Positions 1 to 64,000 of a stretch of 64,000 nucleotides of DNA are shown one piece after another. The notes beneath the pieces are model-generated. The model was not told the DNA's origin. It saw only the letters and a program-made list of their open reading frames with translations, and made no database searches. The DNA comes from a virus. The stretch is from IMG/VR virus record IMGVR_UViG_3300042516_003202; one strand, given 5' to 3'. Position 1 is the first letter of the stretch, and each line of letters opens with the position of its first letter. Both the position numbers and the translations under genes were made by a program.

Positions 1-309
1 GATGACTTTGTGTTTAGAAGATCCCGTAAGTGAGACGGTCGAAGCGAAGTTCTTTGCTTGGTTCCGTACAGTATCCAGGAAACGCCCTTCGTCGGATCCG
101 TTGATGACATAATAGTCTGCCCCCAATTCATTACATAATGCTTTTGCGATTGTAGTTTTACCAATACCAGGAGGTCCGGCAAGAAGGAGATTTGGAATCT
201 CACCTTTCTCCACAAACTCCTTAAAGGTTTTTTTAGTTTCATCGGGAAGAATACAGTCCTCAATCACTTGAGGACGATACTTTTCCACGTAAAGAAATTC
301 ACTTGTCAT
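1..309 (-). CDS. gp44: Clamp loader large subunit (T4 gp44-like), 5' part; runs off window
   Basis: Manual translation MTSEFLYVEKYRPQVIEDCILP...LLLAGPPGIGKTT...NGSDEGRFLDTVRN; RFC-type EKYRP motif plus Walker A; next to gp45. Confidence 0.95.
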   Translation of the reverse strand, partial: MTSEFLYVEKYRPQVIEDCILPDETKKTFKEFVEKGEIPNLLLAGPPGIGKTTIAKALCNELGADYYVINGSDEGRFLDTVRNQAKNFASTVSLTGSSKHKVI

Positions 310-312
310 AAT

Positions 313-825
313 TTAAATCCAATCAGGTTTTCGTTCTGGCATACGAAGATAATTAGATGCAACCCAAGGTTTGGATGCGATATACATCTTGTAAGCAGTA
401 AAAGTGTCAATGCTTGTGTCAAATTTATATTCATCTGGCATCGCACGGGCAAATGGACTCACATCAGTAATCTTCCCCTTGGGAAAAAGATAATAAGCAT
501 CCACAAGAGTCTTGTAGCAAGAATGTACCTTATTATACCTCAAAGTGTACTCGTCGCACAAGTTAAGACCATGCTTAATCAACCAATAAGCATTGTGGAT
601 GCTTTCAGTTGCCCACTTGGTACAAGGATGATTGCGGAATGCACCCTTTTCAGTTTTGTAAGGGGTGTTATCCGTTTTGTACAAAGATCCGTACCCATGT
701 CCCCATTTATCAGATGCCACAATAGAAAGCATTTGGCAGCACTCTAGAGGCATCTTAACAACGTGTTTGTCGGGAAGACAAAGAGCACTTTCAGCAGGCC
801 AAGGAGAAGTTACAAAGATGTTCAT
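313..825 (-). CDS. Pyrimidine-dimer DNA glycosylase/DenV-like protein
   Basis: MNIF...DKHVVKMPLECCQMLS, NHPCTKW and FARAMPDEYK motifs typical of this phage family. Confidence 0.65.
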   Translation of the reverse strand: MNIFVTSPWPAESALCLPDKHVVKMPLECCQMLSIVASDKWGHGYGSLYKTDNTPYKTEKGAFRNHPCTKWATESIHNAYWLIKHGLNLCDEYTLRYNKVHSCYKTLVDAYYLFPKGKITDVSPFARAMPDEYKFDTSIDTFTAYKMYIASKPWVASNYLRMPERKPDWI

Positions 826-1391
826 TTTAAATTAGTGTTAATCAAAACTCTCCTTTTATATTTTGAAGGAGAATATCCAGTATGAAAATATAACCCATCA
901 AATATAAGCAATCTATTCTCTTTTGGTAGTATTTTCTTTTTTACAGTCAATTTTTCTGGATACGGATTACCATCATATTTTTCATTGTATATAACAGTTT
1001 CTGCATCAGAATCAGTTAAATAAAAAATAGAAGTTACATGAGGATAATCTAGATCAGTATGGGGTGCGTGCATCACTTTAAATGGAGAAAAAGTTGTCAT
1101 ATCAAATCTAGATCTTATCAATTCGCTACAACCAGTTTCCTCCAAAAGATTTCCATAAAATCCAGTCAATAGTAAATAATATTCTGGATCTGTAATATTA
1201 TCCATCATCATTATTACATGATTAAATCCAAACTTTGATAGTTTTAGATTTTCATCATTTTCTTCAACATATTCATAATCCGTAATGTCTGGTTTATAGT
1301 ACCAAGAAAAATCATAAGAAGGATTTTCTATTCTATCTTTTATTTCTGAGAAATACGGTTTAGATAAAAAATCATCTATTATTTTTATCAT
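822..1391 (-). CDS. 2OG-Fe(II) oxygenase superfamily protein
   Basis: HxD (PHTD), SIFYL, NRLLIFDG..FH and RRVLINTN motifs. Confidence 0.75.
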   Translation of the reverse strand: MIKIIDDFLSKPYFSEIKDRIENPSYDFSWYYKPDITDYEYVEENDENLKLSKFGFNHVIMMMDNITDPEYYLLLTGFYGNLLEETGCSELIRSRFDMTTFSPFKVMHAPHTDLDYPHVTSIFYLTDSDAETVIYNEKYDGNPYPEKLTVKKKILPKENRLLIFDGLYFHTGYSPSKYKRRVLINTNLK

Positions 1392-1402
1392 TTTAATGAT
1401 AT

Positions 1403-2089
1403 TTAATTGAATGTAGAATCAGGTTCCAGAGCAATATAATACTTCAAATTGTACTTGGAATTCGTGAACTGTGACAAAAGTTTAGAAGAAACCACAACGT
1501 CATAGGCACCTGGGATGATCTTGATATTTTCAACTCGGAAGTTGAATGTAAACTCGTCTTCAGTTTCACCCACAATAATTGCGTATTCGTTAGAAGTATC
1601 GTTCTTTTTATCACGAACCACAAGTTTAATAACACCGTTTTCACCAACAGCAGAGAGATCTGGAAGTTGATAAACTGCTGCTGCCTTGACGAGTTTTTCC
1701 AAAGAAGCACTGTCCAGTTGGAAACAAACATCCTTTGAAGGAAGTTGAATTTCCTTTTCTGGAGGAGAAATAATCACATTAGGATCGGCATAAAAATATT
1801 TGACCCTACGCTTGCCTTCTTTGATGCTCAAATACGATTGTTCAGTAAAATCAAGATCAGGATCTTGGTGAAGACTCAATCCATTCAGGAACTGATTAAG
1901 ATCATAAACAGCAAAATCACGGGGAAACTCTTCAGTAATCTCTGCTTCTGCCAGGATGTTTTTGGCAACAGAAATAGTGCGAAGACGATTTCCTTCCTTC
2001 ACAAGAATAGAATTGTTGATGCTGGCAAAATTCTTGAGAATAGTCAGAGTATTATCAGAAAGTTTCATAGTTTTGTTTTGTAGTTTCAC
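1403..2089 (-). CDS. gp45: Sliding clamp (gp45); GTG start at 2089 or ATG at 2068
   Basis: MKLSDNTLTILKNFASINNSIL...YYIALEPDS typical of T4-like gp45. Confidence 0.95.
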   Translation of the reverse strand: MKLQNKTMKLSDNTLTILKNFASINNSILVKEGNRLRTISVAKNILAEAEITEEFPRDFAVYDLNQFLNGLSLHQDPDLDFTEQSYLSIKEGKRRVKYFYADPNVIISPPEKEIQLPSKDVCFQLDSASLEKLVKAAAVYQLPDLSAVGENGVIKLVVRDKKNDTSNEYAIIVGETEDEFTFNFRVENIKIIPGAYDVVVSSKLLSQFTNSKYNLKYYIALEPDSTFN

Positions 2090-2604
2090 TTGTTTTCAAT
2101 AAGGTTCAGATGATTGATCAGAAGAATCGTGTAATGAAGAACCTTGAAAAGATCTGCACGAGGAGTTCCTTTGGTATCGTAACGATCAATATATTTGGTT
2201 ACGTTACCTGCACAAAATCCTTCACGGCGGTTATGTTTGATTTTATCAAGAGTTTGTTCTTTTCCACCGCCAGTACGATCAACATAATGCTGGCGATAAG
2301 TACTTGCAATGTACTCTTCAAGTTGTTTCAGGATTTTATCTTCGTTGTACTTCCAGAAACCATTTTTATTAGTGTCTTCGTTCATTTTAATATTGTAAGA
2401 GTTCATTGTAAAAACATCAGGCGAAACATGAGGATTTCCCGTAAAACTAATTCCATCATAATCCCAATAGTCTTGCATTCCTCCAGGAAGATGAGTATTT
2501 CCGAAAGAAATTGTATCGGAAGAACTTGCTCCTCCTAGAAATGTGAAGTTGTTAGTTTTTGGAATTGAACTTTCGTAAGTGCTTTCAAAATTTTCAGAAG
2601 GCAT
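2086..2604 (-). CDS. DUF3310-like (T7 gp1.7 nucleotide kinase-like) protein with N-terminal extension
   Basis: C-terminal GFCAGNVTKYIDRYDTKG...DLFKVLHY motif. Confidence 0.55.
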   Translation of the reverse strand: MPSENFESTYESSIPKTNNFTFLGGASSSDTISFGNTHLPGGMQDYWDYDGISFTGNPHVSPDVFTMNSYNIKMNEDTNKNGFWKYNEDKILKQLEEYIASTYRQHYVDRTGGGKEQTLDKIKHNRREGFCAGNVTKYIDRYDTKGTPRADLFKVLHYTILLINHLNLIENK

Positions 2605-2654
2605 AATTTTTCAAAAATAAAGAATAAAGGGAAGGCACATTTTTACCTTCCCCA

Positions 2655-2683
2655 ATTATATCAAACAGAACGATATGTGTCAA
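2655..2683 (-). promoter_or_regulatory. Consensus sigma70 promoter TTGACA-17-TATAAT
   Basis: Plus-strand attata at 2655-2660 and tgtcaa at 2678-2683, 17-bp spacer; upstream of the 2604 ORF and gp45. Confidence 0.85.
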
Positions 2684-3776
2684 CGGATTCTTCAGAAGGC
2701 ATTTTGAAGTCAGCATCAACCTTGTCATAAAGTTCAAGGAATGCTTGCTTGGTTTCGTCATCAAAACGATTGATGCAAACTTGAATTGCTTTTGCCTTGT
2801 CACCAAAGATGCTATAAGCACGAATGATATGAACCAGACGGCGGGTGCTGATGATTTCCTCAATACCACCATCGTAGAAGGTCTTGCGGATGATGTCTGC
2901 CCAGTCCACCAGGCGCTTGCAGAAATCACGATCTTCCACGCCAAGGTCCAGAGCGATGCCTTCCAGGATCTTCTGCTCGGTGCTAGGGGCGGGATAGGAT
3001 TGCTCAAAGGTCACAGGAAAACGCTCCAGGAACGCTTCGTTGAGCACGTTGGTGCCGATAAAGCGCCCATCGTCAGAACCCTTGCCCTTGGTGTTAGCGG
3101 TGGCAAACACGTTGAATCCAGCAGCAGGTTTTACATACTGCCCAATCTTTTTAAGGAAAACACCCTTACCTTCCAGCACGGATTGTAGGCAGAGAATTTT
3201 GTTAGAAGCAAGGTCAATCTCATCCAGCAGCAGGATAGCACCACGCTGAAGTGCTTCTACAACAGGACCGTTGTGCCAAACAGTGGCGCCATCTACAAGG
3301 CGGAAACCACCGATCAGATCATCCTCATCAGTTTCAATCGTGATATTCACACGAATCATCTCACGCTTCAGTTGAGCACAAGCTTGCTCCACAGAGAACG
3401 TTTTACCATTACCCGAAAGACCCGTAATGAACGTAGGGTAAAAGATATTGGACTGAATAATTTTTTTGATATCGTTAAAATTACCAAACTTGACGAAGGT
3501 ATCATCTTTGTCGGGAATGAGATTTTGTTCGGAGGTAGGAAGGACAGCAGGAGCACTATAAGAACGCTCAATTTCTTCAACACGTTCTTGAGTCACTTCC
3601 AGGTTCCAGCGTCCACGATCGGTTTTGTATTGAACAAGTTTGTTGGAAATAGTCTGATAGTTAAGATTGCGATAAGCGCAGAAACCTCGGAGATCACCAG
3701 AGGTGATTTCAGTTCCATACAGGTTCTTAAGAGATTCAATCAGTTGTGCGTCAGTCACGGAAGTTTTGCGGGGCAT
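2661..3776 (-). CDS. cobS: CobS-like/MoxR-type AAA+ ATPase
   Basis: Walker A GLSGNGKT, Walker B LLLDEID, ATANTKG, LNEAFLERF. Confidence 0.9.
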   Translation of the reverse strand: MPRKTSVTDAQLIESLKNLYGTEITSGDLRGFCAYRNLNYQTISNKLVQYKTDRGRWNLEVTQERVEEIERSYSAPAVLPTSEQNLIPDKDDTFVKFGNFNDIKKIIQSNIFYPTFITGLSGNGKTFSVEQACAQLKREMIRVNITIETDEDDLIGGFRLVDGATVWHNGPVVEALQRGAILLLDEIDLASNKILCLQSVLEGKGVFLKKIGQYVKPAAGFNVFATANTKGKGSDDGRFIGTNVLNEAFLERFPVTFEQSYPAPSTEQKILEGIALDLGVEDRDFCKRLVDWADIIRKTFYDGGIEEIISTRRLVHIIRAYSIFGDKAKAIQVCINRFDDETKQAFLELYDKVDADFKMPSEESVDTYRSV

Positions 3777-3799
3777 GATGAAATTGGGTGGTTCGTTTC

Positions 3800-3867
3800 A
3801 ACAAAGTAATTATAGAAGCAAAAAGGGGGCAGCGTAGTGCCCCCTGTGCCAGTTCAAAAATTGGTCA
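3800..3867 (-). promoter_or_regulatory. Early-type promoter: AACTGGCAC box + GC hairpin + TATAAT
   Basis: Minus strand aactggcacaggggcactacgctgcccccttttt...tataat upstream of cobS. Confidence 0.6.
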
Positions 3868-4026
3868 TCAATCCATGGTAAATTTTTTCTTTGCTGGTTT
3901 AGGTGAAGATACTGGTTTTTCAACCACAGTTTCTTCAACCTTTGCGGGTTCTGGTGCAGGTGCAGGTGCTGGTGCAGGTGCTGGTGCAGGTGCTGGTTCT
4001 TGGAACAAGTCTGTAAATCTACTCAT
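3868..4026 (-). CDS. 52-aa Pro/Ala-repeat protein (MSRFTDLFQEPAPAPAPAPAPAPEPAK...KKKFTMD)
   Basis: Manual translation, ATG 4026, TGA 3868; same strand as neighbours. Confidence 0.75.
   Translation of the reverse strand: MSRFTDLFQEPAPAPAPAPAPAPAPEPAKVEETVVEKPVSSPKPAKKKFTMD
3952..3999. repeat. 6-bp tandem repeat (WGGTGC)n encoding a PA linker
   Basis: tggtgc aggtgc aggtgc tggtgc aggtgc tggtgc aggtgc tggttc. Confidence 0.9.
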
Positions 4027-4057
4027 TAGGATTAATAGAATTCTGTAAAATTATTTA

Positions 4058-6208
4058 TTATGCAACAAGTTCCACAAACTCGCCAAGAATACGCTTATTC
4101 ATTTTTTTAGTTTTAAGACTTTTCACAAATGCGTTTTTAATCTGTGATTTGGTAGCATCCTCAGCAACATCAAATGCAGCATCTTGTGAAAGAGCATTAG
4201 AAGAAAGACCGAAATAAGTATGATATCCAGACTTTTTGATAGAGAATGCCTTTTCCTTTCTCCATGAACCCATCACTTTATCGTACTCATCACCGTACCA
4301 TCCACAATAACGGCGGATAAAAGAACCAGCATCACGAGATTCTAAAACACGAATACCAATAAAATTAATATTGATAAAGCAATCCCTCAAGTTGCGAAGA
4401 AGAACATCGGTAAACTCATGCCATTCACAATCAAAAGAATAGGTATTGCCTGTTTTACGATCCCGAAGGAAAGCATTTGGTCCAATATGTGCAGTTCCCA
4501 TAAAAGGTTCGTTTTCCCAACGCCGTTGAATCTCACGATGATACTTAATTGGGCAAGCTTCTCCGTCAGTTAGAACAACACACTGAACCTTTTGAAGTTT
4601 GTTCTCTGTTTGGAATTTAGGTAGAATTTGATGAAGGGAAATGAGCGCCTCGTTTAGAGGAGTTCCAGAAAGACTCATTCCAACAGGAGCAGCATAACGA
4701 GAATAATTCCTACAGTTGAAAGAAATTGCAAGGCGGAAGATGTTCTTCATTTGATCCTCAAGTGTTTTACCATTTACTTTACTGGTAAGAAGATTCATCA
4801 TAGAGAACCATTCTCCAACTTGAACAAGACCATCTTTTTTCTTATATGCAAGTTGACGAAGATTTGCCTTACCATCATCATATTTTACCAGAGGATAGTC
4901 TGTGGTAAAAGCATAAACCTCAAAAGGAATACTAACTTTTTTACAGAACCAAATGAGATTGTAGAGTTGTTTGACGGTATCCAACATAACATCACACATA
5001 GAACCAGACCAGTCAAGAACAAATACAAGACCGTGATTCTTACCATCAGCAAGAGTTGTCACCTTGCGGAAGATATCTTCGTTATATTTGTATGTGTGAA
5101 GTTTAGAGCAGTCCAGAACACCTGTACGGGCAGTTGAAGCACGAGCATAAGAATCTGCTGCCTTACGACATTCAAACTCTTTTACCAGATAGTTTACTTC
5201 CTTCTGTGCAGAACGTTTGAATTCTACAAACTTTTTATCAACTTCACCAAAAATTTCTTGGTGAGTATATCCACAGTTAGTAAGATAGGTATCCCAAGTT
5301 TCTTTACACTTGTCGTGAATTTCAGAATTGGGAACAATTACTTTATCAAGATCAAGTTTAGGAAGTTCAAGATATACATTTTCATAACCGTCATCGTTAA
5401 TTAGATCCTTGAGTGCTTCCTCAAGGTTATCCATGGTCTTGACTTCAGGTTCACTATCCTCTCCACCCTCATTAGAAGTAGAGGGTTTTTGTTTGGGTTG
5501 AGAAGAGTCTTGATCAGATGCAGAACCTTCGGAACCATCAGATTCTGATTGATCATTCTCACCTTCTTGCTGATCAGAAAAATCAGAGGCAGGTTGACGA
5601 TTTGCGCCAGAACTTTGCGATTGAAGATCATCAATCTGGATTTTAGTTTCTTCCTGTTGCTTCTGCTTGCAATACTTATAGAGCTCCTCTGCAGCAATCA
5701 ATACATCTGCAAAAGTTTCACTATCAGCAACCAGGTTGACAATTTCAGTTTCCTCACCACGCTCAATCGGGATATCCGTGTAGTTTCCAATTTTAAACCA
5801 CAGGTTTACACGATCGGCAAGATTATAAGTTTCTACTTTATCATCGCCAATCTGAAAGAAATCCTGATCAGCAAGTTCTTTGTATCCGTTATAAAAGGTC
5901 TTGGCAAGACCAGGATAACGGCGCTTCATCATCTTTTCAATACGGGCATCTTCCACGATGTTCACAAACTGTGGAGGAACCTTTACGTTTACTGTCCAAT
6001 CCTCATCTGGGGTGTAAAGGGCGTGTCCCACCTCATGCCCCACCAGGAGATCGTATACGGTGTTGCTTGCTTTCTCCCACATAGGAAGCGTGAGCACACG
6101 GGTGTGAACGTTGAATTGAGCAGTCTCTACCTTCTTGTGCTCAACCACAAGATCTTCCGTGGCAAGCAGCTTGGCAAGTTGAGATTTGATTTCGTGGCGA
6201 ACGGTCAT
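4058..6208 (-). CDS. CobT-like protein: N-terminal HExxH metallopeptidase + vWA domain
   Basis: HEVGHALYT, NIVEDARIEK, acidic linker, MIDAS-type LDWSGSM, SGTPLNEA, VLTDGE; partner of the adjacent AAA+. Confidence 0.85.
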   Translation of the reverse strand: MTVRHEIKSQLAKLLATEDLVVEHKKVETAQFNVHTRVLTLPMWEKASNTVYDLLVGHEVGHALYTPDEDWTVNVKVPPQFVNIVEDARIEKMMKRRYPGLAKTFYNGYKELADQDFFQIGDDKVETYNLADRVNLWFKIGNYTDIPIERGEETEIVNLVADSETFADVLIAAEELYKYCKQKQQEETKIQIDDLQSQSSGANRQPASDFSDQQEGENDQSESDGSEGSASDQDSSQPKQKPSTSNEGGEDSEPEVKTMDNLEEALKDLINDDGYENVYLELPKLDLDKVIVPNSEIHDKCKETWDTYLTNCGYTHQEIFGEVDKKFVEFKRSAQKEVNYLVKEFECRKAADSYARASTARTGVLDCSKLHTYKYNEDIFRKVTTLADGKNHGLVFVLDWSGSMCDVMLDTVKQLYNLIWFCKKVSIPFEVYAFTTDYPLVKYDDGKANLRQLAYKKKDGLVQVGEWFSMMNLLTSKVNGKTLEDQMKNIFRLAISFNCRNYSRYAAPVGMSLSGTPLNEALISLHQILPKFQTENKLQKVQCVVLTDGEACPIKYHREIQRRWENEPFMGTAHIGPNAFLRDRKTGNTYSFDCEWHEFTDVLLRNLRDCFININFIGIRVLESRDAGSFIRRYCGWYGDEYDKVMGSWRKEKAFSIKKSGYHTYFGLSSNALSQDAAFDVAEDATKSQIKNAFVKSLKTKKMNKRILGEFVELVA

Positions 6209-6229
6209 GGGTTTGTTGCGTATGAACGT

Positions 6230-6285
6230 ATCATACAAAAAAAGAGGGTGGTGAAACCCTCTAGTGTGCCAGTTTGGAAAGTGGT
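6230..6285 (-). promoter_or_regulatory. Early-type promoter: AACTGGCAC box + hairpin (agagggtttcaccaccctct) + TATGAT
   Basis: Same architecture as 3800-3867. Confidence 0.6.
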
Positions 6286-6324
6286 CTCACTCAATTATAA
6301 AGAGGAGACTTGTTTCGTCTAACA

Positions 6325-7410
6325 TCAAGTTCCTCTAGTATCACTTTGGAATTCTTGCGATCTCTTTTCAGCAGCACGTTTTAGTGCAAGTCTTTGAGCA
6401 GGAGATTTTACCCCAGAACCATATTCGCCTGCAGCAGGTGGTTTCTTACCAGGAACTTTTTTACGCTGCCCTGCAGGAGGTCCCTCCATACCACGGATCA
6501 TCTTTTTAGTGCGGATGAATGCTGCATCACCTTTCATACCACCCGTGGAAGTTGGTCTACCAGTTTTGGTATTGATACCAGTTTCCCTTTCCGCACGATT
6601 TAGTTCGTAAAGGATTTCTTCGACAACATTTTCTCTCCACTCCTCACCCATATTTTCCAAAATAGCATATGCTGCTTCAGGTGTTTCAGCATAACCTTCA
6701 TCAATCAAATATCCCATAATATATTCATCATTCAATCCTTTTCTAGCAACGTGTCCAGCAAGTCTAGCAGCACCACTTGCACCTCTACCAACTTCACGGG
6801 CAACTTGTCCAGCACCTCTTGCAGCTTTACCAATTACTTTGCCAGTTTCACGAGCAGCACTCATAAATTTCTTTCTCTTTTCAACATCAGATGCTGCTCT
6901 TTTTTGTGCTGCCTCAATACCTCTATTCACAGCACCAGCAACACGATCTAATACTCCTGGTTTTCTAGGTTGCTTTTTAGCAGCAGCAGCAACAGCAGAT
7001 TGTCTTTGTAGAGATGCTTTCAAACCTGATGGTTTCGATTCCGATGCCTTGTCTTCTGCTGCTCGTCTTGCTGCTTTTTTCCTCTGAAGAGCTTTAATAG
7101 ATTGTGACTTTGGTTTACCTTTAATTGGCTCTCCAGTAGAAAGTTTAGGTTCAATCTTTGCACCACCTGCTCTTGCTTCAGTTAAAACATATTCTTCGGC
7201 AATATCATAAACAAAATTAGCAAACTCTTCTACACCGAGTTCTTCAATAAGGATATCAACGCCATCCTCATTAAGACCCATTTCATAGAAATAATTAGAA
7301 GCAATTTCTACTTCTTCTGAAATTTCTTCAATAGTTTCTTCTGTTAAATTTTGTTCCGCATACACATTAATATATGCTTCATACAAAGATTGTAATTCTT
7401 GTCCTTTCAT
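6325..7410 (-). CDS. Hypothetical late protein, charged, possibly an internal head protein
   Basis: 361-aa ORF; TATAAATA at 7432-7439; YLIDEGYAETPEAAYAILENM motif and basic/acidic segments. Confidence 0.7.
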   Translation of the reverse strand: MKGQELQSLYEAYINVYAEQNLTEETIEEISEEVEIASNYFYEMGLNEDGVDILIEELGVEEFANFVYDIAEEYVLTEARAGGAKIEPKLSTGEPIKGKPKSQSIKALQRKKAARRAAEDKASESKPSGLKASLQRQSAVAAAAKKQPRKPGVLDRVAGAVNRGIEAAQKRAASDVEKRKKFMSAARETGKVIGKAARGAGQVAREVGRGASGAARLAGHVARKGLNDEYIMGYLIDEGYAETPEAAYAILENMGEEWRENVVEEILYELNRAERETGINTKTGRPTSTGGMKGDAAFIRTKKMIRGMEGPPAGQRKKVPGKKPPAAGEYGSGVKSPAQRLALKRAAEKRSQEFQSDTRGT

Positions 7411-7431
7411 TTTTATAAAAAACTTTTTAAA

Positions 7432-7439
7432 TATTTATA
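7432..7439 (-). promoter_or_regulatory. T4-type late promoter TATAAATA
   Basis: Plus strand tatttata about 22 nt before the ATG. Confidence 0.8.
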
Positions 7440-7572
7440 AAAAAGAAGAACCACCCTTTGAGAGGCGGTTCTTAAGTGCTTGGCGTCTTGCCTTTGCTTG
7501 TCGGAGTGCTTGCGGTTTCAGTTTTCGCTTTTGCTCCTTTTTACTGTGGTGTTGCCAATTTGGAAGTTTCAT
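7435..7572 (-). CDS. 45-aa basic protein (MKLPNWQHHSKKEQKRKLKPQALRQAKARRQALKNRLSKGGSSFL)
   Basis: Manual translation; start overlaps the gp46 stop. Confidence 0.65.
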   Translation of the reverse strand: MKLPNWQHHSKKEQKRKLKPQALRQAKARRQALKNRLSKGGSSFL

Positions 7573-9299
7573 TTTTCTGTTGTTTCTTGAGATACCATAC
7601 GAGAAAAACCTTTGATTTTGTCAAACCTTATGACACTTTCAAATTTGTCATGCAGTTCCGTCTTATGAGAGATCACAAAGATATTAGCATCCTTAATGAC
7701 ATAACGAATGATTTTTAAAAACTCATCAGTGCCAAATCCATCAAGAGATGAATCAAATACTTCATCCATAATCAGCAGATTGGTATTAACAGAGTTTTTG
7801 ACTCTGGCAACTTCTCTCCAAGTAAAGAGAAGAGCAAGGTCGATTCTCATTTTTTCACCTTCACTAAAAGAACTATAAGAAAAGTCCTCATGAATAGGTG
7901 ATTTTACAGTTTCATTAAATTCTTCATCCAGATTAAAATTAATATAAAAATCCATCATCTGAAGATAACGATTCACCTGCTGATTTATGAACGGAAGATA
8001 CTTTTTAATTATCTTCGTTTTAACGCCGTCGTCCTTAAGTAAGGAATAGGCAAAATCGTAATAAACGATTTCTTCTTTTTTCTTTGAAAGATATTCAAAT
8101 GTTTTTTGGAGATTTTCTTTAAATTCTTCTAACTTCTCATGTTCAGAATTTCTGTTTGCAAGGTTTTCGGTAATAGTTTGAATTTCATTTTCAAGATCTC
8201 GGATTTGTCGCTGGTTAAGTGATATCCGAGTATTGTTTTGAGAAATCTCATGATTGAGTTTCGTAATCTCCCTGGAAAGAACTGTAAATTGACGCTCTCT
8301 CTCCTGTTCTGATTTTATGGTCTCCTCAAGTTCCTGAAAACCTTTCTGGAGTTCCTTTGCTTTATTTTGAGCATCTTCAATTCTATTTAACCGAAATGAT
8401 TCCTCAATCTCTTGAGTACAAGTAGGGCAGACCGTATTTTCGCTGAAAAACTTATGCTCTTTTGTAATAGAAAATACTTTTTGTGATAGTTTACCCTTAA
8501 GATTGTTAAGCTTTACTAACTTATCTCCAGCACCAACAACTTCTTCTTGCTCTTTAGTGAACTTAATAATATTTTCTTCAATTTCAGAATTGTCAATTAA
8601 ATACTGATCAACTTCAGAATCTAACTTAAAAATCTTTTCCTTGTTGGCATTAATATTTGCGTTTCCACGATTTTCAAGTTCTTCGATAAAATCTTGCTGC
8701 ATTTTAATTTTATCTTTGAGATTATCTTTTGTTAAATTTAAAGATTTAATCTCATCTTTTTCTGCTTTTATTTTCTCCTTGATTAAATTATTCATCGCAG
8801 AAAAAATACGAATATCTAAAAGATCTTCAATAACTTCTCTACGATTTGCAGATGTTAATTGCATAAAAGGAACAAAAGTGCTACTACCCAGGATTACAAT
8901 CTGAGTAAAAGACTTGTAATTTACTTTAAGAATATTTTCTTCTAAAATTTTTTGATTAGCACGATCATCTGCTTCTTTATGAAGAGCAACACCATTTACT
9001 TCAATATCAAAAATACTAGGTTTAATGCCACGACGAACCAAATAATCACGATTGTTTACAGAAAACTCAATTTCAACAAGACAATCTTTTTCGTTAGTAG
9101 TATTAACTAATTGGGGTTTATTGATTTTTCGAAAAGGTTTATTAAAAAGAACAAAAGTAAGAGCATCTAGAACTGTAGACTTACCTGCTCCGTTTGTCCC
9201 AATAATTAAATTTGTATTACTTGATTGAAAATTAATTTCAGTAAAATGATTTCCAGTTGAGAGGAAATTTTTCCAACGAATTTTATTAAATACTAACAT
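7569..9299 (-). CDS. gp46: Recombination endonuclease subunit, SbcC/Rad50-like
   Basis: GTNGAGKST Walker A, CPTC zinc hook, FSEGEKMRIDLA signature, MDEVFDSSLD. Confidence 0.95.
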   Translation of the reverse strand: MLVFNKIRWKNFLSTGNHFTEINFQSSNTNLIIGTNGAGKSTVLDALTFVLFNKPFRKINKPQLVNTTNEKDCLVEIEFSVNNRDYLVRRGIKPSIFDIEVNGVALHKEADDRANQKILEENILKVNYKSFTQIVILGSSTFVPFMQLTSANRREVIEDLLDIRIFSAMNNLIKEKIKAEKDEIKSLNLTKDNLKDKIKMQQDFIEELENRGNANINANKEKIFKLDSEVDQYLIDNSEIEENIIKFTKEQEEVVGAGDKLVKLNNLKGKLSQKVFSITKEHKFFSENTVCPTCTQEIEESFRLNRIEDAQNKAKELQKGFQELEETIKSEQERERQFTVLSREITKLNHEISQNNTRISLNQRQIRDLENEIQTITENLANRNSEHEKLEEFKENLQKTFEYLSKKKEEIVYYDFAYSLLKDDGVKTKIIKKYLPFINQQVNRYLQMMDFYINFNLDEEFNETVKSPIHEDFSYSSFSEGEKMRIDLALLFTWREVARVKNSVNTNLLIMDEVFDSSLDGFGTDEFLKIIRYVIKDANIFVISHKTELHDKFESVIRFDKIKGFSRMVSQETTEK

Positions 9300-9552
9300 T
9301 TTTTGGGGGAATTACAATATCATCAGGGGTAATTACAGTATACTTATAATTGTGATATTTACATGTTTTTATAGCAAGTTCATCATCAACTTCAACGACA
9401 TCCATTTCAGTTTCTTCTTGATCTTCAAGCATCAAAGCATAACGAGTTGCATCATCTTCTTCCTCAAAAAGAAATAAAACTTTATGTCCATATTGATCCT
9501 GAACGGCATAAGCGCCTTCGTCTTTTTTATCTTTAAGAGTTAGAAGAAACAT
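9286..9552 (-). CDS. Conserved cyanophage hypothetical protein
   Basis: 88-aa ORF between gp47 and gp46. Confidence 0.75.
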   Translation of the reverse strand: MFLLTLKDKKDEGAYAVQDQYGHKVLFLFEEEDDATRYALMLEDQEETEMDVVEVDDELAIKTCKYHNYKYTVITPDDIVIPPKNVSI

Positions 9553-9553
9553 T

Positions 9554-10588
9554 TTACTCTACTTCGCAAGCTTGCTTGTATAAATCTTCAAAGATTCCTT
9601 TAACAATTGTTTTATCAAATTCAAATTCAGATTCTTCAATATAACGATTTAGAATTGAAATTGTACTTTCTTCTTCATCAATTGCAAAATTTTCGTTCTC
9701 AATGATATCAAAGTTTTCTACAATTTTTAATTCTTGAATTTTTGCAGAATAAAGTTTATCAATAAACTTTTCAAAATCTTTTGGTTTAGATTTTTTACGT
9801 ACAATCACCTTAACAATTTTGTTTTCATACTCGGTTGCATCAAACAATTGATAAGGAGTATCCTCATAATAAATGTTATAAAATAATTTATAAGGATTGT
9901 TAATTGGAGTGTGAGTGAGGGTTTCCGTATCAAAAATATGAAATCCTCGCGTATCGTTTACATCTGTCCAATACATTTCATAAGGATTACCTAGATAGAA
10001 AATTTTTCCATTGTCCGATCTAGTGTGATAGTGTCCAGAGTAGACACGTTTGAAGTTCTCAAATAGTTTGCTGTCCAAACCATGTTCCATGACGAGTTGT
10101 CGATTAACTCTAAATCCTTGGAACTCAAGGTGCCCCATCGCAACCTTGCTAGATGTCTTTTGAATAAGTTTAAAAGTAGACGTTTCATTTTCTTGATTAA
10201 TCCAAGGTATCAATAAAATATTCAAACCACCAATATTAACTTCTGTAGGATCACTATAAGTTTTAATATTTGGATAAGTTTGAAGAAGAAGTTCTGGAGA
10301 GTTTACACTATTAGTGTTTTTATAATAAGTATCATGATTACCAATAATCATGTGAACATCATATTTTTTAAGAGGTTCAAAAACCACACGCTTTGCCCAT
10401 TCAAGACTTTGATAATCAATTGACTTGCGACTATCAAAGGCATCACCCATATGAATGACTGCTTCTATGTTGTGTTCTTTTAATGCTGGAAAGAAAACGT
10501 TTTTATAGAAAAGTTCAAAATAATCATGAAGATATTTTGAACCCTTTCTAGCACCATAATGAGTATCAGTAATGATAGCAACCTTCAT
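9554..10588 (-). CDS. gp47: Recombination endonuclease subunit, SbcD/Mre11-like
   Basis: DTHYG, MGDAFD, GNHD and SGHYH phosphoesterase motifs. Confidence 0.95.
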   Translation of the reverse strand: MKVAIITDTHYGARKGSKYLHDYFELFYKNVFFPALKEHNIEAVIHMGDAFDSRKSIDYQSLEWAKRVVFEPLKKYDVHMIIGNHDTYYKNTNSVNSPELLLQTYPNIKTYSDPTEVNIGGLNILLIPWINQENETSTFKLIQKTSSKVAMGHLEFQGFRVNRQLVMEHGLDSKLFENFKRVYSGHYHTRSDNGKIFYLGNPYEMYWTDVNDTRGFHIFDTETLTHTPINNPYKLFYNIYYEDTPYQLFDATEYENKIVKVIVRKKSKPKDFEKFIDKLYSAKIQELKIVENFDIIENENFAIDEEESTISILNRYIEESEFEFDKTIVKGIFEDLYKQACEVE

Positions 10589-11100
10589 CGGTTTCTGTAT
10601 TGAATATTGTCCTTGATCGTATTATAGTCGCTACTGCTTCCAAAAAGCAAGCCATCATCAACCATCATCACCTCATCAAATCCACTTCTTTCAATAATTT
10701 TATTCTTTATTTCTAGTTGCTTCTTTTCTTTTTGAATTCTCCTCAAAAAAGCATAGTGAATAATTTGAGTAAAATATGCAAATGGGTTGGTGCTTTTTTC
10801 GGGATCAAAATTATGAATATACTGTACACAATTTTCAATGCCATCAGATATCATATCTTCCCTAAACATGTAATTGACAAAATTAGGTTTATACGACAAG
10901 TGAGTTGCGATTTTTAAAAAGCAATCTCCAAGATAATTTGGAATAGGAGGTTTTCCTTGCCAATGCTTTGATCGGTCTTCTTTAGTCGGTCTCCTAGAAT
11001 TTTTACTCAAAAAATCCAATTCTACCTTTTCCCTGTAAACAATTAATGCTTCTAATAAATCCTTATTGTTTACATAATGTTCTGATTTTTTCTTTGGCAT
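10585..11100 (-). CDS. gp55: Late-transcription sigma factor
   Basis: HYVNNKDLL, NYMFREDMISDGIENC, NPFAYFTQIIHYAFLRRI. Confidence 0.95.
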   Translation of the reverse strand: MPKKKSEHYVNNKDLLEALIVYREKVELDFLSKNSRRPTKEDRSKHWQGKPPIPNYLGDCFLKIATHLSYKPNFVNYMFREDMISDGIENCVQYIHNFDPEKSTNPFAYFTQIIHYAFLRRIQKEKKQLEIKNKIIERSGFDEVMMVDDGLLFGSSSDYNTIKDNIQYRNR

Positions 11101-11134
11101 AGCATTGGAATTTAATACAATAAAATATTTTTAT

Positions 11135-11143
11135 ATTATAACA
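11135..11143 (-). promoter_or_regulatory. Extended -10 promoter TGnTATAAT for gp55
   Basis: Minus strand tgttataat about 35 nt upstream of the gp55 ATG. Confidence 0.6.
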
Positions 11144-11167
11144 CAGATTACCATATTATTCCTAGAC

Positions 11168-11196
11168 TTGACAGCAGTTAAAAATACCAGTAGAAT
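11168..11196 (+). promoter_or_regulatory. Near-consensus sigma70 promoter on the opposite (+) strand, TTGACA-17-TAGAAT
   Basis: ttgaca 11168-11173, tagaat 11191-11196. Confidence 0.7.
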
Positions 11197-11223
11197 ACCT
11201 TTGTTAGGGTTGAAGGATGAGAT

Positions 11224-11628
11224 TTAGCTTTCTTTAATATCATTATAAATTTCTTCTAGCTTCTTTCTAGCTTCTTCAACAGATGAAACATATCCCATTT
11301 TTTTAGATAACTTAATTTTATTACCATTAGTATTAAATTCTGTTTCATCTTCATTAATATAATTTTCATAAATTGATATTATCTTTTCATCTGTTGTTTC
11401 AGTCATAGTTATAACCTTATCTAATTTTATGAAAAATATACTTTCTGAGGTTAATTCTATCCAAGGTTTTACTTTTACGTAAGTTTCTCCATTATTACTC
11501 AATAATTTTATTACAATTGGGTTTTGTAATACTATGAGAGGATCTCCATCGTTTTCGTCCACCATTATTAAAGATAAAATTTCTTCACCAGAAACTAATT
11601 TTATTATTGCGTAAAATTCATCTCCCAT
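11224..11628 (-). CDS. Conserved cyanophage hypothetical protein (Sm-like N-terminus)
   Basis: IIKLVSGEEIL...KPWI motif; usual position after uvsW. Confidence 0.75.
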   Translation of the reverse strand: MGDEFYAIIKLVSGEEILSLIMVDENDGDPLIVLQNPIVIKLLSNNGETYVKVKPWIELTSESIFFIKLDKVITMTETTDEKIISIYENYINEDETEFNTNGNKIKLSKKMGYVSSVEEARKKLEEIYNDIKES

Positions 11629-13091
11629 TAGTTTTTAATCGGTATGTTTACAATATCGTAATTAAAATTTTCTTCATTATAAATTTTTATTCTTTCAATT
11701 AAATGATTAAGAGTATAATTTTTTCTTGATTTATAACTGATATCATCGGCAATATCATATAAAGTTGCTTTTACTTTGTTGTTACCTTTTCGCAGTACTC
11801 TTCCGATTGATTGTAAATTACGGATTCTAGACTTTGAAGGTGAAGCAAAAATAACGTTATGTAAATTCTTAATGTTAATTCCTGTACTAAACGTTCCGTA
11901 TGACGCCACAATGATCGCATCATTTTCTTTTTCAGTAATTTCTCTAACTTTTTCTCTATCTTCAGTATCCACTCCACCATGAACGAAAAAAACGTGTCGA
12001 TGATCAGATTTGCTATTATTTATGAGATCGTACAAAGGTTGACCATGACCTTCGACTCTGGAGAATAGAATTAAAGTATTCCCTTTAAGATCAAGAGCAA
12101 GATTGCGAATAAACTTATTGCGTTTTTCGTGATTGATGATATATTGAACTTCATCTTCAAAAGTTTCAAATTTATTGGGTGGATGTTTCAGTAAAAGGAT
12201 GTTAATATCGAGTTTTGCAACATGACCCTTCTGCATCAACTCATCAGTACGGATAATCTTATAAGAAGGACCGAATAAACCTTCTAGAACCCACTTGTGA
12301 GTTTGTGAACCATCTAATGTACCAGTAAATCCAAAACGATATTTTGCATCAGAAAGTTTTGTCATTATAGATACTAATGACTTAGACTTGAACTGGTGTG
12401 CCTCATCTCCTACAACCACATTAAATCTTGAGAAATATTGACGAGGAAGTTTGTAGATGGACTGCCAGGTTGTAATGATCACCTGAGAGTCTGTTTCTCT
12501 TTCTTTTCCAGCATATATTTTGTGGCAGTATGAACCCACATCCCATCCATAATCTGCAAAGTCTTTATACATCTGCTCTACAAGGGATGTCGTCGGAACG
12601 ACTATCAGAGTATTTTGTCCTTTCTCAACGTAATATCTCACAATTGAGTATATCATCAACGACTTTCCAGAAGCAGTTGGAGATATCAGCAACTTTCTAT
12701 TATGTTTTAAAGCGTCGTATACTCCCTCAACTTGGTATTCGCGGGGGGAATACTTACAGATAGAGTTCATATAATCTTTAACACCTTCTTTTGAGATGCT
12801 TTTGTTTACCTCAAAAGGAAGACCATAGAACTTGTTGTCGACAAATTCATAAGTGTATTCGTGATTTTCACAAAATCTTATAAGTTTATCCAATAAACCA
12901 ACATAAATCTCACCAGTTTGTGTATTGAATAAACGAATTTTTCCATCCCAGTACTTGTTGCGAAACTGGGGCATAAATTTTGCTCCTGGCACATCAAAAG
13001 TAAATTGATCTGCTAGTTCATAATAAATGTGAGGTTCTGCTTTTACCTGTAGATTGACCTCATTCTTTTTGGAAATTATCAAATGGGACAT
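11628..13091 (-). CDS. uvsW: SF2 RNA-DNA/DNA helicase UvsW
   Basis: SPTASGKS, GDEAHQF, FTGTL, STGINIKNL, LQSIGRVLR. Confidence 0.95.
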   Translation of the reverse strand: MSHLIISKKNEVNLQVKAEPHIYYELADQFTFDVPGAKFMPQFRNKYWDGKIRLFNTQTGEIYVGLLDKLIRFCENHEYTYEFVDNKFYGLPFEVNKSISKEGVKDYMNSICKYSPREYQVEGVYDALKHNRKLLISPTASGKSLMIYSIVRYYVEKGQNTLIVVPTTSLVEQMYKDFADYGWDVGSYCHKIYAGKERETDSQVIITTWQSIYKLPRQYFSRFNVVVGDEAHQFKSKSLVSIMTKLSDAKYRFGFTGTLDGSQTHKWVLEGLFGPSYKIIRTDELMQKGHVAKLDINILLLKHPPNKFETFEDEVQYIINHEKRNKFIRNLALDLKGNTLILFSRVEGHGQPLYDLINNSKSDHRHVFFVHGGVDTEDREKVREITEKENDAIIVASYGTFSTGINIKNLHNVIFASPSKSRIRNLQSIGRVLRKGNNKVKATLYDIADDISYKSRKNYTLNHLIERIKIYNEENFNYDIVNIPIKN

Positions 13092-13125
13092 ATACTCATA
13101 ATATTACATATGAGTATTTATTATC

Positions 13126-13557
13126 TTAATTAAATCCTGCTTGGAAGCGATGCCATTCAATTGCATTTTTAATTTGAAAAGTTCGGTTGGAAATATTTTT
13201 AATTATTTCTTCAAGAAACTTTAACATAACATCGTAGTATCTGATTTTAATATCAATTTTAGACAACCGCTCATCTGCCTCCATATGCCTCTGTAAGGCA
13301 TCTTTATCTCTAACCTTATACGGAAATGGTTCTTCTACGTAAACTTCTGCTGGTGCCTTTCCTGTGTAGTAGTTGTAGCGTTCAAGTTTTACCTTACTGT
13401 AAGTATCTCTTGCTTTTTCTCTCAATAAAGTAATTGTATTGTATATTGTATAATATTTCGAATGTAATTGTGGAATCTTTAAAGATTCATCATGCAAATT
13501 GTCAGGATCAATTACAGAATCTCTTTGCCACATTTCCTGAATTTCATCAAGGTTCAT
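13126..13557 (-). CDS. uvsY: Recombination mediator UvsY
   Basis: DSVIDPDNL...LHSKY, IKNAIEW; synteny. Confidence 0.9.
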   Translation of the reverse strand: MNLDEIQEMWQRDSVIDPDNLHDESLKIPQLHSKYYTIYNTITLLREKARDTYSKVKLERYNYYTGKAPAEVYVEEPFPYKVRDKDALQRHMEADERLSKIDIKIRYYDVMLKFLEEIIKNISNRTFQIKNAIEWHRFQAGFN

Positions 13558-14099
13558 AATGGTTGATCATTTTTATCTACTATATCATAAATTGTGTACT
13601 TAAAGGACACTTCTGCGGTAAAATAAGTTATATCGGTGTCTGTTGCTTCAAATTCTAATGATGATAAAGATGTTGGAAATAAATTTTTAAATATTACTTT
13701 TGCAGTAGGTTTATAATTGCTACCTAATATTTGAACAGTACCATCACTAAATTGTAACTTTTCATCTTTTAAACCATCTTCATCAGTAATTAACTTTGAA
13801 AATTGATCCGTTGTTTTTGGAAATCCTAATCCAGTAATCCAATTATGAATTGCCATGTAATTTTCTAAATTTTCATCAACCAAAAATCTTAAATAAAAAT
13901 CACCGTATTCAATTTTATCCCCAGGAACATCAATATTTTTTAAGTATGTTGGTTGAACTGCCAATCCTAAAGTTATTTCTGGAATTCTTAAAGCGTTTGA
14001 AAAAAAACTAACTTTAGGTTTTTTTGCTAAAGTAAATTTAAATCCTATTGGAGATAAAAAATTTCTATTTTGTATTTGATTATCAAAAACGTTGGCCAT
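13554..14099 (-). CDS. gp3: Tail completion/tube terminator protein
   Basis: NRNFLSPIGFKF, PGDKIEYGDF, RFLVDENLENY; downstream of gp23. Confidence 0.85.
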   Translation of the reverse strand: MANVFDNQIQNRNFLSPIGFKFTLAKKPKVSFFSNALRIPEITLGLAVQPTYLKNIDVPGDKIEYGDFYLRFLVDENLENYMAIHNWITGLGFPKTTDQFSKLITDEDGLKDEKLQFSDGTVQILGSNYKPTAKVIFKNLFPTSLSSLEFEATDTDITYFTAEVSFKYTIYDIVDKNDQPL

Positions 14100-14118
14100 T
14101 TTTTATTTTTATTTAGAT

Positions 14119-14144
14119 AAAAAAAGAGGGTCCGAAGACCCTCT
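14119..14144 (-). terminator. Rho-independent terminator after gp23 (UUCG tetraloop)
   Basis: Minus strand agagggtc-TTCG-gaccctct-ttttttt. Confidence 0.9.
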
Positions 14145-14164
14145 GGATTAAGTTGTGAACTGAA

Positions 14165-15598
14165 TCACATAAGGTTTTGAACTTGTACTCTTCTGTAATA
14201 GCGGTTGCTGTTAACAGTAAGTCTACCAAGACCCGCAGTGGTTCCTTCAGCAAATGGGTTAGCAACAAGACCATAGCGGGTCTTAAAGCCGATCTTAGGC
14301 TGGAAGGTGTTCTCACCAACGGCACGAACCATTTGGAGAGGAACATATGGGCAGTAGAAGAGACCTGCGTCATAAGGTGAAGTACCCTTATAACCAACAA
14401 CGTAGTACTGACCACCAGAAGCATTAACGTTTGAACCACCCGAATAAGGATCGATATAAACACGATACTTACCTTGGAGAACACCAGCGAAGGTGTTACC
14501 AGTGTCATCAACCTGGAGGTTGGCGTTAAGTGCAGGGGTGTAATCAAGTACACCTGCCATGGTGAGTGCCGAAGCAACGTCAGCCGAGCAGAGGATCATG
14601 TTACCCTTTCCTCTACGGGTTTCTACTGCGATTGCGTTTGCATCACGCTCGATCTGGAAGATGAGACCCTTGAACTTCTCAACCGACCAACGACCGTTGG
14701 AGTCAACATCAAGGTCAAACTTACCAGCGGTAGCAACGTTGTGCTGAGCACCAGATTTAGCAACCTTGTAGATTGTTCTGATAACTTCGCGGTTGATTTC
14801 AGCAAGAATTTCGCTAGAAAGAATATTAGCGAGTTCTGCTTCTGCGTTCAGACCGTGGATTGCCTTGAGGTCTTGGGCGAGTTCCAGTGAATACTCGGCC
14901 TTGAGTGCTCTTGACTTTGCAGTAACAGTGACCTTCTCAATTGAGAAGCCCATCTGATTGAACTGCGCACCACCGCTTTCACCTAAAGATTCTGAATCTT
15001 CGGTGTCCATACCACGACCAACTGTATAGTCGGCCTGAGTGGTGTTGGAATCTGGGCTGAGAAGACCTGGATTAGTTCCTCCCTGAGCAGCAGTAGTGCC
15101 GAAACCAACAGATCCACCACTGGAGTTAGCTACGTAACCTGAACCTAAACCACTTTCTGCACGAGTACTACCCTGTGCGGAGAATGCAGTGTCAGCTTCG
15201 TTGAAGAACGCTTCATCGTTACTGGTTCCAGGACCATTGTATCTTGAGCGCATTGCGAAGATAAGACCAGTAGGTCCATTCATTGGTTGAACACCAGCGA
15301 GGTCATAAGCGACCAAGTTTGGCATTGAACGGCGAATGAGAGAAATTAGAACAGGATCGAAACCTGCAACAGGAGAAGATGCATTAGCACTAAAACCTGC
15401 AGTTGCACCAGATGAACCAGTGTTCATTGTTGGTGACTCGGAAAGAAACTCGCGCTCTTCACGAAGTGTCTTTTCTTGGTTTTCTAGCAGGATTGCAGTT
15501 ACGGCTCTACGATGCGAATCTTTGATCGGATCCATACCTTGATAGTCAAGGATGGGAGCCCACTTCTCCTGCAATAGTTCTGTGTTGAACCCTTGCAT
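14165..15598 (-). CDS. gp23: Major capsid protein
   Basis: LQEKWAPILD, GVQPMNGPTGLIFAMR, KSRALKAEYSLELAQDLKAIHG, FQPKIGFKTRYG. Confidence 0.98.
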   Translation of the reverse strand: MQGFNTELLQEKWAPILDYQGMDPIKDSHRRAVTAILLENQEKTLREEREFLSESPTMNTGSSGATAGFSANASSPVAGFDPVLISLIRRSMPNLVAYDLAGVQPMNGPTGLIFAMRSRYNGPGTSNDEAFFNEADTAFSAQGSTRAESGLGSGYVANSSGGSVGFGTTAAQGGTNPGLLSPDSNTTQADYTVGRGMDTEDSESLGESGGAQFNQMGFSIEKVTVTAKSRALKAEYSLELAQDLKAIHGLNAEAELANILSSEILAEINREVIRTIYKVAKSGAQHNVATAGKFDLDVDSNGRWSVEKFKGLIFQIERDANAIAVETRRGKGNMILCSADVASALTMAGVLDYTPALNANLQVDDTGNTFAGVLQGKYRVYIDPYSGGSNVNASGGQYYVVGYKGTSPYDAGLFYCPYVPLQMVRAVGENTFQPKIGFKTRYGLVANPFAEGTTAGLGRLTVNSNRYYRRVQVQNLM

Positions 15599-15649
15599 TG
15601 TTTTTACCTCTTTTTAAAATTGTTAGTTTGAATTTTTATGATTTAAAAA

Positions 15650-16864
15650 TCACTTTTTGGCAACTCTGCCAAGAGTCTGAAGATATGCTTCCATAATCCC
15701 ACCTACTTGTGGTTGGGCAAGTTGCACATCTGTGCTTTCAGACAAGGTCTCAGAGTCATCTCTTTGAGCACTAGAAACTCTTGACGAGAAATAAGATTCT
15801 CTTAAAGTAACTAGTTTCTCACGATAGTTTGCTTCACTTTCAAACTCAACATTTTCAGCAAGAGAAGCGAGTTTATCCTTCTGAGAAAGTGCGAGACCCT
15901 CAGATACTTCTGCAAAAATTACATCTGCAACTGACTCTGCTAATCTTTTCTTTAGAGCAACGTTTCTTTCGATTTGCTCGTTGAGTTTTGTTTCCATTTC
16001 ATCAAGTTTATCTACCATACTCTCGATTACATCATATTTATCTTCAGGGATTGATACATAATGATCTTCAAAAAGACCTCTCATACCTTGTAGGAATGAT
16101 TCGGTCATCTCAGTCTTAAGACCGTGCTCAACTGCAAGCTTATTTTCTTGCAACCATTCTTCAGCAACATACTCAAGATAAGCATCTACACGGTCAGTAA
16201 GTTCAGATTTAATTTCCTGAACTTCTTCAATTAGAGCTTCTTCATAAGCACTTCTAATATCTTCTTTAATTTCTAAAACTTTTGATCTAATCGCAGCTTC
16301 AAAAATAACACGTGCTTTTTCTTGGAACTCTTCCGAAAGATCTTCACCTTCCAGAAGAGCTCTGACATCTTCTTCGATGTCAATTTCTTCTTCTACTTCT
16401 TCGTCTTCTTCTACATCTTCATCGTCTTCTTCGACTTCTTCCTTCACTTCTTCGTCTTCATCTTCATTCTTCTTTTTCTTTTTAGAAGAATTTCCATTTT
16501 GATCTTCATCCTCATCTTCATCATCTTCACTCTCTTCCGCTTCAGAAATCAGATCTTCATCGTCTGCTTCAATCTCTTCGCCATAGCTAGCTTTCTTGCC
16601 AACAATTGCTGCAGGCATAGGATCTGCACCTTTAGCACCTTTGTTGACAACATTTTTTACTTGCGCCAAAGGAGATGATGCATCCTTTAGTTTTGCTGAA
16701 TCATCGTCTGAGCGATAATTTTCTGGAGTAGGACCACCTAAATCTTCCCAACTACCTGTTTGACCATCGGGGATACCCTTGGTTAACTTAGGCATTGGTT
16801 CAGCAGGTTTTGCTCCTTTGGTTACTACGTTTTCCATTTCTTGTAAATTTCTACCAACGGACAT
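15650..16864 (-). CDS. gp22: Prohead core scaffold protein with long acidic tract
   Basis: LSEEFQEKARVIFEAAI, YLEYVAEEW; between gp21 and gp23. Confidence 0.93.
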   Translation of the reverse strand: MSVGRNLQEMENVVTKGAKPAEPMPKLTKGIPDGQTGSWEDLGGPTPENYRSDDDSAKLKDASSPLAQVKNVVNKGAKGADPMPAAIVGKKASYGEEIEADDEDLISEAEESEDDEDEDEDQNGNSSKKKKKNEDEDEEVKEEVEEDDEDVEEDEEVEEEIDIEEDVRALLEGEDLSEEFQEKARVIFEAAIRSKVLEIKEDIRSAYEEALIEEVQEIKSELTDRVDAYLEYVAEEWLQENKLAVEHGLKTEMTESFLQGMRGLFEDHYVSIPEDKYDVIESMVDKLDEMETKLNEQIERNVALKKRLAESVADVIFAEVSEGLALSQKDKLASLAENVEFESEANYREKLVTLRESYFSSRVSSAQRDDSETLSESTDVQLAQPQVGGIMEAYLQTLGRVAKK

Positions 16865-16905
16865 TTGTTTAGATTTCTGTTTATAATCTATATTTATTTA
16901 TTAAT

Positions 16906-17556
16906 TTATAAATTTGAGAGGAAATTCTGGAATAGATTGAGCTTATGCTCTTCAAGAATTTTCTGATCTGCAAGAGTATTAATTCTACGTCTTGTTTGTT
17001 CAGCGAGTCTTTCGCGGAGAATTCCACCTTCCCAAACCCATTCTTTACCTTCCATAATTCCCTGAACAAAAGCATCAGGAGCAGAAGGATCGGCAACAAT
17101 ATCTGCAGCAGTTGCTAACATAAAGTCTTCACCAACTACTTTATGACCTTCATTGGTCATTTTAAGAGATCCTACACCACGAGAAGAAACGCCGAGGCAA
17201 ACTCCTTCGCCAATAAGTGATTTTGCAATCTTACCCATAGGGGTTTCAAGAAGTTGTGCTTTACCATAAAAATTGGTTCCCTTTTGCTCAAGAGAAACAA
17301 TTTTATGAGAAACACGATCAAGATTTACAGTAGGACCATCTGGATGACCGAGTTCGCCAAGGGCACGACCTTTATTGATAAATGCTTCTGTATATCTCTT
17401 TACCTCGCGGGAAAGAGTTTCCATAGGATACATTCTTCCGTTACGATTACAAATATCACCTTGAAGGAAAATACCCTCAATATACATCTTTTTCTGAGTT
17501 CCTTTTCCCTCAGTAATGAATTTTACCTTCTGTACTTCTTCTGTGATAAGTTTCAT
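16906..17556 (-). CDS. gp21: Prohead protease
   Basis: NRNGRMYP, ALGELGHP, GVSSRGVGS, DIVADPSAPDA. Confidence 0.97.
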   Translation of the reverse strand: MKLITEEVQKVKFITEGKGTQKKMYIEGIFLQGDICNRNGRMYPMETLSREVKRYTEAFINKGRALGELGHPDGPTVNLDRVSHKIVSLEQKGTNFYGKAQLLETPMGKIAKSLIGEGVCLGVSSRGVGSLKMTNEGHKVVGEDFMLATAADIVADPSAPDAFVQGIMEGKEWVWEGGILRERLAEQTRRRINTLADQKILEEHKLNLFQNFLSNL

Positions 17557-17560
17557 TTTT

Positions 17561-17836
17561 CTAGTTTGTAAATCCTACTTTTGTTCCTTTTACTGCAGCA
17601 TTTGCCGCATATAATGTATATGTTGGGTTCTTTTCAAGTAATACTTCGGTTGAACCCATAAGAGTGAATGATCCTACGGTAGTTCCACCAGCAGTTTCTT
17701 GAAGTGTTACCAAATAATTACTACCAACAGCAGCAGTATTGACAAGACGAACAAGCGTTGCTTCGGAAAAACTAGTTCCAGCTCCGGCACTTGTTGGAAG
17801 TGCTGCTTCCTCTCCTTTAAGTAAAAGATTAGCCAT
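17561..17836 (-). CDS. Small hypothetical virion-associated protein
   Basis: 91-aa ORF within the head operon. Confidence 0.7.
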   Translation of the reverse strand: MANLLLKGEEAALPTSAGAGTSFSEATLVRLVNTAAVGSNYLVTLQETAGGTTVGSFTLMGSTEVLLEKNPTYTLYAANAAVKGTKVGFTN

Positions 17837-18003
17837 TACTCCTCCGTTTCCTCTGCGCTATTCGTATTGAATAAAGTGTTTGCAATATCTGGGCGAATCG
17901 AATTAATTCTTTCAGCGGACTTTGCAAAAAGAGTATCTTTAATTAAATCCGAAATATCAGCAGCACTAGAATCAGTCGCAATCAAATCGATAATTTTATC
18001 CAT
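17836..18003 (-). CDS. 55-aa prohead core protein-like (gp67/gp68 position)
   Basis: MDKIIDLIATDSSAADISDLIKDTLFAKSAERINSIRPDIANTLF...; TATAAATA at 18016-18023; TAATG overlap with next gene. Confidence 0.75.
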   Translation of the reverse strand: MDKIIDLIATDSSAADISDLIKDTLFAKSAERINSIRPDIANTLFNTNSAEETEE

Positions 18004-18031
18004 ACAAATTTAGTGTATTTATATCAATTAT

Positions 18032-19723
18032 TTATATTTGCGATTTTTTGGCGTCTTTTTGAGACTGTGCATTTGTAACTTTCGCTTGGGATTCGAGATC
18101 TGGTTCTTGTGGAACTTGTCCCATTAATCCAGGATCACCGCCCATTGGCAAAGGTTCTCCTGTAATTGGATCTACTGCATTTGGATCAGGAATAATACCT
18201 TCTTCAATTTCTTTTTTAATTTGCTGGTCTATTTCTACAATATCTGCATCAGTTTGACGAAGAACTTTTGTTCTAGCATATTGTGCAGAGAAATACTTTC
18301 CAATATAAGGTTCCATTACTGCCAAAAGATTTAATCTTTCAGTCATTAATTCAGTTTCTTTTAATTCTGAAAACTGATTATCATAAATGAAATCATATTG
18401 AATATGATCTGCCATTTTTTCCCAGTCTTCTGGGGTAACAATATTTTTTAAAATTAATTGTGTACGTAACATGTCAGTAAACATGTTGGCAAATCTTTTA
18501 CGCAATCTGCCAACAAACTTAGTGAACTTTAATTCGTCTCTTAAAATTTCTGAAGATCTACCTAAATTAAATCCACCATCATTTGCAATTCTAGACTCTG
18601 GGACACCAAGTGCTCGGTAAAGTTTTTTCTGGAAGTATTCAATGTCTGCAAGTTCTCCAAGATTTTGACCACCAGGAAGAGTAGTAATTTCTGTTCCTCT
18701 ACCACCTTCACGACGAGGTAGCCAAAAGTCCTCAAGCATACTCATGAACTTACGATCATCACGAATTTCTCCGTTATTTGAATCGTAAACCATTTTATTT
18801 CTATAACGATTCATAACATCACGAAGATATTGTTCTGCCTTTACTTTTGGTAAATTGCCAACATCAATATAAAAAATTCTGCGCTCTGGGGCACGTGATA
18901 ACCTATAAATGACAAGAGAATCCTCAATCATTCTCAATTGATTGAGAGCTTTAATTGATTTGTGTAAGTATGAAAGAACTGTTCCTTTATTTCTATCTAC
19001 TAGTCCAGATGTACAATAAGTAACTGTATCTTTTGCTATTTTAATACCTTTCTGTGCTCCAGAACTGGAAATCATACCAGTTGGATAATTTGGAGCAGGT
19101 GTGTATATAAAGTACTCTTCAATTTCTGGAGAATATACTTCTTTATCAGAATTTCTACCGTTCATCGGATTAATCATTTCGGCAGACATAGGAATTCTTG
19201 AATCCCCTTTCTTTTTTTCCTGCCTAACATGACGCATCTTCATTGGATCAACATATCTGATTTCTTTAATTCCATCAGATGCATTTTTTTGATCAATTAT
19301 TTTTAAGTAATAAAGTCTTCCATCAACGTACCAATTTCTAAAAATCTCATGGGCTTTTTTATCAAAGTCCATGATCTCTTTAATATATTTAAATTCTTCT
19401 CTTATTTTTTCTTTAACTTTATCACTTGCGTTTAAATTTGATAATTCTATTTCGACAGGAGAATCATATAAATCACTAACAATTGCTTCATTTACAACAT
19501 CTTCAATTGCGGCATCACACTCTGGGTGTAATGCCATTTCTCTATATCTTCTAATTAGATCGTTTTCAGTTCTAAAAACACCTTCAATATCTAAATATTG
19601 ACCATAAAATCCACTAGCAATATAATTATCAACCCCGTCCTCATTATTTTGAGGAACGGGGGAGACAATTTTAGATTTTTTATTATCAGGATCTTCAATA
19701 GAAAAACCAAAAAGTCTTGGCAT
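18032..19723 (-). CDS. gp20: Portal vertex protein
   Basis: WYVDGR, RAPERRIFYIDVGNLPK, EDFWLPRREGGRGTEI. Confidence 0.98.
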   Translation of the reverse strand: MPRLFGFSIEDPDNKKSKIVSPVPQNNEDGVDNYIASGFYGQYLDIEGVFRTENDLIRRYREMALHPECDAAIEDVVNEAIVSDLYDSPVEIELSNLNASDKVKEKIREEFKYIKEIMDFDKKAHEIFRNWYVDGRLYYLKIIDQKNASDGIKEIRYVDPMKMRHVRQEKKKGDSRIPMSAEMINPMNGRNSDKEVYSPEIEEYFIYTPAPNYPTGMISSSGAQKGIKIAKDTVTYCTSGLVDRNKGTVLSYLHKSIKALNQLRMIEDSLVIYRLSRAPERRIFYIDVGNLPKVKAEQYLRDVMNRYRNKMVYDSNNGEIRDDRKFMSMLEDFWLPRREGGRGTEITTLPGGQNLGELADIEYFQKKLYRALGVPESRIANDGGFNLGRSSEILRDELKFTKFVGRLRKRFANMFTDMLRTQLILKNIVTPEDWEKMADHIQYDFIYDNQFSELKETELMTERLNLLAVMEPYIGKYFSAQYARTKVLRQTDADIVEIDQQIKKEIEEGIIPDPNAVDPITGEPLPMGGDPGLMGQVPQEPDLESQAKVTNAQSQKDAKKSQI

Positions 19724-19759
19724 TGTATAAAATTAAAATGAACTTTGTATATCTATTTA

Positions 19760-20335
19760 TCAGGTAATATCAGGTGCTCCACTAGCAGTGCTAGAAACAG
19801 CTTTCCACCAAAGAACTTGAAGTTCTACTGTAAATTCCTCAACAGTATCAGAGCTATCCATTGATAAATCAATTTGGGATATATTAGTTGGGAATAAACC
19901 ATAAAATTCATATTCTCTCATTACATCTCCAGATCTATCTAACTGGAAAACCTTTGCACTTTGGCTGTAATCTTCTGGATTAACTTCGCCACTAGCATCA
20001 TCTAGTTTGCTTATACCATTCATCCATTGCTCAAAAGCAGTTCTAATTGAAAAATCAGTATCGTTAAGGACAGTAATTGTCCATGTATCAAATGTTCTTT
20101 CGCCTGCTAATTTTAAAATTCTCCCCCTGAATGGTACATCAATAGGAGTTATATTTGATGCTGGTAAAGCTGCTGCTTTGACTAAAAACTGAGAATTTGT
20201 TTTTGCAGCAGCACCATCAATTGTTTGTGCGTTAAGTGACGTTGGAAAATTTAACTCCACTTCAAATAAATTGGGTCTAGCACCACCACCAGCTAGTTTT
20301 GCTCTAAATTGTTCAATAGTTCTTTTAGCGGCCAT
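19760..20335 (-). CDS. gp19: Tail tube protein
   Basis: GGGARPNLFEV, PFRGRILKLAGERTFDTW, FPTNISQIDL. Confidence 0.95.
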   Translation of the reverse strand: MAAKRTIEQFRAKLAGGGARPNLFEVELNFPTSLNAQTIDGAAAKTNSQFLVKAAALPASNITPIDVPFRGRILKLAGERTFDTWTITVLNDTDFSIRTAFEQWMNGISKLDDASGEVNPEDYSQSAKVFQLDRSGDVMREYEFYGLFPTNISQIDLSMDSSDTVEEFTVELQVLWWKAVSSTASGAPDIT

Positions 20336-20370
20336 TGTTTGTTACCTCTATTGTTTTTTGTATGGAAAAA

Positions 20371-22545
20371 TTAAACAGCAGATCCAATAATTTCTTCAAA
20401 AGAAACCCCTGTTCTAGTTGCAACAAAAGTTAACCCGATAAAGTTAATAGAACGAGCTGGTTTGATATAGATATCTGCTACAAGTTCATTACTGTCTATA
20501 ACAGAAGCAGTATTATTTGATTCGTCACAAACAACTCTATAATCAATTATTCCACCTCTAGCTTGAATTGCTCTTAAGAATGGATCAACAATATTTACAA
20601 AATTACTTCTAGTAACATCATCATTGAATTCGAAAAGTTGATCTCTTCCTGCAGCGGAAACTGCATTCTCAATATAAATGAACAATCTACGAACGTTAAT
20701 TCTGTCAAAGGCAGATGCTTTTGCTAATCCGGTTTTATCACCGAATAAGATAATTCCAGATCCTGGCGAGAAAATTACAGGATTGATTCTATTTGAATAA
20801 AGTCTATCTCTTTGTAATTTTGATGGATTGTATGCTAGTTTAACGGCATTTAAAATTGCACCTCTGGTTGTTCCTGCTGGAGAAGACCATGGGAACGCCT
20901 GAACATCATTTCTGGCACATAAACCTGCAATATCACCATTCAATGGGATGTATCTGAATGTTCCTGAGAATTTATCATACATGTACTTATATCCACTATC
21001 AAAAATTGCATAAGACGAGGATGGAATTGGCGAATAGAAACCAATGATATTTTCAGTTATTGTTGCGCTATTTATTGGAGTGAATGAAGATGTTCCACTC
21101 TCCAGTAACATAGATCCTTTATATGGGGATACAAAAGCTAAGCAATCCTGTCTTTCTTGTGCAACTGCAATAATTTTTGAAGCAATGGCTTGTGCAACTT
21201 CTTTTTCATAAGATGCCGAACCCATCAAAATAAAATCAATATCATATTCTTCTGTATTTGTTAACAAATCATATCCGGAGGATATATCTGTCAATGTTGT
21301 TGACAGTGCTCCAGATTCATCCAGTGAAGTTCCGCCATTATAATTTGCACCACCAGAAAGAGTATATGTTAGAGATCCTATGCCATCAAATATTAGATTA
21401 TTTGCTGTATTTTGATTCCAAGAACCATTTGATACTAAATTAAATGATGAAGTTGATAAACCACAAGTTACAACACCAACTGGTTGAGATCCTGCAAAAA
21501 TATAAGATGAACCTTCTCCAATATACTTATTCCAATAAGAAGGACTTCCTGCAGAATAAACTGCATTTTTTGCCTTTGAAAGTGAAAGATGTTTTTCTAA
21601 AATAGTACCTTCATTACCTGTAATTGATCCATTTCCATCTAATGCAACTACGTGAATTTCATCAAACCTAGATCCTCTAGCGGCAGCAAATCTAGATGTA
21701 GTAGGTCTATTTGCAACAGAATTCCATGGTATTGATACATTGTTTAAAGATATTGATTGATTGTCGAACCAATCTGGAGCACTAGTATATACAGTTGATC
21801 CCCAAGCAACATTTTGACCATTTGTATGTATGGCAACTGATCCAGAAGCAGAGAATCTCCATAAACCTTGTGGTTGATAATCAACTGGTGTTTCTGTGCC
21901 TGCAGCAGAAACATGACTTAAAACTTTTACTTCAACTTGATTTGTTGAAACTCCAGTAATTACTCCCTTAATATATCCAGTTAAAACTGAAGTTGTTCCT
22001 GCGCCAATGTTTACTCTACCTTCAACAGATTGAGTTACTGCATAACCAACTCTTGGAGTATATAATCCTCCTAAAGTTGTAATTCCTGTTAAAATTTGAT
22101 CAGATTTTGCATCTATAATTGCAACTTTTATTCCGTTTGCCCAAGAACCTGGATTTCTAGCGGCAAAAGTAACATTTGAAATCGAAGTTTCATCATATCC
22201 CTTGTTCACATAATCATCATAACTTTTAATTTTTATGCTTGATGCAGTTCCAACAAAAGCATTTTTTAAATTTGATCCATCAGATCTCAAAACAAGTAAA
22301 TTTCCACCATAAGCTAGGAATGAAGATCCAGCAAACCATCCCTCATAATGATTTCCAACGGTATATGGTTTACCATAATTGGTTAATAACTCTTGCTCAT
22401 TTGTTACTACAACAGCAGTTTCTACTGGTCCTTTTTCAAATGGTGCTACTAAAGCTGCAGTTGCATCTGAAGTTGGATCTACTCTACCAGAAGTTAGATC
22501 AACTTCTCTTACAATTATTCCAGGAGATGCTAAATTGAGTGGCAT
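20371..22545 (-). CDS. gp18: Tail sheath protein
   Basis: SPGIIVREVDLT, ARNPGSWAN, SPAGTTRG, FDRINVRRLF, IKPARSINFI. Confidence 0.97.
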   Translation of the reverse strand: MPLNLASPGIIVREVDLTSGRVDPTSDATAALVAPFEKGPVETAVVVTNEQELLTNYGKPYTVGNHYEGWFAGSSFLAYGGNLLVLRSDGSNLKNAFVGTASSIKIKSYDDYVNKGYDETSISNVTFAARNPGSWANGIKVAIIDAKSDQILTGITTLGGLYTPRVGYAVTQSVEGRVNIGAGTTSVLTGYIKGVITGVSTNQVEVKVLSHVSAAGTETPVDYQPQGLWRFSASGSVAIHTNGQNVAWGSTVYTSAPDWFDNQSISLNNVSIPWNSVANRPTTSRFAAARGSRFDEIHVVALDGNGSITGNEGTILEKHLSLSKAKNAVYSAGSPSYWNKYIGEGSSYIFAGSQPVGVVTCGLSTSSFNLVSNGSWNQNTANNLIFDGIGSLTYTLSGGANYNGGTSLDESGALSTTLTDISSGYDLLTNTEEYDIDFILMGSASYEKEVAQAIASKIIAVAQERQDCLAFVSPYKGSMLLESGTSSFTPINSATITENIIGFYSPIPSSSYAIFDSGYKYMYDKFSGTFRYIPLNGDIAGLCARNDVQAFPWSSPAGTTRGAILNAVKLAYNPSKLQRDRLYSNRINPVIFSPGSGIILFGDKTGLAKASAFDRINVRRLFIYIENAVSAAGRDQLFEFNDDVTRSNFVNIVDPFLRAIQARGGIIDYRVVCDESNNTASVIDSNELVADIYIKPARSINFIGLTFVATRTGVSFEEIIGSAV

Positions 22546-22630
22546 CTTATTTCTCCTTATAATCCAAGATTATTCTAGAAATATTTATTATTTTATCTCT
22601 TTCAACTGGGGAAACGGTGCATGAACAATA

Positions 22631-22858
22631 TCACCAATCTGGGTATTCCCAATTATTGCTATAAATTTTTTTCTTTTTAGATTCAATAATTCTTTGTATT
22701 GTGCATTCTTTACATTCGTAAGAGTATGATGAAGATAATGTGGTTTTTTTTCTAATTTTATAAAAAGAATCAGTTAGCATTTTTGTTTTTTTACATGTTC
22801 TACATTTTCTTTCAGTCAATAATAAATGTTCTAAATTAAATTGATCGTCTAAGTCCAT
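22631..22858 (-). CDS. Small CxxC...CxxC zinc-finger protein
   Basis: CRTC and CKEC pairs; between gp17 and gp18. Confidence 0.7.
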   Translation of the reverse strand: MDLDDQFNLEHLLLTERKCRTCKKTKMLTDSFYKIRKKTTLSSSYSYECKECTIQRIIESKKKKIYSNNWEYPDW

Positions 22859-24532
22859 TTACATATAATCCCACATGTAACTTCTATCCCCATATTCATC
22901 AAAATGCCACGTATCTCCATTAGGATCTGTGAATGTTGAACTATCTTCAAGACCTGTTGATATAAATCCAAAAGGTGACATATCTGCTTCTATTTGATCT
23001 TCTTGTTCTTCATATATTCTTTTTCTAATATCATCATTCGTCATCTCCTTAAAGTAGGGTTGAGCAACTAACCATGCAAAAATAACAAGGCACATTACCA
23101 AATCATCATTACAACCTTCTTCTGCCATAAAGGTGCTATTACGTTGAATAAACGTTGTCATTTCACTAATAATTTCATAATCATTAGTTAATAATTTATC
23201 ATCTTCTATTAATGTTCTTAAATTAGAGCAACCTAATTTTTTAACAGCAGCAGTCATTCTAATTCCCAAATAAGACTTTTTGCCACTAAAACCAGTTCCA
23301 ACTATTTGCCCAGCTCGTCCTCTCTGTGAGCACATAAGAATATTATCATATTCCAAATCATAATGAAGTATGTTTGCTATTTGATCTCCAATATCATTAA
23401 TTTCAACCAATATCCAAGCATGATTATATGCTTTTGCAACAGGCTCTATAACACTTGGAAATAGCATAGGTTTTATTTCATTATTCCTATATTTTGCTAC
23501 AACTTTATATGGGAATGCAGTTATGTCCACAACTACAAATGCAGAATAATCATTTCCTATTCCTCTTGCAACGTCAACTGTAATCATGTAATTATGTTCT
23601 GGAATAGGATCTTCATAAATATCCAATCCTTTGTTTTTCTTTATAGGATCTTCATAAACTAAATTTCTTAATTTTGAAGCATTTATAAGAGTATCAACAG
23701 ATCCTAAAAACTCACATTCAAACTCAACTTTGAATTGTTGTTCTGAAGTGTTTGCAATTGTAGATGCTTTCCATTTTTCATCTCTTCCAGGAACCTCTGA
23801 CCAGTGAACATCAGTAGGCACATATTCGTTCTTACCTCTTTCTGCATCATGCCACTTGCGGTAAAAGTGATTCATACCGCGAGGTGTAGAAACTATAATA
23901 ACTTTTGTACTTTGACCTGATGAAATTGTAGGATAGGTGGATGCAAAGAAATCATCCGCAATATGGTTTGGAATGAATGCAAATTCGTCCAGGAATATGA
24001 TGTTATATGATCCTCCACGAACCGCAGAGGCGCTTGTAGAGGCAGCGACTATCTTTGATCCGTTTTCCAGTTCTAAACTTCCCCTGTTCCACTGTAGAAC
24101 CCCCTGCTGCATCCATTTGGGTAGGTTCTCATAAGCAAGTTGTAATCTTTGAAGAAGATCACGTGCGGTTGATGCTTTGTTTGCAAGAATAGCAATATTT
24201 ACGTTGTCATTAAAAACTGCATAATGTAACAAGTAAGATACGCACGTTGTTGATTTACCAGTCTGACGAGGCATCTTACAGATATTAAATCTGTGCTTAT
24301 GGAAATTATTGATTAACTTTTCTTGAAATGGATAAAGACTAAATGGAACTAATCCGTGATCAAGAGAAACAATTTTGATATAGTTTTTTGCAAAATATAC
24401 TGGATCTTCCTTACATTTTAAAAATTCAATAACCTGTTCTTCTGTCCAAGAGAATGAGGTATTTGCTCTTTTTAAATTCGGGTTAGAAAGATAAGCATCA
24501 GATTGCTTAAGTTGAATATCTTGAATCGACAT
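22859..24532 (-). CDS. gp17: Terminase large subunit
   Basis: PRQTGKST Walker A, FLDEFAF, QEF-like VEFECEF, DVARG, HDD-like NDDLVM. Confidence 0.97.
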   Translation of the reverse strand: MSIQDIQLKQSDAYLSNPNLKRANTSFSWTEEQVIEFLKCKEDPVYFAKNYIKIVSLDHGLVPFSLYPFQEKLINNFHKHRFNICKMPRQTGKSTTCVSYLLHYAVFNDNVNIAILANKASTARDLLQRLQLAYENLPKWMQQGVLQWNRGSLELENGSKIVAASTSASAVRGGSYNIIFLDEFAFIPNHIADDFFASTYPTISSGQSTKVIIVSTPRGMNHFYRKWHDAERGKNEYVPTDVHWSEVPGRDEKWKASTIANTSEQQFKVEFECEFLGSVDTLINASKLRNLVYEDPIKKNKGLDIYEDPIPEHNYMITVDVARGIGNDYSAFVVVDITAFPYKVVAKYRNNEIKPMLFPSVIEPVAKAYNHAWILVEINDIGDQIANILHYDLEYDNILMCSQRGRAGQIVGTGFSGKKSYLGIRMTAAVKKLGCSNLRTLIEDDKLLTNDYEIISEMTTFIQRNSTFMAEEGCNDDLVMCLVIFAWLVAQPYFKEMTNDDIRKRIYEEQEDQIEADMSPFGFISTGLEDSSTFTDPNGDTWHFDEYGDRSYMWDYM

Positions 24533-24537
24533 AAAAT

Positions 24538-25812
24538 TTACCTCTGTTCAATCCAGTTCAATACTGCAAGTGCTGCTTTGTTTGTGTTTGGAGATGCACA
24601 AGCAAGTGTATAAGTATCACTGATTGTACCAATACCACTTCTACCCAACTGTAGTGCTGCTTTACTATCAACTTCAATTAATTGAGAACCCCCACCAACA
24701 GTAAATCCATTTAATAAGTTAGTTCCACCACTAAGTGCAGTTGCAGTGATATTGTATTGAATAAAAGAATTTGGGTCTGGATGGTCTACCCAAGTCCCAC
24801 CAGTAAGAGTTGCATTTTCAACAAGTCTCCAATAAACATTAGTATTATCATTTGTTGCTGCTTGCAATGACCTCAATAACATCACACCAGTCAAATTATT
24901 TGATTTCAAACGAAGACTTATGATTGGATAAAATGTATTTGCAGATGCCATTGTTGTCCCAGTGATGGGATTATTAATACTCAAAAGAGTTCCAAGTTTT
25001 TCTGGTTCTCCTTCTTGGATGAGAGAATTTGACCCCTGATAGAGATAATGAGTTCCCGCAACACCAGTTACATTTTCTATCTCTACCCTAATTGGTAAGA
25101 ATGGAGTTCCACACCAAACTGTATTATTCGTATTTGAATTATCAAAGGTGTGACTATGAATGGTTTCATTCTTCATCAACCAATTAAATTGAACTAATCC
25201 TGCACCATACCATTCATAATTAATGGAAATCATTTGTTGTTTTGTTGGATCTGCAGTTACTCCAGTCCATCCATTTCCATCAAACTTTTCTCCATTCCAG
25301 TTTTCTCTAGTGACTCTAGTTTCTGTAGTAATTCCAGTTGTAGTGCTGCGAATTACATAAGAATATGTTCCACCGTCATCTTCAAAAAATGTTCCATTAT
25401 ATTCATCAAACAATCCAAATCTTCTGCGAATACCGACTTGTGGTTGTTCAAGACGAATCGCAAATGCCAGAGTTGCACTCCTACCTGGAATGTATCTCAT
25501 CACCTGTTTGGTTTGACGGATGACTCTACTTCCCGCAGTAGAACCTACCTGCAATATAACATTGCTGGCATTTACATTATGTGTTGCAGTTCCAACTCCA
25601 ACTACTCTTTCATCCCATACATCAGTTTCTTTTCCATATTGAAAAGTATTGAAGAAAACTGTTTGATATGGGGCAACTTTGAGTCTGTTGCTGTTAGAAA
25701 ATTGAGGACGCCAATCAGTTTGGTTTCCCCAATGATCTGCAATATTAAAAACCTCAAAGAGACTTCTCTCTTGATTTAGATAGTCTTGTTCATTCTTATT
25801 CCACTGAGCCAT
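24538..25812 (-). CDS. Hypothetical beta-rich (probable virion) protein
   Basis: 424-aa ORF between gp16 and gp17. Confidence 0.7.
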   Translation of the reverse strand: MAQWNKNEQDYLNQERSLFEVFNIADHWGNQTDWRPQFSNSNRLKVAPYQTVFFNTFQYGKETDVWDERVVGVGTATHNVNASNVILQVGSTAGSRVIRQTKQVMRYIPGRSATLAFAIRLEQPQVGIRRRFGLFDEYNGTFFEDDGGTYSYVIRSTTTGITTETRVTRENWNGEKFDGNGWTGVTADPTKQQMISINYEWYGAGLVQFNWLMKNETIHSHTFDNSNTNNTVWCGTPFLPIRVEIENVTGVAGTHYLYQGSNSLIQEGEPEKLGTLLSINNPITGTTMASANTFYPIISLRLKSNNLTGVMLLRSLQAATNDNTNVYWRLVENATLTGGTWVDHPDPNSFIQYNITATALSGGTNLLNGFTVGGGSQLIEVDSKAALQLGRSGIGTISDTYTLACASPNTNKAALAVLNWIEQR

Positions 25813-25814
25813 TA

Positions 25815-26123
25815 TTAATCACTCCAAGATAATCTTTCTGGTCTGTATCTTTGTGCGCTTTTAACTGTTACTGAACTTTGTGAAATGGGATAAACATTAT
25901 GAACAATTGCGCCAGGATATTCTCCCTGCAAATGCTCCGCAAGTTCATTTTTACTCATCATACTTCCTTCAATTTCCATACGGTATATTTTTCCTTCCCA
26001 AACTACATCAGCAACAAAAGACTCTTTTGCCTCTTCTGGTTGTGAAGAATTCATATAAAGATTTCCGTTGAAATCTCCTTGTATGGTAACGCTTTCTGAA
26101 AGAAACTGTTTAAAACTTTTCAT
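25815..26123 (-). CDS. Putative internal head protein with T4-like capsid targeting sequence (MKSFKQFLSE)
   Basis: ATG at 26123; N-terminus resembles the T4 IP targeting sequence MKT(F/Y)xEFxxE. Confidence 0.6.
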   Translation of the reverse strand: MKSFKQFLSESVTIQGDFNGNLYMNSSQPEEAKESFVADVVWEGKIYRMEIEGSMMSKNELAEHLQGEYPGAIVHNVYPISQSSVTVKSAQRYRPERLSWSD

Positions 26124-26128
26124 TTGTA

Positions 26129-27505
26129 TTACCACTTAACTTTGTTTGCCCAATATGCAGCGGACATTGGTCCTTTTGCAATATTTTTTGCATGTCTTGT
26201 TTGAAATCTGTGGCGACGAGATGCGTATTCTTTGGACTCACCTTTTTTCTTTGGAGATCCTTTTACTCCTCTTTGTCCAAAACGAATGATCTTTTCTTTA
26301 CCACCAGAACATGCTTTTACAACATGAGACTTACCCGTGAGCGAATCGCCCACGGGATCAGACTTTGGGGAGTTGCACTTCATCTTGGACTTGTCAACTG
26401 CCTCCATAAAATCATCAAAAGTTTTTCCTTCAGGAACACAGTTTGGAACTTGACGCCCATTTTTCAATTTAGTTCCTTTTGCCTTATAACCATCCCAACA
26501 CTTACTAGCACCAACATTTTTACGTGCCTGCTTTAAACCTTCTTCAATACCTAACATTCTGCTTCCAATACCCTCTGATGCTTTTAGTGGTTCTGGTTTA
26601 ATTATGTCAATAAATTCCGCATAATGATTGCCATTTGCATCTTCAATAGAAACTGACTCTTTGTTAATTCTTGGAAGGTCTGTTCCTAAAACTTTTTTTA
26701 CTTTTTCTTTTGGTAACTGTGCTTGTTGAGCAGTTGTCATTTGTTGCAGTTTTCTAGAAGCATTTGTAGTTCTTACTTCTTTATGCCTTGGACCAATATC
26801 AAAACTTACACCTTCTGCTTTCATTTCGCCACTATTTACATAATCTGCTGCACTATCTAGATAATCTGCTGCTTTAGTAATTTTTGATTGAACCCATGCT
26901 TCTAAACTACCCTCACCTTTACCCATTTTCTTTTTTAGTCTTTTGGCAGCAGAAATAATCGTAGAAATCTCTGAACGTGCCATAGAGTACTCATGATCCT
27001 TTTCCTCATTTGCTGGATGAGGTCTATTAGGATCATAAGCATGAGAACTTAAAGTAATTGGTGTTGAGAACATATCCCAATACTTTGGACCATACTTACA
27101 AGCATCTCTAGTTTCATTTTTTTCACACCTTGGGCAATATCTTTGCATTTCAGCTTGCTCTGGAATATCTAAAGTTTTTGGATATCCTTTTTCACCAGGT
27201 TTTTTGCGGGGTTTTCCTGCTTTTCTGCGGGCATGGATATTTGCCCAAAGACCTTTACCTTCCGTAACGTCTTTAAACTTTTGATGTTCTTTCTTTGCAG
27301 AAGTTTCCATTTTTTTAAGTCTTGTATAGTAATCTGGTATTTCGTCCAGGTGTTGTAATGCTATTTCTGTAGCAAGTTTATGATCTTTGGTATGCTCATG
27401 CTCTATAGGCTCTCCCATATCAAGCTGTTTTTGTATAAAAGAAACTTCAAGGCGATGCTTCTTTGCAATTTGTTCAACAGTTTTATATGGTTTTAATTTT
27501 TGCAC
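26129..27505 (-). CDS. Modular hypothetical late protein (possible processed internal head polyprotein)
   Basis: EHEHT...IALQHLDEIPDYY, EKDHEYSMARSE and CWDGYKAKGTK..NCVPE modules; CTAAATA upstream. Confidence 0.7.
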   Translation of the reverse strand: MQKLKPYKTVEQIAKKHRLEVSFIQKQLDMGEPIEHEHTKDHKLATEIALQHLDEIPDYYTRLKKMETSAKKEHQKFKDVTEGKGLWANIHARRKAGKPRKKPGEKGYPKTLDIPEQAEMQRYCPRCEKNETRDACKYGPKYWDMFSTPITLSSHAYDPNRPHPANEEKDHEYSMARSEISTIISAAKRLKKKMGKGEGSLEAWVQSKITKAADYLDSAADYVNSGEMKAEGVSFDIGPRHKEVRTTNASRKLQQMTTAQQAQLPKEKVKKVLGTDLPRINKESVSIEDANGNHYAEFIDIIKPEPLKASEGIGSRMLGIEEGLKQARKNVGASKCWDGYKAKGTKLKNGRQVPNCVPEGKTFDDFMEAVDKSKMKCNSPKSDPVGDSLTGKSHVVKACSGGKEKIIRFGQRGVKGSPKKKGESKEYASRRHRFQTRHAKNIAKGPMSAAYWANKVKW

Positions 27506-27515
27506 AGTTAAAAAA

Positions 27516-27953
27516 TTAGTCCTTGTTATTATTTAGAAAACCTTGTTTTAATAACTTGGAAAGTTCTGAAGTAGATCCTACAAAAACTGCATTATTGGTT
27601 ACATTATTGGTAGTTCTTACTGCTTCTTCTTCAACATCTTTTAATTTTTTCTGCAAATCTATGAGTTTATCTGTTGTATCAGCAACGTTTTTTATAAGTT
27701 GACCAGCAACTTCATATGCTCTGGGACTTCCACCTTCTCCAGCAAGTTCCATAATCCCATTAATTGCCTCTTGACCTTTTTCAATTAATGAGTATAAATT
27801 TGCCCTTGTATATTCATAATCTTTTTTTATATCATTTTGTTCTTCTGGTTTAATAATTTCTATTTCACAATCTTTAGAATCACTTTCAATTATTTGGGCG
27901 TCAAGGTTTAATGCTTTATCCAGTTTATCGTAACTATTTTTCATATCAATCAA
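27516..27953 (-). CDS. gp16: Terminase small subunit
   Basis: DYEYTRANL, PRAYEVAGQLIK, NNAVFVGSTSEL. Confidence 0.93.
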   Translation of the reverse strand: MIDMKNSYDKLDKALNLDAQIIESDSKDCEIEIIKPEEQNDIKKDYEYTRANLYSLIEKGQEAINGIMELAGEGGSPRAYEVAGQLIKNVADTTDKLIDLQKKLKDVEEEAVRTTNNVTNNAVFVGSTSELSKLLKQGFLNNNKD

Positions 27954-28792
27954 ATATCAGATTTTTGAGTTGGACTGTATGATTTAGAGTCATCAAAAAA
28001 CTCCCAAGAATCACTAAATCCAAAATCATCATCAGGATCAATAAATGGTCTATCTGATGAATTGATAACACCATCGTTATTGTAGTCAACCTTTGCTTCA
28101 GCCACTGCTGTATATCTCATTTCCCTTTTAGCAGTAGAAACATTGGAATCTGAATAAGCATCAATTTGAACCTTACGAATTAGACCATCTGTAGATTCTG
28201 CTATAGGACCAAACATGTAAGTTTTTGCCGTAAATTGTAAAGTATAAATTAAAGCTCTTCTTGTGGAAAAATCACCTTCATAATCATCTTGAAAAGAAAT
28301 GTTCTCTAAAACTACTGGAACATCTCTCTTTTCTCCTATAGAATCAATTAAATCAATAGTTAATGTAAATCCTGGTTGAAAATATGGCAAAATTTGTTCA
28401 ACTATTTGAAGAGCATCATCATTAAGTTTGCTCAAAATGTTCAATTCAAATCCAATATTATATGGAACCGGCATATAAACTTTTTTTAAATTTTGACCAT
28501 CAGAAGCTTTAAAGGTTTGTGTTATTCCAGATTTTCTCGTTGAATCATATTGAATACTATTCATTTCAAACGACATTCTGGGCAATGTTATTTGAACTGG
28601 TTTGTTTAAATCTGATTGTTGTTCAATTCTCGCCAAAAACTTTTGAGATGGTCCATAAGCAAGAGGAACTCTTATTTCACTATACGTGTCGCCATCAGAA
28701 TCTTTATGTTTTATATAAATCTGATTAAATAAAGTTCCAAATGAAACTATTGTTTTTCTAATAATTTCGTGATAGTAATAAGTTCCTAACAT
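27950..28792 (-). CDS. gp15: Tail sheath stabilizer/completion protein
   Basis: YYYHEIIRK, VPLAYGP, LPRMSFE, QILPYFQP. Confidence 0.95.
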   Translation of the reverse strand: MLGTYYYHEIIRKTIVSFGTLFNQIYIKHKDSDGDTYSEIRVPLAYGPSQKFLARIEQQSDLNKPVQITLPRMSFEMNSIQYDSTRKSGITQTFKASDGQNLKKVYMPVPYNIGFELNILSKLNDDALQIVEQILPYFQPGFTLTIDLIDSIGEKRDVPVVLENISFQDDYEGDFSTRRALIYTLQFTAKTYMFGPIAESTDGLIRKVQIDAYSDSNVSTAKREMRYTAVAEAKVDYNNDGVINSSDRPFIDPDDDFGFSDSWEFFDDSKSYSPTQKSDI

Positions 28793-30192
28793 TAGTAATT
28801 ACCGAATGGATTTGATTCAGAGAAATCGAGAATAAGATCTGCTTCTTCTTCAATTTCATCATTTTGTTGATATTTATCAACAAATTCACCTTGAGATGCT
28901 ATTTTTAAAGTATAAGTTGCAGAAGAGGCCGTTCCTATTATAGATTCACCAGCAATAAATGATCCATTTATAGTTCCTATCTGTAAAATATTAGTATCTT
29001 TGTCCCAAGATTTAACTCTTGCTGTTGTTCCAGACTGTGAACCTCTAACAATTTCATTAAATTTATACGTTCCTATACCAGTCATTAATGGTGGAGGTGC
29101 AATAGTTATTATTGGGTTAGATGTATAACCTAGACCAGCATCTCTTATTAAAATTTGTGTTATTGTTCCAGAAGAACCAACAACTGAAATTCCCCTTGCA
29201 GTTATTCCCGATCCAATATTAGGAGAACTAAATGTAACAACTGGTGGATTTACATATCCACCTCCGGTTGTTTGAATACCAGTAACTCTTGCACCATAAT
29301 ATCCCTGTACTAATTCTGCTGTTGCTGCTGCACCAACACCATACCCATTAGAATGTATTGTTACTGTTGGGATTGTAGTATATCCAGATCCGGGATTTGT
29401 TAATAAAATTTCTTTAATAGAACAAATACCACCTTTACAGGTTGTAATTGCAACACCAGAAGCTTTTGTTCCTCCGGATGGTGGTAAACTAAAAGAAACT
29501 GTCGGTATTCCTACATACCCACTTCCATCATTGTTTATAAAAACTCTTCTAATATAACCACTAGAAATACCTGCAGTTGCTGTTGCAGTTTGACCAAAAG
29601 AAAATAAAGACAAAGAAGAAATATAACCTTGAGATTGTAAAGTCCCATCAATTTCATCAACTGCAGTATTGGAGTCTGAAAATCCACCAATTTCATCTTC
29701 ATATTCAAATAATTCACATTTTAATTCATAAACATAATTTTTCCCTAACTGATAAAATGGTTGCTCATGCTCTACAAATTTAACTTCAAACAACCTTTTT
29801 CCTAATGGAAAATATATTATATCTCCTTCTCTTGGTCTAGATGATAAAGTAATCTCATTATCGTCCATTGATTCTAAAAATGGAACAATAAAGTCTTCAA
29901 ATCGTTCTCTTGATATTATCAGAACTAATTCATCTCTTAAACTCATTCCAAATTTAGTTAAAATATCTCCAGACCCTCCATATCCTTCGTAATTGCTAAC
30001 ATAAGCTTCTATAGAAAAATTATCATCAAATCTAGATGATGTTACTTCATTCAGAATTGTATCTTTTCTTACAAATTTTCTTGGTATGTATAAAACTTCA
30101 ACACCATAAATTTTGAGTTGTTCATTTATCAATTCTTGAACTAATCTTTGTTCTCCTGGAGAACCTTGAAGAAAAAATGGATTTAATGCCAT
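28792..30192 (-). CDS. gp14: Neck protein with inserted Gly-rich repeat domain
   Basis: NPFFLQGSPGEQRLVQELINE, REGDIIYFP, DFSESNPFG. Confidence 0.93.
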   Translation of the reverse strand: MALNPFFLQGSPGEQRLVQELINEQLKIYGVEVLYIPRKFVRKDTILNEVTSSRFDDNFSIEAYVSNYEGYGGSGDILTKFGMSLRDELVLIISRERFEDFIVPFLESMDDNEITLSSRPREGDIIYFPLGKRLFEVKFVEHEQPFYQLGKNYVYELKCELFEYEDEIGGFSDSNTAVDEIDGTLQSQGYISSLSLFSFGQTATATAGISSGYIRRVFINNDGSGYVGIPTVSFSLPPSGGTKASGVAITTCKGGICSIKEILLTNPGSGYTTIPTVTIHSNGYGVGAAATAELVQGYYGARVTGIQTTGGGYVNPPVVTFSSPNIGSGITARGISVVGSSGTITQILIRDAGLGYTSNPIITIAPPPLMTGIGTYKFNEIVRGSQSGTTARVKSWDKDTNILQIGTINGSFIAGESIIGTASSATYTLKIASQGEFVDKYQQNDEIEEEADLILDFSESNPFGNY

Positions 30193-30193
30193 A

Positions 30194-31039
30194 TTATCCT
30201 ATCATGTCTAATGGTGGAAGTTCATACTCTAATGACATTCTTTGTTTGATATCTTCTAGTTCTCTTTCTGCATCTTCGTATATTTCTCTTCCATTTAATT
30301 CTATTCCGCCAGGAAGTTTGACACCTCTAAATTTAATTAAATTTTGACCCCATTGTTTTTTAATTAAAGCAGTTAAATATTTCTTAAGAAAACTATCATT
30401 ATATACTTTAGGAAAATCATTAGGATCTAAAATTCTAAAGCAGTCTATTACTAAAAAGTCTCCTGCTTTGTTACCTTCCCAATTGAAATCTAAATATAAC
30501 CTATTTTGTCTTTTATTAAATCTAACTTGTTTATCTGTAGTCAGTAAAAAATCAATGTCTTCAAGATATGTTTTTACCATAGAATATTGCAAAAGTTGTA
30601 TAGAGTTGAAGTAGTATAAATCGTTTAAAAATAATTGATACTTAATACTAAACATTCCTGATGATATTGTACTAGCATTAAATTTAAATATTTTTTCAAC
30701 TCCAATTACAGAATCTGGAATTTGTATATAATTTGAAGATTCGTAAAAATTAAATGCTTTGGAAACTCCATTAATAGTTGATGATCCGGTAGTTGTAACT
30801 ATACCAGAACCAACTGGAGAATTTGCATTTGCAGTGCCTCTATCAATGTCTTCTTGAGTTAATTGATATTTTAAATACATCCTTTCAACACCATCAAAGT
30901 GTCTTTCGTGGAAGTACTGTAAAGCATCATCAACTAAATCATCTATTTGATCCTCATCGACATTAATTTCTAAAACTGGTGCCCCAAGTCTTCGTAAGCA
31001 GTAATCTATAAGTTGTTGTCTGGATGCTGGTTTAGACAT
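30194..31039 (-). CDS. gp13: Neck protein
   Basis: CLRRLGAPVLEINV, KQWGQNLIKF, LPGGIELNG. Confidence 0.95.
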   Translation of the reverse strand: MSKPASRQQLIDYCLRRLGAPVLEINVDEDQIDDLVDDALQYFHERHFDGVERMYLKYQLTQEDIDRGTANANSPVGSGIVTTTGSSTINGVSKAFNFYESSNYIQIPDSVIGVEKIFKFNASTISSGMFSIKYQLFLNDLYYFNSIQLLQYSMVKTYLEDIDFLLTTDKQVRFNKRQNRLYLDFNWEGNKAGDFLVIDCFRILDPNDFPKVYNDSFLKKYLTALIKKQWGQNLIKFRGVKLPGGIELNGREIYEDAERELEDIKQRMSLEYELPPLDMIG

Positions 31040-31047
31040 ATTTGATA

Positions 31048-31398
31048 CTAATGAGTAACGCCTTCTCTTACCAAAGCCATGCCTTCTACTACTCTTGAAG
31101 TTGTAGTTGTAACACCACTTGTAGTTGTAATTAAAACATCATAGACATATCTACCAGGTTTTAATCTAGCAGTTGTCACTGAAGATAATCCAATTCTTAT
31201 TTGACCAGAAGATGAATTAACCACAGATGTAGTAAATGTAGTTACCCCGGAACTTCCAGACCATTTCCTCATTTGAGAAGAAATTGATGAAGTACTTAAG
31301 TCTAAAGCTGAATTAGTAGAACTATTTTCTAAGAAAAAATCTTGAGAAAAATCTGCTCCAGAATTAATGACAAGGTTACTTACGTATACTGATGCCAT
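31048..31398 (-). CDS. Small virion structural protein (BppU-like)
   Basis: GADFSQDF, LKPGRYVYDVLI, RVVEG; TATAAATA at 31425-31432. Confidence 0.7.
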   Translation of the reverse strand: MASVYVSNLVINSGADFSQDFFLENSSTNSALDLSTSSISSQMRKWSGSSGVTTFTTSVVNSSSGQIRIGLSSVTTARLKPGRYVYDVLITTTSGVTTTTSRVVEGMALVREGVTH

Positions 31399-31427
31399 TT
31401 AATGAAAATAACTAATTTTAAAAGTAT

Positions 31428-31604
31428 TTATAACCCAATATTCTCGATAGAACTTATTACTTCTTGTTGTTTTAAATACATCTTAAAATATAATTTAGAA
31501 AAAAGTTTCAGATCATCAATACTGAGAGAATCAATTAATCTACAGTGTTTTTCATATTCGAAAAGTTTATCTATTGATGATAAATTAATCTCTTGAGGAT
31601 TCAT
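31428..31604 (-). CDS. nblA: NblA-like phycobilisome degradation adaptor (58 aa), not in ORF track
   Basis: MNPQEINLSSIDKLFEYEKHCRLIDSLSIDDLKLFSKLYFKMYLKQQEVISSIENIGL; two-helix pattern LS...F / KxFxKLY / QQ resembles NblA. Confidence 0.55.
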   Translation of the reverse strand: MNPQEINLSSIDKLFEYEKHCRLIDSLSIDDLKLFSKLYFKMYLKQQEVISSIENIGL

Positions 31605-31791
31605 CTAATAATCTCCTTAGCAGTAATTTAATTTCTGAAAGTTCGTTCTTTAAATTTTCTATTTCAAATTTTTGCTTTAATTTTTCTTTTTTTATTTTAG
31701 TATAATTTAAATACTCATAATTATCAGTATTAATTATAGCACCAGTTTCTTCATCACGATATAAATTTTTATGTCCTTCTATTGGTATCAT
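31585..31791 (-). CDS. Conserved cyanophage hypothetical protein (coiled-coil C-terminus)
   Basis: IPIEGHKNLYRDEETGAIIN. Confidence 0.75.
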   Translation of the reverse strand: MIPIEGHKNLYRDEETGAIINTDNYEYLNYTKIKKEKLKQKFEIENLKNELSEIKLLLRRLLDESSRD

Positions 31792-34700
31792 TACGCTAAA
31801 GCAATAACTCTTATATCTTTAAATTTCAGTGGAGTTGCCTCATTAGATCCACTCATTACTATCTTAATAGAAAATCCAACAAATTGATCTAAGTTTTGAG
31901 CAGTGAACTGATATTCCGAAAATTCACCTTCTTGATTTGCTCCAACAAACGAATCGGGCAATCCATCATTTAAAGAAACATTAATGATAGTATCCCCAAT
32001 TCCATCCCCATTAAGATCATTTAAATTATTATATCCGGGGAAAAGTTCATAAGACTGATCTGTTCCTGTTGAATTTGCTCTAATTAATTTATATAAAACT
32101 CTAAAATTACTACTTGAAGATCTATAAGTGTTTGTTATAACTTTAAGTGAAGTTGCTGGTTTTACTAAATTTATTTGTTTAGAAATGTAAACTGATGCGT
32201 GAGGATCATTTACTAGATTATTTGACCTTGGATCAGAAGAATAATTTGTAATTGGGGAATTTAATCTATTTCTAATTAGAGCAACTGATGTGGACTCTGT
32301 TAAATCAATCACTGGAGATAAATTTACATCCGAAGATTGTAAATTTATTCCTATGGTTAATGATTTTGATCTAGGTATAAATTGAAGATTTCTAGTTTCG
32401 TTAATTTTTGATGCTACTAACCTAGGTGTATTGAAATTGTTTTTGGAATTTAAAGAGATTTCAGAATAACCTTGATCTAAGAATGATGCCTCAGATCCTC
32501 CTCCACTAGTACCGGAAATAGTTCTAATTAAGGAAGAAATTGATGTTCTGTCTGGAGAAATTATATTAAATTTAGGTATTATTGAATTAAATTGATAGTT
32601 TTGAGTAGCTTTACAATTTCCTCCGCCAAAAGTTTTTTCATTTGCAAATATTGCATTTACATTGTCATATTGCCCAAATTGTAAATAATAATTATCAGCA
32701 TCTCTTAGGGAAGATAATAATGAGGAATTTGATGGAAGGACGTGATTTGCGTTTATCCTAATTAAAGAAACATTATTAGATTCGTATTTGTATACTAATG
32801 ATCCAGGATCGTGATTTCTGCTAGCAGAATTGTTGATTCCTCTACTTAAAATTGATAATGAACCACTGTTTACCGCATAATAAGAAATAATTTCATTATT
32901 AATTAGAACATAACCAGTGTTAATACCAGAAACAACTCTTCCCTCAAACGTTGTAAAGTTTGATGTATTGGCTATTGATATAACTGTGCTTGATGAAACT
33001 AAAGATGATTGTAAAGGTTCTGGTGTTGTGTCTGGAGATACGCCACTTATTATAACCATATTGTTATTTGCGTGCATTCCATGACTATAATGATTAACTT
33101 TGAAAACATTTCCTGTATATAAATCACTAGGAACATATGCTGGATTTCTTGTAGAAGTTCCAGCCAATGAAACTAAAGTGGTATTATCATAGTATGATAA
33201 CCCTGTTCCACTGGCAAATTCTTGCATATAAACATTCTTTAAATATAAAGTATCAATATTTGCTCTTGCGGAAACTGATAATGTAGCATTTGATCCTTTT
33301 CCAATGTAACTGGTTGTTATTCCCAGCATATCACCTAAAGCATATCCTTCTCCACTACTTGCTATAGAAACATTTGATATTTTTCCACCAGAAATAGTTA
33401 TATTTGCAGAAGCACTTACTACATTTGGACCATATCCTTGAATTGTATATAACGGAACATTAGTAAAAGTACCATCAGAATATCCAGTTCCAACATTGGA
33501 TGCAGTTAAGGTCAAGATATTTCCACCAACTTGCTCAATAAATCCATAATTGCTATTTGCATTAGAAACTATCTTTCTTCCAATACTATATACATTTTGT
33601 GCAGAACTTCCATATGAAGTTGTTATTCCAATTACTAGCTTTCTCGGATATGCAGTTATCGGATTTTCGACTAATTTTTCAATGTTGCTGTCATAATCTT
33701 CTCCCAAATTATTACTTAAGTTGGGATTAACAAAATATGCGGTTCCACTAGATTGTGAAAACTGAGCTTTATAAAATTTAAATTTCAAATCTTGATATAA
33801 TGATGCAACAGGTCCAGTTCCATTATGGGATTTATATAAATGACCACCAATATATTGATTTGAATAAAATACTTGTAAAGAATTAGGATAAGTTTGCGTT
33901 TCAACAGTTGCTTTATTTGATTCTGCGGTCCAAATTTTATATTTTGAGGATGATGGCGAATAAATCGCAATACAATATTGCTTATTTGGTTCTAGATATA
34001 ATGGAGAATTTAATTTTATATTAGTTGGTGTGCTTCCATTAGGTGAAGTTTTAATATTAGATGGTAAAACACTAACTCTTGCATAATCTTGAAGTAATTT
34101 TTTAGTTGGATTTCCACCAAGATCAGATTCTCTTATTTCTAACGTTAATTTCTCATCAGAATCTTTTTCTGAGAAAAATAAATCAATTGATGTTAAAAAT
34201 CCACCTGTATTATCTGTTTTGAATGTTTGTATTAATGGATGCTTATTTGCTAGTAAATCTCTAGATATTACAGGTCTTCTAACTAGAGTTCCATTATATG
34301 AATTTGGATTTCTTGACACATAGAAAGAAGTTTCACAATAACTTATTGTAGAAGATCCCTGAGATTGTAATTTAAAAGTTTTATCACCAAGTATAAATGA
34401 TGTAGATGGCATTGGATTTACATATGGGTTTCTGATATAAAAACAACCTATTAAATCCCCATAATTATCGGTTATCAACTCTTGATTTTGGACAGTTGCT
34501 TGAGCTCCACTAGTTCTTCCAACTAAAAGCATTCCATAAGGAGTATATCCGTAATATCTACCATCAGACTCATCCATTAAAGAATAAGTATCTATATTAA
34601 TTATAGTAGATGACTGTGAATATACACTAAGGACATTTGTTGGGTCATATGGATTTATTGTATACTTTTCTGTTGGATTTCCATAATAACCAAATTTGTG

Positions 34701-37700
34701 ATCTAAATCTGCTAATCTAAAACAAGCAACTCTATTAGATCCAACATAACCGTCAACGGTTTCTCCAGATTTAAATATTCCGGATACCATTGATATTTTT
34801 AAAAGTTTTGGGATTATATCAATATCAGATTTGCCATCAAACGATGAAAAATACTTTGTAGAAGGCAATAAATTTTTTGCAGTAAATTCAACATTTCTAG
34901 ATCTTAATTTTTCTCCAGACTCATTGCTTAGTATTAAATTTTGGAGATAAGAATTTTCCCAATCACTTTGTGTTTTTACTACAGATCCTTTAAAATTATT
35001 AATAGTTCTAACCCAAGAATCTGTTGATGGGCGCAATGTTAGATTTCCTGAAAAATCTGTTAGTCCAAAAGGATTTAAATTTTCTTCAGTAGTAGCAAAT
35101 GGTTGTGCTATATCTCCCCATTCAACTTCATTATAATTTAATGTAATTAAATCTCCAGTCTTTTTAACATTTGGATCAAACAAATCTATATTCGTTGAAA
35201 AATCAGCACTCTCAAAATTTATATTTTCACTTGGTAAAATTTGTGTTTTTAATGAATATAATGAAACGTCAGTAGTTAATTCATTTTTTTCACCATCAAT
35301 TGCAGATTTGGCGTCGGAATTTGAAATTTCAATAAAATTATTAGTTTTAAAATTATCAACAAAGAATCCACATTTAAATCTACTTAATCCATCTTCATCA
35401 ATTATTTGTAAAGATTTTGTATCTAATTCTAATAATGTTAAAGATGCAAATTCTTCTAAACTTTTAATTCTATCTTCTAGTTTTCCAATATCTTTCATAG
35501 TATAACGCTTATTTTCAATTTGAGTAACTTTTATGTCACTAATATTGTAAACGTATGGTGGATATTTAATTATTCCAACATCCATTGAATCATCTAAAGT
35601 CAAAGGTGGATTTGGATTTATTGCTGGATTGCCTTTTATTAATTGGAATAATCCAGTTTTTGTTAAAACTACTCTATCAATTCTTGGAACGTAGTATGAA
35701 TAACCAACCGAAGAAGTTTCATTTTGTGCAATAATTGAAGAAGGACTTAGTGCAGATAAAAAGTTTCTGGACGAAAATGCAAAAGGAGAATAACCAATAG
35801 AAGTAAATTTAGAAACTCTAGGTCTAAAATCCAATACATCACTTAGAGAAATATTTGTACTTAATTTTGGTATATCTTTTTTATATCTTTCTGAATCATA
35901 ACTATTTACGGTATAAACATCTCCACTATCAATAGAATCCACTTCATAATAATTGAATATAATTGTTAATTTTTTTGTTGGTGAACTAGTACCAACTCTT
36001 CTTTTTATTCTGGAATAATCATAATATTGTTCCCTTTGCCCACCATCTAAAGAATAATCGCCAGTTTTATTAATATATCTTCCTTCATAAATTGAAGTTA
36101 ATTGGGAAGAAACTTTAGATTCTTCAAATTTTACAACTTCTAGTGGTTGAAACTTGTTTCCATTTAAATAAACAAATTCAACTTCATTTGATGAAGATGA
36201 TATTACTTGTCCAACTGCATTACTTGTTGCACCTCTACAATACTCTCCAACAATTACAGTTGAATTTAAACTAGTTCCTGATGGGAAAATTAATCTATCA
36301 AGTTGTGCTGGATTACTATCTAAAGATTCGAAAATTCCTACTATCTTTGCAACATCTGGAACATTTAAAGATATTTCTTCATCTTCTATCCTCAATCCAT
36401 AATATGGACTAGTTGACAGACCACTAAGATTAGCAGTGATAGACGAAGAAGTTTTATCTATTATAATACTTTCACTTTTTTTATAAATTTTTGTTTTATT
36501 TCTTACTACATTTTTTATAGCAGTAACTTGAATAGTTATATTAGACTGGGATGGTCTTAATCCAGAAATAAGTAGTGTCGCTCCATTATCTGCAAATCTT
36601 ATTTTATCTGAAGAAAGAGGATCAACAACTCCATCACTGTAGAATAAAGCATATCTTTCAGGTCTATATTGAGAAAAATATGCGTTTGAAACACCAATAT
36701 CACTTGACGCGGATAAATTTAATGTTCCTGTATTTGAAGTACTTTTTCCAGTTACTTGTTTTTTTATAGTTAGGGATGCCCCACCTAAATCAACTGAAGA
36801 TATATTGGAATTGCCAAGTTTTGAATATAAGTAAGATTTGTCCTCATTTTTAATTGACGATTCGCCTAAGAAAAATGTAGAGTTAATTGTTGTTTGTGGT
36901 AAAGAACCAACACAAACATTTGTAACGTTTGAAACTGGGGCAATAGTTAAAGATAAACCGCCATTATTTACTGAAACAACCCTTGCATATGATTCTGTAG
37001 AAAAACCAGATCTTTGATATCTAATAATAGCATCACTTTTTATTCCTACAAAATTTTTCCCGGAACAAGTTACCGTGCTTATCCCAGATGCTCCTTCACT
37101 AATAGTTATTACATCAGTTATATTAAAGTTAGGTGCTATTTGTTTCTGTAAAAAAGTATCTGCAGAAAAATCAGTGCTTAGACCTAGACTGGAAGAATCT
37201 TGATAGACTGATTTAATATCTTGACTTCCGTATGTTTTTATTGAAGATACTACTCTAGTTATACCAGTATTATTGTTTATGGTAATCTGTTCATTTTGAA
37301 TAAATGTTCCAGAAACTTGAGACACTGTTAGTTCTTTTTCATTTGGAGATCCAACAACATATGCAGATGCTCCACTACTTAATCCTTTAATATATGAAGT
37401 TTCTGGGCATTCGTTAGAAGTTAATGAAGCACTTAATGTCAATACTGTATATGTTTGCACATCATACAGATATAAATTAAATCTTGAAGAAGGATCTACA
37501 TAAGCCGAATCACTTGAAGAAAATGAATATACTCTTGCTTTACCTATAGTTGTTCCAGTTCCGGAAATTGTACTTGATTTTCTATAGTTAAAAAGATCAA
37601 TAGAATAATTATTATCAATACCCACAAAAGGAGATCCTGAAACATTATTTAAGATAAGTAAATTTCCCATTTCAAATGGAACAGGAACATTCCTTAAAGA

Positions 37701-38843
37701 TTCGGTTGTTCTTGGTTTTTCTACATCTAATAAAACTGTTCCTGTATTTTCAACATCATAACCACCAACATATGCCTTACCTGAAGAAATTTTAACACAC
37801 AATAAATCTTCAGATGGAACATTGTTTTGATCTGTTCTTTGATTTGAAGTAAAAACTCCATTAGAATCTATTAAATTGTTAAGAGACTCTTCGACTTCTA
37901 TATTGAATGGTGCTAAGGTATAATTGCCAGATTCTTCATAAGTTCTTTTTGCTAAGAAATCTTTTATTAATGAATAATCTGTTGTTTCTTTTATTTTTTT
38001 GACTTGCCCATCAGTAATTCTTAGTAATTCTATAAAACTTTTATCATCATAATCACTTAAAAGTTTTTTTGATAATTTGGTTGAGATTTTAAATCTATCT
38101 GACCCTGGAGCAGAGTAGTTTGTAAATCCTTTTGCATTGTCATATAAACTAGTATCACTTTTTGCAGTAACAACTTCTTCAAAAACACTCAATCCAACTC
38201 TATAAGATGGTGAATTTGTATATTGGTCAAGTATTAAAGTGTCTTCTGCTACTGAAACAAAGTATCCTCTAATAAAATAAATTCCAGGAGAAATAGAAAC
38301 TGCTGATCCCGTGCTAGTGGAATTTGTTTCTAAAAGAGTTGCTATTGTGCTGCCTGATGTTATAGAAGTATTTCCGTAACTAAATGTCTCTTCTGTAATC
38401 AGTGTTTCCCCATCTACAAATTGAGAAGATTCAAATTGGGTATTTGCTGATAAGTATTTTACGTATAATGTAGTTACATTTTCTGTAGAGTCTATTCTTT
38501 TAACTACATTTTGAACTATTGCAGTTATTTGAGAAGTTTGACCTTTTATTTTTTTACCTACCAAACTATCTACATAAAATTCTACATCTAAACCAAGATG
38601 TACTGGATCAATTTTAACTGCATAATAATTTCTATTAAAAGAAATATTTCCAGGGATAACTACCGAACCATCTTTGAATATATTATTTCCAAAAGCAGAA
38701 ATTTGATTTTGTAATATACTCTGTAATGTTGTTAATTCTCTAGCTTGAACTGGAAATCCTGGTTTAAATAAAACTTTATAAAAATTTTTTTCTGCATCAA
38801 AATCGTCATAATAAGGGGAAACGTTTAAATCTGTTTTTTCCAT
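31791..38843 (-). CDS. Large virion structural protein (VrlC/DUF4815-like)
   Basis: NVSPYYDDFD, FKPGFPVQARELTTLQSILQNQ, RTYEESGNY; follows gp8. Confidence 0.85.
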   Translation of the reverse strand: MEKTDLNVSPYYDDFDAEKNFYKVLFKPGFPVQARELTTLQSILQNQISAFGNNIFKDGSVVIPGNISFNRNYYAVKIDPVHLGLDVEFYVDSLVGKKIKGQTSQITAIVQNVVKRIDSTENVTTLYVKYLSANTQFESSQFVDGETLITEETFSYGNTSITSGSTIATLLETNSTSTGSAVSISPGIYFIRGYFVSVAEDTLILDQYTNSPSYRVGLSVFEEVVTAKSDTSLYDNAKGFTNYSAPGSDRFKISTKLSKKLLSDYDDKSFIELLRITDGQVKKIKETTDYSLIKDFLAKRTYEESGNYTLAPFNIEVEESLNNLIDSNGVFTSNQRTDQNNVPSEDLLCVKISSGKAYVGGYDVENTGTVLLDVEKPRTTESLRNVPVPFEMGNLLILNNVSGSPFVGIDNNYSIDLFNYRKSSTISGTGTTIGKARVYSFSSSDSAYVDPSSRFNLYLYDVQTYTVLTLSASLTSNECPETSYIKGLSSGASAYVVGSPNEKELTVSQVSGTFIQNEQITINNNTGITRVVSSIKTYGSQDIKSVYQDSSSLGLSTDFSADTFLQKQIAPNFNITDVITISEGASGISTVTCSGKNFVGIKSDAIIRYQRSGFSTESYARVVSVNNGGLSLTIAPVSNVTNVCVGSLPQTTINSTFFLGESSIKNEDKSYLYSKLGNSNISSVDLGGASLTIKKQVTGKSTSNTGTLNLSASSDIGVSNAYFSQYRPERYALFYSDGVVDPLSSDKIRFADNGATLLISGLRPSQSNITIQVTAIKNVVRNKTKIYKKSESIIIDKTSSSITANLSGLSTSPYYGLRIEDEEISLNVPDVAKIVGIFESLDSNPAQLDRLIFPSGTSLNSTVIVGEYCRGATSNAVGQVISSSSNEVEFVYLNGNKFQPLEVVKFEESKVSSQLTSIYEGRYINKTGDYSLDGGQREQYYDYSRIKRRVGTSSPTKKLTIIFNYYEVDSIDSGDVYTVNSYDSERYKKDIPKLSTNISLSDVLDFRPRVSKFTSIGYSPFAFSSRNFLSALSPSSIIAQNETSSVGYSYYVPRIDRVVLTKTGLFQLIKGNPAINPNPPLTLDDSMDVGIIKYPPYVYNISDIKVTQIENKRYTMKDIGKLEDRIKSLEEFASLTLLELDTKSLQIIDEDGLSRFKCGFFVDNFKTNNFIEISNSDAKSAIDGEKNELTTDVSLYSLKTQILPSENINFESADFSTNIDLFDPNVKKTGDLITLNYNEVEWGDIAQPFATTEENLNPFGLTDFSGNLTLRPSTDSWVRTINNFKGSVVKTQSDWENSYLQNLILSNESGEKLRSRNVEFTAKNLLPSTKYFSSFDGKSDIDIIPKLLKISMVSGIFKSGETVDGYVGSNRVACFRLADLDHKFGYYGNPTEKYTINPYDPTNVLSVYSQSSTIINIDTYSLMDESDGRYYGYTPYGMLLVGRTSGAQATVQNQELITDNYGDLIGCFYIRNPYVNPMPSTSFILGDKTFKLQSQGSSTISYCETSFYVSRNPNSYNGTLVRRPVISRDLLANKHPLIQTFKTDNTGGFLTSIDLFFSEKDSDEKLTLEIRESDLGGNPTKKLLQDYARVSVLPSNIKTSPNGSTPTNIKLNSPLYLEPNKQYCIAIYSPSSSKYKIWTAESNKATVETQTYPNSLQVFYSNQYIGGHLYKSHNGTGPVASLYQDLKFKFYKAQFSQSSGTAYFVNPNLSNNLGEDYDSNIEKLVENPITAYPRKLVIGITTSYGSSAQNVYSIGRKIVSNANSNYGFIEQVGGNILTLTASNVGTGYSDGTFTNVPLYTIQGYGPNVVSASANITISGGKISNVSIASSGEGYALGDMLGITTSYIGKGSNATLSVSARANIDTLYLKNVYMQEFASGTGLSYYDNTTLVSLAGTSTRNPAYVPSDLYTGNVFKVNHYSHGMHANNNMVIISGVSPDTTPEPLQSSLVSSSTVISIANTSNFTTFEGRVVSGINTGYVLINNEIISYYAVNSGSLSILSRGINNSASRNHDPGSLVYKYESNNVSLIRINANHVLPSNSSLLSSLRDADNYYLQFGQYDNVNAIFANEKTFGGGNCKATQNYQFNSIIPKFNIISPDRTSISSLIRTISGTSGGGSEASFLDQGYSEISLNSKNNFNTPRLVASKINETRNLQFIPRSKSLTIGINLQSSDVNLSPVIDLTESTSVALIRNRLNSPITNYSSDPRSNNLVNDPHASVYISKQINLVKPATSLKVITNTYRSSSSNFRVLYKLIRANSTGTDQSYELFPGYNNLNDLNGDGIGDTIINVSLNDGLPDSFVGANQEGEFSEYQFTAQNLDQFVGFSIKIVMSGSNEATPLKFKDIRVIALA

Positions 38844-38848
38844 TTTAG

Positions 38849-40411
38849 TTAAAATTCCAGTACAATTTTAATGTCTTCTTTTTGCCTTGGACTTCTAGTT
38901 ACAAGCGGTCGGTTGTCCAAATAAATTACATCGCCAGATGATTTATTTATTTCTGGTTGAGACATTCCATTTATAAATGTTGAACCTAAATTAACAGATT
39001 TAGTTGAAGTTAAATCTGTGGTTATGCCACTGAAGTTTATATCAATAGATCCACTGAATGAATTTGATGATGTTATTACACCACCTATTGTAGAAAATCC
39101 AACTGCCTTAGATTTAAACGCAACATCTTTAGAATCTTTTTGGTCGTATGATAATGAATTATAATATAAAGATCTATCCGTAAAATATTTCAAAACATTT
39201 GTTTGTTGATCAAATGATGCAATATATCCTATTGCTGTTCCAACACCGCTTATTGTTTGATATATTGGATTTCCTGGTATTGCATCATCCGGATAAGAAA
39301 CTGAATTTGATAATAATTTTATTGCGTGTACGCCAGAGAATGTATCCCCTGAAAAAATGGAACTTGAAGATCCAGCAATGTTTGGATTTTTAAGTATACC
39401 AATTTGTGCAAATTTTGCATCTGTTGGAAAATCTTTTGTAGAATCGTCAAATCTAGCATAAAGTAAAACTCTTTCACATCCAAGTTCATTATAAATGTCA
39501 TAACCATGTCCCTTTGATGGCGGTATAATTGGTATTAAGTGTGCAAAAGAAGTTGCACTTTGATTTATTGAAGATAAGTCTACTCTTCCATAAGTGTAGT
39601 TTTTTCCTCCACTAGAAACTATCACATCATTTATTCTTCCACCAACAACATCAACTATGACTTTTGCACCTTCACCATCCCCTATAATATCCAATTCTGA
39701 GGTTGATTGTGTATATCCAGAACCTGCAGATTCTATATAAACTTTTTTAATTTGATTGGTATTTACTGATGAATCTGCACTATTTCTTATGGCAGATATA
39801 TCAGGATCAGTTGTAGTATCCCAATCAATTGGGACAGAAATATACTCTATAGAATCAAATTTTATAATATCTGAAGGACTAACTGTGAACAAATATTTCC
39901 AAACATACCCATCTCCACTTTCTCCTGCCCTAGATGGCTCTAAATCGACAAATTTTGGCTCATCTTGGGAAGGATTTCCTAGTCTGTTTGCTGAGGATGA
40001 TCCATTGTCTATGCACAAATAAACTCTATAATCGCTATTAACTACATAATAGTTCGCATCATATAATCTATATGAATTAGTTTTTCGTGATGGATTACTG
40101 ACAGAATAATCATGACGATACAGTTCATATATGGTATTTTTAGTCCAATCAACTCGTCTAATTAATCTTCTAATATTGCCAGTTGTTATTTTCTTTCCAA
40201 ATAATATAGTATCTCTAGAGTGATTTAAATAATTAAAATTGTCAATTGGAGTTGGAATTGCTTCATCCCAGGTTGAAGATCTTCCAAATCCAACTGCTGT
40301 GGGATTTGGAAGACCTAAGAATATATAATACGAATTGTTTGAATCTTTAACCGAATCTACAAAATTACCGGCATTTAATATTCGAAATTGATCAGTAACA
40401 ATTGCAGACAT
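38849..40411 (-). CDS. gp8: Baseplate wedge subunit
   Basis: YYVVNSDYRVYLC, DGYVWKYLF, PSKGHG, QKEDIKIVLEF. Confidence 0.93.
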   Translation of the reverse strand: MSAIVTDQFRILNAGNFVDSVKDSNNSYYIFLGLPNPTAVGFGRSSTWDEAIPTPIDNFNYLNHSRDTILFGKKITTGNIRRLIRRVDWTKNTIYELYRHDYSVSNPSRKTNSYRLYDANYYVVNSDYRVYLCIDNGSSSANRLGNPSQDEPKFVDLEPSRAGESGDGYVWKYLFTVSPSDIIKFDSIEYISVPIDWDTTTDPDISAIRNSADSSVNTNQIKKVYIESAGSGYTQSTSELDIIGDGEGAKVIVDVVGGRINDVIVSSGGKNYTYGRVDLSSINQSATSFAHLIPIIPPSKGHGYDIYNELGCERVLLYARFDDSTKDFPTDAKFAQIGILKNPNIAGSSSSIFSGDTFSGVHAIKLLSNSVSYPDDAIPGNPIYQTISGVGTAIGYIASFDQQTNVLKYFTDRSLYYNSLSYDQKDSKDVAFKSKAVGFSTIGGVITSSNSFSGSIDINFSGITTDLTSTKSVNLGSTFINGMSQPEINKSSGDVIYLDNRPLVTRSPRQKEDIKIVLEF

Positions 40412-40440
40412 TATTATTCCTTTTTTTCTTTATTTATATG

Positions 40441-43400
40441 TTATAAATCAATTTTTGAAAGTGCCCCAGTTGAGCGAAGACCAAATTTTCTCCTTTGTAT
40501 TGTCGGATACGTAGTTAAACCTACTGAAGTTGTATACTCATTCAAATTCACCGAGATGGAATTAATGTTATCTGATCTTTTTAATCCACTAAATCTTCCC
40601 CAAGAAAACTCTCCCTTTTTAGTATTACCAAATGTTGAAATTCCGGTAATATTACTGTTTGACATTATATTGCATGTTATAGAACCTTGTAAATTTAAAT
40701 TAGTAATAGAATGTACGTAATAAATGTTATTGCAATATTCTGTTCCTATGGCAACTTTTTCTGTATTATTTGAATCAATAGAAGTTAATCCAGAACCAAC
40801 AGTTGTATCAAAAACATATATTGGATATCCAACTTTTAATGTATTTGGATCATAATCCTGGTCATATTTTACAAAGAATTTAATTGCAAGGTCAGTGCCT
40901 ATTCCGGAAGTTGTTGTTATACCTGTTATTATTCCCGAAAATCCGTCCACAAAAATAATATCTTTTATTATTTCCTTATTGGCAGTAGGAACTGGAGCAA
41001 TAACCTGAGGTGGATTTGTATGAGTATATCCGAATCCAGGACTTACGATATTTATTGGTGAGGTAATTGTTCCTGCGGACGAAACAGTTGCATAAATTAT
41101 TGCATTTGATCCACCCACACCAACCGAACGAGTTTTAAGTAAAATACTATTTCCAATACCAAGATATCCAGATCCACCATTAATTATTGATATTGAAGAT
41201 ATTGAAGTTGATCCGGTAGATACTACTGCACTGATGGCAGCAGACACTGGATCTTGATTTGCAATAACCAATCCATCAAACGAACGTACTTCATTGCCGA
41301 AATTATTTTCTTCATAATTAAAAAATTGAGCATCATCTACAAATATAAAATTATCCGAAGGCGTAAATGATTTAATTATTTTCGCGGTTGGGAATACTAA
41401 AGGTTCTATAGAATCTCTTTCTTTTGAATAAAATGTTTCGTTTATAATTAAATCTCTTTTTTGAGTTATTAGATTAATTGGTCTTGGATTAATTTGATCA
41501 ACACCATCACCAAGATAAATTCCAGTTTCAAAAATATCTGAAGAAAGTATATAAGAAACTAACCTTGGATCTTGACCAATAGTTTGTGGTATGAGATCAT
41601 TTTTGTTTATTTGAACAGAGTCACCAGGTTTAATAGTTTGTGTAATATCAACCTCAACACTATCTACACCTGAAGTTCCTCTATAAAAGAATATAGAAAT
41701 ATTATCAGAAGGTTTTGGTGCTTCTAAGAATGAAAATGTAGTTCCTCCGGTGAATCTATAAGAAACATCAGGTTCTTGCATAACTCCATTTATGTAAATT
41801 AATAGAACGGAATCAAAATCAATCAGAGAAGAGTCTGGATCAAGTCTATTAATTTCAAAACTTAAGAGTTCACCATTTTTGTATAATGGGAATCTAGTTC
41901 GAATTCCATCTTGTAATTGTTTAATGTTATCAATATAATCAAATTCCCCAACTTGCCACGAAGCAAAGCTATCTGCTTTAATATCAGTTACTGTAAATAA
42001 AATTGGAGTTATTGGTTTTTGCAATCCTTGTGCAGTTGTTAACCCCACAGGTTGGAATATATCTCCAAGTTCAAATCCATATCCAGATTTATTTAATTCA
42101 TAATCTGATATTCTATAGTATGTTGAATTTACCCCAACTTCTATGGATGGACTTACTGAGAAAGTTAAAGAAACGCCAATTCCGCACTTAGTAGTATTAC
42201 CTACAGAAACTTTAGAAACCCCTACAATAGGAAGCCTTTCATACGATGGATCTGGGATAGCAACATATGGATTTACATACCCACTACCACCGCTTACGAT
42301 ATTAAAAGAAGTTACAGTGCCTCCAGAACCAACAAATGCTTTTATATTTGCAGGAGTTCCGTTGTGTAAAGAGTCTGTTATACCGATTGAGATTGTATTA
42401 TAATACCCCGACCCAATAATAGGACCTATATCAAAACCAAAAGTAGTACTAAATGCAACATTATTAGTTGTTGATTTTGAAATAAAAATAGAATTAATTC
42501 CAATTGATGATACTAAAGTGTCATATTGTAAAAATCTAGTTAAGTTTGGAACTATTGGATTTACTAAATTTAAAGTTTGCTCATTCAAAATGTCAATAAC
42601 TTTTTGTCCAACAGAAATGGAAGTAGTAGTAATTCCAGTTATGACATCAGTATTAATTCCTATCATTCCAGTCGTTGCTATACCAACAACGATTGATGTT
42701 GTGAAACCTATAGATCTAATTGATCCACCAGCACCAACTTTTAAATCAATCATTGATGAAGGTATTCCAACTAAAGGTGCATAACCAAGACCTCCAGTAA
42801 ATGCCAATGAAACTAAAATACCACCTCTTGGCAATTCATTTTGATTTACATCATAGTCCACCGTAAATACATCATTTGTATTTGGTATTTTTATGCCAGT
42901 AAATGAAACACTTGATATTCCTGGAGACGAAAGTATTTCGTAATTATTTCCAGTATTATTTTGAGTGTCTGGTGTTTGGAATACATCATTGATGAAAACT
43001 AAATTATTTCCTGGTATAGCGTTTGCAACAGGAACTTCATTTTTATAAAGGGTAAATGTTCTTGCAATTCCCGTAAAATTTTGAGATATGTCATCATATA
43101 TTTGATTTCCAGTATAATCTTTTCTTAAAAATACTCTTCCATTAAATGTTGATTTTGGAGAAGGGAGGTAATTTTCACTTAATACATCATTATTGCCTTT
43201 TCCATCTGGTGCATCAGCAAACCAAATTTTATTGCCAACAATATTATATGCCCCTTTATAAAGTCTAAAGACATCTCCACTAGTATGGAAGGTTTCAGTT
43301 GAACCTAAAGATGCCCTAATAACTTGAACTAGTGGTATTGATCCAATACCAGTTATTGGTCCCTTAACTGTGGTTCCAAATCCAACATTTATAACATTTA

Positions 43401-46400
43401 AATATTCATCCTTCCCCTTTAATATATCTCCAGAATATATTGAACCAATACCAGAAAATCTTATAAATGTTGTTCCCACACCAACACTTTCACTTAAAGT
43501 GTATGTTAAAGATGTATAAGTCAATGGATATTGATTTACACCGTTAACGGTGATCACACTTTTTTCCATTTTTTTAACCATCTCAAATTTATGTAAATTT
43601 CCAGATCCTACATTAGTGAAAGTAAATCCTATTCCAGAACCTCCAGAAACTCCAGTAATTTTGAAAGTATTTCTATCTATTTTTATCGCATAAACTTTTG
43701 ATGGGCATATATCAGTGGTAATTCCAGTCGAATAAGTTTTTCTAAACGTTGTTGCAGTTGATACATTTGATAACGTTAATGCTGGTTTCAAATTATTAGA
43801 ATAATAAAGTCTATCAGAACCGATTGGTATAACAGAAGATGCTGTTATAGAATTAATTCCAATAGAAATAATAGTTCCAAGAGAATTGTTGTTTCCAGAA
43901 TAAATTCCAGATCCAATTTTAAGTATTTCTGTGTTTCCTATTCCTGTAATTACTGTAGAACCTACAGAAGTGACATTACCAATAAAATAAGAATAAGTTT
44001 CACCTATGGATACTATGGTAGTATTACCATTTGAAAAACCCTCTCCAGATATAGAAAAAGATCCAGTAGAAATACCAACAGTAGATGCTAATCCAATTAG
44101 TGTATTAAAACCAACTATAGAATCGGCAATTAAAGTTATTCCACCAACTAAAGTTGATCCTATTCCAACGGGCAATGGTGGGATATTTGATAATGTAGAT
44201 CCTGGTGTATAAATTAACTCCTCACCAGTCTCAAAGAAATGATCTTTTATAGTAAAAACTCCAGTTTCTTTATTTAAAACTGATTCTTTTTTAGGATTAA
44301 ATGATTTTACAAATATAGGTATTCTGTTGTAATTTAAATCAAAATCTAATCTATCTTTTCCAAAGTTATTAATTGAACCATATCTTGATAAGTACTGCCT
44401 TTCTATTGCAGAACCATAAGTCAAAACATCTGGAGGATTAAATTCGTCAATTTCTTTATATAAAATATGATCATATGACTGAATAGTTAATTGACTTGAA
44501 GCAAATTTTGGATCTGGATGGAAATTTATACAAGCAATTGACCCAAATAATGATGCAGAGAAAGTTCCAATTCCATTTGGACTTCCAACACTTATAAATG
44601 GATCACTTTGAAGACTTATTGACAATTCATCACAAATAGTAGTCACTTGATGCATTGCTATTGTTGATCCAACTGAAATCTTTACAATAGATCTAAATCC
44701 AGACTCTAAAGATGAGTCAAATATTTTAATAGATGAAATTCCTACCGTTTTACTGTAATTTGATTCTATTCTAGAGGTACGCTCAGTTTCTTCTAATTGA
44801 TCTTCAACTAAAAATCTATAAGTGCCTATTCCCGATGCAGTTGTTCCAAATCCAACGGATTTTGATTTTATTAAAATATTATTCGTTTTATTATTTGTAA
44901 AATCTAATGTTATTACTCCTGAAGATACATTTAACCCAAAAGTACCAATATGACTTCCAGATGATCCACCTAAAGATTTTTGGTTATCAAAATAAAATTC
45001 TGATATGTGGGTATCAGTTCCGTCATAGCATCCAACAACTTCATAGTAGTTTAGGTTATAATTATCAGTATCTACAACAATTGCTGATGCATAGACTGCA
45101 TTAAATTGTGTTGATAAACCTCTAAAAATTACCGTCGAGACCCCAACTTGAGGTAAAAGTTTATCAGTATTTCCATAAAGGCGAATAAAACCATAATCTT
45201 TAAATCCACTCTGTTTATTATAACTTTCATTAAAATATTCCCTATAAATTTTCAATCTATAGCTAGTTTCATAAGGGTCTGCTGGATTAAATCTTAAAAC
45301 AGGATCTCCAGATAGACTTATTTCTCCATTAAATGTTCCAAGTAATCTTGAGGAATAAACATCACTTTTGTTTAAAGTAAAAGTATTTTTAAAGTCATTA
45401 ATTACAACAACTTCACTTAATTGATATGGGGAATCGGATTCGCGTATTTCTGAAATTTGAATTAAAAACTTTGAATAAAAATCTGTAACTGGGTACGTCA
45501 AAGAATCTAAGAAAACGTCCTTATTAAATTCAGAACTCGAGAAACTATTACTAATATCATCTATTTGTAAAACTCGATTAGTTTTGCATTCAATATAGTC
45601 TGTTAACTTTTTATTTAATAATCTAATATAAGATGATGAATTTGTAGTTGAATCATAATCAAACGCAAGGTCAAAGTTTTTAATAACATCAACTCTTTTT
45701 TCATCATTAAAATCCAATGTTATTGATATTCCTTGAGTAGATCCTATAGATGTTTTGGCAGATGAAGATATTCCAGTGTTTGCAAAGCTTTTAGTTCCTG
45801 CTGGGTGAGCTAAAGTATTTAAGATTGTTGAAAATTTATTATATTCTTTAGAGCTTTTAATTGAATATGCTAAATTTTGATAATAATCATTATCTTGCAA
45901 TACTTGAAGATCATCATCCAATCTTCCAACATTTGTTTTCCATCCAAGATCTGAGGTCAACGAAGAAGAAATTATAAATTCACCATCATATTCAATAATA
46001 TTGCCAACTATACATTTGTTACCAGATACGGATCCTAATATTTCATCTCCTTTTTTGACAAAAAATACATCAGAATTGGTAATAGTTATTGCTTTATACA
46101 ATAAACTTTTAACGGTAATGTCAGTTAAAGTCCCATTAATATATAAAACTTCATTTTCAAAAAATTGTTTAGAATTTTGATTTAATTTAAAAACTGGATA
46201 ATTCTTTTTATTAACCGCAACACTATAAACAGTTTGCGATAATGCTGGGTCACCAGCGTATGAAGTATATGGACTTATATCATATTTTAGTAAAGTATTT
46301 CCTGGAGAATTAATAAATTCAACTACTCTAAAGAAATTATATCCATGATCTGAAGAATTAAATCCGTTTCCTGGAGAAGTTATGTTACCAAATTCATCTT

Positions 46401-49400
46401 CATAACTTCTTTTTTGCAATCCTTCAATAAAAACATAATCTCCAGATTCAAAAGGAGGAGTAGAGAATGCACTTATTCCTGGACTTCTTAATTTACAATG
46501 AACAATTCCATTAGTATATGTGGTAATTCCTGAGATTGAAATTCCATTACTATTGTTTACAGTATATAATTGATGAACAACGTTTTCTAATCCATTAGGT
46601 TTAGAAATAACTTTAACTTCTGAAATAGAACTTGCACTCATTTCAACATCAAATTTTCCAGAATCAATAACTTTTCTGGAAGAAGTATTCAGTAATATTA
46701 AGTTTGGTTTCGAGATATAATTTTTACCACCTTCTATTACTTCAACACGATCTATTTCATCAGCATTTTTTAAAAATAACTGTGTACTAATATCAGCTTT
46801 TGGTCTTAATGTATTATCTGAAACATACGAATAACCTTGACTAGATAAATTTAAAAATTCAAGTTTACCGATTGATTTTGATTTAATATCAAGAACTGCA
46901 TTTTTTCCACCAGTTCTAGATCCAAATATTCCACCAACAGTGCTTGGTGATGTGGATATGCCAGAAATAAAAGGTAAAGATTTATATCCAGATCCTTCAT
47001 TTAATAAAGATATATTTGAAATTGGTCCAATAGAAGTTTTAGAATTTGTCGAATATGAAATAGTTTCACACTCACTCTTTAAATAATAACTTTTTTCTGG
47101 TATTTCTTGTAATGAAATATAAAAATGTGTTCCAGCGACCCCAGATATTTTATAGGTATTGTTATATAAACTATTAATGAATTTTATTTGGTAATCTTGC
47201 TCATTTGTATTGGTAAATATAGATTTTCCATTTTTTGTTAATGAATAGTATAAAGAAACTGGTAAATTTTTATCAAATTTCAGTTTTAAACTTCCATTTA
47301 CACCCACAACTCCATTTTTAGTAATATTGAAAATTGTTGATATTCCGGATGAAACAAAGTTTTTATTAAATTCTTTATCATAAAATAGTTCAAAATCGTA
47401 TCCAGAAAGTGAAGAATCTGAAAGGTTAAATTCTAAGAAATTATTTTTAACTGATAGAATTTGAGAATTTATTTTAGATACATATTGGATATTTCCACCA
47501 CTACTTCCTATAGAAATTAATTTTGGTGGGAAAGATATTGAATCTAAATATGTTTCCGATAATTTAATAGTATTGCTGTCAACAACATAAACGTAATATT
47601 CACCTTTTGATAAATTTTGAATATTGGCGTCTTGAGAATAATAGAATATTTTTTGACCAGTATAAAATCCGTGCGAATTAATTGATATGCTATTATTTAA
47701 AGTACTAACAGAAGTTGAACCAAATCCAACTCTATTTACCAATAACTTATTATACTCAGAATCATATGAAATCTTGAGAGAAGATGAAGTTTCTATTCCA
47801 CCAGAAGAAATATTTGGTACAACATTTAATTTTATAGTATCACCATTAACTAATGTATGGTCTGTTGATATTGATACTTTAGTTTGTATTTTACGAACTG
47901 TTCCAGTTATGTTTTCATATCCGGTTAGTTGTGTTTGAATCTTATAGTCATCATAATCTATACTTCCACCAACTCCAGCACCGATAAAAAATAGACCTGA
48001 AGTTTGTGTAGTTAATCCAACTTGAGTTACAATTCCAATATAATCTTTTGATTTATTAATTACGTAAACTTCTTGGGAGGGTCCCGATAAAGGTAAGTTG
48101 AAAGTGTTTCCTCCAGAAGTATCCTCGGTATTAGAAACACTTATAGGAACACCTAAAGGACTAATTGTTAGTAAAACTTTTTGATTATTTTTTAATCCAT
48201 GATTAGGAATATATATTGATTGAATTGGTATAGAAATTTGATTGGAATAATTTCCAATATTTCTTTGAACATTTGTGATAGTTCCAACATCTGTACCAAA
48301 TCCAACAGATTTTTGAGGATTAAAATAATTAGTTTTTGAAAAAGAAGAATCAAAGAAGTTGGTATTTGTCTTTATTTCAAAAGTATTTGGATAATAAGAA
48401 ATTAATTCCGAAACTGTATGCGAAATTCCAGTTTGTCCTCTTCTTACCTTTATTATATTTTGCTCTTCAAAAACATTTAAGACTAACGCAACTTCAGACC
48501 CTATAGTTATAGAACTACCAATGCTAATATTTTTTGGTATTTCGCTAACATATATGTCTGTTGAAATACCGCTAGATGCGGCAGAGCTCAGAGATTTTGT
48601 AAGTCTAGAATAATACCTATCAACTTTTATGTTATGATCTCCAGTTATATTTTTTAATGAAGTGGATAGACCTATTATTTGAACGTTCGAATTATTATCT
48701 AATTCGTGGTATGGAAGAATTCTTACCGAAACCGTATTAGAGTCTTTCCACACAAATGTAGCATTTTCGTATACTTTATATGAAGTTTCTAAAGATACTA
48801 TGTCATCTTTATTGTAAATTTCGGAAACTATTGCATTTGCCCCAGATCCAGAGGAACCATCATTATCGAAAACTACAATATCACCAATAGCATAATCTTG
48901 CCCAGAATTAACAACATCAATTTTATCAATAACACCTGGTTTGGTTTGTTCTATAGTTGTTATTTGTTTAGAAAATTCATTTAATAATGGTATAAAATCG
49001 CTTTTTGAATATTTTTGCGATACTCTATGTGGAAATGTATTTCTCAGTAAAGTTGTTTCATTAAAATCATCGTTTTGATCTAAAATAAAATCATCAGAAA
49101 CTATAGATCTATAACTATTTCCAATAAAATATGGGAAATTTGGAATTAAATTTGAACTTGATTGTGAAGATGTTACCCCAACATAATACGCATAAGTTCC
49201 GTTTGGAAAATCTGGAGTTACTGCATATCTACCATTACTTTCATCTAAATCTCCAGAATTGGTAAATTTATAATCATCAACAAAATATCCTAGAGGGAAA
49301 TTATTTAAAGAAGGTCTATTTTCAATAAAAGATCCACTTAAAGAATAACCTGTTTTTAATATGACTATTTCAGAGTTTAAGTTTTTGGGATCATTATGAC

Positions 49401-52400
49401 CATATGGACCATATATTGGATATCCATCTCTAGACCATCCTATTATCTTAGAATGACCTTCACGAGTAGATCTAGGCTCATCAAATTGTGTCCCATCTCT
49501 ATTTGTCGAATAACCAACTATTCCATAAGTCATTCCACCTTCACGAGGAGTTAGATATTCATCAGAATATCTAAAATTGTTATTAAGAGTTAAATATCTA
49601 ACTTCTGGGAATAAAATTGCATTTCTTCCTGGAGAATTGATTATTATTTTAGTATTATTTCCATATCCTATACCGCCGTTTATTACGATAACTGAAGTTA
49701 TAGAACCATTTACAACTACAGCACGTAACTTAGCACCAATACCATTTCCAACAACTTGTAAATCTAATGACTTGCTGTAAAGAAGACCTCTAGATTGAAC
49801 TTCAACTTTGACTATTCTGCCATTGATAACAATTGGTTTTAATTGCGCTCCTCTACCTTTTTGAAGAGATATTGTTGGTTTTTTATTAAAGTTCAGAATT
49901 TGGGATCCATAATTAGTACCATTTTCATATACATATACCCCAGAGATTTTACCTCTGACTACTGGTGTTGCTGTTATTATTCCAGTAGATTGTGAATATT
50001 CTGCATCAATATTGATTTTTACTTCTGGATATGAAAATACTTGATATCCAGATCCAGAACTTTCAAACTTAACATATTTTCTTCTTTCATAATTTGACTT
50101 TGAAAATCCAACAGAAATTCCTCCAATTTCAGACAATCTGAAATAATCATCATCCACTTTTAATACATTATATTGTTTATCGGTGGATAAACCACTCATA
50201 TATCCACCAGTTGATGAATATTCGATTATATCACCATCTTTAAATCCATGATTTTTAAAATTAATAGTGTAGTTTTGAGTTGATATTCCAGAAGGTTTTA
50301 CGCGCAAAACTTTATTAGCATATCCTTCTCCACCATCAACTACTCTAATCTGAGATAGAACACGTATAGGGTCATAAAATCTAAATTTATGAATTCCCCC
50401 AGTATTTACTGTAGTAAATCCAACAGTATTAATACCAGAATTCAAATCTGATAATGTGTTGAATAATTTAATAGATTTCGTATTTAAAATTTTTGGATAG
50501 TAAATTGCACCATTAATTAAATATAAATCTTGATCAGTATTAGATAATCCAAAACTTCCGACTCCTAATTGAGGGTTTCCGTTTGAACTATAAACTATTT
50601 TCTTCCCATCAACTAAATCATGATTTTCTAAAAATGTAATTGTTTCTTCCGAAATATTAATTCCACCACCGAATTCATATTGAGCAGCGTTAAACTCTAT
50701 TTCTTTGTATTGGTCAGAAATTATGGGTTCTAAAATTGCCCCCTTTCCATTTCCACCAGAAACTGAAACTGTTATAACTCTTTCAAGAGAAACTTTTTGT
50801 GGATCTACTAAAACTTCCTTTATAGATCCTTCAACGATTAAATTTGCAAGAGCAGTAGTTCCAATACCAACAGTTGGATTTGAAATTATTACTTTTGGAG
50901 GATCAATAACATCATAATCCTCTCCAGAATTTATAACTGAAATGTTGTTAATTGGACCATAATAGATTCTATCATCAGATTTATAATTTATGATAGAAAC
51001 TCCATTAACTAAAACACCAACTTCTCCTGGTTTTGTTTCAATTTTTTTAACATAATCTTCATATTTTTGAGATATTGGGAATTTAATTAATGAATTGGAA
51101 GGAAGTAATTTTTCAGATGTTTGAGAACGTAAAGTAAAAGTATGAGTTCCCAAATTTTCATTAATTTCTAATTCTATGTTATCTCCAGTGGAAAGGAAAG
51201 ATCTTGATGAATATAGTTTAATTTTATTTTTTTGATCTAAAACTTCAACATAATACACTGCATTATTACTTAATCCACTTATTGGAGTTGTAGTTGTATG
51301 TGTATATACTACTTCATCGCCAGTAATGAATGGAACCTCATTATCAAATGAAAGTGTAGAATACTTTCTTGTTACTGCATTTAATCCACCAAATACATTA
51401 TTAACATCAGACAGTTGACTTATAGTTTTTGATATTTTTTTAATTTTAGTTGTTATATTATATGAAGGCAAAGAATTTGACGATACATAAATGAAATCGT
51501 TATTTTCTACATAAGTATTTTGAACGTCTGATAATATTTTTGAATATGTTAAAGGTATGTTAGAACTAGATGCGTACTTATAATTTCTTCTTATACTTAA
51601 TTTTTGATTAAGAGGAGAATTTTGTATTTCAGTATCTAATTGGACAATATTACTATTAATATTTTGGACTAAAACATTTTCTAATATAATATCTTCAGAA
51701 TTTTGCTTTAAAATATCTACATAATCCCCATTTTTTAAGCTACTTTTATCTGGAGATTCATATAAGACTATTTGCGAGCTTCCATTAGAATACGACTGGA
51801 TTTCGTATCTAGATTTAACGTTGTAAACCCAAGAATTAAAAAGTTTTTGTTTAAAAGATCTTTCAGATAAGGGGTTTAATATTTTATCCCCATAATTTTT
51901 TACACTAATTGTTTCACCTTCTCTAAAAAGATTTAAATTATCTACTTTTGAGATATTAGATAATGATCCAGTAACTATAAATTCAATTTTTTTATTGATA
52001 TCTCCATTTTCATAACCATAAATTACATCAGAATTAAAATATAAATCTGAAGAACATGGAATACTTGAAGTTATTCCAGTGCATCCAAAAAATTGAGTTA
52101 AATTTTTATTAGTATATGATATTTGTTGAGAATTTGATATAAAAGTTCCTGTTTTACCAAATCCAACAGTAGAGTCGACATTTATAATTGAAGATCCTAC
52201 AGAAACAGTTTCAGTTATTTTTGTTTTTGGGGTAATTTTGAAGTTTCCATCCGTTAAATCAGAATCATCATACCCATAAAATAGTTCTATTCTGTAGAGA
52301 GCTTTATTATTTCTTGTTAAAATATCAACTCTGGAGACTGGACCAGAATATAGTTGATTATTTGATCTTATTTCTTGTCCAATTAAATTTTCAGGGTTAC

Positions 52401-53160
52401 AATTTTTAGTTATTAAATCTGCTATTACAATTTTTCTTCTTAAATACTCTGAAGATGATGGTTTAAGAACAAAATCTTCTGTATTTAAAACCTTTACTTC
52501 TTCTCCATACAAAACTCTAAAAAGTATTTTTATGGATTCTTCAGTGCCTTTAGATTTATAAAAAGATTTAATTTGAGAAATAAAATTATCTACGTTTAAA
52601 TCTGGAGTAAATTTTATATCTTCAAATCCAGGCGCGAAGAGATATTTTAATCTTTTATAAAAATTTTGTAAAAATAATGCGCTTAAATTTACGACAGTAG
52701 AATTATTTTTATGCGATGCTGCAATTGAAGTTGAAAAAATTAATTCTCCTGGATTTAAAGGATCGTCAAAAGAAGTAATTCCACAAAATCCACGGATACA
52801 ACCAGTAAATTTATTTCCTTCAATTTTTTTATAAGTAATAATCTCATCATCTATTTTTAATAACCCATATTCATCAGGAAATCCTTTTGTTGAGGACACG
52901 GTAATTTCCGAAGATGAAGCAGTAATATTTGAGGAAAGAGTAGTTTTCCCCGAAATAACTTCCGGTGTTATTGACTGAAATCTTAAATATTGATCTAAAT
53001 TTTCTGCAATATCTACAGGACCGCCAGGGTACTCCTGAGATTTATAATAATCTTTAAGAAATTCAGAAAACTTTGGATTTTCATCTAAAAAGAATTCTGG
53101 TATCTGATTGTCAATTACTTCTTGTATTTTTACTCTTTGCTCAAATCCTGTTGATATCAT
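40441..53160 (-). CDS. gp7: Baseplate wedge initiator, giant (4239 aa)
   Basis: NQIPEFF, FLKDYYKSQEY, YKSKGTEESIKILF, DGYPIYGPYG, HPAGTK; between gp6 and gp8. Confidence 0.88.
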   Translation of the reverse strand: MISTGFEQRVKIQEVIDNQIPEFFLDENPKFSEFLKDYYKSQEYPGGPVDIAENLDQYLRFQSITPEVISGKTTLSSNITASSSEITVSSTKGFPDEYGLLKIDDEIITYKKIEGNKFTGCIRGFCGITSFDDPLNPGELIFSTSIAASHKNNSTVVNLSALFLQNFYKRLKYLFAPGFEDIKFTPDLNVDNFISQIKSFYKSKGTEESIKILFRVLYGEEVKVLNTEDFVLKPSSSEYLRRKIVIADLITKNCNPENLIGQEIRSNNQLYSGPVSRVDILTRNNKALYRIELFYGYDDSDLTDGNFKITPKTKITETVSVGSSIINVDSTVGFGKTGTFISNSQQISYTNKNLTQFFGCTGITSSIPCSSDLYFNSDVIYGYENGDINKKIEFIVTGSLSNISKVDNLNLFREGETISVKNYGDKILNPLSERSFKQKLFNSWVYNVKSRYEIQSYSNGSSQIVLYESPDKSSLKNGDYVDILKQNSEDIILENVLVQNINSNIVQLDTEIQNSPLNQKLSIRRNYKYASSSNIPLTYSKILSDVQNTYVENNDFIYVSSNSLPSYNITTKIKKISKTISQLSDVNNVFGGLNAVTRKYSTLSFDNEVPFITGDEVVYTHTTTTPISGLSNNAVYYVEVLDQKNKIKLYSSRSFLSTGDNIELEINENLGTHTFTLRSQTSEKLLPSNSLIKFPISQKYEDYVKKIETKPGEVGVLVNGVSIINYKSDDRIYYGPINNISVINSGEDYDVIDPPKVIISNPTVGIGTTALANLIVEGSIKEVLVDPQKVSLERVITVSVSGGNGKGAILEPIISDQYKEIEFNAAQYEFGGGINISEETITFLENHDLVDGKKIVYSSNGNPQLGVGSFGLSNTDQDLYLINGAIYYPKILNTKSIKLFNTLSDLNSGINTVGFTTVNTGGIHKFRFYDPIRVLSQIRVVDGGEGYANKVLRVKPSGISTQNYTINFKNHGFKDGDIIEYSSTGGYMSGLSTDKQYNVLKVDDDYFRLSEIGGISVGFSKSNYERRKYVKFESSGSGYQVFSYPEVKINIDAEYSQSTGIITATPVVRGKISGVYVYENGTNYGSQILNFNKKPTISLQKGRGAQLKPIVINGRIVKVEVQSRGLLYSKSLDLQVVGNGIGAKLRAVVVNGSITSVIVINGGIGYGNNTKIIINSPGRNAILFPEVRYLTLNNNFRYSDEYLTPREGGMTYGIVGYSTNRDGTQFDEPRSTREGHSKIIGWSRDGYPIYGPYGHNDPKNLNSEIVILKTGYSLSGSFIENRPSLNNFPLGYFVDDYKFTNSGDLDESNGRYAVTPDFPNGTYAYYVGVTSSQSSSNLIPNFPYFIGNSYRSIVSDDFILDQNDDFNETTLLRNTFPHRVSQKYSKSDFIPLLNEFSKQITTIEQTKPGVIDKIDVVNSGQDYAIGDIVVFDNDGSSGSGANAIVSEIYNKDDIVSLETSYKVYENATFVWKDSNTVSVRILPYHELDNNSNVQIIGLSTSLKNITGDHNIKVDRYYSRLTKSLSSAASSGISTDIYVSEIPKNISIGSSITIGSEVALVLNVFEEQNIIKVRRGQTGISHTVSELISYYPNTFEIKTNTNFFDSSFSKTNYFNPQKSVGFGTDVGTITNVQRNIGNYSNQISIPIQSIYIPNHGLKNNQKVLLTISPLGVPISVSNTEDTSGGNTFNLPLSGPSQEVYVINKSKDYIGIVTQVGLTTQTSGLFFIGAGVGGSIDYDDYKIQTQLTGYENITGTVRKIQTKVSISTDHTLVNGDTIKLNVVPNISSGGIETSSSLKISYDSEYNKLLVNRVGFGSTSVSTLNNSISINSHGFYTGQKIFYYSQDANIQNLSKGEYYVYVVDSNTIKLSETYLDSISFPPKLISIGSSGGNIQYVSKINSQILSVKNNFLEFNLSDSSLSGYDFELFYDKEFNKNFVSSGISTIFNITKNGVVGVNGSLKLKFDKNLPVSLYYSLTKNGKSIFTNTNEQDYQIKFINSLYNNTYKISGVAGTHFYISLQEIPEKSYYLKSECETISYSTNSKTSIGPISNISLLNEGSGYKSLPFISGISTSPSTVGGIFGSRTGGKNAVLDIKSKSIGKLEFLNLSSQGYSYVSDNTLRPKADISTQLFLKNADEIDRVEVIEGGKNYISKPNLILLNTSSRKVIDSGKFDVEMSASSISEVKVISKPNGLENVVHQLYTVNNSNGISISGITTYTNGIVHCKLRSPGISAFSTPPFESGDYVFIEGLQKRSYEDEFGNITSPGNGFNSSDHGYNFFRVVEFINSPGNTLLKYDISPYTSYAGDPALSQTVYSVAVNKKNYPVFKLNQNSKQFFENEVLYINGTLTDITVKSLLYKAITITNSDVFFVKKGDEILGSVSGNKCIVGNIIEYDGEFIISSSLTSDLGWKTNVGRLDDDLQVLQDNDYYQNLAYSIKSSKEYNKFSTILNTLAHPAGTKSFANTGISSSAKTSIGSTQGISITLDFNDEKRVDVIKNFDLAFDYDSTTNSSSYIRLLNKKLTDYIECKTNRVLQIDDISNSFSSSEFNKDVFLDSLTYPVTDFYSKFLIQISEIRESDSPYQLSEVVVINDFKNTFTLNKSDVYSSRLLGTFNGEISLSGDPVLRFNPADPYETSYRLKIYREYFNESYNKQSGFKDYGFIRLYGNTDKLLPQVGVSTVIFRGLSTQFNAVYASAIVVDTDNYNLNYYEVVGCYDGTDTHISEFYFDNQKSLGGSSGSHIGTFGLNVSSGVITLDFTNNKTNNILIKSKSVGFGTTASGIGTYRFLVEDQLEETERTSRIESNYSKTVGISSIKIFDSSLESGFRSIVKISVGSTIAMHQVTTICDELSISLQSDPFISVGSPNGIGTFSASLFGSIACINFHPDPKFASSQLTIQSYDHILYKEIDEFNPPDVLTYGSAIERQYLSRYGSINNFGKDRLDFDLNYNRIPIFVKSFNPKKESVLNKETGVFTIKDHFFETGEELIYTPGSTLSNIPPLPVGIGSTLVGGITLIADSIVGFNTLIGLASTVGISTGSFSISGEGFSNGNTTIVSIGETYSYFIGNVTSVGSTVITGIGNTEILKIGSGIYSGNNNSLGTIISIGINSITASSVIPIGSDRLYYSNNLKPALTLSNVSTATTFRKTYSTGITTDICPSKVYAIKIDRNTFKITGVSGGSGIGFTFTNVGSGNLHKFEMVKKMEKSVITVNGVNQYPLTYTSLTYTLSESVGVGTTFIRFSGIGSIYSGDILKGKDEYLNVINVGFGTTVKGPITGIGSIPLVQVIRASLGSTETFHTSGDVFRLYKGAYNIVGNKIWFADAPDGKGNNDVLSENYLPSPKSTFNGRVFLRKDYTGNQIYDDISQNFTGIARTFTLYKNEVPVANAIPGNNLVFINDVFQTPDTQNNTGNNYEILSSPGISSVSFTGIKIPNTNDVFTVDYDVNQNELPRGGILVSLAFTGGLGYAPLVGIPSSMIDLKVGAGGSIRSIGFTTSIVVGIATTGMIGINTDVITGITTTSISVGQKVIDILNEQTLNLVNPIVPNLTRFLQYDTLVSSIGINSIFISKSTTNNVAFSTTFGFDIGPIIGSGYYNTISIGITDSLHNGTPANIKAFVGSGGTVTSFNIVSGGSGYVNPYVAIPDPSYERLPIVGVSKVSVGNTTKCGIGVSLTFSVSPSIEVGVNSTYYRISDYELNKSGYGFELGDIFQPVGLTTAQGLQKPITPILFTVTDIKADSFASWQVGEFDYIDNIKQLQDGIRTRFPLYKNGELLSFEINRLDPDSSLIDFDSVLLIYINGVMQEPDVSYRFTGGTTFSFLEAPKPSDNISIFFYRGTSGVDSVEVDITQTIKPGDSVQINKNDLIPQTIGQDPRLVSYILSSDIFETGIYLGDGVDQINPRPINLITQKRDLIINETFYSKERDSIEPLVFPTAKIIKSFTPSDNFIFVDDAQFFNYEENNFGNEVRSFDGLVIANQDPVSAAISAVVSTGSTSISSISIINGGSGYLGIGNSILLKTRSVGVGGSNAIIYATVSSAGTITSPINIVSPGFGYTHTNPPQVIAPVPTANKEIIKDIIFVDGFSGIITGITTTSGIGTDLAIKFFVKYDQDYDPNTLKVGYPIYVFDTTVGSGLTSIDSNNTEKVAIGTEYCNNIYYVHSITNLNLQGSITCNIMSNSNITGISTFGNTKKGEFSWGRFSGLKRSDNINSISVNLNEYTTSVGLTTYPTIQRRKFGLRSTGALSKIDL

Positions 53161-53161
53161 A

Positions 53162-55045
53162 TTACCTCGTTAACTTACCATTAAAGTAGCTTGAAGTTAT
53201 TGGGAAATTAACTCCTGAAATTTGTTCACCGGAAACAATAGTATCTCTTAGCATATTTATATTAGGTGAACTGGAGTTAACATCAAAAATAACATACAAA
53301 TCTTTGAGACCTATTACATCATTTGATTCTGGGTATGCTTGTATTTCTATAACTCCATTAGGAAGTTCTGTACTAAAAATATTGATTGTATTAATCAATA
53401 TCTCACCAGTTTTATAATTAACTTGTCCTATTGATTTTTTAACAATTTCATATGTCTTTAAATCTTCCAAAGGTTTTACTATTGTTAATGAACCAATGTC
53501 ACTGTTAGGTTCCGGAACATCAACAAAATAGCAAGTAGACGTTTCTCCAAGGATATTAAATCCCGTACTTTTTATATTATATTTACCAATTTCTCTGTGA
53601 AATTGATTACCAAAACAAAGTTCATATTGTGCAAATCTATTCAGCACACAATTTAAATTTCTTCTAATTTTTACTCGGGTAATATTAGAAGTTATAGAAG
53701 TGTCAACACCATCAATCAATTGTAAAACTTTACTATATCTAAATCTTCCACCAAATTTATTTAAGTTTACTGATTTTGAATATGATTCGAGAGTTGATAT
53801 AATTTTAGTTTTAAGATCTGAAGTATTGCTAATTTTATTGGAATCATAGTAAATAGAAGATTCAATTTCAACAAACAGTGTTTTGAGATCAACTATCTTG
53901 TGATTAATTCCAATTGAAGCATATTTTTTCAGTTTATTTAATAAATCTTCTTTGGTAAAATCTGATAATTTATAAGAATTTTTTGGTTTAATGCTTATTA
54001 GAACATTTCCAAATTCTGGCGGGTCTAATTCCTCTCCACCTATTACAGATACAGATTCTGCATCAGGATAAATCATTTTTATAATAGACTCATAATCTCT
54101 TGATGTTACTGCCCTATATTGCGAAGAATATATTCTAGGTGCAAAATATTTGATAGAATCTATAGATTCTATATCACTACCACCAGTTGCCGATGAGTTG
54201 GTTGTAATGGAAATTGAACCAACTGGATTTTGTACAACATCTACTATATTTGTAATAACCCCTGAGAATGAAAATGAAGAAGGACCATTTCCTTCAGGAC
54301 CATCTGTTACAATATAAGTAACTTCAATTATAGAATTATTTTTTAATTTTCTTCCTAAAATTCCATCACCAAATATTAATTCATATTTTTCATCTTCTAT
54401 CTCTTGAATTAAATAAATTTCAGATTTTGAATTGATATCAATGATATTATCAATTAATTTGTACTCAAATCCATCTACTTTTACTTTTATTGTCGAAGTA
54501 TCTATATTTTGATTGTCTAATATAAATTTTTGTTTTATTGAGTTATTTGTAACAAATTGCTTAGTAATAAAAACACCCTGATAAATGTTAATATTTTTAA
54601 AGGAAGCTACTGAAGTATTTTGATTGACATTTGTTAAAATATTTTCTGGTATCGAAAATACATATGAAGTATTGTCCGACGATCCAACACAAACTAATCC
54701 AGATTTTAGGATAAGTTGGGTTGGTAAAGATGAAGTTGATGAAAGTTGAACATCAAATGATATATTTGCTTTTGCACATGTTTTAGATCTCGGTATATAT
54801 CCAACATTTCTTGCTAAAGAAACTACATTATTCCTGAAAGTCGCAGAATCCAGAAAGGATTCGTTGACAATCATGTTTGAATTAAATGCAGTTATGTACG
54901 TATTATACGCTAATACGTCAATTAATACTGAAAAATTAGATCCTTCAAAGTCAAAATCAGTAAACGTAGAGTTTGCTCTAAGGTATGATTTTATTAAAGT
55001 TTTTATTTGATCAAAATCTAGATCTGTAAATTTTGTAAAAGGCAT
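53162..55045 (-). CDS. gp6: Baseplate wedge subunit
   Basis: LDFDQIK, FEGSNFSVLIDVLAYNTY, QYRAVTSRDY. Confidence 0.95.
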   Translation of the reverse strand: MPFTKFTDLDFDQIKTLIKSYLRANSTFTDFDFEGSNFSVLIDVLAYNTYITAFNSNMIVNESFLDSATFRNNVVSLARNVGYIPRSKTCAKANISFDVQLSSTSSLPTQLILKSGLVCVGSSDNTSYVFSIPENILTNVNQNTSVASFKNINIYQGVFITKQFVTNNSIKQKFILDNQNIDTSTIKVKVDGFEYKLIDNIIDINSKSEIYLIQEIEDEKYELIFGDGILGRKLKNNSIIEVTYIVTDGPEGNGPSSFSFSGVITNIVDVVQNPVGSISITTNSSATGGSDIESIDSIKYFAPRIYSSQYRAVTSRDYESIIKMIYPDAESVSVIGGEELDPPEFGNVLISIKPKNSYKLSDFTKEDLLNKLKKYASIGINHKIVDLKTLFVEIESSIYYDSNKISNTSDLKTKIISTLESYSKSVNLNKFGGRFRYSKVLQLIDGVDTSITSNITRVKIRRNLNCVLNRFAQYELCFGNQFHREIGKYNIKSTGFNILGETSTCYFVDVPEPNSDIGSLTIVKPLEDLKTYEIVKKSIGQVNYKTGEILINTINIFSTELPNGVIEIQAYPESNDVIGLKDLYVIFDVNSSSPNINMLRDTIVSGEQISGVNFPITSSYFNGKLTR

Positions 55046-55046
55046 T

Positions 55047-55448
55047 TTATCTTGTTGCCTCTAAAATGTAGGTGAAATTTTGTTTTGGAAACTCTTCGCC
55101 TATAATATCAAATTCAACGTTAATTTCAAAGGAATTTAAATCTGGTGATGGGTCTACATTAATTTTTACATTAGTAACTCTAGGTTCATAATTTTGAATT
55201 GCAAACTCTATTTGTGTTTTTAATAGAGAAGCCGATCCAAAATCAACAAAATCAAATAATGTAGTTCTAACTTCTGTCCCTACTGTTGTATTAAAAAATC
55301 TTTCACTTGGAAGAGTTTGTACAAGATTCCTAATCGATCTTTTAATAGCAGATTCATTAGTTAAAGAGAGAGCATCTTTAGTTACGGGATGCATATCAAA
55401 TGATAAACTAATGTCCTTAAACTTTTTAGATACTCTCGTTATCGCCAT
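55047..55448 (-). CDS. gp25: Baseplate wedge subunit (gp25 family)
   Basis: FKDISLSF, AIKRSIRNLVQT, ERFF, NYEPRV. Confidence 0.93.
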   Translation of the reverse strand: MAITRVSKKFKDISLSFDMHPVTKDALSLTNESAIKRSIRNLVQTLPSERFFNTTVGTEVRTTLFDFVDFGSASLLKTQIEFAIQNYEPRVTNVKINVDPSPDLNSFEINVEFDIIGEEFPKQNFTYILEATR

Positions 55449-55489
55449 TAAAGAAAAACTAGTATTTTTCTTTATTTATATGGTTATTT

Positions 55490-55732
55490 TTACCATGAAT
55501 GACCATAAGTGGGTTCTGTTCCATACTCCCAATCATCATAATCATTATCATTGCGAATAGTTTTATGCATTTTTTCACTTAAATTGAATTTATTTTTTTC
55601 AACATCATCATGCATAATTTCTTGAATAACTTTTTTCTTTTCGGTAACAACTTCATAGTCCGTGATAAGTTTTGTGGTTCCCCACATCTGATGCATGTAG
55701 TTTTTATCCCTATCAACTGGTAAATTTGCCAT
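55490..55732 (-). CDS. Conserved cyanophage hypothetical protein
   Basis: 80-aa ORF with GGAG SD; YMHQMWGTTKLITDY. Confidence 0.7.
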   Translation of the reverse strand: MANLPVDRDKNYMHQMWGTTKLITDYEVVTEKKKVIQEIMHDDVEKNKFNLSEKMHKTIRNDNDYDDWEYGTEPTYGHSW

Positions 55733-55800
55733 TTTAGCTCCTGTTTTTGTTAAAAACAGAACTTTTTTTGGAAGGAGGTTGCTATCTCCCCTATGACTAT

Positions 55801-56142
55801 TTAACGATAAAGGTATCTTAAGTTATAATTGTCGGAATTTAAGTATTTTAATATCTCAAGTGCGATTAATTTGGGATTTCCATCACCACAAGTGTATACA
55901 TCTATTGCCAAACACCCATTTTCTGGCCAAGTATGACACGAGACATGACTTTCTGCGAGTGCAATCACAATTGTACACCCCTGAGGAATGAAACAATGCG
56001 AGAAAACGTTCAAAATAGTCATTTTTGCACGTTCAATACCACGTATCATAGCATTTTGAAGCGATTCTAGGTCATTAATCGCTTCAAAATCAACATCGTA
56101 CACCTCTAAGAGCAGGTGATTACCCATCGAAAACTGTTCCAA
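55801..56142 (-). CDS. speD: Pyruvoyl-dependent S-adenosylmethionine decarboxylase proenzyme
   Basis: PQGCT...LAE|SHVSCHTWPE..DVYTCG self-cleavage motif. Confidence 0.9.
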   Translation of the reverse strand: MEQFSMGNHLLLEVYDVDFEAINDLESLQNAMIRGIERAKMTILNVFSHCFIPQGCTIVIALAESHVSCHTWPENGCLAIDVYTCGDGNPKLIALEILKYLNSDNYNLRYLYR

Positions 56143-56162
56143 CGCACAAAAATCGCAAAAAT

Positions 56163-56618
56163 CTATTTATTACGTATTTTTTGGACCATTTCATAGTCCT
56201 GTTCTAGAATTTTCTTCAAATATTCGTCTTCCCACAGATCATAATAGTTGGTTTTTGCTAAAATTGCTCTCATTTTTGTTAAAAATTGAGAATCTTGATA
56301 CAAAATTAGATTATATTTTCCATTATTAGTTTGAACTCCATTAATAAAACTATCTTCATCACGAAAATCGTCAAAAAACTTATATTTTGGGTATAATTTG
56401 TTTAATTCTTCTATTTTTTGATAACCGTATTCGAGATCTAAATCATCTTCGACAATAAAAATAACGACACCAAACTCTTCTTCAAGAGGTTTAATGTCGT
56501 TTATTGAACAATTAACTATTTTATACGTATTTGCCTTTGCGAAGGGGCATACAGAATGCCCCTTTAGATCTGGATGAGATTTTTGAATAGTTTTTATCCA
56601 ATTTTCCAGATCTTTCAT
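56163..56618 (-). CDS. Hypothetical protein (CPFAK motif, DUF1415-like)
   Basis: GHSVCPFAK; 151 aa. Confidence 0.65.
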   Translation of the reverse strand: MKDLENWIKTIQKSHPDLKGHSVCPFAKANTYKIVNCSINDIKPLEEEFGVVIFIVEDDLDLEYGYQKIEELNKLYPKYKFFDDFRDEDSFINGVQTNNGKYNLILYQDSQFLTKMRAILAKTNYYDLWEDEYLKKILEQDYEMVQKIRNK

Positions 56619-56621
56619 ATA

Positions 56622-56777
56622 TCAACCTTTACCTTGACCTCTGTAAGGTTTACGAGCCTTGTTGCGAGACGTCGCAGAATACTTAGTGCCATCTCCATCA
56701 CCCTGCCGAGTTTTCTTCGGAGGACCGGGAATATAAGACTCGCGCTTGTTCAGTCCGCCTTTTGCTTTTGCTGCCAT
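56622..56777 (-). CDS. 51-aa very basic protein (MAAKAKGGLNKRESYIPGPPKKTRQGDGDGTKYSATSRNKARKPYRGQGKG)
   Basis: Manual translation; GGAGA SD upstream. Confidence 0.75.
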   Translation of the reverse strand: MAAKAKGGLNKRESYIPGPPKKTRQGDGDGTKYSATSRNKARKPYRGQGKG

Positions 56778-56779
56778 AG

Positions 56780-56950
56780 TTATTCTCCTATAATTTCAGT
56801 TTCAAGTTCTTCTGGTTTTGGAGAACCTGTCTTGTAAAATTGAATTGACAGATCCTCCATAGTTTGAAAATATTCTTCCTCTGTAAGATTAGTATAAATT
56901 TTACGCCCCTTACAGAGAATATTATACCTTTCGTCAGATTTGTTAGACAT
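56780..56950 (-). CDS. 56-aa conserved hypothetical protein
   Basis: MSNKSDERYNILCKGRKIY; TGATG overlap with upstream gene. Confidence 0.7.
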   Translation of the reverse strand: MSNKSDERYNILCKGRKIYTNLTEEEYFQTMEDLSIQFYKTGSPKPEELETEIIGE

Positions 56951-57711
56951 CAAATAACTCTTGTTTTTTCGTGACCAACTCGGATACGTGGATCGCACCA
57001 AATTTCAAATCCTGCTTCTTTTGCATCCAAACAGAAACTGACATCTTCGCCGCACATATCCTGAACCTCCCCAGATTCAAAAATTTGCATCTTAGGGGCA
57101 AACCATGGATACTTCATTTCAGGGTGTTCAAATACACCATGCTTAATCAGCAACCAACCAAATCCAGTGTAATCTACTGTAAATGGTTTTCTGCGATTTT
57201 TCATGGTTTCTAGAGTTTCATGATTCATGACTCCTCCATTACCACGGAAATCTTCTTCGTCTAACCAGTGAGCAACTGAAGTGGTCATTCCATCTTCTGT
57301 ACAATACCAACCGGCAGCAATATCTTTCTCCATTAAAACTAACTGAAGAAATGTTTGTGTGCTGAATACAATGTCAGAATCTATCCAAAGTTGGTAATCA
57401 TACTGTAGCTTACCGTCCCATGGAAGCTGATCTGGACCTCTTAATACGTTTGCTCCAAGGCACTTGCAGCGAGCAAAATTTACCATGGAACTATAATCTT
57501 GGGAGATTTGAATACTTGCACCAATTTGGACAAGATCAAAACATAATTGAACAAAATTCTTTAAAAATGTGTAAGAAACTCCTCTTCCAGGAAGACAAAA
57601 TACAATTGACTTTCCTCTAAGCATTTCTTTTGCTTTTTCATAATCAAACTCTGGTTCTTGCGAATTTGATGCTGTGGGAGTTTTTGCTTTTATAGTAAAT
57701 CCTTTAGCCAT
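56950..57711 (-). CDS. GT-A fold glycosyltransferase-like protein
   Basis: WIDSDIVF (DxD), YTGFGWLLIK, GEDVSFC, GHEK. Confidence 0.8.
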   Translation of the reverse strand: MAKGFTIKAKTPTASNSQEPEFDYEKAKEMLRGKSIVFCLPGRGVSYTFLKNFVQLCFDLVQIGASIQISQDYSSMVNFARCKCLGANVLRGPDQLPWDGKLQYDYQLWIDSDIVFSTQTFLQLVLMEKDIAAGWYCTEDGMTTSVAHWLDEEDFRGNGGVMNHETLETMKNRRKPFTVDYTGFGWLLIKHGVFEHPEMKYPWFAPKMQIFESGEVQDMCGEDVSFCLDAKEAGFEIWCDPRIRVGHEKTRVI

Positions 57712-57734
57712 AATAGAAAGATTTTTACATCAGT

Positions 57735-57764
57735 ATCATACCTTATTATGTATGTGATTGTCAA
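57735..57764 (-). promoter_or_regulatory. sigma70 promoter TTGACA-18-TATGAT
   Basis: Plus strand atcata 57735-57740, tgtcaa 57759-57764. Confidence 0.7.
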
Positions 57765-57928
57765 TTAGGTGAATTAGAATCCTCAACGGCGACTTTCTCC
57801 ATCTCAAAAAACGTGCCGCTCAAATCTAAGGTTTTCCATATTTCATCAAATTCTTCTTTTGATAAATTTGAATGAATACATGTTCTATCTGCGCGAATGT
57901 CATAGATGTTGTAAGTATACTCATTCAT
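57761..57928 (-). CDS. 55-aa hypothetical protein
   Basis: MNEYTYNIYDIRADRTCIHSNLSKEEFDEIWKTL...; overlaps upstream stop. Confidence 0.6.
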   Translation of the reverse strand: MNEYTYNIYDIRADRTCIHSNLSKEEFDEIWKTLDLSGTFFEMEKVAVEDSNSPN

Positions 57929-58094
57929 CCGTAGTATTCTCCGCTAGAATCACTTCATTACCTTCAATATTAAATTTAATTTCAGTGTCCTCATACCAAG
58001 AAAATTCATTTATAATCCATTCTGGTATTGTAATGTAGTATTCGCCAGTGACTGGATCAATTTGCAAGGATTTTATTTCTTTATTTTTTTTCAT
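57921..58094 (-). CDS. 57-aa AbrB/SpoVT-like DNA-binding protein
   Basis: IDPVTGEYYITIPEWIINEFSWYEDTEIKFNIEGNEVIL matches the swapped-hairpin pattern. Confidence 0.65.
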   Translation of the reverse strand: MKKNKEIKSLQIDPVTGEYYITIPEWIINEFSWYEDTEIKFNIEGNEVILAENTTDE

Positions 58095-58357
58095 TAAAAT
58101 ATTCTTAATTTTCTTTCAATTTTATATATTATTTTTATTTTTTTAGTCAACCTTTTGGGTAAATTTTACTGGGGGAATTTTTTTTACTTTAAGGTAATTA
58201 TAAGTCTTGTTTGGGTAACACTTTATAGATTAGGGGATCCATTGGTTTTTAGCCCCACGGCCGCCGCCATCACGATACCGTTATACGATAATACTGCTGT
58301 TTGGCACGAACGAATGGGGGTGTGGTATCACGATACTGTTATGCCCGCATGTGCCAA

Positions 58358-58392
58358 ATAAAAAAAAGGGAGGGCGTCGCCGCCCCCCTGCT
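58358..58392 (-). terminator. Rho-independent terminator closing the GC-rich array
   Basis: Minus strand GC stem (ggggggcg-gcga-cgccctccc) followed by T8. Confidence 0.8.
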
Positions 58393-58396
58393 GCTC

Positions 58397-58588
58397 TCAC
58401 TTCACGTCGCCCAGGGCGCTGTTCGTGGTGCTCATGCGGGTGCCGCGTGAACCAGCGGCGCCGCCGTGGGTGCGAACGCGGGTGCTGCCGCCCTTGATCT
58501 GGTTCGCCCAACGGAGGGCGCGGGCACCGTGCGCCACGGGCAGGCGGGTGATGGTGAACTGGATGCCGTCGATGGTGGTGGTGGTCAT
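58397..58588 (-). CDS. Cassette 1: 63-aa basic protein (MTTTTIDGIQFTITRLPVAHGARA...)
   Basis: ATG directly after the conserved leader; TTGACG-17-TACAAT promoter at 58589-58650. Confidence 0.75.
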   Translation of the reverse strand: MTTTTIDGIQFTITRLPVAHGARALRWANQIKGGSTRVRTHGGAAGSRGTRMSTTNSALGDVK

Positions 58589-58657
58589 CGGGTGCGGTGC
58601 GGTGTGCTCTGGAATTGTAGACGATGGAGGGGCAGGCGTCAACCTGCCCCGCAGGGG

Positions 58658-58918
58658 TCAGGCGGCGATCTGCTGCAGGTCGCCGTTGCGGCGGGCGTCG
58701 CTGATCAGGCGCCCCAGGGAGAGGCCCAGCAGGTCGGGCGAGGAGATCACCTCTGCCAGGTGAGCAGCGAAGGCGGGGGTGGCATCGAACCCGTAGGCAC
58801 GGTCGGCGCTGCTCTGGAAGATGATCTCAACAGCGGTGCCGTCGATCTCAACGTTGGCGATGGCGCTGCTCTGCTCGGTGGTGAAGGAGCGGAAGATGGG
58901 GGCGGTAGCGGTGGTCAT
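58658..58918 (-). CDS. Cassette 2: KTSC-like domain protein (86 aa)
   Basis: SSAIANVEID..VEIIFQS..RAYGF...SLGRLI. Confidence 0.65.
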   Translation of the reverse strand: MTTATAPIFRSFTTEQSSAIANVEIDGTAVEIIFQSSADRAYGFDATPAFAAHLAEVISSPDLLGLSLGRLISDARRNGDLQQIAA

Positions 58919-58987
58919 GAGGTGCGGTTGCGTGTGCTTGAGAATTGTACCATGGAAAGGGGGCGCCCTTGGGCACCCCCGTGGGGG

Positions 58988-59230
58988 TCAGAAGTTGTCT
59001 GCCACGTCCCAGCGAATCACCTGCAGGTCAGGGCTGAGGCGGGCGCAGGTCTCCCATGCCTGCTGGGCGGTGGGTGCCATGTAGGCCATGACCTCATGGC
59101 GCTGGCGGCGGGTGTTCCAACCGCTGAACAGGAACTTGTACTCCTGCTCCTCAGCGAACACGTCTTCCCAGTCCTGCTCGGTGGGGATGTACGCTTCGTC
59201 GATCTGGGCGTAGTCGGTGAAGGCGGTCAT
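58988..59230 (-). CDS. Cassette 3: 80-aa protein (MTAFTDYAQIDEAYIPTEQDW...)
   Basis: ATG after leader; N-terminus shared with 63476-63652. Confidence 0.75.
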   Translation of the reverse strand: MTAFTDYAQIDEAYIPTEQDWEDVFAEEQEYKFLFSGWNTRRQRHEVMAYMAPTAQQAWETCARLSPDLQVIRWDVADNF

Positions 59231-59299
59231 CGGGTGTGGTGCGGTTTGCTCTGGAATTCTACAGGATGGGAGGGCAGGGGTCAACCTGCCCCTGGAGGA

Positions 59300-59560
59300 T
59301 CAGATGCCTGCCACGGCAGCAGCGATGCGGTCCCGCTTGCGGATCGCGGTGGGCACGATGAACCACAGGTCGCGCTTCCCATTATCGGAGCGGGTGGCAT
59401 CCAGAACGCCTGCCTTCTCAAGGTCGACCATGAGGGCGTGGATGGTGCCCTTATGGCGGCGGGGGTCCATGCCCATGGCGCGAACCAGGTCGCTGCAGGT
59501 CATCGGGCCGTCGTTGATCAGGCGGGTGCGGATCGCGGTGCGGATGATGGAGGTCAGCAT
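59300..59560 (-). CDS. Cassette 4: winged-helix DNA-binding protein (86 aa)
   Basis: GPMTCSDLVRAMGM...TIHALMVDLEKAGVL...RDLWFI. Confidence 0.7.
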   Translation of the reverse strand: MLTSIIRTAIRTRLINDGPMTCSDLVRAMGMDPRRHKGTIHALMVDLEKAGVLDATRSDNGKRDLWFIVPTAIRKRDRIAAAVAGI

Positions 59561-59631
59561 CTGAGCGGGGTGCGGTGTGCTTGAGAATTCTACAGCATGG
59601 GAGGGGGCACCCGTGGGCACCCCCGTGGGGG

Positions 59632-59811
59632 TCAGCGGAGGCGCTGCAGGTCGATCAGGCAATCCGCGAAGGAGTTGCTGCCGTTGATCTGCAGCGCCGC
59701 TGCTGCAACCGCTTCCTTGAGGGTCGCTGCCTGGATCGTGAGGATCTCAGACTCGATGCCCTCGGCACCGATCCAGGTGGCGTCAAAGCGGAAGGTGGTG
59801 GCGGTGGTCAT
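59632..59811 (-). CDS. Cassette 5: 59-aa hypothetical (MTTATTFRFDATWIG...)
   Basis: ATG after promoter module; TGA in junction box. Confidence 0.7.
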   Translation of the reverse strand: MTTATTFRFDATWIGAEGIESEILTIQAATLKEAVAAAALQINGSNSFADCLIDLQRLR

Positions 59812-59879
59812 GGCGCTCTGCCGTTGGTACCTGAGAATTCTACAGCATGGGGGGCAGGCGTCAACCTGCCCCGTGAGGA

Positions 59880-60071
59880 TCAGAAGCGCACTGCCCAGTT
59901 CGGGTCGGTGAGGCAGTTGACCCAGGCGCACCAGGTGCCGTTGCTGCTCACGCAGAACAGGTCGTTACCCTTGCGCTGCTCAACCACCACCACGGGGTCG
60001 CCTGCCATCTGGTTTGCCAGGCGGTTTTTCGCCTTGCTGCTGATCGGGGTCAGGGTCACGGTCATGGTCAT
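59880..60071 (-). CDS. Cassette 6: 63-aa cyanophage-type hypothetical (PISSKAKNRLANQM...)
   Basis: ATG after leader; TGA in CTGATCCTCAC. Confidence 0.75.
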   Translation of the reverse strand: MTMTVTLTPISSKAKNRLANQMAGDPVVVVEQRKGNDLFCVSSNGTWCAWVNCLTDPNWAVRF

Positions 60072-60099
60072 CGGATCGGTTGCGGTTGAGAGAATTCTA

Positions 60100-60297
60100 T
60101 CAGGGCATGGGGCAGTCACCGAACATCTCCTCCCACAGGTCGATGATGCGTTCGGGTTGGCGTGGAGCAGGTGCCCACTCCAGGGGGCAGGCAACGCCCA
60201 GGCGGGTGATCGGGTGTTCGGTGTAGGTATTGTCGTCGCTGCAGTAGGAGAGGCTCACGTCCTGGTAGGGGGTGCCGATGCGGATGCCAGTCTTCAT
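60100..60297 (-). CDS. Cassette 7: 65-aa hypothetical
   Basis: ORF track; ATG after leader; C-terminus overlaps a decayed repeat. Confidence 0.65.
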   Translation of the reverse strand: MKTGIRIGTPYQDVSLSYCSDDNTYTEHPITRLGVACPLEWAPAPRQPERIIDLWEEMFGDCPMP

Positions 60298-60333
60298 GGG
60301 AGGCGGTGCGGTGTGCTCTGGAATTGTAGACGA

Positions 60334-60492
60334 TCAGCGGCGGGTGTCACCACACCATGCAGGGTCTGCCTGGCAGAGTGCTTCGGCGGTCTGCTCCTGG
60401 TAGACGTTGATCGTGGCGTTTGCACGGTGCAGCGTAACGGTGCCCAGCAGCACGGCAAAGGCGGCAAAGGCGGTGGGGAGGATGTGGCGCAT
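60334..60492 (-). CDS. Cassette 8: 52-aa signal-peptide/membrane peptide (MRHILPTAFAAFAVLLGTVTLHRANA...LCQADPAWCGDTRR)
   Basis: Manual translation; hydrophobic N-terminus, AxA site, Cys pair. Confidence 0.65.
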   Translation of the reverse strand: MRHILPTAFAAFAVLLGTVTLHRANATINVYQEQTAEALCQADPAWCGDTRR

Positions 60493-60546
60493 GGTTGGGG
60501 GGGGTGTAGGTAGGGAGGGAAGGGGGGCGGTTGCCCCCCGCAGAGA

Positions 60547-60741
60547 TCAGAACAGCAGGTTGGCGATGCTCTGGAGAACGTCGCCGTACTCACCCACGAT
60601 GTTGCCAGCAGCGTCGCGAATGTAGGCATAGTCGCCGCTCTCATCGTGCATGGAGAAACAGAGGTCCATGGCACGGTCCAGGTCGGTCACGGTCTCTGCC
60701 TCACCGAGGGCAGGGCAGGCAACGTAGAAGGTGGTGGTCAT
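60547..60741 (-). CDS. Cassette 9: 64-aa acidic hypothetical (MTTTFYVACPALGEAE...)
   Basis: ATG after leader. Confidence 0.75.
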   Translation of the reverse strand: MTTTFYVACPALGEAETVTDLDRAMDLCFSMHDESGDYAYIRDAAGNIVGEYGDVLQSIANLLF

Positions 60742-60809
60742 GAGGTGCGGTGCGGTGTGCTTGAGAATTGTAGCGTATGGAGGGGGCACCCGTGGGTGCC
60801 CCGTGAGGA

Positions 60810-60989
60810 TCAGGCGTCCATCGCCTCCTTCAGTGCCTGGTACGCTGCCAGGTAGTAGTCGGCGTCGGCGTCGTTGCCCTTGAGGCGCTCATCACATGCC
60901 AGGCAGAGCACAGCAGTGCGCAGGGTGCTCCAGCGTGCCTCAGGCAGGGTCACGGTCTTCAGGGTTTGGGGCATCCAGGTGGTGGTCAT
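60810..60989 (-). CDS. Cassette 10: 59-aa hypothetical (MTTTWMPQTLKTVTLPEARWSTLRTAVLCLACDE...)
   Basis: Manual translation; not in ORF track. Confidence 0.75.
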   Translation of the reverse strand: MTTTWMPQTLKTVTLPEARWSTLRTAVLCLACDERLKGNDADADYYLAAYQALKEAMDA

Positions 60990-61056
60990 GAGTCCTGTGC
61001 GGTTTGCTCTGGAATTCTACAGCATGGGGGGCAGGCGTCAACCTGCCCCGTGAGGA

Positions 61057-61221
61057 TCAGTCAGCGTAGAGGCGGCGGAAGTCCTCCACGAACTCACGTG
61101 CCTGGTCGCCGCTCATGTTGCACACCATCTCACGGGCGACGGTTTCCCAGGAGAATTCGTCTGCCAGGTCATAGATCGCGGAGCGTGCCTCAGAGGCGGT
61201 CAGGCGGGTGGCGGTGGTCAT
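61057..61221 (-). CDS. Cassette 11: 54-aa helical protein (MTTATRLTASEARSAIYDLADEFSWETVAREMVCNMSGDQAREFVEDFRRLYAD)
   Basis: Manual translation; not in ORF track. Confidence 0.75.
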   Translation of the reverse strand: MTTATRLTASEARSAIYDLADEFSWETVAREMVCNMSGDQAREFVEDFRRLYAD

Positions 61222-61290
61222 GAGGTGCGGTGCGGTGTGCTTGAGAACTGTAGCGTATGGGGTGGGGCACCCGTGGGTGCCCCGTGAGGA

Positions 61291-61470
61291 TCAGGCGCAG
61301 ATGACCTCTGCCATCTTGTGCAGCAGGGCGTCAACCCGCTCCTGGCAGCGTGCCTTGTAGGCAGGGTGAGCAAGGCGCAGGTCGATCAGGGCCTCCTGCA
61401 GGTGCGCTTCCAGGTAGCGGCGCTGAGCAGCGGCGCTGAGCAGATCAAAGGCGGGGGAGATGGCGATCAT
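61291..61470 (-). CDS. Cassette 12: 59-aa helical protein (MIAISPAFDLLSAAAQRRYLEAHLQEALIDL...)
   Basis: Manual translation; not in ORF track. Confidence 0.75.
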   Translation of the reverse strand: MIAISPAFDLLSAAAQRRYLEAHLQEALIDLRLAHPAYKARCQERVDALLHKMAEVICA

Positions 61471-61537
61471 CGGATCGGTTGCGGTTGCTTGAGAACTATA
61501 GCGTATGGGAGGGGCACCCGTGGGTGCCCCGTGAGGA

Positions 61538-61741
61538 TCAGTCTGCCAGGTTTAACCACAGGGCGTCGGCAACGGCGCTGCCAGCGCCCAGGATGTCGTC
61601 GCGAACGATCATGCGCAGTGCCTCTGCGCCATCGGGCAGGCGGTGGATGGTGCGGATCCAAGAGGCGCCCAGCAGGTTGCCGCGGCCTTCGGAGCACTGG
61701 GCGATCAGGGCAGCAAGGGCGCGAACGTCGGCGTGAGTCAT
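61538..61741 (-). CDS. Cassette 13: 67-aa hypothetical (MTHADVRALAALIAQC...)
   Basis: ATG after leader. Confidence 0.7.
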   Translation of the reverse strand: MTHADVRALAALIAQCSEGRGNLLGASWIRTIHRLPDGAEALRMIVRDDILGAGSAVADALWLNLAD

Positions 61742-61805
61742 CGGTCGGTTACGGTTGCTTGAGAACTGTAGCAGGTAAAGGGGGGGCGGTTGCCCCCCGT
61801 GAGGA

Positions 61806-62066
61806 TCAGGCGAACCAGCGGCCTGCGTCGTCGATCCCACCTGCCCAGCGGCGCTGGGTGCTCTCACCTGCGGGGATCTTCTCCAGATCAACCCAGCGGC
61901 GGCGCTCAATACCCTGCGACATGGGAGGGAAGGAGATGGTGCGATCCTCCAGGCGGCAGGCAAGGGGGGTGGCAGCAGCATGGTAGCGGGCGCTGCCGCC
62001 CCAACCAATGTAGACAGTGCCGTGAGCAGAACCCTGGCAGATGTGGTGGGAGGTGGGGAGGGTCAT
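61806..62066 (-). CDS. Cassette 14: 86-aa hypothetical
   Basis: ORF track; preceded by half-hairpin + TAGTAT. Confidence 0.6.
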   Translation of the reverse strand: MTLPTSHHICQGSAHGTVYIGWGGSARYHAAATPLACRLEDRTISFPPMSQGIERRRWVDLEKIPAGESTQRRWAGGIDDAGRWFA

Positions 62067-62164
62067 GGTCGGGAAGCGGTGCGGGGTCCGTTTGCCCCGC
62101 TTGAGAGAATACTAGGCGATGGAGGGGGGCACCCGTGGCAGATACCGCACAAGTTTACAAACGT

Positions 62165-62365
62165 TCACACTTCGCGGGTGCTGCACCATCCGCTGATCGG
62201 GCATCGCGGGAGGCGGGCAGCACCGTGGCGATCGTAGGCATCCTGCTGCACGATCCCTGCCAGTTCGGCGGTGCCCACGTGCTGGGCAGATTGCTTGCCG
62301 CTGGCGTGAGTGATCACCCATACGGTCTGGCGGGTGTGGAGGTTGCTGGCGATGTTGAAACGCAT
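62165..62365 (-). CDS. Cassette 15: 66-aa hypothetical (MRFNIASNLHTRQTVWVITHASG...)
   Basis: ATG after leader-like sequence. Confidence 0.65.
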   Translation of the reverse strand: MRFNIASNLHTRQTVWVITHASGKQSAQHVGTAELAGIVQQDAYDRHGAARLPRCPISGWCSTREV

Positions 62366-62461
62366 TGGGGGCGGTGCTGGTGTGCTCTGGTGAAGGGGTG
62401 GAGGCAAAGGGGAAGGGCAGAGCCCCTCCGCTGTGCCACCTAGCGGGTTGGCACAGCCCGA

Positions 62462-62611
62462 TCAGAAGTCGATGGCGTTGAGTGTAGGTTCTGCACCATA
62501 CTCATCACATTCGTCAACACTATCCCCCAGAACAATAGAGTCAAGAATTTGGAGGATTTGGTCGCCGTTGTTGCCAGAGCGGAGGAGAGAAAGCGCAAGG
62601 TCGCGGGTCAT
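62462..62611 (-). CDS. Cassette 16: 49-aa cyanophage-type small protein (MTRDLALSLLRSGNNGDQILQILDSI...)
   Basis: Manual translation; N-terminus resembles a small protein family I recall from cyanomyoviruses. Confidence 0.75.
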   Translation of the reverse strand: MTRDLALSLLRSGNNGDQILQILDSIVLGDSVDECDEYGAEPTLNAIDF

Positions 62612-62668
62612 CGTAGTTTTGAAATTAGGGTTACTGGGTGTCTTTAAGGGCGCACCCGTTCCCGTTGA

Positions 62669-62830
62669 TCAGCGTTCCAGTTGTGCCAGCGAACTGGGGG
62701 CGATGTGAGAAGGCGAACCGCAGGAGCGATAGAACTCAACCATGCGATCTGCCTCCTCTTTAGTGTTGAACCACTGGGAGCGCCACTCACACTGATTATA
62801 GGGGGTTTGGTAGCGAACTTCGAAGCGCAT
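62669..62830 (-). CDS. Cassette 17: 53-aa cyanophage-type protein (MRFEVRYQTPYNQCEWRSQWFNTKEEADRMVEFYRSCGSP...)
   Basis: Manual translation; not in ORF track. Confidence 0.8.
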   Translation of the reverse strand: MRFEVRYQTPYNQCEWRSQWFNTKEEADRMVEFYRSCGSPSHIAPSSLAQLER

Positions 62831-62896
62831 GAGGTTTGGGTGGTGAACTTGTACAGTGTAGCACGTGGTGGGGGGCAGGAGCGCCCCCCGTGAGGA

Positions 62897-63163
62897 TCAG
62901 AGACCGAATACGTCGGCGTTGATCTCTGCTCGGTTGATCTCAGGATCGTTCCACATCACACCATCAGGAGTTTGCTTGCTGCCACAGTCATAGAGCACTT
63001 CGATGAGATCCTCATAACAGCAAACGTCACCGTTTTTGATCGTGTTGTAGACACCCTCATCGTTGTTGATGTAGAGTGCAACATTCCAGGTCTTGTAGTT
63101 AGTCCAGTCGCCGTAAGCAACATCCAGCAGGTTGGTCTGGTGAGTGCGGGTTGCGGTTGCCAT
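62897..63163 (-). CDS. Cassette 18: 88-aa phage protein (WTNYKTWNVALYINNDEG motif)
   Basis: ORF track; motif common in phage early genes. Confidence 0.8.
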   Translation of the reverse strand: MATATRTHQTNLLDVAYGDWTNYKTWNVALYINNDEGVYNTIKNGDVCCYEDLIEVLYDCGSKQTPDGVMWNDPEINRAEINADVFGL

Positions 63164-63228
63164 GGGGTTCGGTGTTGAACTTGTTCAGTGTAGCACGTGG
63201 TGGGGGGCAGGAGCGCCCCCCAGGGGGA

Positions 63229-63408
63229 TCAGATGGCGCTGGTGCCCTTGCTCACCCAGAGTGCCAGGCGCATGGTGCTTGCCTTGCTCACCTGCTTCAC
63301 GGTGCGCCCGTGTGCCAGGGCAGCAGTCTTCAGGCAGGTGCGCTTGGCGTCCTCATTGCCCACCAGGATCAGGCGAGCGTACTGGAGCAGTTGCTGTTGG
63401 GTTGCCAT
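63229..63408 (-). CDS. Cassette 19: 59-aa basic protein (MATQQQLLQYARLILVGNEDAKR...)
   Basis: Manual translation. Confidence 0.7.
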   Translation of the reverse strand: MATQQQLLQYARLILVGNEDAKRTCLKTAALAHGRTVKQVSKASTMRLALWVSKGTSAI

Positions 63409-63475
63409 GGTCGGTTCGGGTGTTGAACGTGTTCAGTATAGCATGGGTTGGGGGCGCCCAGCGCCCCCAGGGGGA

Positions 63476-63652
63476 TCAGTCTTCAGGTCCGAAGCAGCAC
63501 TCCAGGGAGAATGCTTCCAGTTCCTGGTCGTCGTCCCAACCGTAGAGGTCCCAACCTGGGCCCTCCTCCTCATCACACACGGCGTTCCAGTCATCCTCAG
63601 TGGGCACGAACTGCTCGTCGATCTGAGCGTAGTCGGTGAAGGCGTAGGTCAT
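63476..63652 (-). CDS. Cassette 20: 58-aa extremely acidic protein (MTYAFTDYAQIDEQFVPTEDDW...)
   Basis: Manual translation; 19 D/E, no K/R. Confidence 0.75.
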   Translation of the reverse strand: MTYAFTDYAQIDEQFVPTEDDWNAVCDEEEGPGWDLYGWDDDQELEAFSLECCFGPED

Positions 63653-63727
63653 GGGGTGGATCCCTCAAGAACAAACGTAGTATGGCATGGGGGTGGGGGG
63701 CGTTTCAACCCCCCGTGTGCCAGTTGA

Positions 63728-63967
63728 TCAGGCGGCGATCACCTGCAGTTGCTCGCTGCGGATCGCGGTGTTGATGAAGCGCCCCACGGATTCGCCCTGT
63801 GCGATAGTGTCATTCACTTGTGCAACAAACTGTTCAACATCAGCAACACCGTAGGTATAGTCACGCCCACCGTTGAAGGTGATGGTCACTTGCCCACTGT
63901 TGCTGTTTTGATCAGTCTTTGCAGCAGTCATGTTCTCGATGGCGCTGGATTCGAATTTGGTAAACAT
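63728..63967 (-). CDS. Cassette 21: KTSC-like domain protein (79 aa)
   Basis: SSAIENM...VTITFNGGRDYTY...SVGRFINTAIR. Confidence 0.7.
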   Translation of the reverse strand: MFTKFESSAIENMTAAKTDQNSNSGQVTITFNGGRDYTYGVADVEQFVAQVNDTIAQGESVGRFINTAIRSEQLQVIAA

Positions 63968-64000
63968 AATTAAAAAAAAGTAAAGGGTTTGAGTGAAGTG

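Follow-up and report, generated by a model that had tools for sequence, protein, structure and literature searches.

A GC-rich block of small genes in lake viral DNA is probably (we estimate about 80%) the hypervariable early-gene region of a T4-like, Kyanoviridae-type cyanomyovirus from fresh water, composed of promoter-early stem-loop (PeSL)-like cassettes joined by three-role modules. We analyzed a 64,000-nt stretch of the IMG/VR record IMGVR_UViG_3300042516_003202 (hereafter the window), in which the block, numbered o1 to o21, comprises 21 minus-strand ORFs of 49–88 aa at 58397–63967, all starting with ATG and ending with TGA. This array sits upstream of glycosyltransferase-speD-g25-g6-g7 and forms an island of 57–64% GC in the surrounding T4-like lake cyanophage, which is ~30% GC. 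An earlier sequence-only reading had described 21 small ORFs packed head to tail on this strand in cyanophage DNA; separate gene calling on other assemblies returned the same 21 genes, and the cyanophage identity of the window was supported. No tRNA genes were found within the 64,000-nt window. The array and its genes are as follows.

58397–63967 (−): GC-rich early-gene cassette array; 21 ORFs, 20 gaps
63728–63967 (−): o1, 79 aa; KTSC-like (phrog_4357); paralog of o20
63476–63652 (−): o2, 58 aa, acidic; N-terminus paralogous to o19
63229–63408 (−): o3, 59 aa; no family match
62897–63163 (−): o4, 88 aa; DUF7249 / phrog_871
62669–62830 (−): o5, 53 aa
62462–62611 (−): o6, 49 aa; homolog in S-SRM01
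62165–62365 (−): o7, 66 aa
61806–62066 (−): o8, 86 aa; no family match
61538–61741 (−): o9, 67 aa
61291–61470 (−): o10, 59 aa
61057–61221 (−): o11, 54 aa
60810–60989 (−): o12, 59 aa
60547–60741 (−): o13, 64 aa; phrog_25733; 76% to S-RSM4; family matches early PHM2_072 weakly
60334–60492 (−): o14, 52 aa; hydrophobic N-terminus
60100–60297 (−): o15, 65 aa; final codons match module spacer sequence of L188
59880–60071 (−): o16, 63 aa; phrog_1653; homolog in S-SRM01
59632–59811 (−): o17, 59 aa; homolog in S-SRM01
59300–59560 (−): o18, 86 aa; predicted winged helix
58988–59230 (−): o19, 80 aa; missing from L057, L149 and others
58658–58918 (−): o20, 86 aa; KTSC-like fold
58397–58588 (−): o21, 63 aa, basic; often the final array gene in relatives

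The fold shared by o1 and o20 has KTSC 7x8c as its top PDB match (Z 5.9, rmsd 2.4, 65 aligned) and many KTSC rows in BFVD, with no Pfam KTSC match. For o18 the top model match was a Z-alpha domain (Z 10.6), but ArsR, MarR and PadR winged helices tie with it, and we therefore claim only a winged helix. Neither o18 nor o20 has a PDB sequence match. At least three array genes encode probable nucleic-acid-binding folds, and PADLOC returned no defence-system match among the ten ORFs tested. Across the array ORFs, pN/pS is 0.20. Their codon usage is also distinctive: TTA encodes 1 of 110 Leu, AGA 0 of 96 Arg and ATA 0 of 80 Ile residues (core genes: 46%, 60% and 34%), although GCA and codons ending in T are still common. 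Such host-like codons may allow immediate translation. Resistance by tRNA loss has been described for Synechococcus WH5701 (PMC11726456), and the scarcity of TTA and AGA ties the array to it and offers an explanation of the GC island that can be tested.

Nearly every gap had been thought to hold a copy of one module. This stands for 13 of the 20 gaps, which carry a full module; the other seven are variant or truncated. About a quarter of array genes lack a full module. The pattern at the module's 5' end is real, occurring in 13 copies, all inside the array (chance expectation 0.03), but the exact 11-mer proposed as its shared word, CTGATCCTCAC, is present in only 7/20 gaps. Two gaps (1-2 and 7-8) hold variant modules, two (14-15 and 15-16) retain just a -10 and leader, and three (5-6, 6-7 and 13-14) have a hairpin with no clear -10. 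No Rfam family matches the module, and blastn of the module against isolates gave no match. Relatives were found by searching for the -10/leader pattern; a scan with exact 15-mers returned mostly chance matches.

63653–63727 (−): gap 1-2; variant with box-A half site, hairpin with TTGAAA, TG-extended CATACT
63409–63475 (−): gap 2-3; full, extended -10 TATACT
63164–63228 (−): gap 3-4; full, extended -10 TACACT; additional cassette in L188
62831–62896 (−): gap 4-5; full; breakpoint of block replacement relative to L183
62612–62668 (−): gap 5-6; no -10; conserved hairpin of a different kind
62366–62461 (−): gap 6-7; complete box-A palindrome and hairpin; -10 in relatives, absent here
62067–62164 (−): gap 7-8; variant (TAGTAT); additional hairpin in leader
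61742–61805 (−): gap 8-9; full, extended -10 TACAGT
61471–61537 (−): gap 9-10; full, TATAGT
61222–61290 (−): gap 10-11; full; additional cassette in L184
60990–61056 (−): gap 11-12; full, TTGACG-16-TAGAAT; 49 nt identical to gap 16-17
60742–60809 (−): gap 12-13; full, TACAAT
60493–60546 (−): gap 13-14; hairpin alone, no -10
60298–60333 (−): gap 14-15; truncated (-10 and leader); additional cassette in L184 flanked by 17-nt duplicate
60072–60099 (−): gap 15-16; truncated (-10 and leader)
59812–59879 (−): gap 16-17; full, TTGACG-16-TAGAAT; additional 73-aa cassette in L185 and L187
59561–59631 (−): gap 17-18; full; additional cassette in L057
59231–59299 (−): gap 18-19; full, TTGACC-17-TAGAAT
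58919–58987 (−): gap 19-20; full; hairpin exchanged as a unit in L184, L185, L187 and L188
58589–58657 (−): gap 20-21; full, TTGACG-17-TACAAT

The host-type promoter logic suggested at first is supported: judged by sequence, the module resembles a sigma70 promoter of the host, with its -10, a +1 purine and either a -35 or an extended -10. Among relatives, over which these statistics were computed and whose common ancestry inflates them, TTGAC lies at the hairpin apex in 55/56 cases, its spacing to the -10 is 16–18 nt in 55/56, and a purine stands 7 nt past the -10, at +1, in 99%. The -35 and the extended -10 nearly exclude each other (3/50 versus 34/72, p=7e-7, inflated by shared ancestry). 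Of the 13 full modules within the window, only 4 have a 5/6 match to the -35, and several have neither -35 nor extended -10. The region upstream of the -35 holds a C/G-rich stop-spacer and stem arm instead of an AT-rich tract. Just 7 of 171 leaders contain a Shine-Dalgarno-like word, and the final 15 nt of the leader are 80% C+A. Each ~70-bp module would thus drive the gene that follows it from a host-sigma70-type promoter, with its -35 at the apex or an extended -10, followed by a ~18-nt C/A-rich leader lacking a Shine-Dalgarno sequence. The promoter of o1 falls just past the window edge, as seen in L181 and L182.

The hairpin is more stable than in shuffled sequences (mean z -2.5), and its inner arms covary, with 2.81 of 3 positions paired against 2.06±0.08 for shuffled arms (47 distinct types). 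Its geometry is fixed: a stop codon, about 7 nt, then the stem. We rejected the idea that every module holds an intrinsic terminator, because U-tails are lacking (at most two T within 8 nt past the stem in 97/116 modules). Hairpins go with their upstream gene (z about 5), and one is also present after the last gene. There, the single U-tailed terminator said to close the array is real:

58361–58388 (−): terminal G-run/C-run hairpin (stem 58369–58388) with U8 tail

It is not a conserved terminator, as most relatives retain the hairpin without the U-tail. The G-run/C-run hairpin may mark the 3' end of the preceding gene's mRNA, pausing or attenuating transcription or stabilising the message.

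Early expression is supported by synteny and homology with P-HM2, whose genes 056–074, upstream of g25, form an early cluster syntenic with the array. That P-HM2 block contains box-A promoters as well as PHM2_060, which family F21 matches (E 2e-18); PHM2_053, the homolog of o1/o20, is classed as middle (B), not early. Box A is found at gaps 1-2 and 6-7 and upstream of o1, and in 22 copies among relatives, 36–38 nt before the -10. The module resembles the early promoter seen in P-HM2, S-RSM4, S-T4 and S-SRM01, the last a cultured relative that carries related modules; it appears to derive from this widespread cyanomyophage promoter and is therefore probably not an independent invention, contrary to the sequence-only reading. 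Judged from timing alone, the array proteins may have a role in host takeover.

PeSL-like shuffling was supported in that gene content and order differ among relatives, with the changes at modules. We counted 122 distinct gene adjacencies, and 50 of 350 gene pairs occur in both orders. Relatives 87–99% identical differ by clean single-cassette indels at modules, one of them found in two independent runs. Hairpins and leaders are swapped as blocks between relatives, and along the module linkage passes from the gene upstream to the one downstream. The idea that each gene travels with its own promoter as a self-contained unit holds only in part: the stop and hairpin track the upstream gene and the leader the downstream one, which makes many promoters hybrids. 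Gene order is the same in near-identical genomes from several samples, and thus within a strain shuffling does not proceed fast.

The pattern fits short-homology recombination rather than an integron. Because module copies are similar, crossovers could occur at short common patches between out-of-register modules, within one genome or between co-infecting phages, probably through the phage's own T4-type machinery; they would add, delete, swap and reorder genes, outcomes seen in relatives, while expression stays intact. We consider it quite unlikely that the modules are just regulatory repeats, with indels there because breaks within genes are counter-selected and not because of homology. The median exact match between modules is 9 nt, only 14/190 pairs reach 20 nt or more (maximum 49 nt), and some junctions lie directly after a stop codon or within a gene end, as such a view would predict. 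Against it, inserted cassettes are bounded on both sides by duplicated stretches of module (overlaps of 69, 17 and 16 nt), the block exchanges and linkage shift described above cross the module, and reordering is hard to achieve without repeated crossover points.

Integron arrays are likewise tandem single-gene units of variable order, with the stop codon in a hairpin-forming repeat; their cassettes are promoterless and read from one shared promoter, with a fixed crossover position and an IntI integrase. A comparable route here, in which a dedicated recombinase or a hairpin nuclease such as gp46/47 moves cassettes as circles, seems very unlikely. The fixed geometry, the uniform TGA stops, the many breakpoints at a G-run or C-run and the SbcD-like gp47 encoded in the window would suit it, but breakpoints scatter from stop codon to ATG with no fixed crossover base, the cassettes carry their own promoters, and the array flanks hold small hypothetical genes and the glycosyltransferase, with no IntI integrase among them. 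Joints hinting at circles or skips have sides of just 20–36 nt at 90% likeness and come from contigs only, as does one back-joint at o3 (36-nt side, from a related strain). Least credible is an assembly artefact at repeats, behind either the array or its shuffling. Every carrier is a metagenomic contig and no isolate matches at the DNA level, yet the array with its AT-rich flank was recovered at 99.9–100% in JGI and ENA assemblies (L181, L182, L186; one possibly the source), contigs from other lake runs extend, with 0–1 differences, over the GC/AT boundary and through several modules, repeats are at most 49 nt, and alternative adjacencies are found again in separate samples, bringing in new genes. 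Because independent assemblies reproduce the array, it is not the chimeric contig join that had been raised as a danger.

Short-homology shuffling of PeSL-like cassettes, the reading we prefer, would extend this process to cyanophages, where the one published test found, in S-PM2, judged it unlikely; the underlying principle is already known, which lessens the surprise. The junctions are clean enough for mapping, and the pool is bounded, about 55 early micro-protein families under purifying selection, open to direct screens for host-takeover or anti-defence activity in picocyanobacteria. A bolder version, which we think unlikely, makes the hairpin modules dedicated recombination targets (through gp46/47 SbcCD-like cleavage or packaged circles) of an integrase-free cassette library enriched in anti-defence and host-takeover genes, with swaps retuning promoters. 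If true, lake cyanophages would share an integrase-free library of >50 early micro-protein families, and each swap would pair a new -35/hairpin with a new -10/leader.

The literature we found, with incomplete coverage, contains no description of such cassettes in cyanophages. Doron's 2016 work on Syn9 reportedly deals with early genes and their promoter in T4-like cyanophages. Like the early region of the T4-like cyanophage P-HM2 (Thompson 2016 PMC5082946) and other cyanomyophages, the array lies upstream of g25-g6-g7, consists of small hypothetical genes, shares the families o1/o20, o4, o6, o13, o16, o17 and F21, and has a box-A half site about 37–38 nt before the -10, sometimes separated from it by a hairpin. 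Among the marine isolates that were examined, however, the early region is less GC-shifted and its promoters are fewer and less alike, whereas the array has mostly lost box A and amplified the hairpin module to almost every gap. The S-PM2 'ORFanage' is similarly a cyanomyovirus ORFan cluster with poorly conserved synteny, but had too few PeSL-like elements and the mechanism was judged unlikely there (Puxty 2015 PMC4503421); the array's lineage has such elements at high density, with junctions mapped. PeSL cassettes themselves are described from RB49/phi1, T4/PST and KVP40/nt-1 (Arbiol 2010 PMC2839356; Comeau 2014 PMC4122927). Their hosts so far are T4-like phages of gut bacteria and vibrios. 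PeSL descriptions also include a stem-loop that ends or attenuates transcription and cassettes excised as mini-circles. Both systems have a repeated composite between the upstream stop and the next ATG, a sigma70-like promoter (here as read from sequence), a polyG-loop-polyC stem as in RB49, including the class overlapping the -35, and a hypervariable region beside ORFans with indels and exchanges at the element, including between the -10 and ATG. Unlike PeSLs, the array modules are GC-rich, lack a Shine-Dalgarno sequence and an AT-rich upstream tract, and alternate a -35 at the hairpin apex with an extended -10; the array has an element for almost every one of its 21 genes and is an island of host-like codons in a phage of cyanobacteria. 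The array is thus PeSL-like, as a variant.

The window belongs to a T4-like cyanomyovirus. Its major capsid protein shares 74–78% identity with counterparts in P-SSM2 and Synechococcus phages, genes for portal, scaffold, CobS-like and gp47 proteins are present, and 14 or more lake or freshwater metagenomes contain the stretch. The array of small genes has a GC content of 57–64%, against 27–44% across the window up to 58 kb, and glycosyltransferase-speD-g25-g6-g7 lie downstream of it. Small-ORF clusters occupy the same locus in S-RSM4, S-T4, S-SRM01 and P-HM2. The features are as follows (o1–o21, array ORFs).

55801–57711, between array and g25: conserved glycosyltransferase (phrog_1574), small peptides and a SpeD-like gene
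58170–58320, GC/AT boundary: non-coding element, 89–93% conserved among relatives
58397–63967, minus strand: array of 21 ORFs and 20 gaps
60100–60112: last codons of o15
62080–62100: extra G/C hairpin in the 5′ leader of o8 (likewise for o1, L182:660–690, on a contig with the same array)
62612–62668, before o6: alternative conserved hairpin with paired changes across relatives

The boundary element, which may serve in packaging, as an origin or in regulation, had no Rfam match; judged by eye, similar stretches occur in S-SRM01 and S-RSM4. At the array's locus (L192:4100–11600), the cultured freshwater phage S-SRM01, which offers a laboratory model, has homologs of o6, o16 and o17, related modules and an inserted HNH endonuclease.

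All 21 ORFs of the sequence-only reading were present. They end in TGA in 21/21 cases, compared with TAA in 21/34 core genes, and all 18 that could be compared with homologs are under purifying selection (overall pN/pS 0.20). A chimeric contig join is ruled out: JGI and ENA assemblies, one of which may be the source of the window, reproduce the array sequence through to the AT-rich flank, and contigs from other runs span the GC/AT boundary and several modules with 0–1 differences. The array avoids TTA, AGA, ATA, ACA, TCA, GGA, CCA and GTA, all frequent in core genes, but retains GCA (28%) and T-ending codons; this bias suggests that GC drift is not the sole cause and that the codons fit a host tRNA pool. 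Most genes across 58397–63967 start with Met-Thr and are often Thr-rich, and shared homology reaches the first codons. We hypothesize a role in host takeover or anti-defence; a PADLOC defence-system search of ten array ORFs gave no match.

The ~70-bp module (hairpin, −10, leader, ATG) had been placed in nearly every gap. Its 5′ pattern does occur 13 times (0.03 expected), but seven gaps are variant, truncated or without a −10. Scanning for the module pattern yielded 45 viral contigs, with 205 distinct junctions carrying a −10. The stem starts ~7 nt past the stop codon and ends 8–10 nt ahead of the −10. TTGAC, where found, sits at the hairpin apex in 55/56 cases and 16–18 nt from the −10 in 55/56, and the −35 is probably housed in the hairpin's freely varying loop. 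A purine lies at +7 after the −10 in 99% of junctions, as expected for a transcription start site; the leader is C/A-rich, with an SD-like word in 7/171. An extended −10 TG accompanies 3/50 modules with a −35 versus 34/72 without (de-duplicated, p=7e-7, a value inflated by shared ancestry), a near-exclusion that, as far as sequence can tell, is sigma70-type promoter logic. The inner hairpin arms are complementary over 47 different sequences (2.81/3 pairs versus 2.06 with arms shuffled). A U-tail is absent after most module hairpins, and in relatives the last array gene is also followed by a hairpin, usually without a U-tail. We infer that the hairpin may act at the mRNA 3′ end. The alternative hairpin before o6, which has no Rfam match, stands in for the usual one in the full promoter of some relatives, and the o8 and o1 leader hairpins recur there before other genes (families F19, F34 and F60).

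Gene order and content are not fixed among relatives, and the proposed PeSL-like (promoter early stem-loop) cassette shuffling held up. Their arrays comprise ~55 gene families in 122 distinct adjacencies, with both orders in 50/350 repeatedly seen gene pairs, and close relatives show clean events. L184 has additional cassettes at gap 10-11 and at gap 14-15, the second bracketed by a 17-nt stretch that occurs twice; a 73-aa insertion at gap 16-17 is common to L185 and L187, which come from different runs; L057 carries an additional cassette at gap 17-18 and is missing o19; and in L183 identity jumps from 88% to 99.7% within gap 4-5. The o20 cassette in L184 (4323–4600) retains its promoter but has lost its start codon and is apparently silenced. 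The 3′-terminal codons of o15 match module spacer sequence of L188 exactly, which suggests that a crossover fused coding and module DNA, creating the truncated gap 15-16.

Breakpoints fall just past the stop and also at the G-run, C-run, −10 and ATG. Linkage analysis ties the stop-plus-hairpin part to the gene upstream of it (z about 5 versus about 1) and the final leader bases to the one downstream, with the −10/+1 zone linked to both. Such dispersal and linkage do not fit a site-specific system. Together with exact matches of up to 49 nt between module pairs, they fit short-homology recombination.

The module had also been called independently styled. However, promoters of the P-HM2 early cluster (PHM2_056–074, upstream of g25) carry a palindromic box ~38 nt ahead of the −10, in some cases with an intervening hairpin; the same box recurs in gaps 1-2 and 6-7 and upstream of o1, and in S-SRM01 it is combined with a G-run hairpin and a leader of the same type. 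Given this shared box, the module most likely arose from the general cyanomyophage early promoter by amplification and erosion of the box. PHM2_060 has a match in family F21 of the relatives (E 2e-18) and PHM2_072 a weak one in the o13 family (E 2e-5); PHM2_053, the homolog of o1/o20, is of the middle class.

A literature search found no paper describing PeSL-type cassettes in cyanophages, and PeSL shuffling in S-PM2 was judged unlikely (Puxty et al., PMC4503421). The window's array works like the PeSL arrays of T4-like phages (Arbiol 2010, PMC2839356; Comeau 2014, PMC4122927), in which such short-homology recombination was located between the −10 and ATG (Arbiol et al.). The modules lack the AT-rich tract and Shine-Dalgarno of PeSLs, so we class the array as a PeSL variant rather than a member: it is real and well supported, and its principle is already known.
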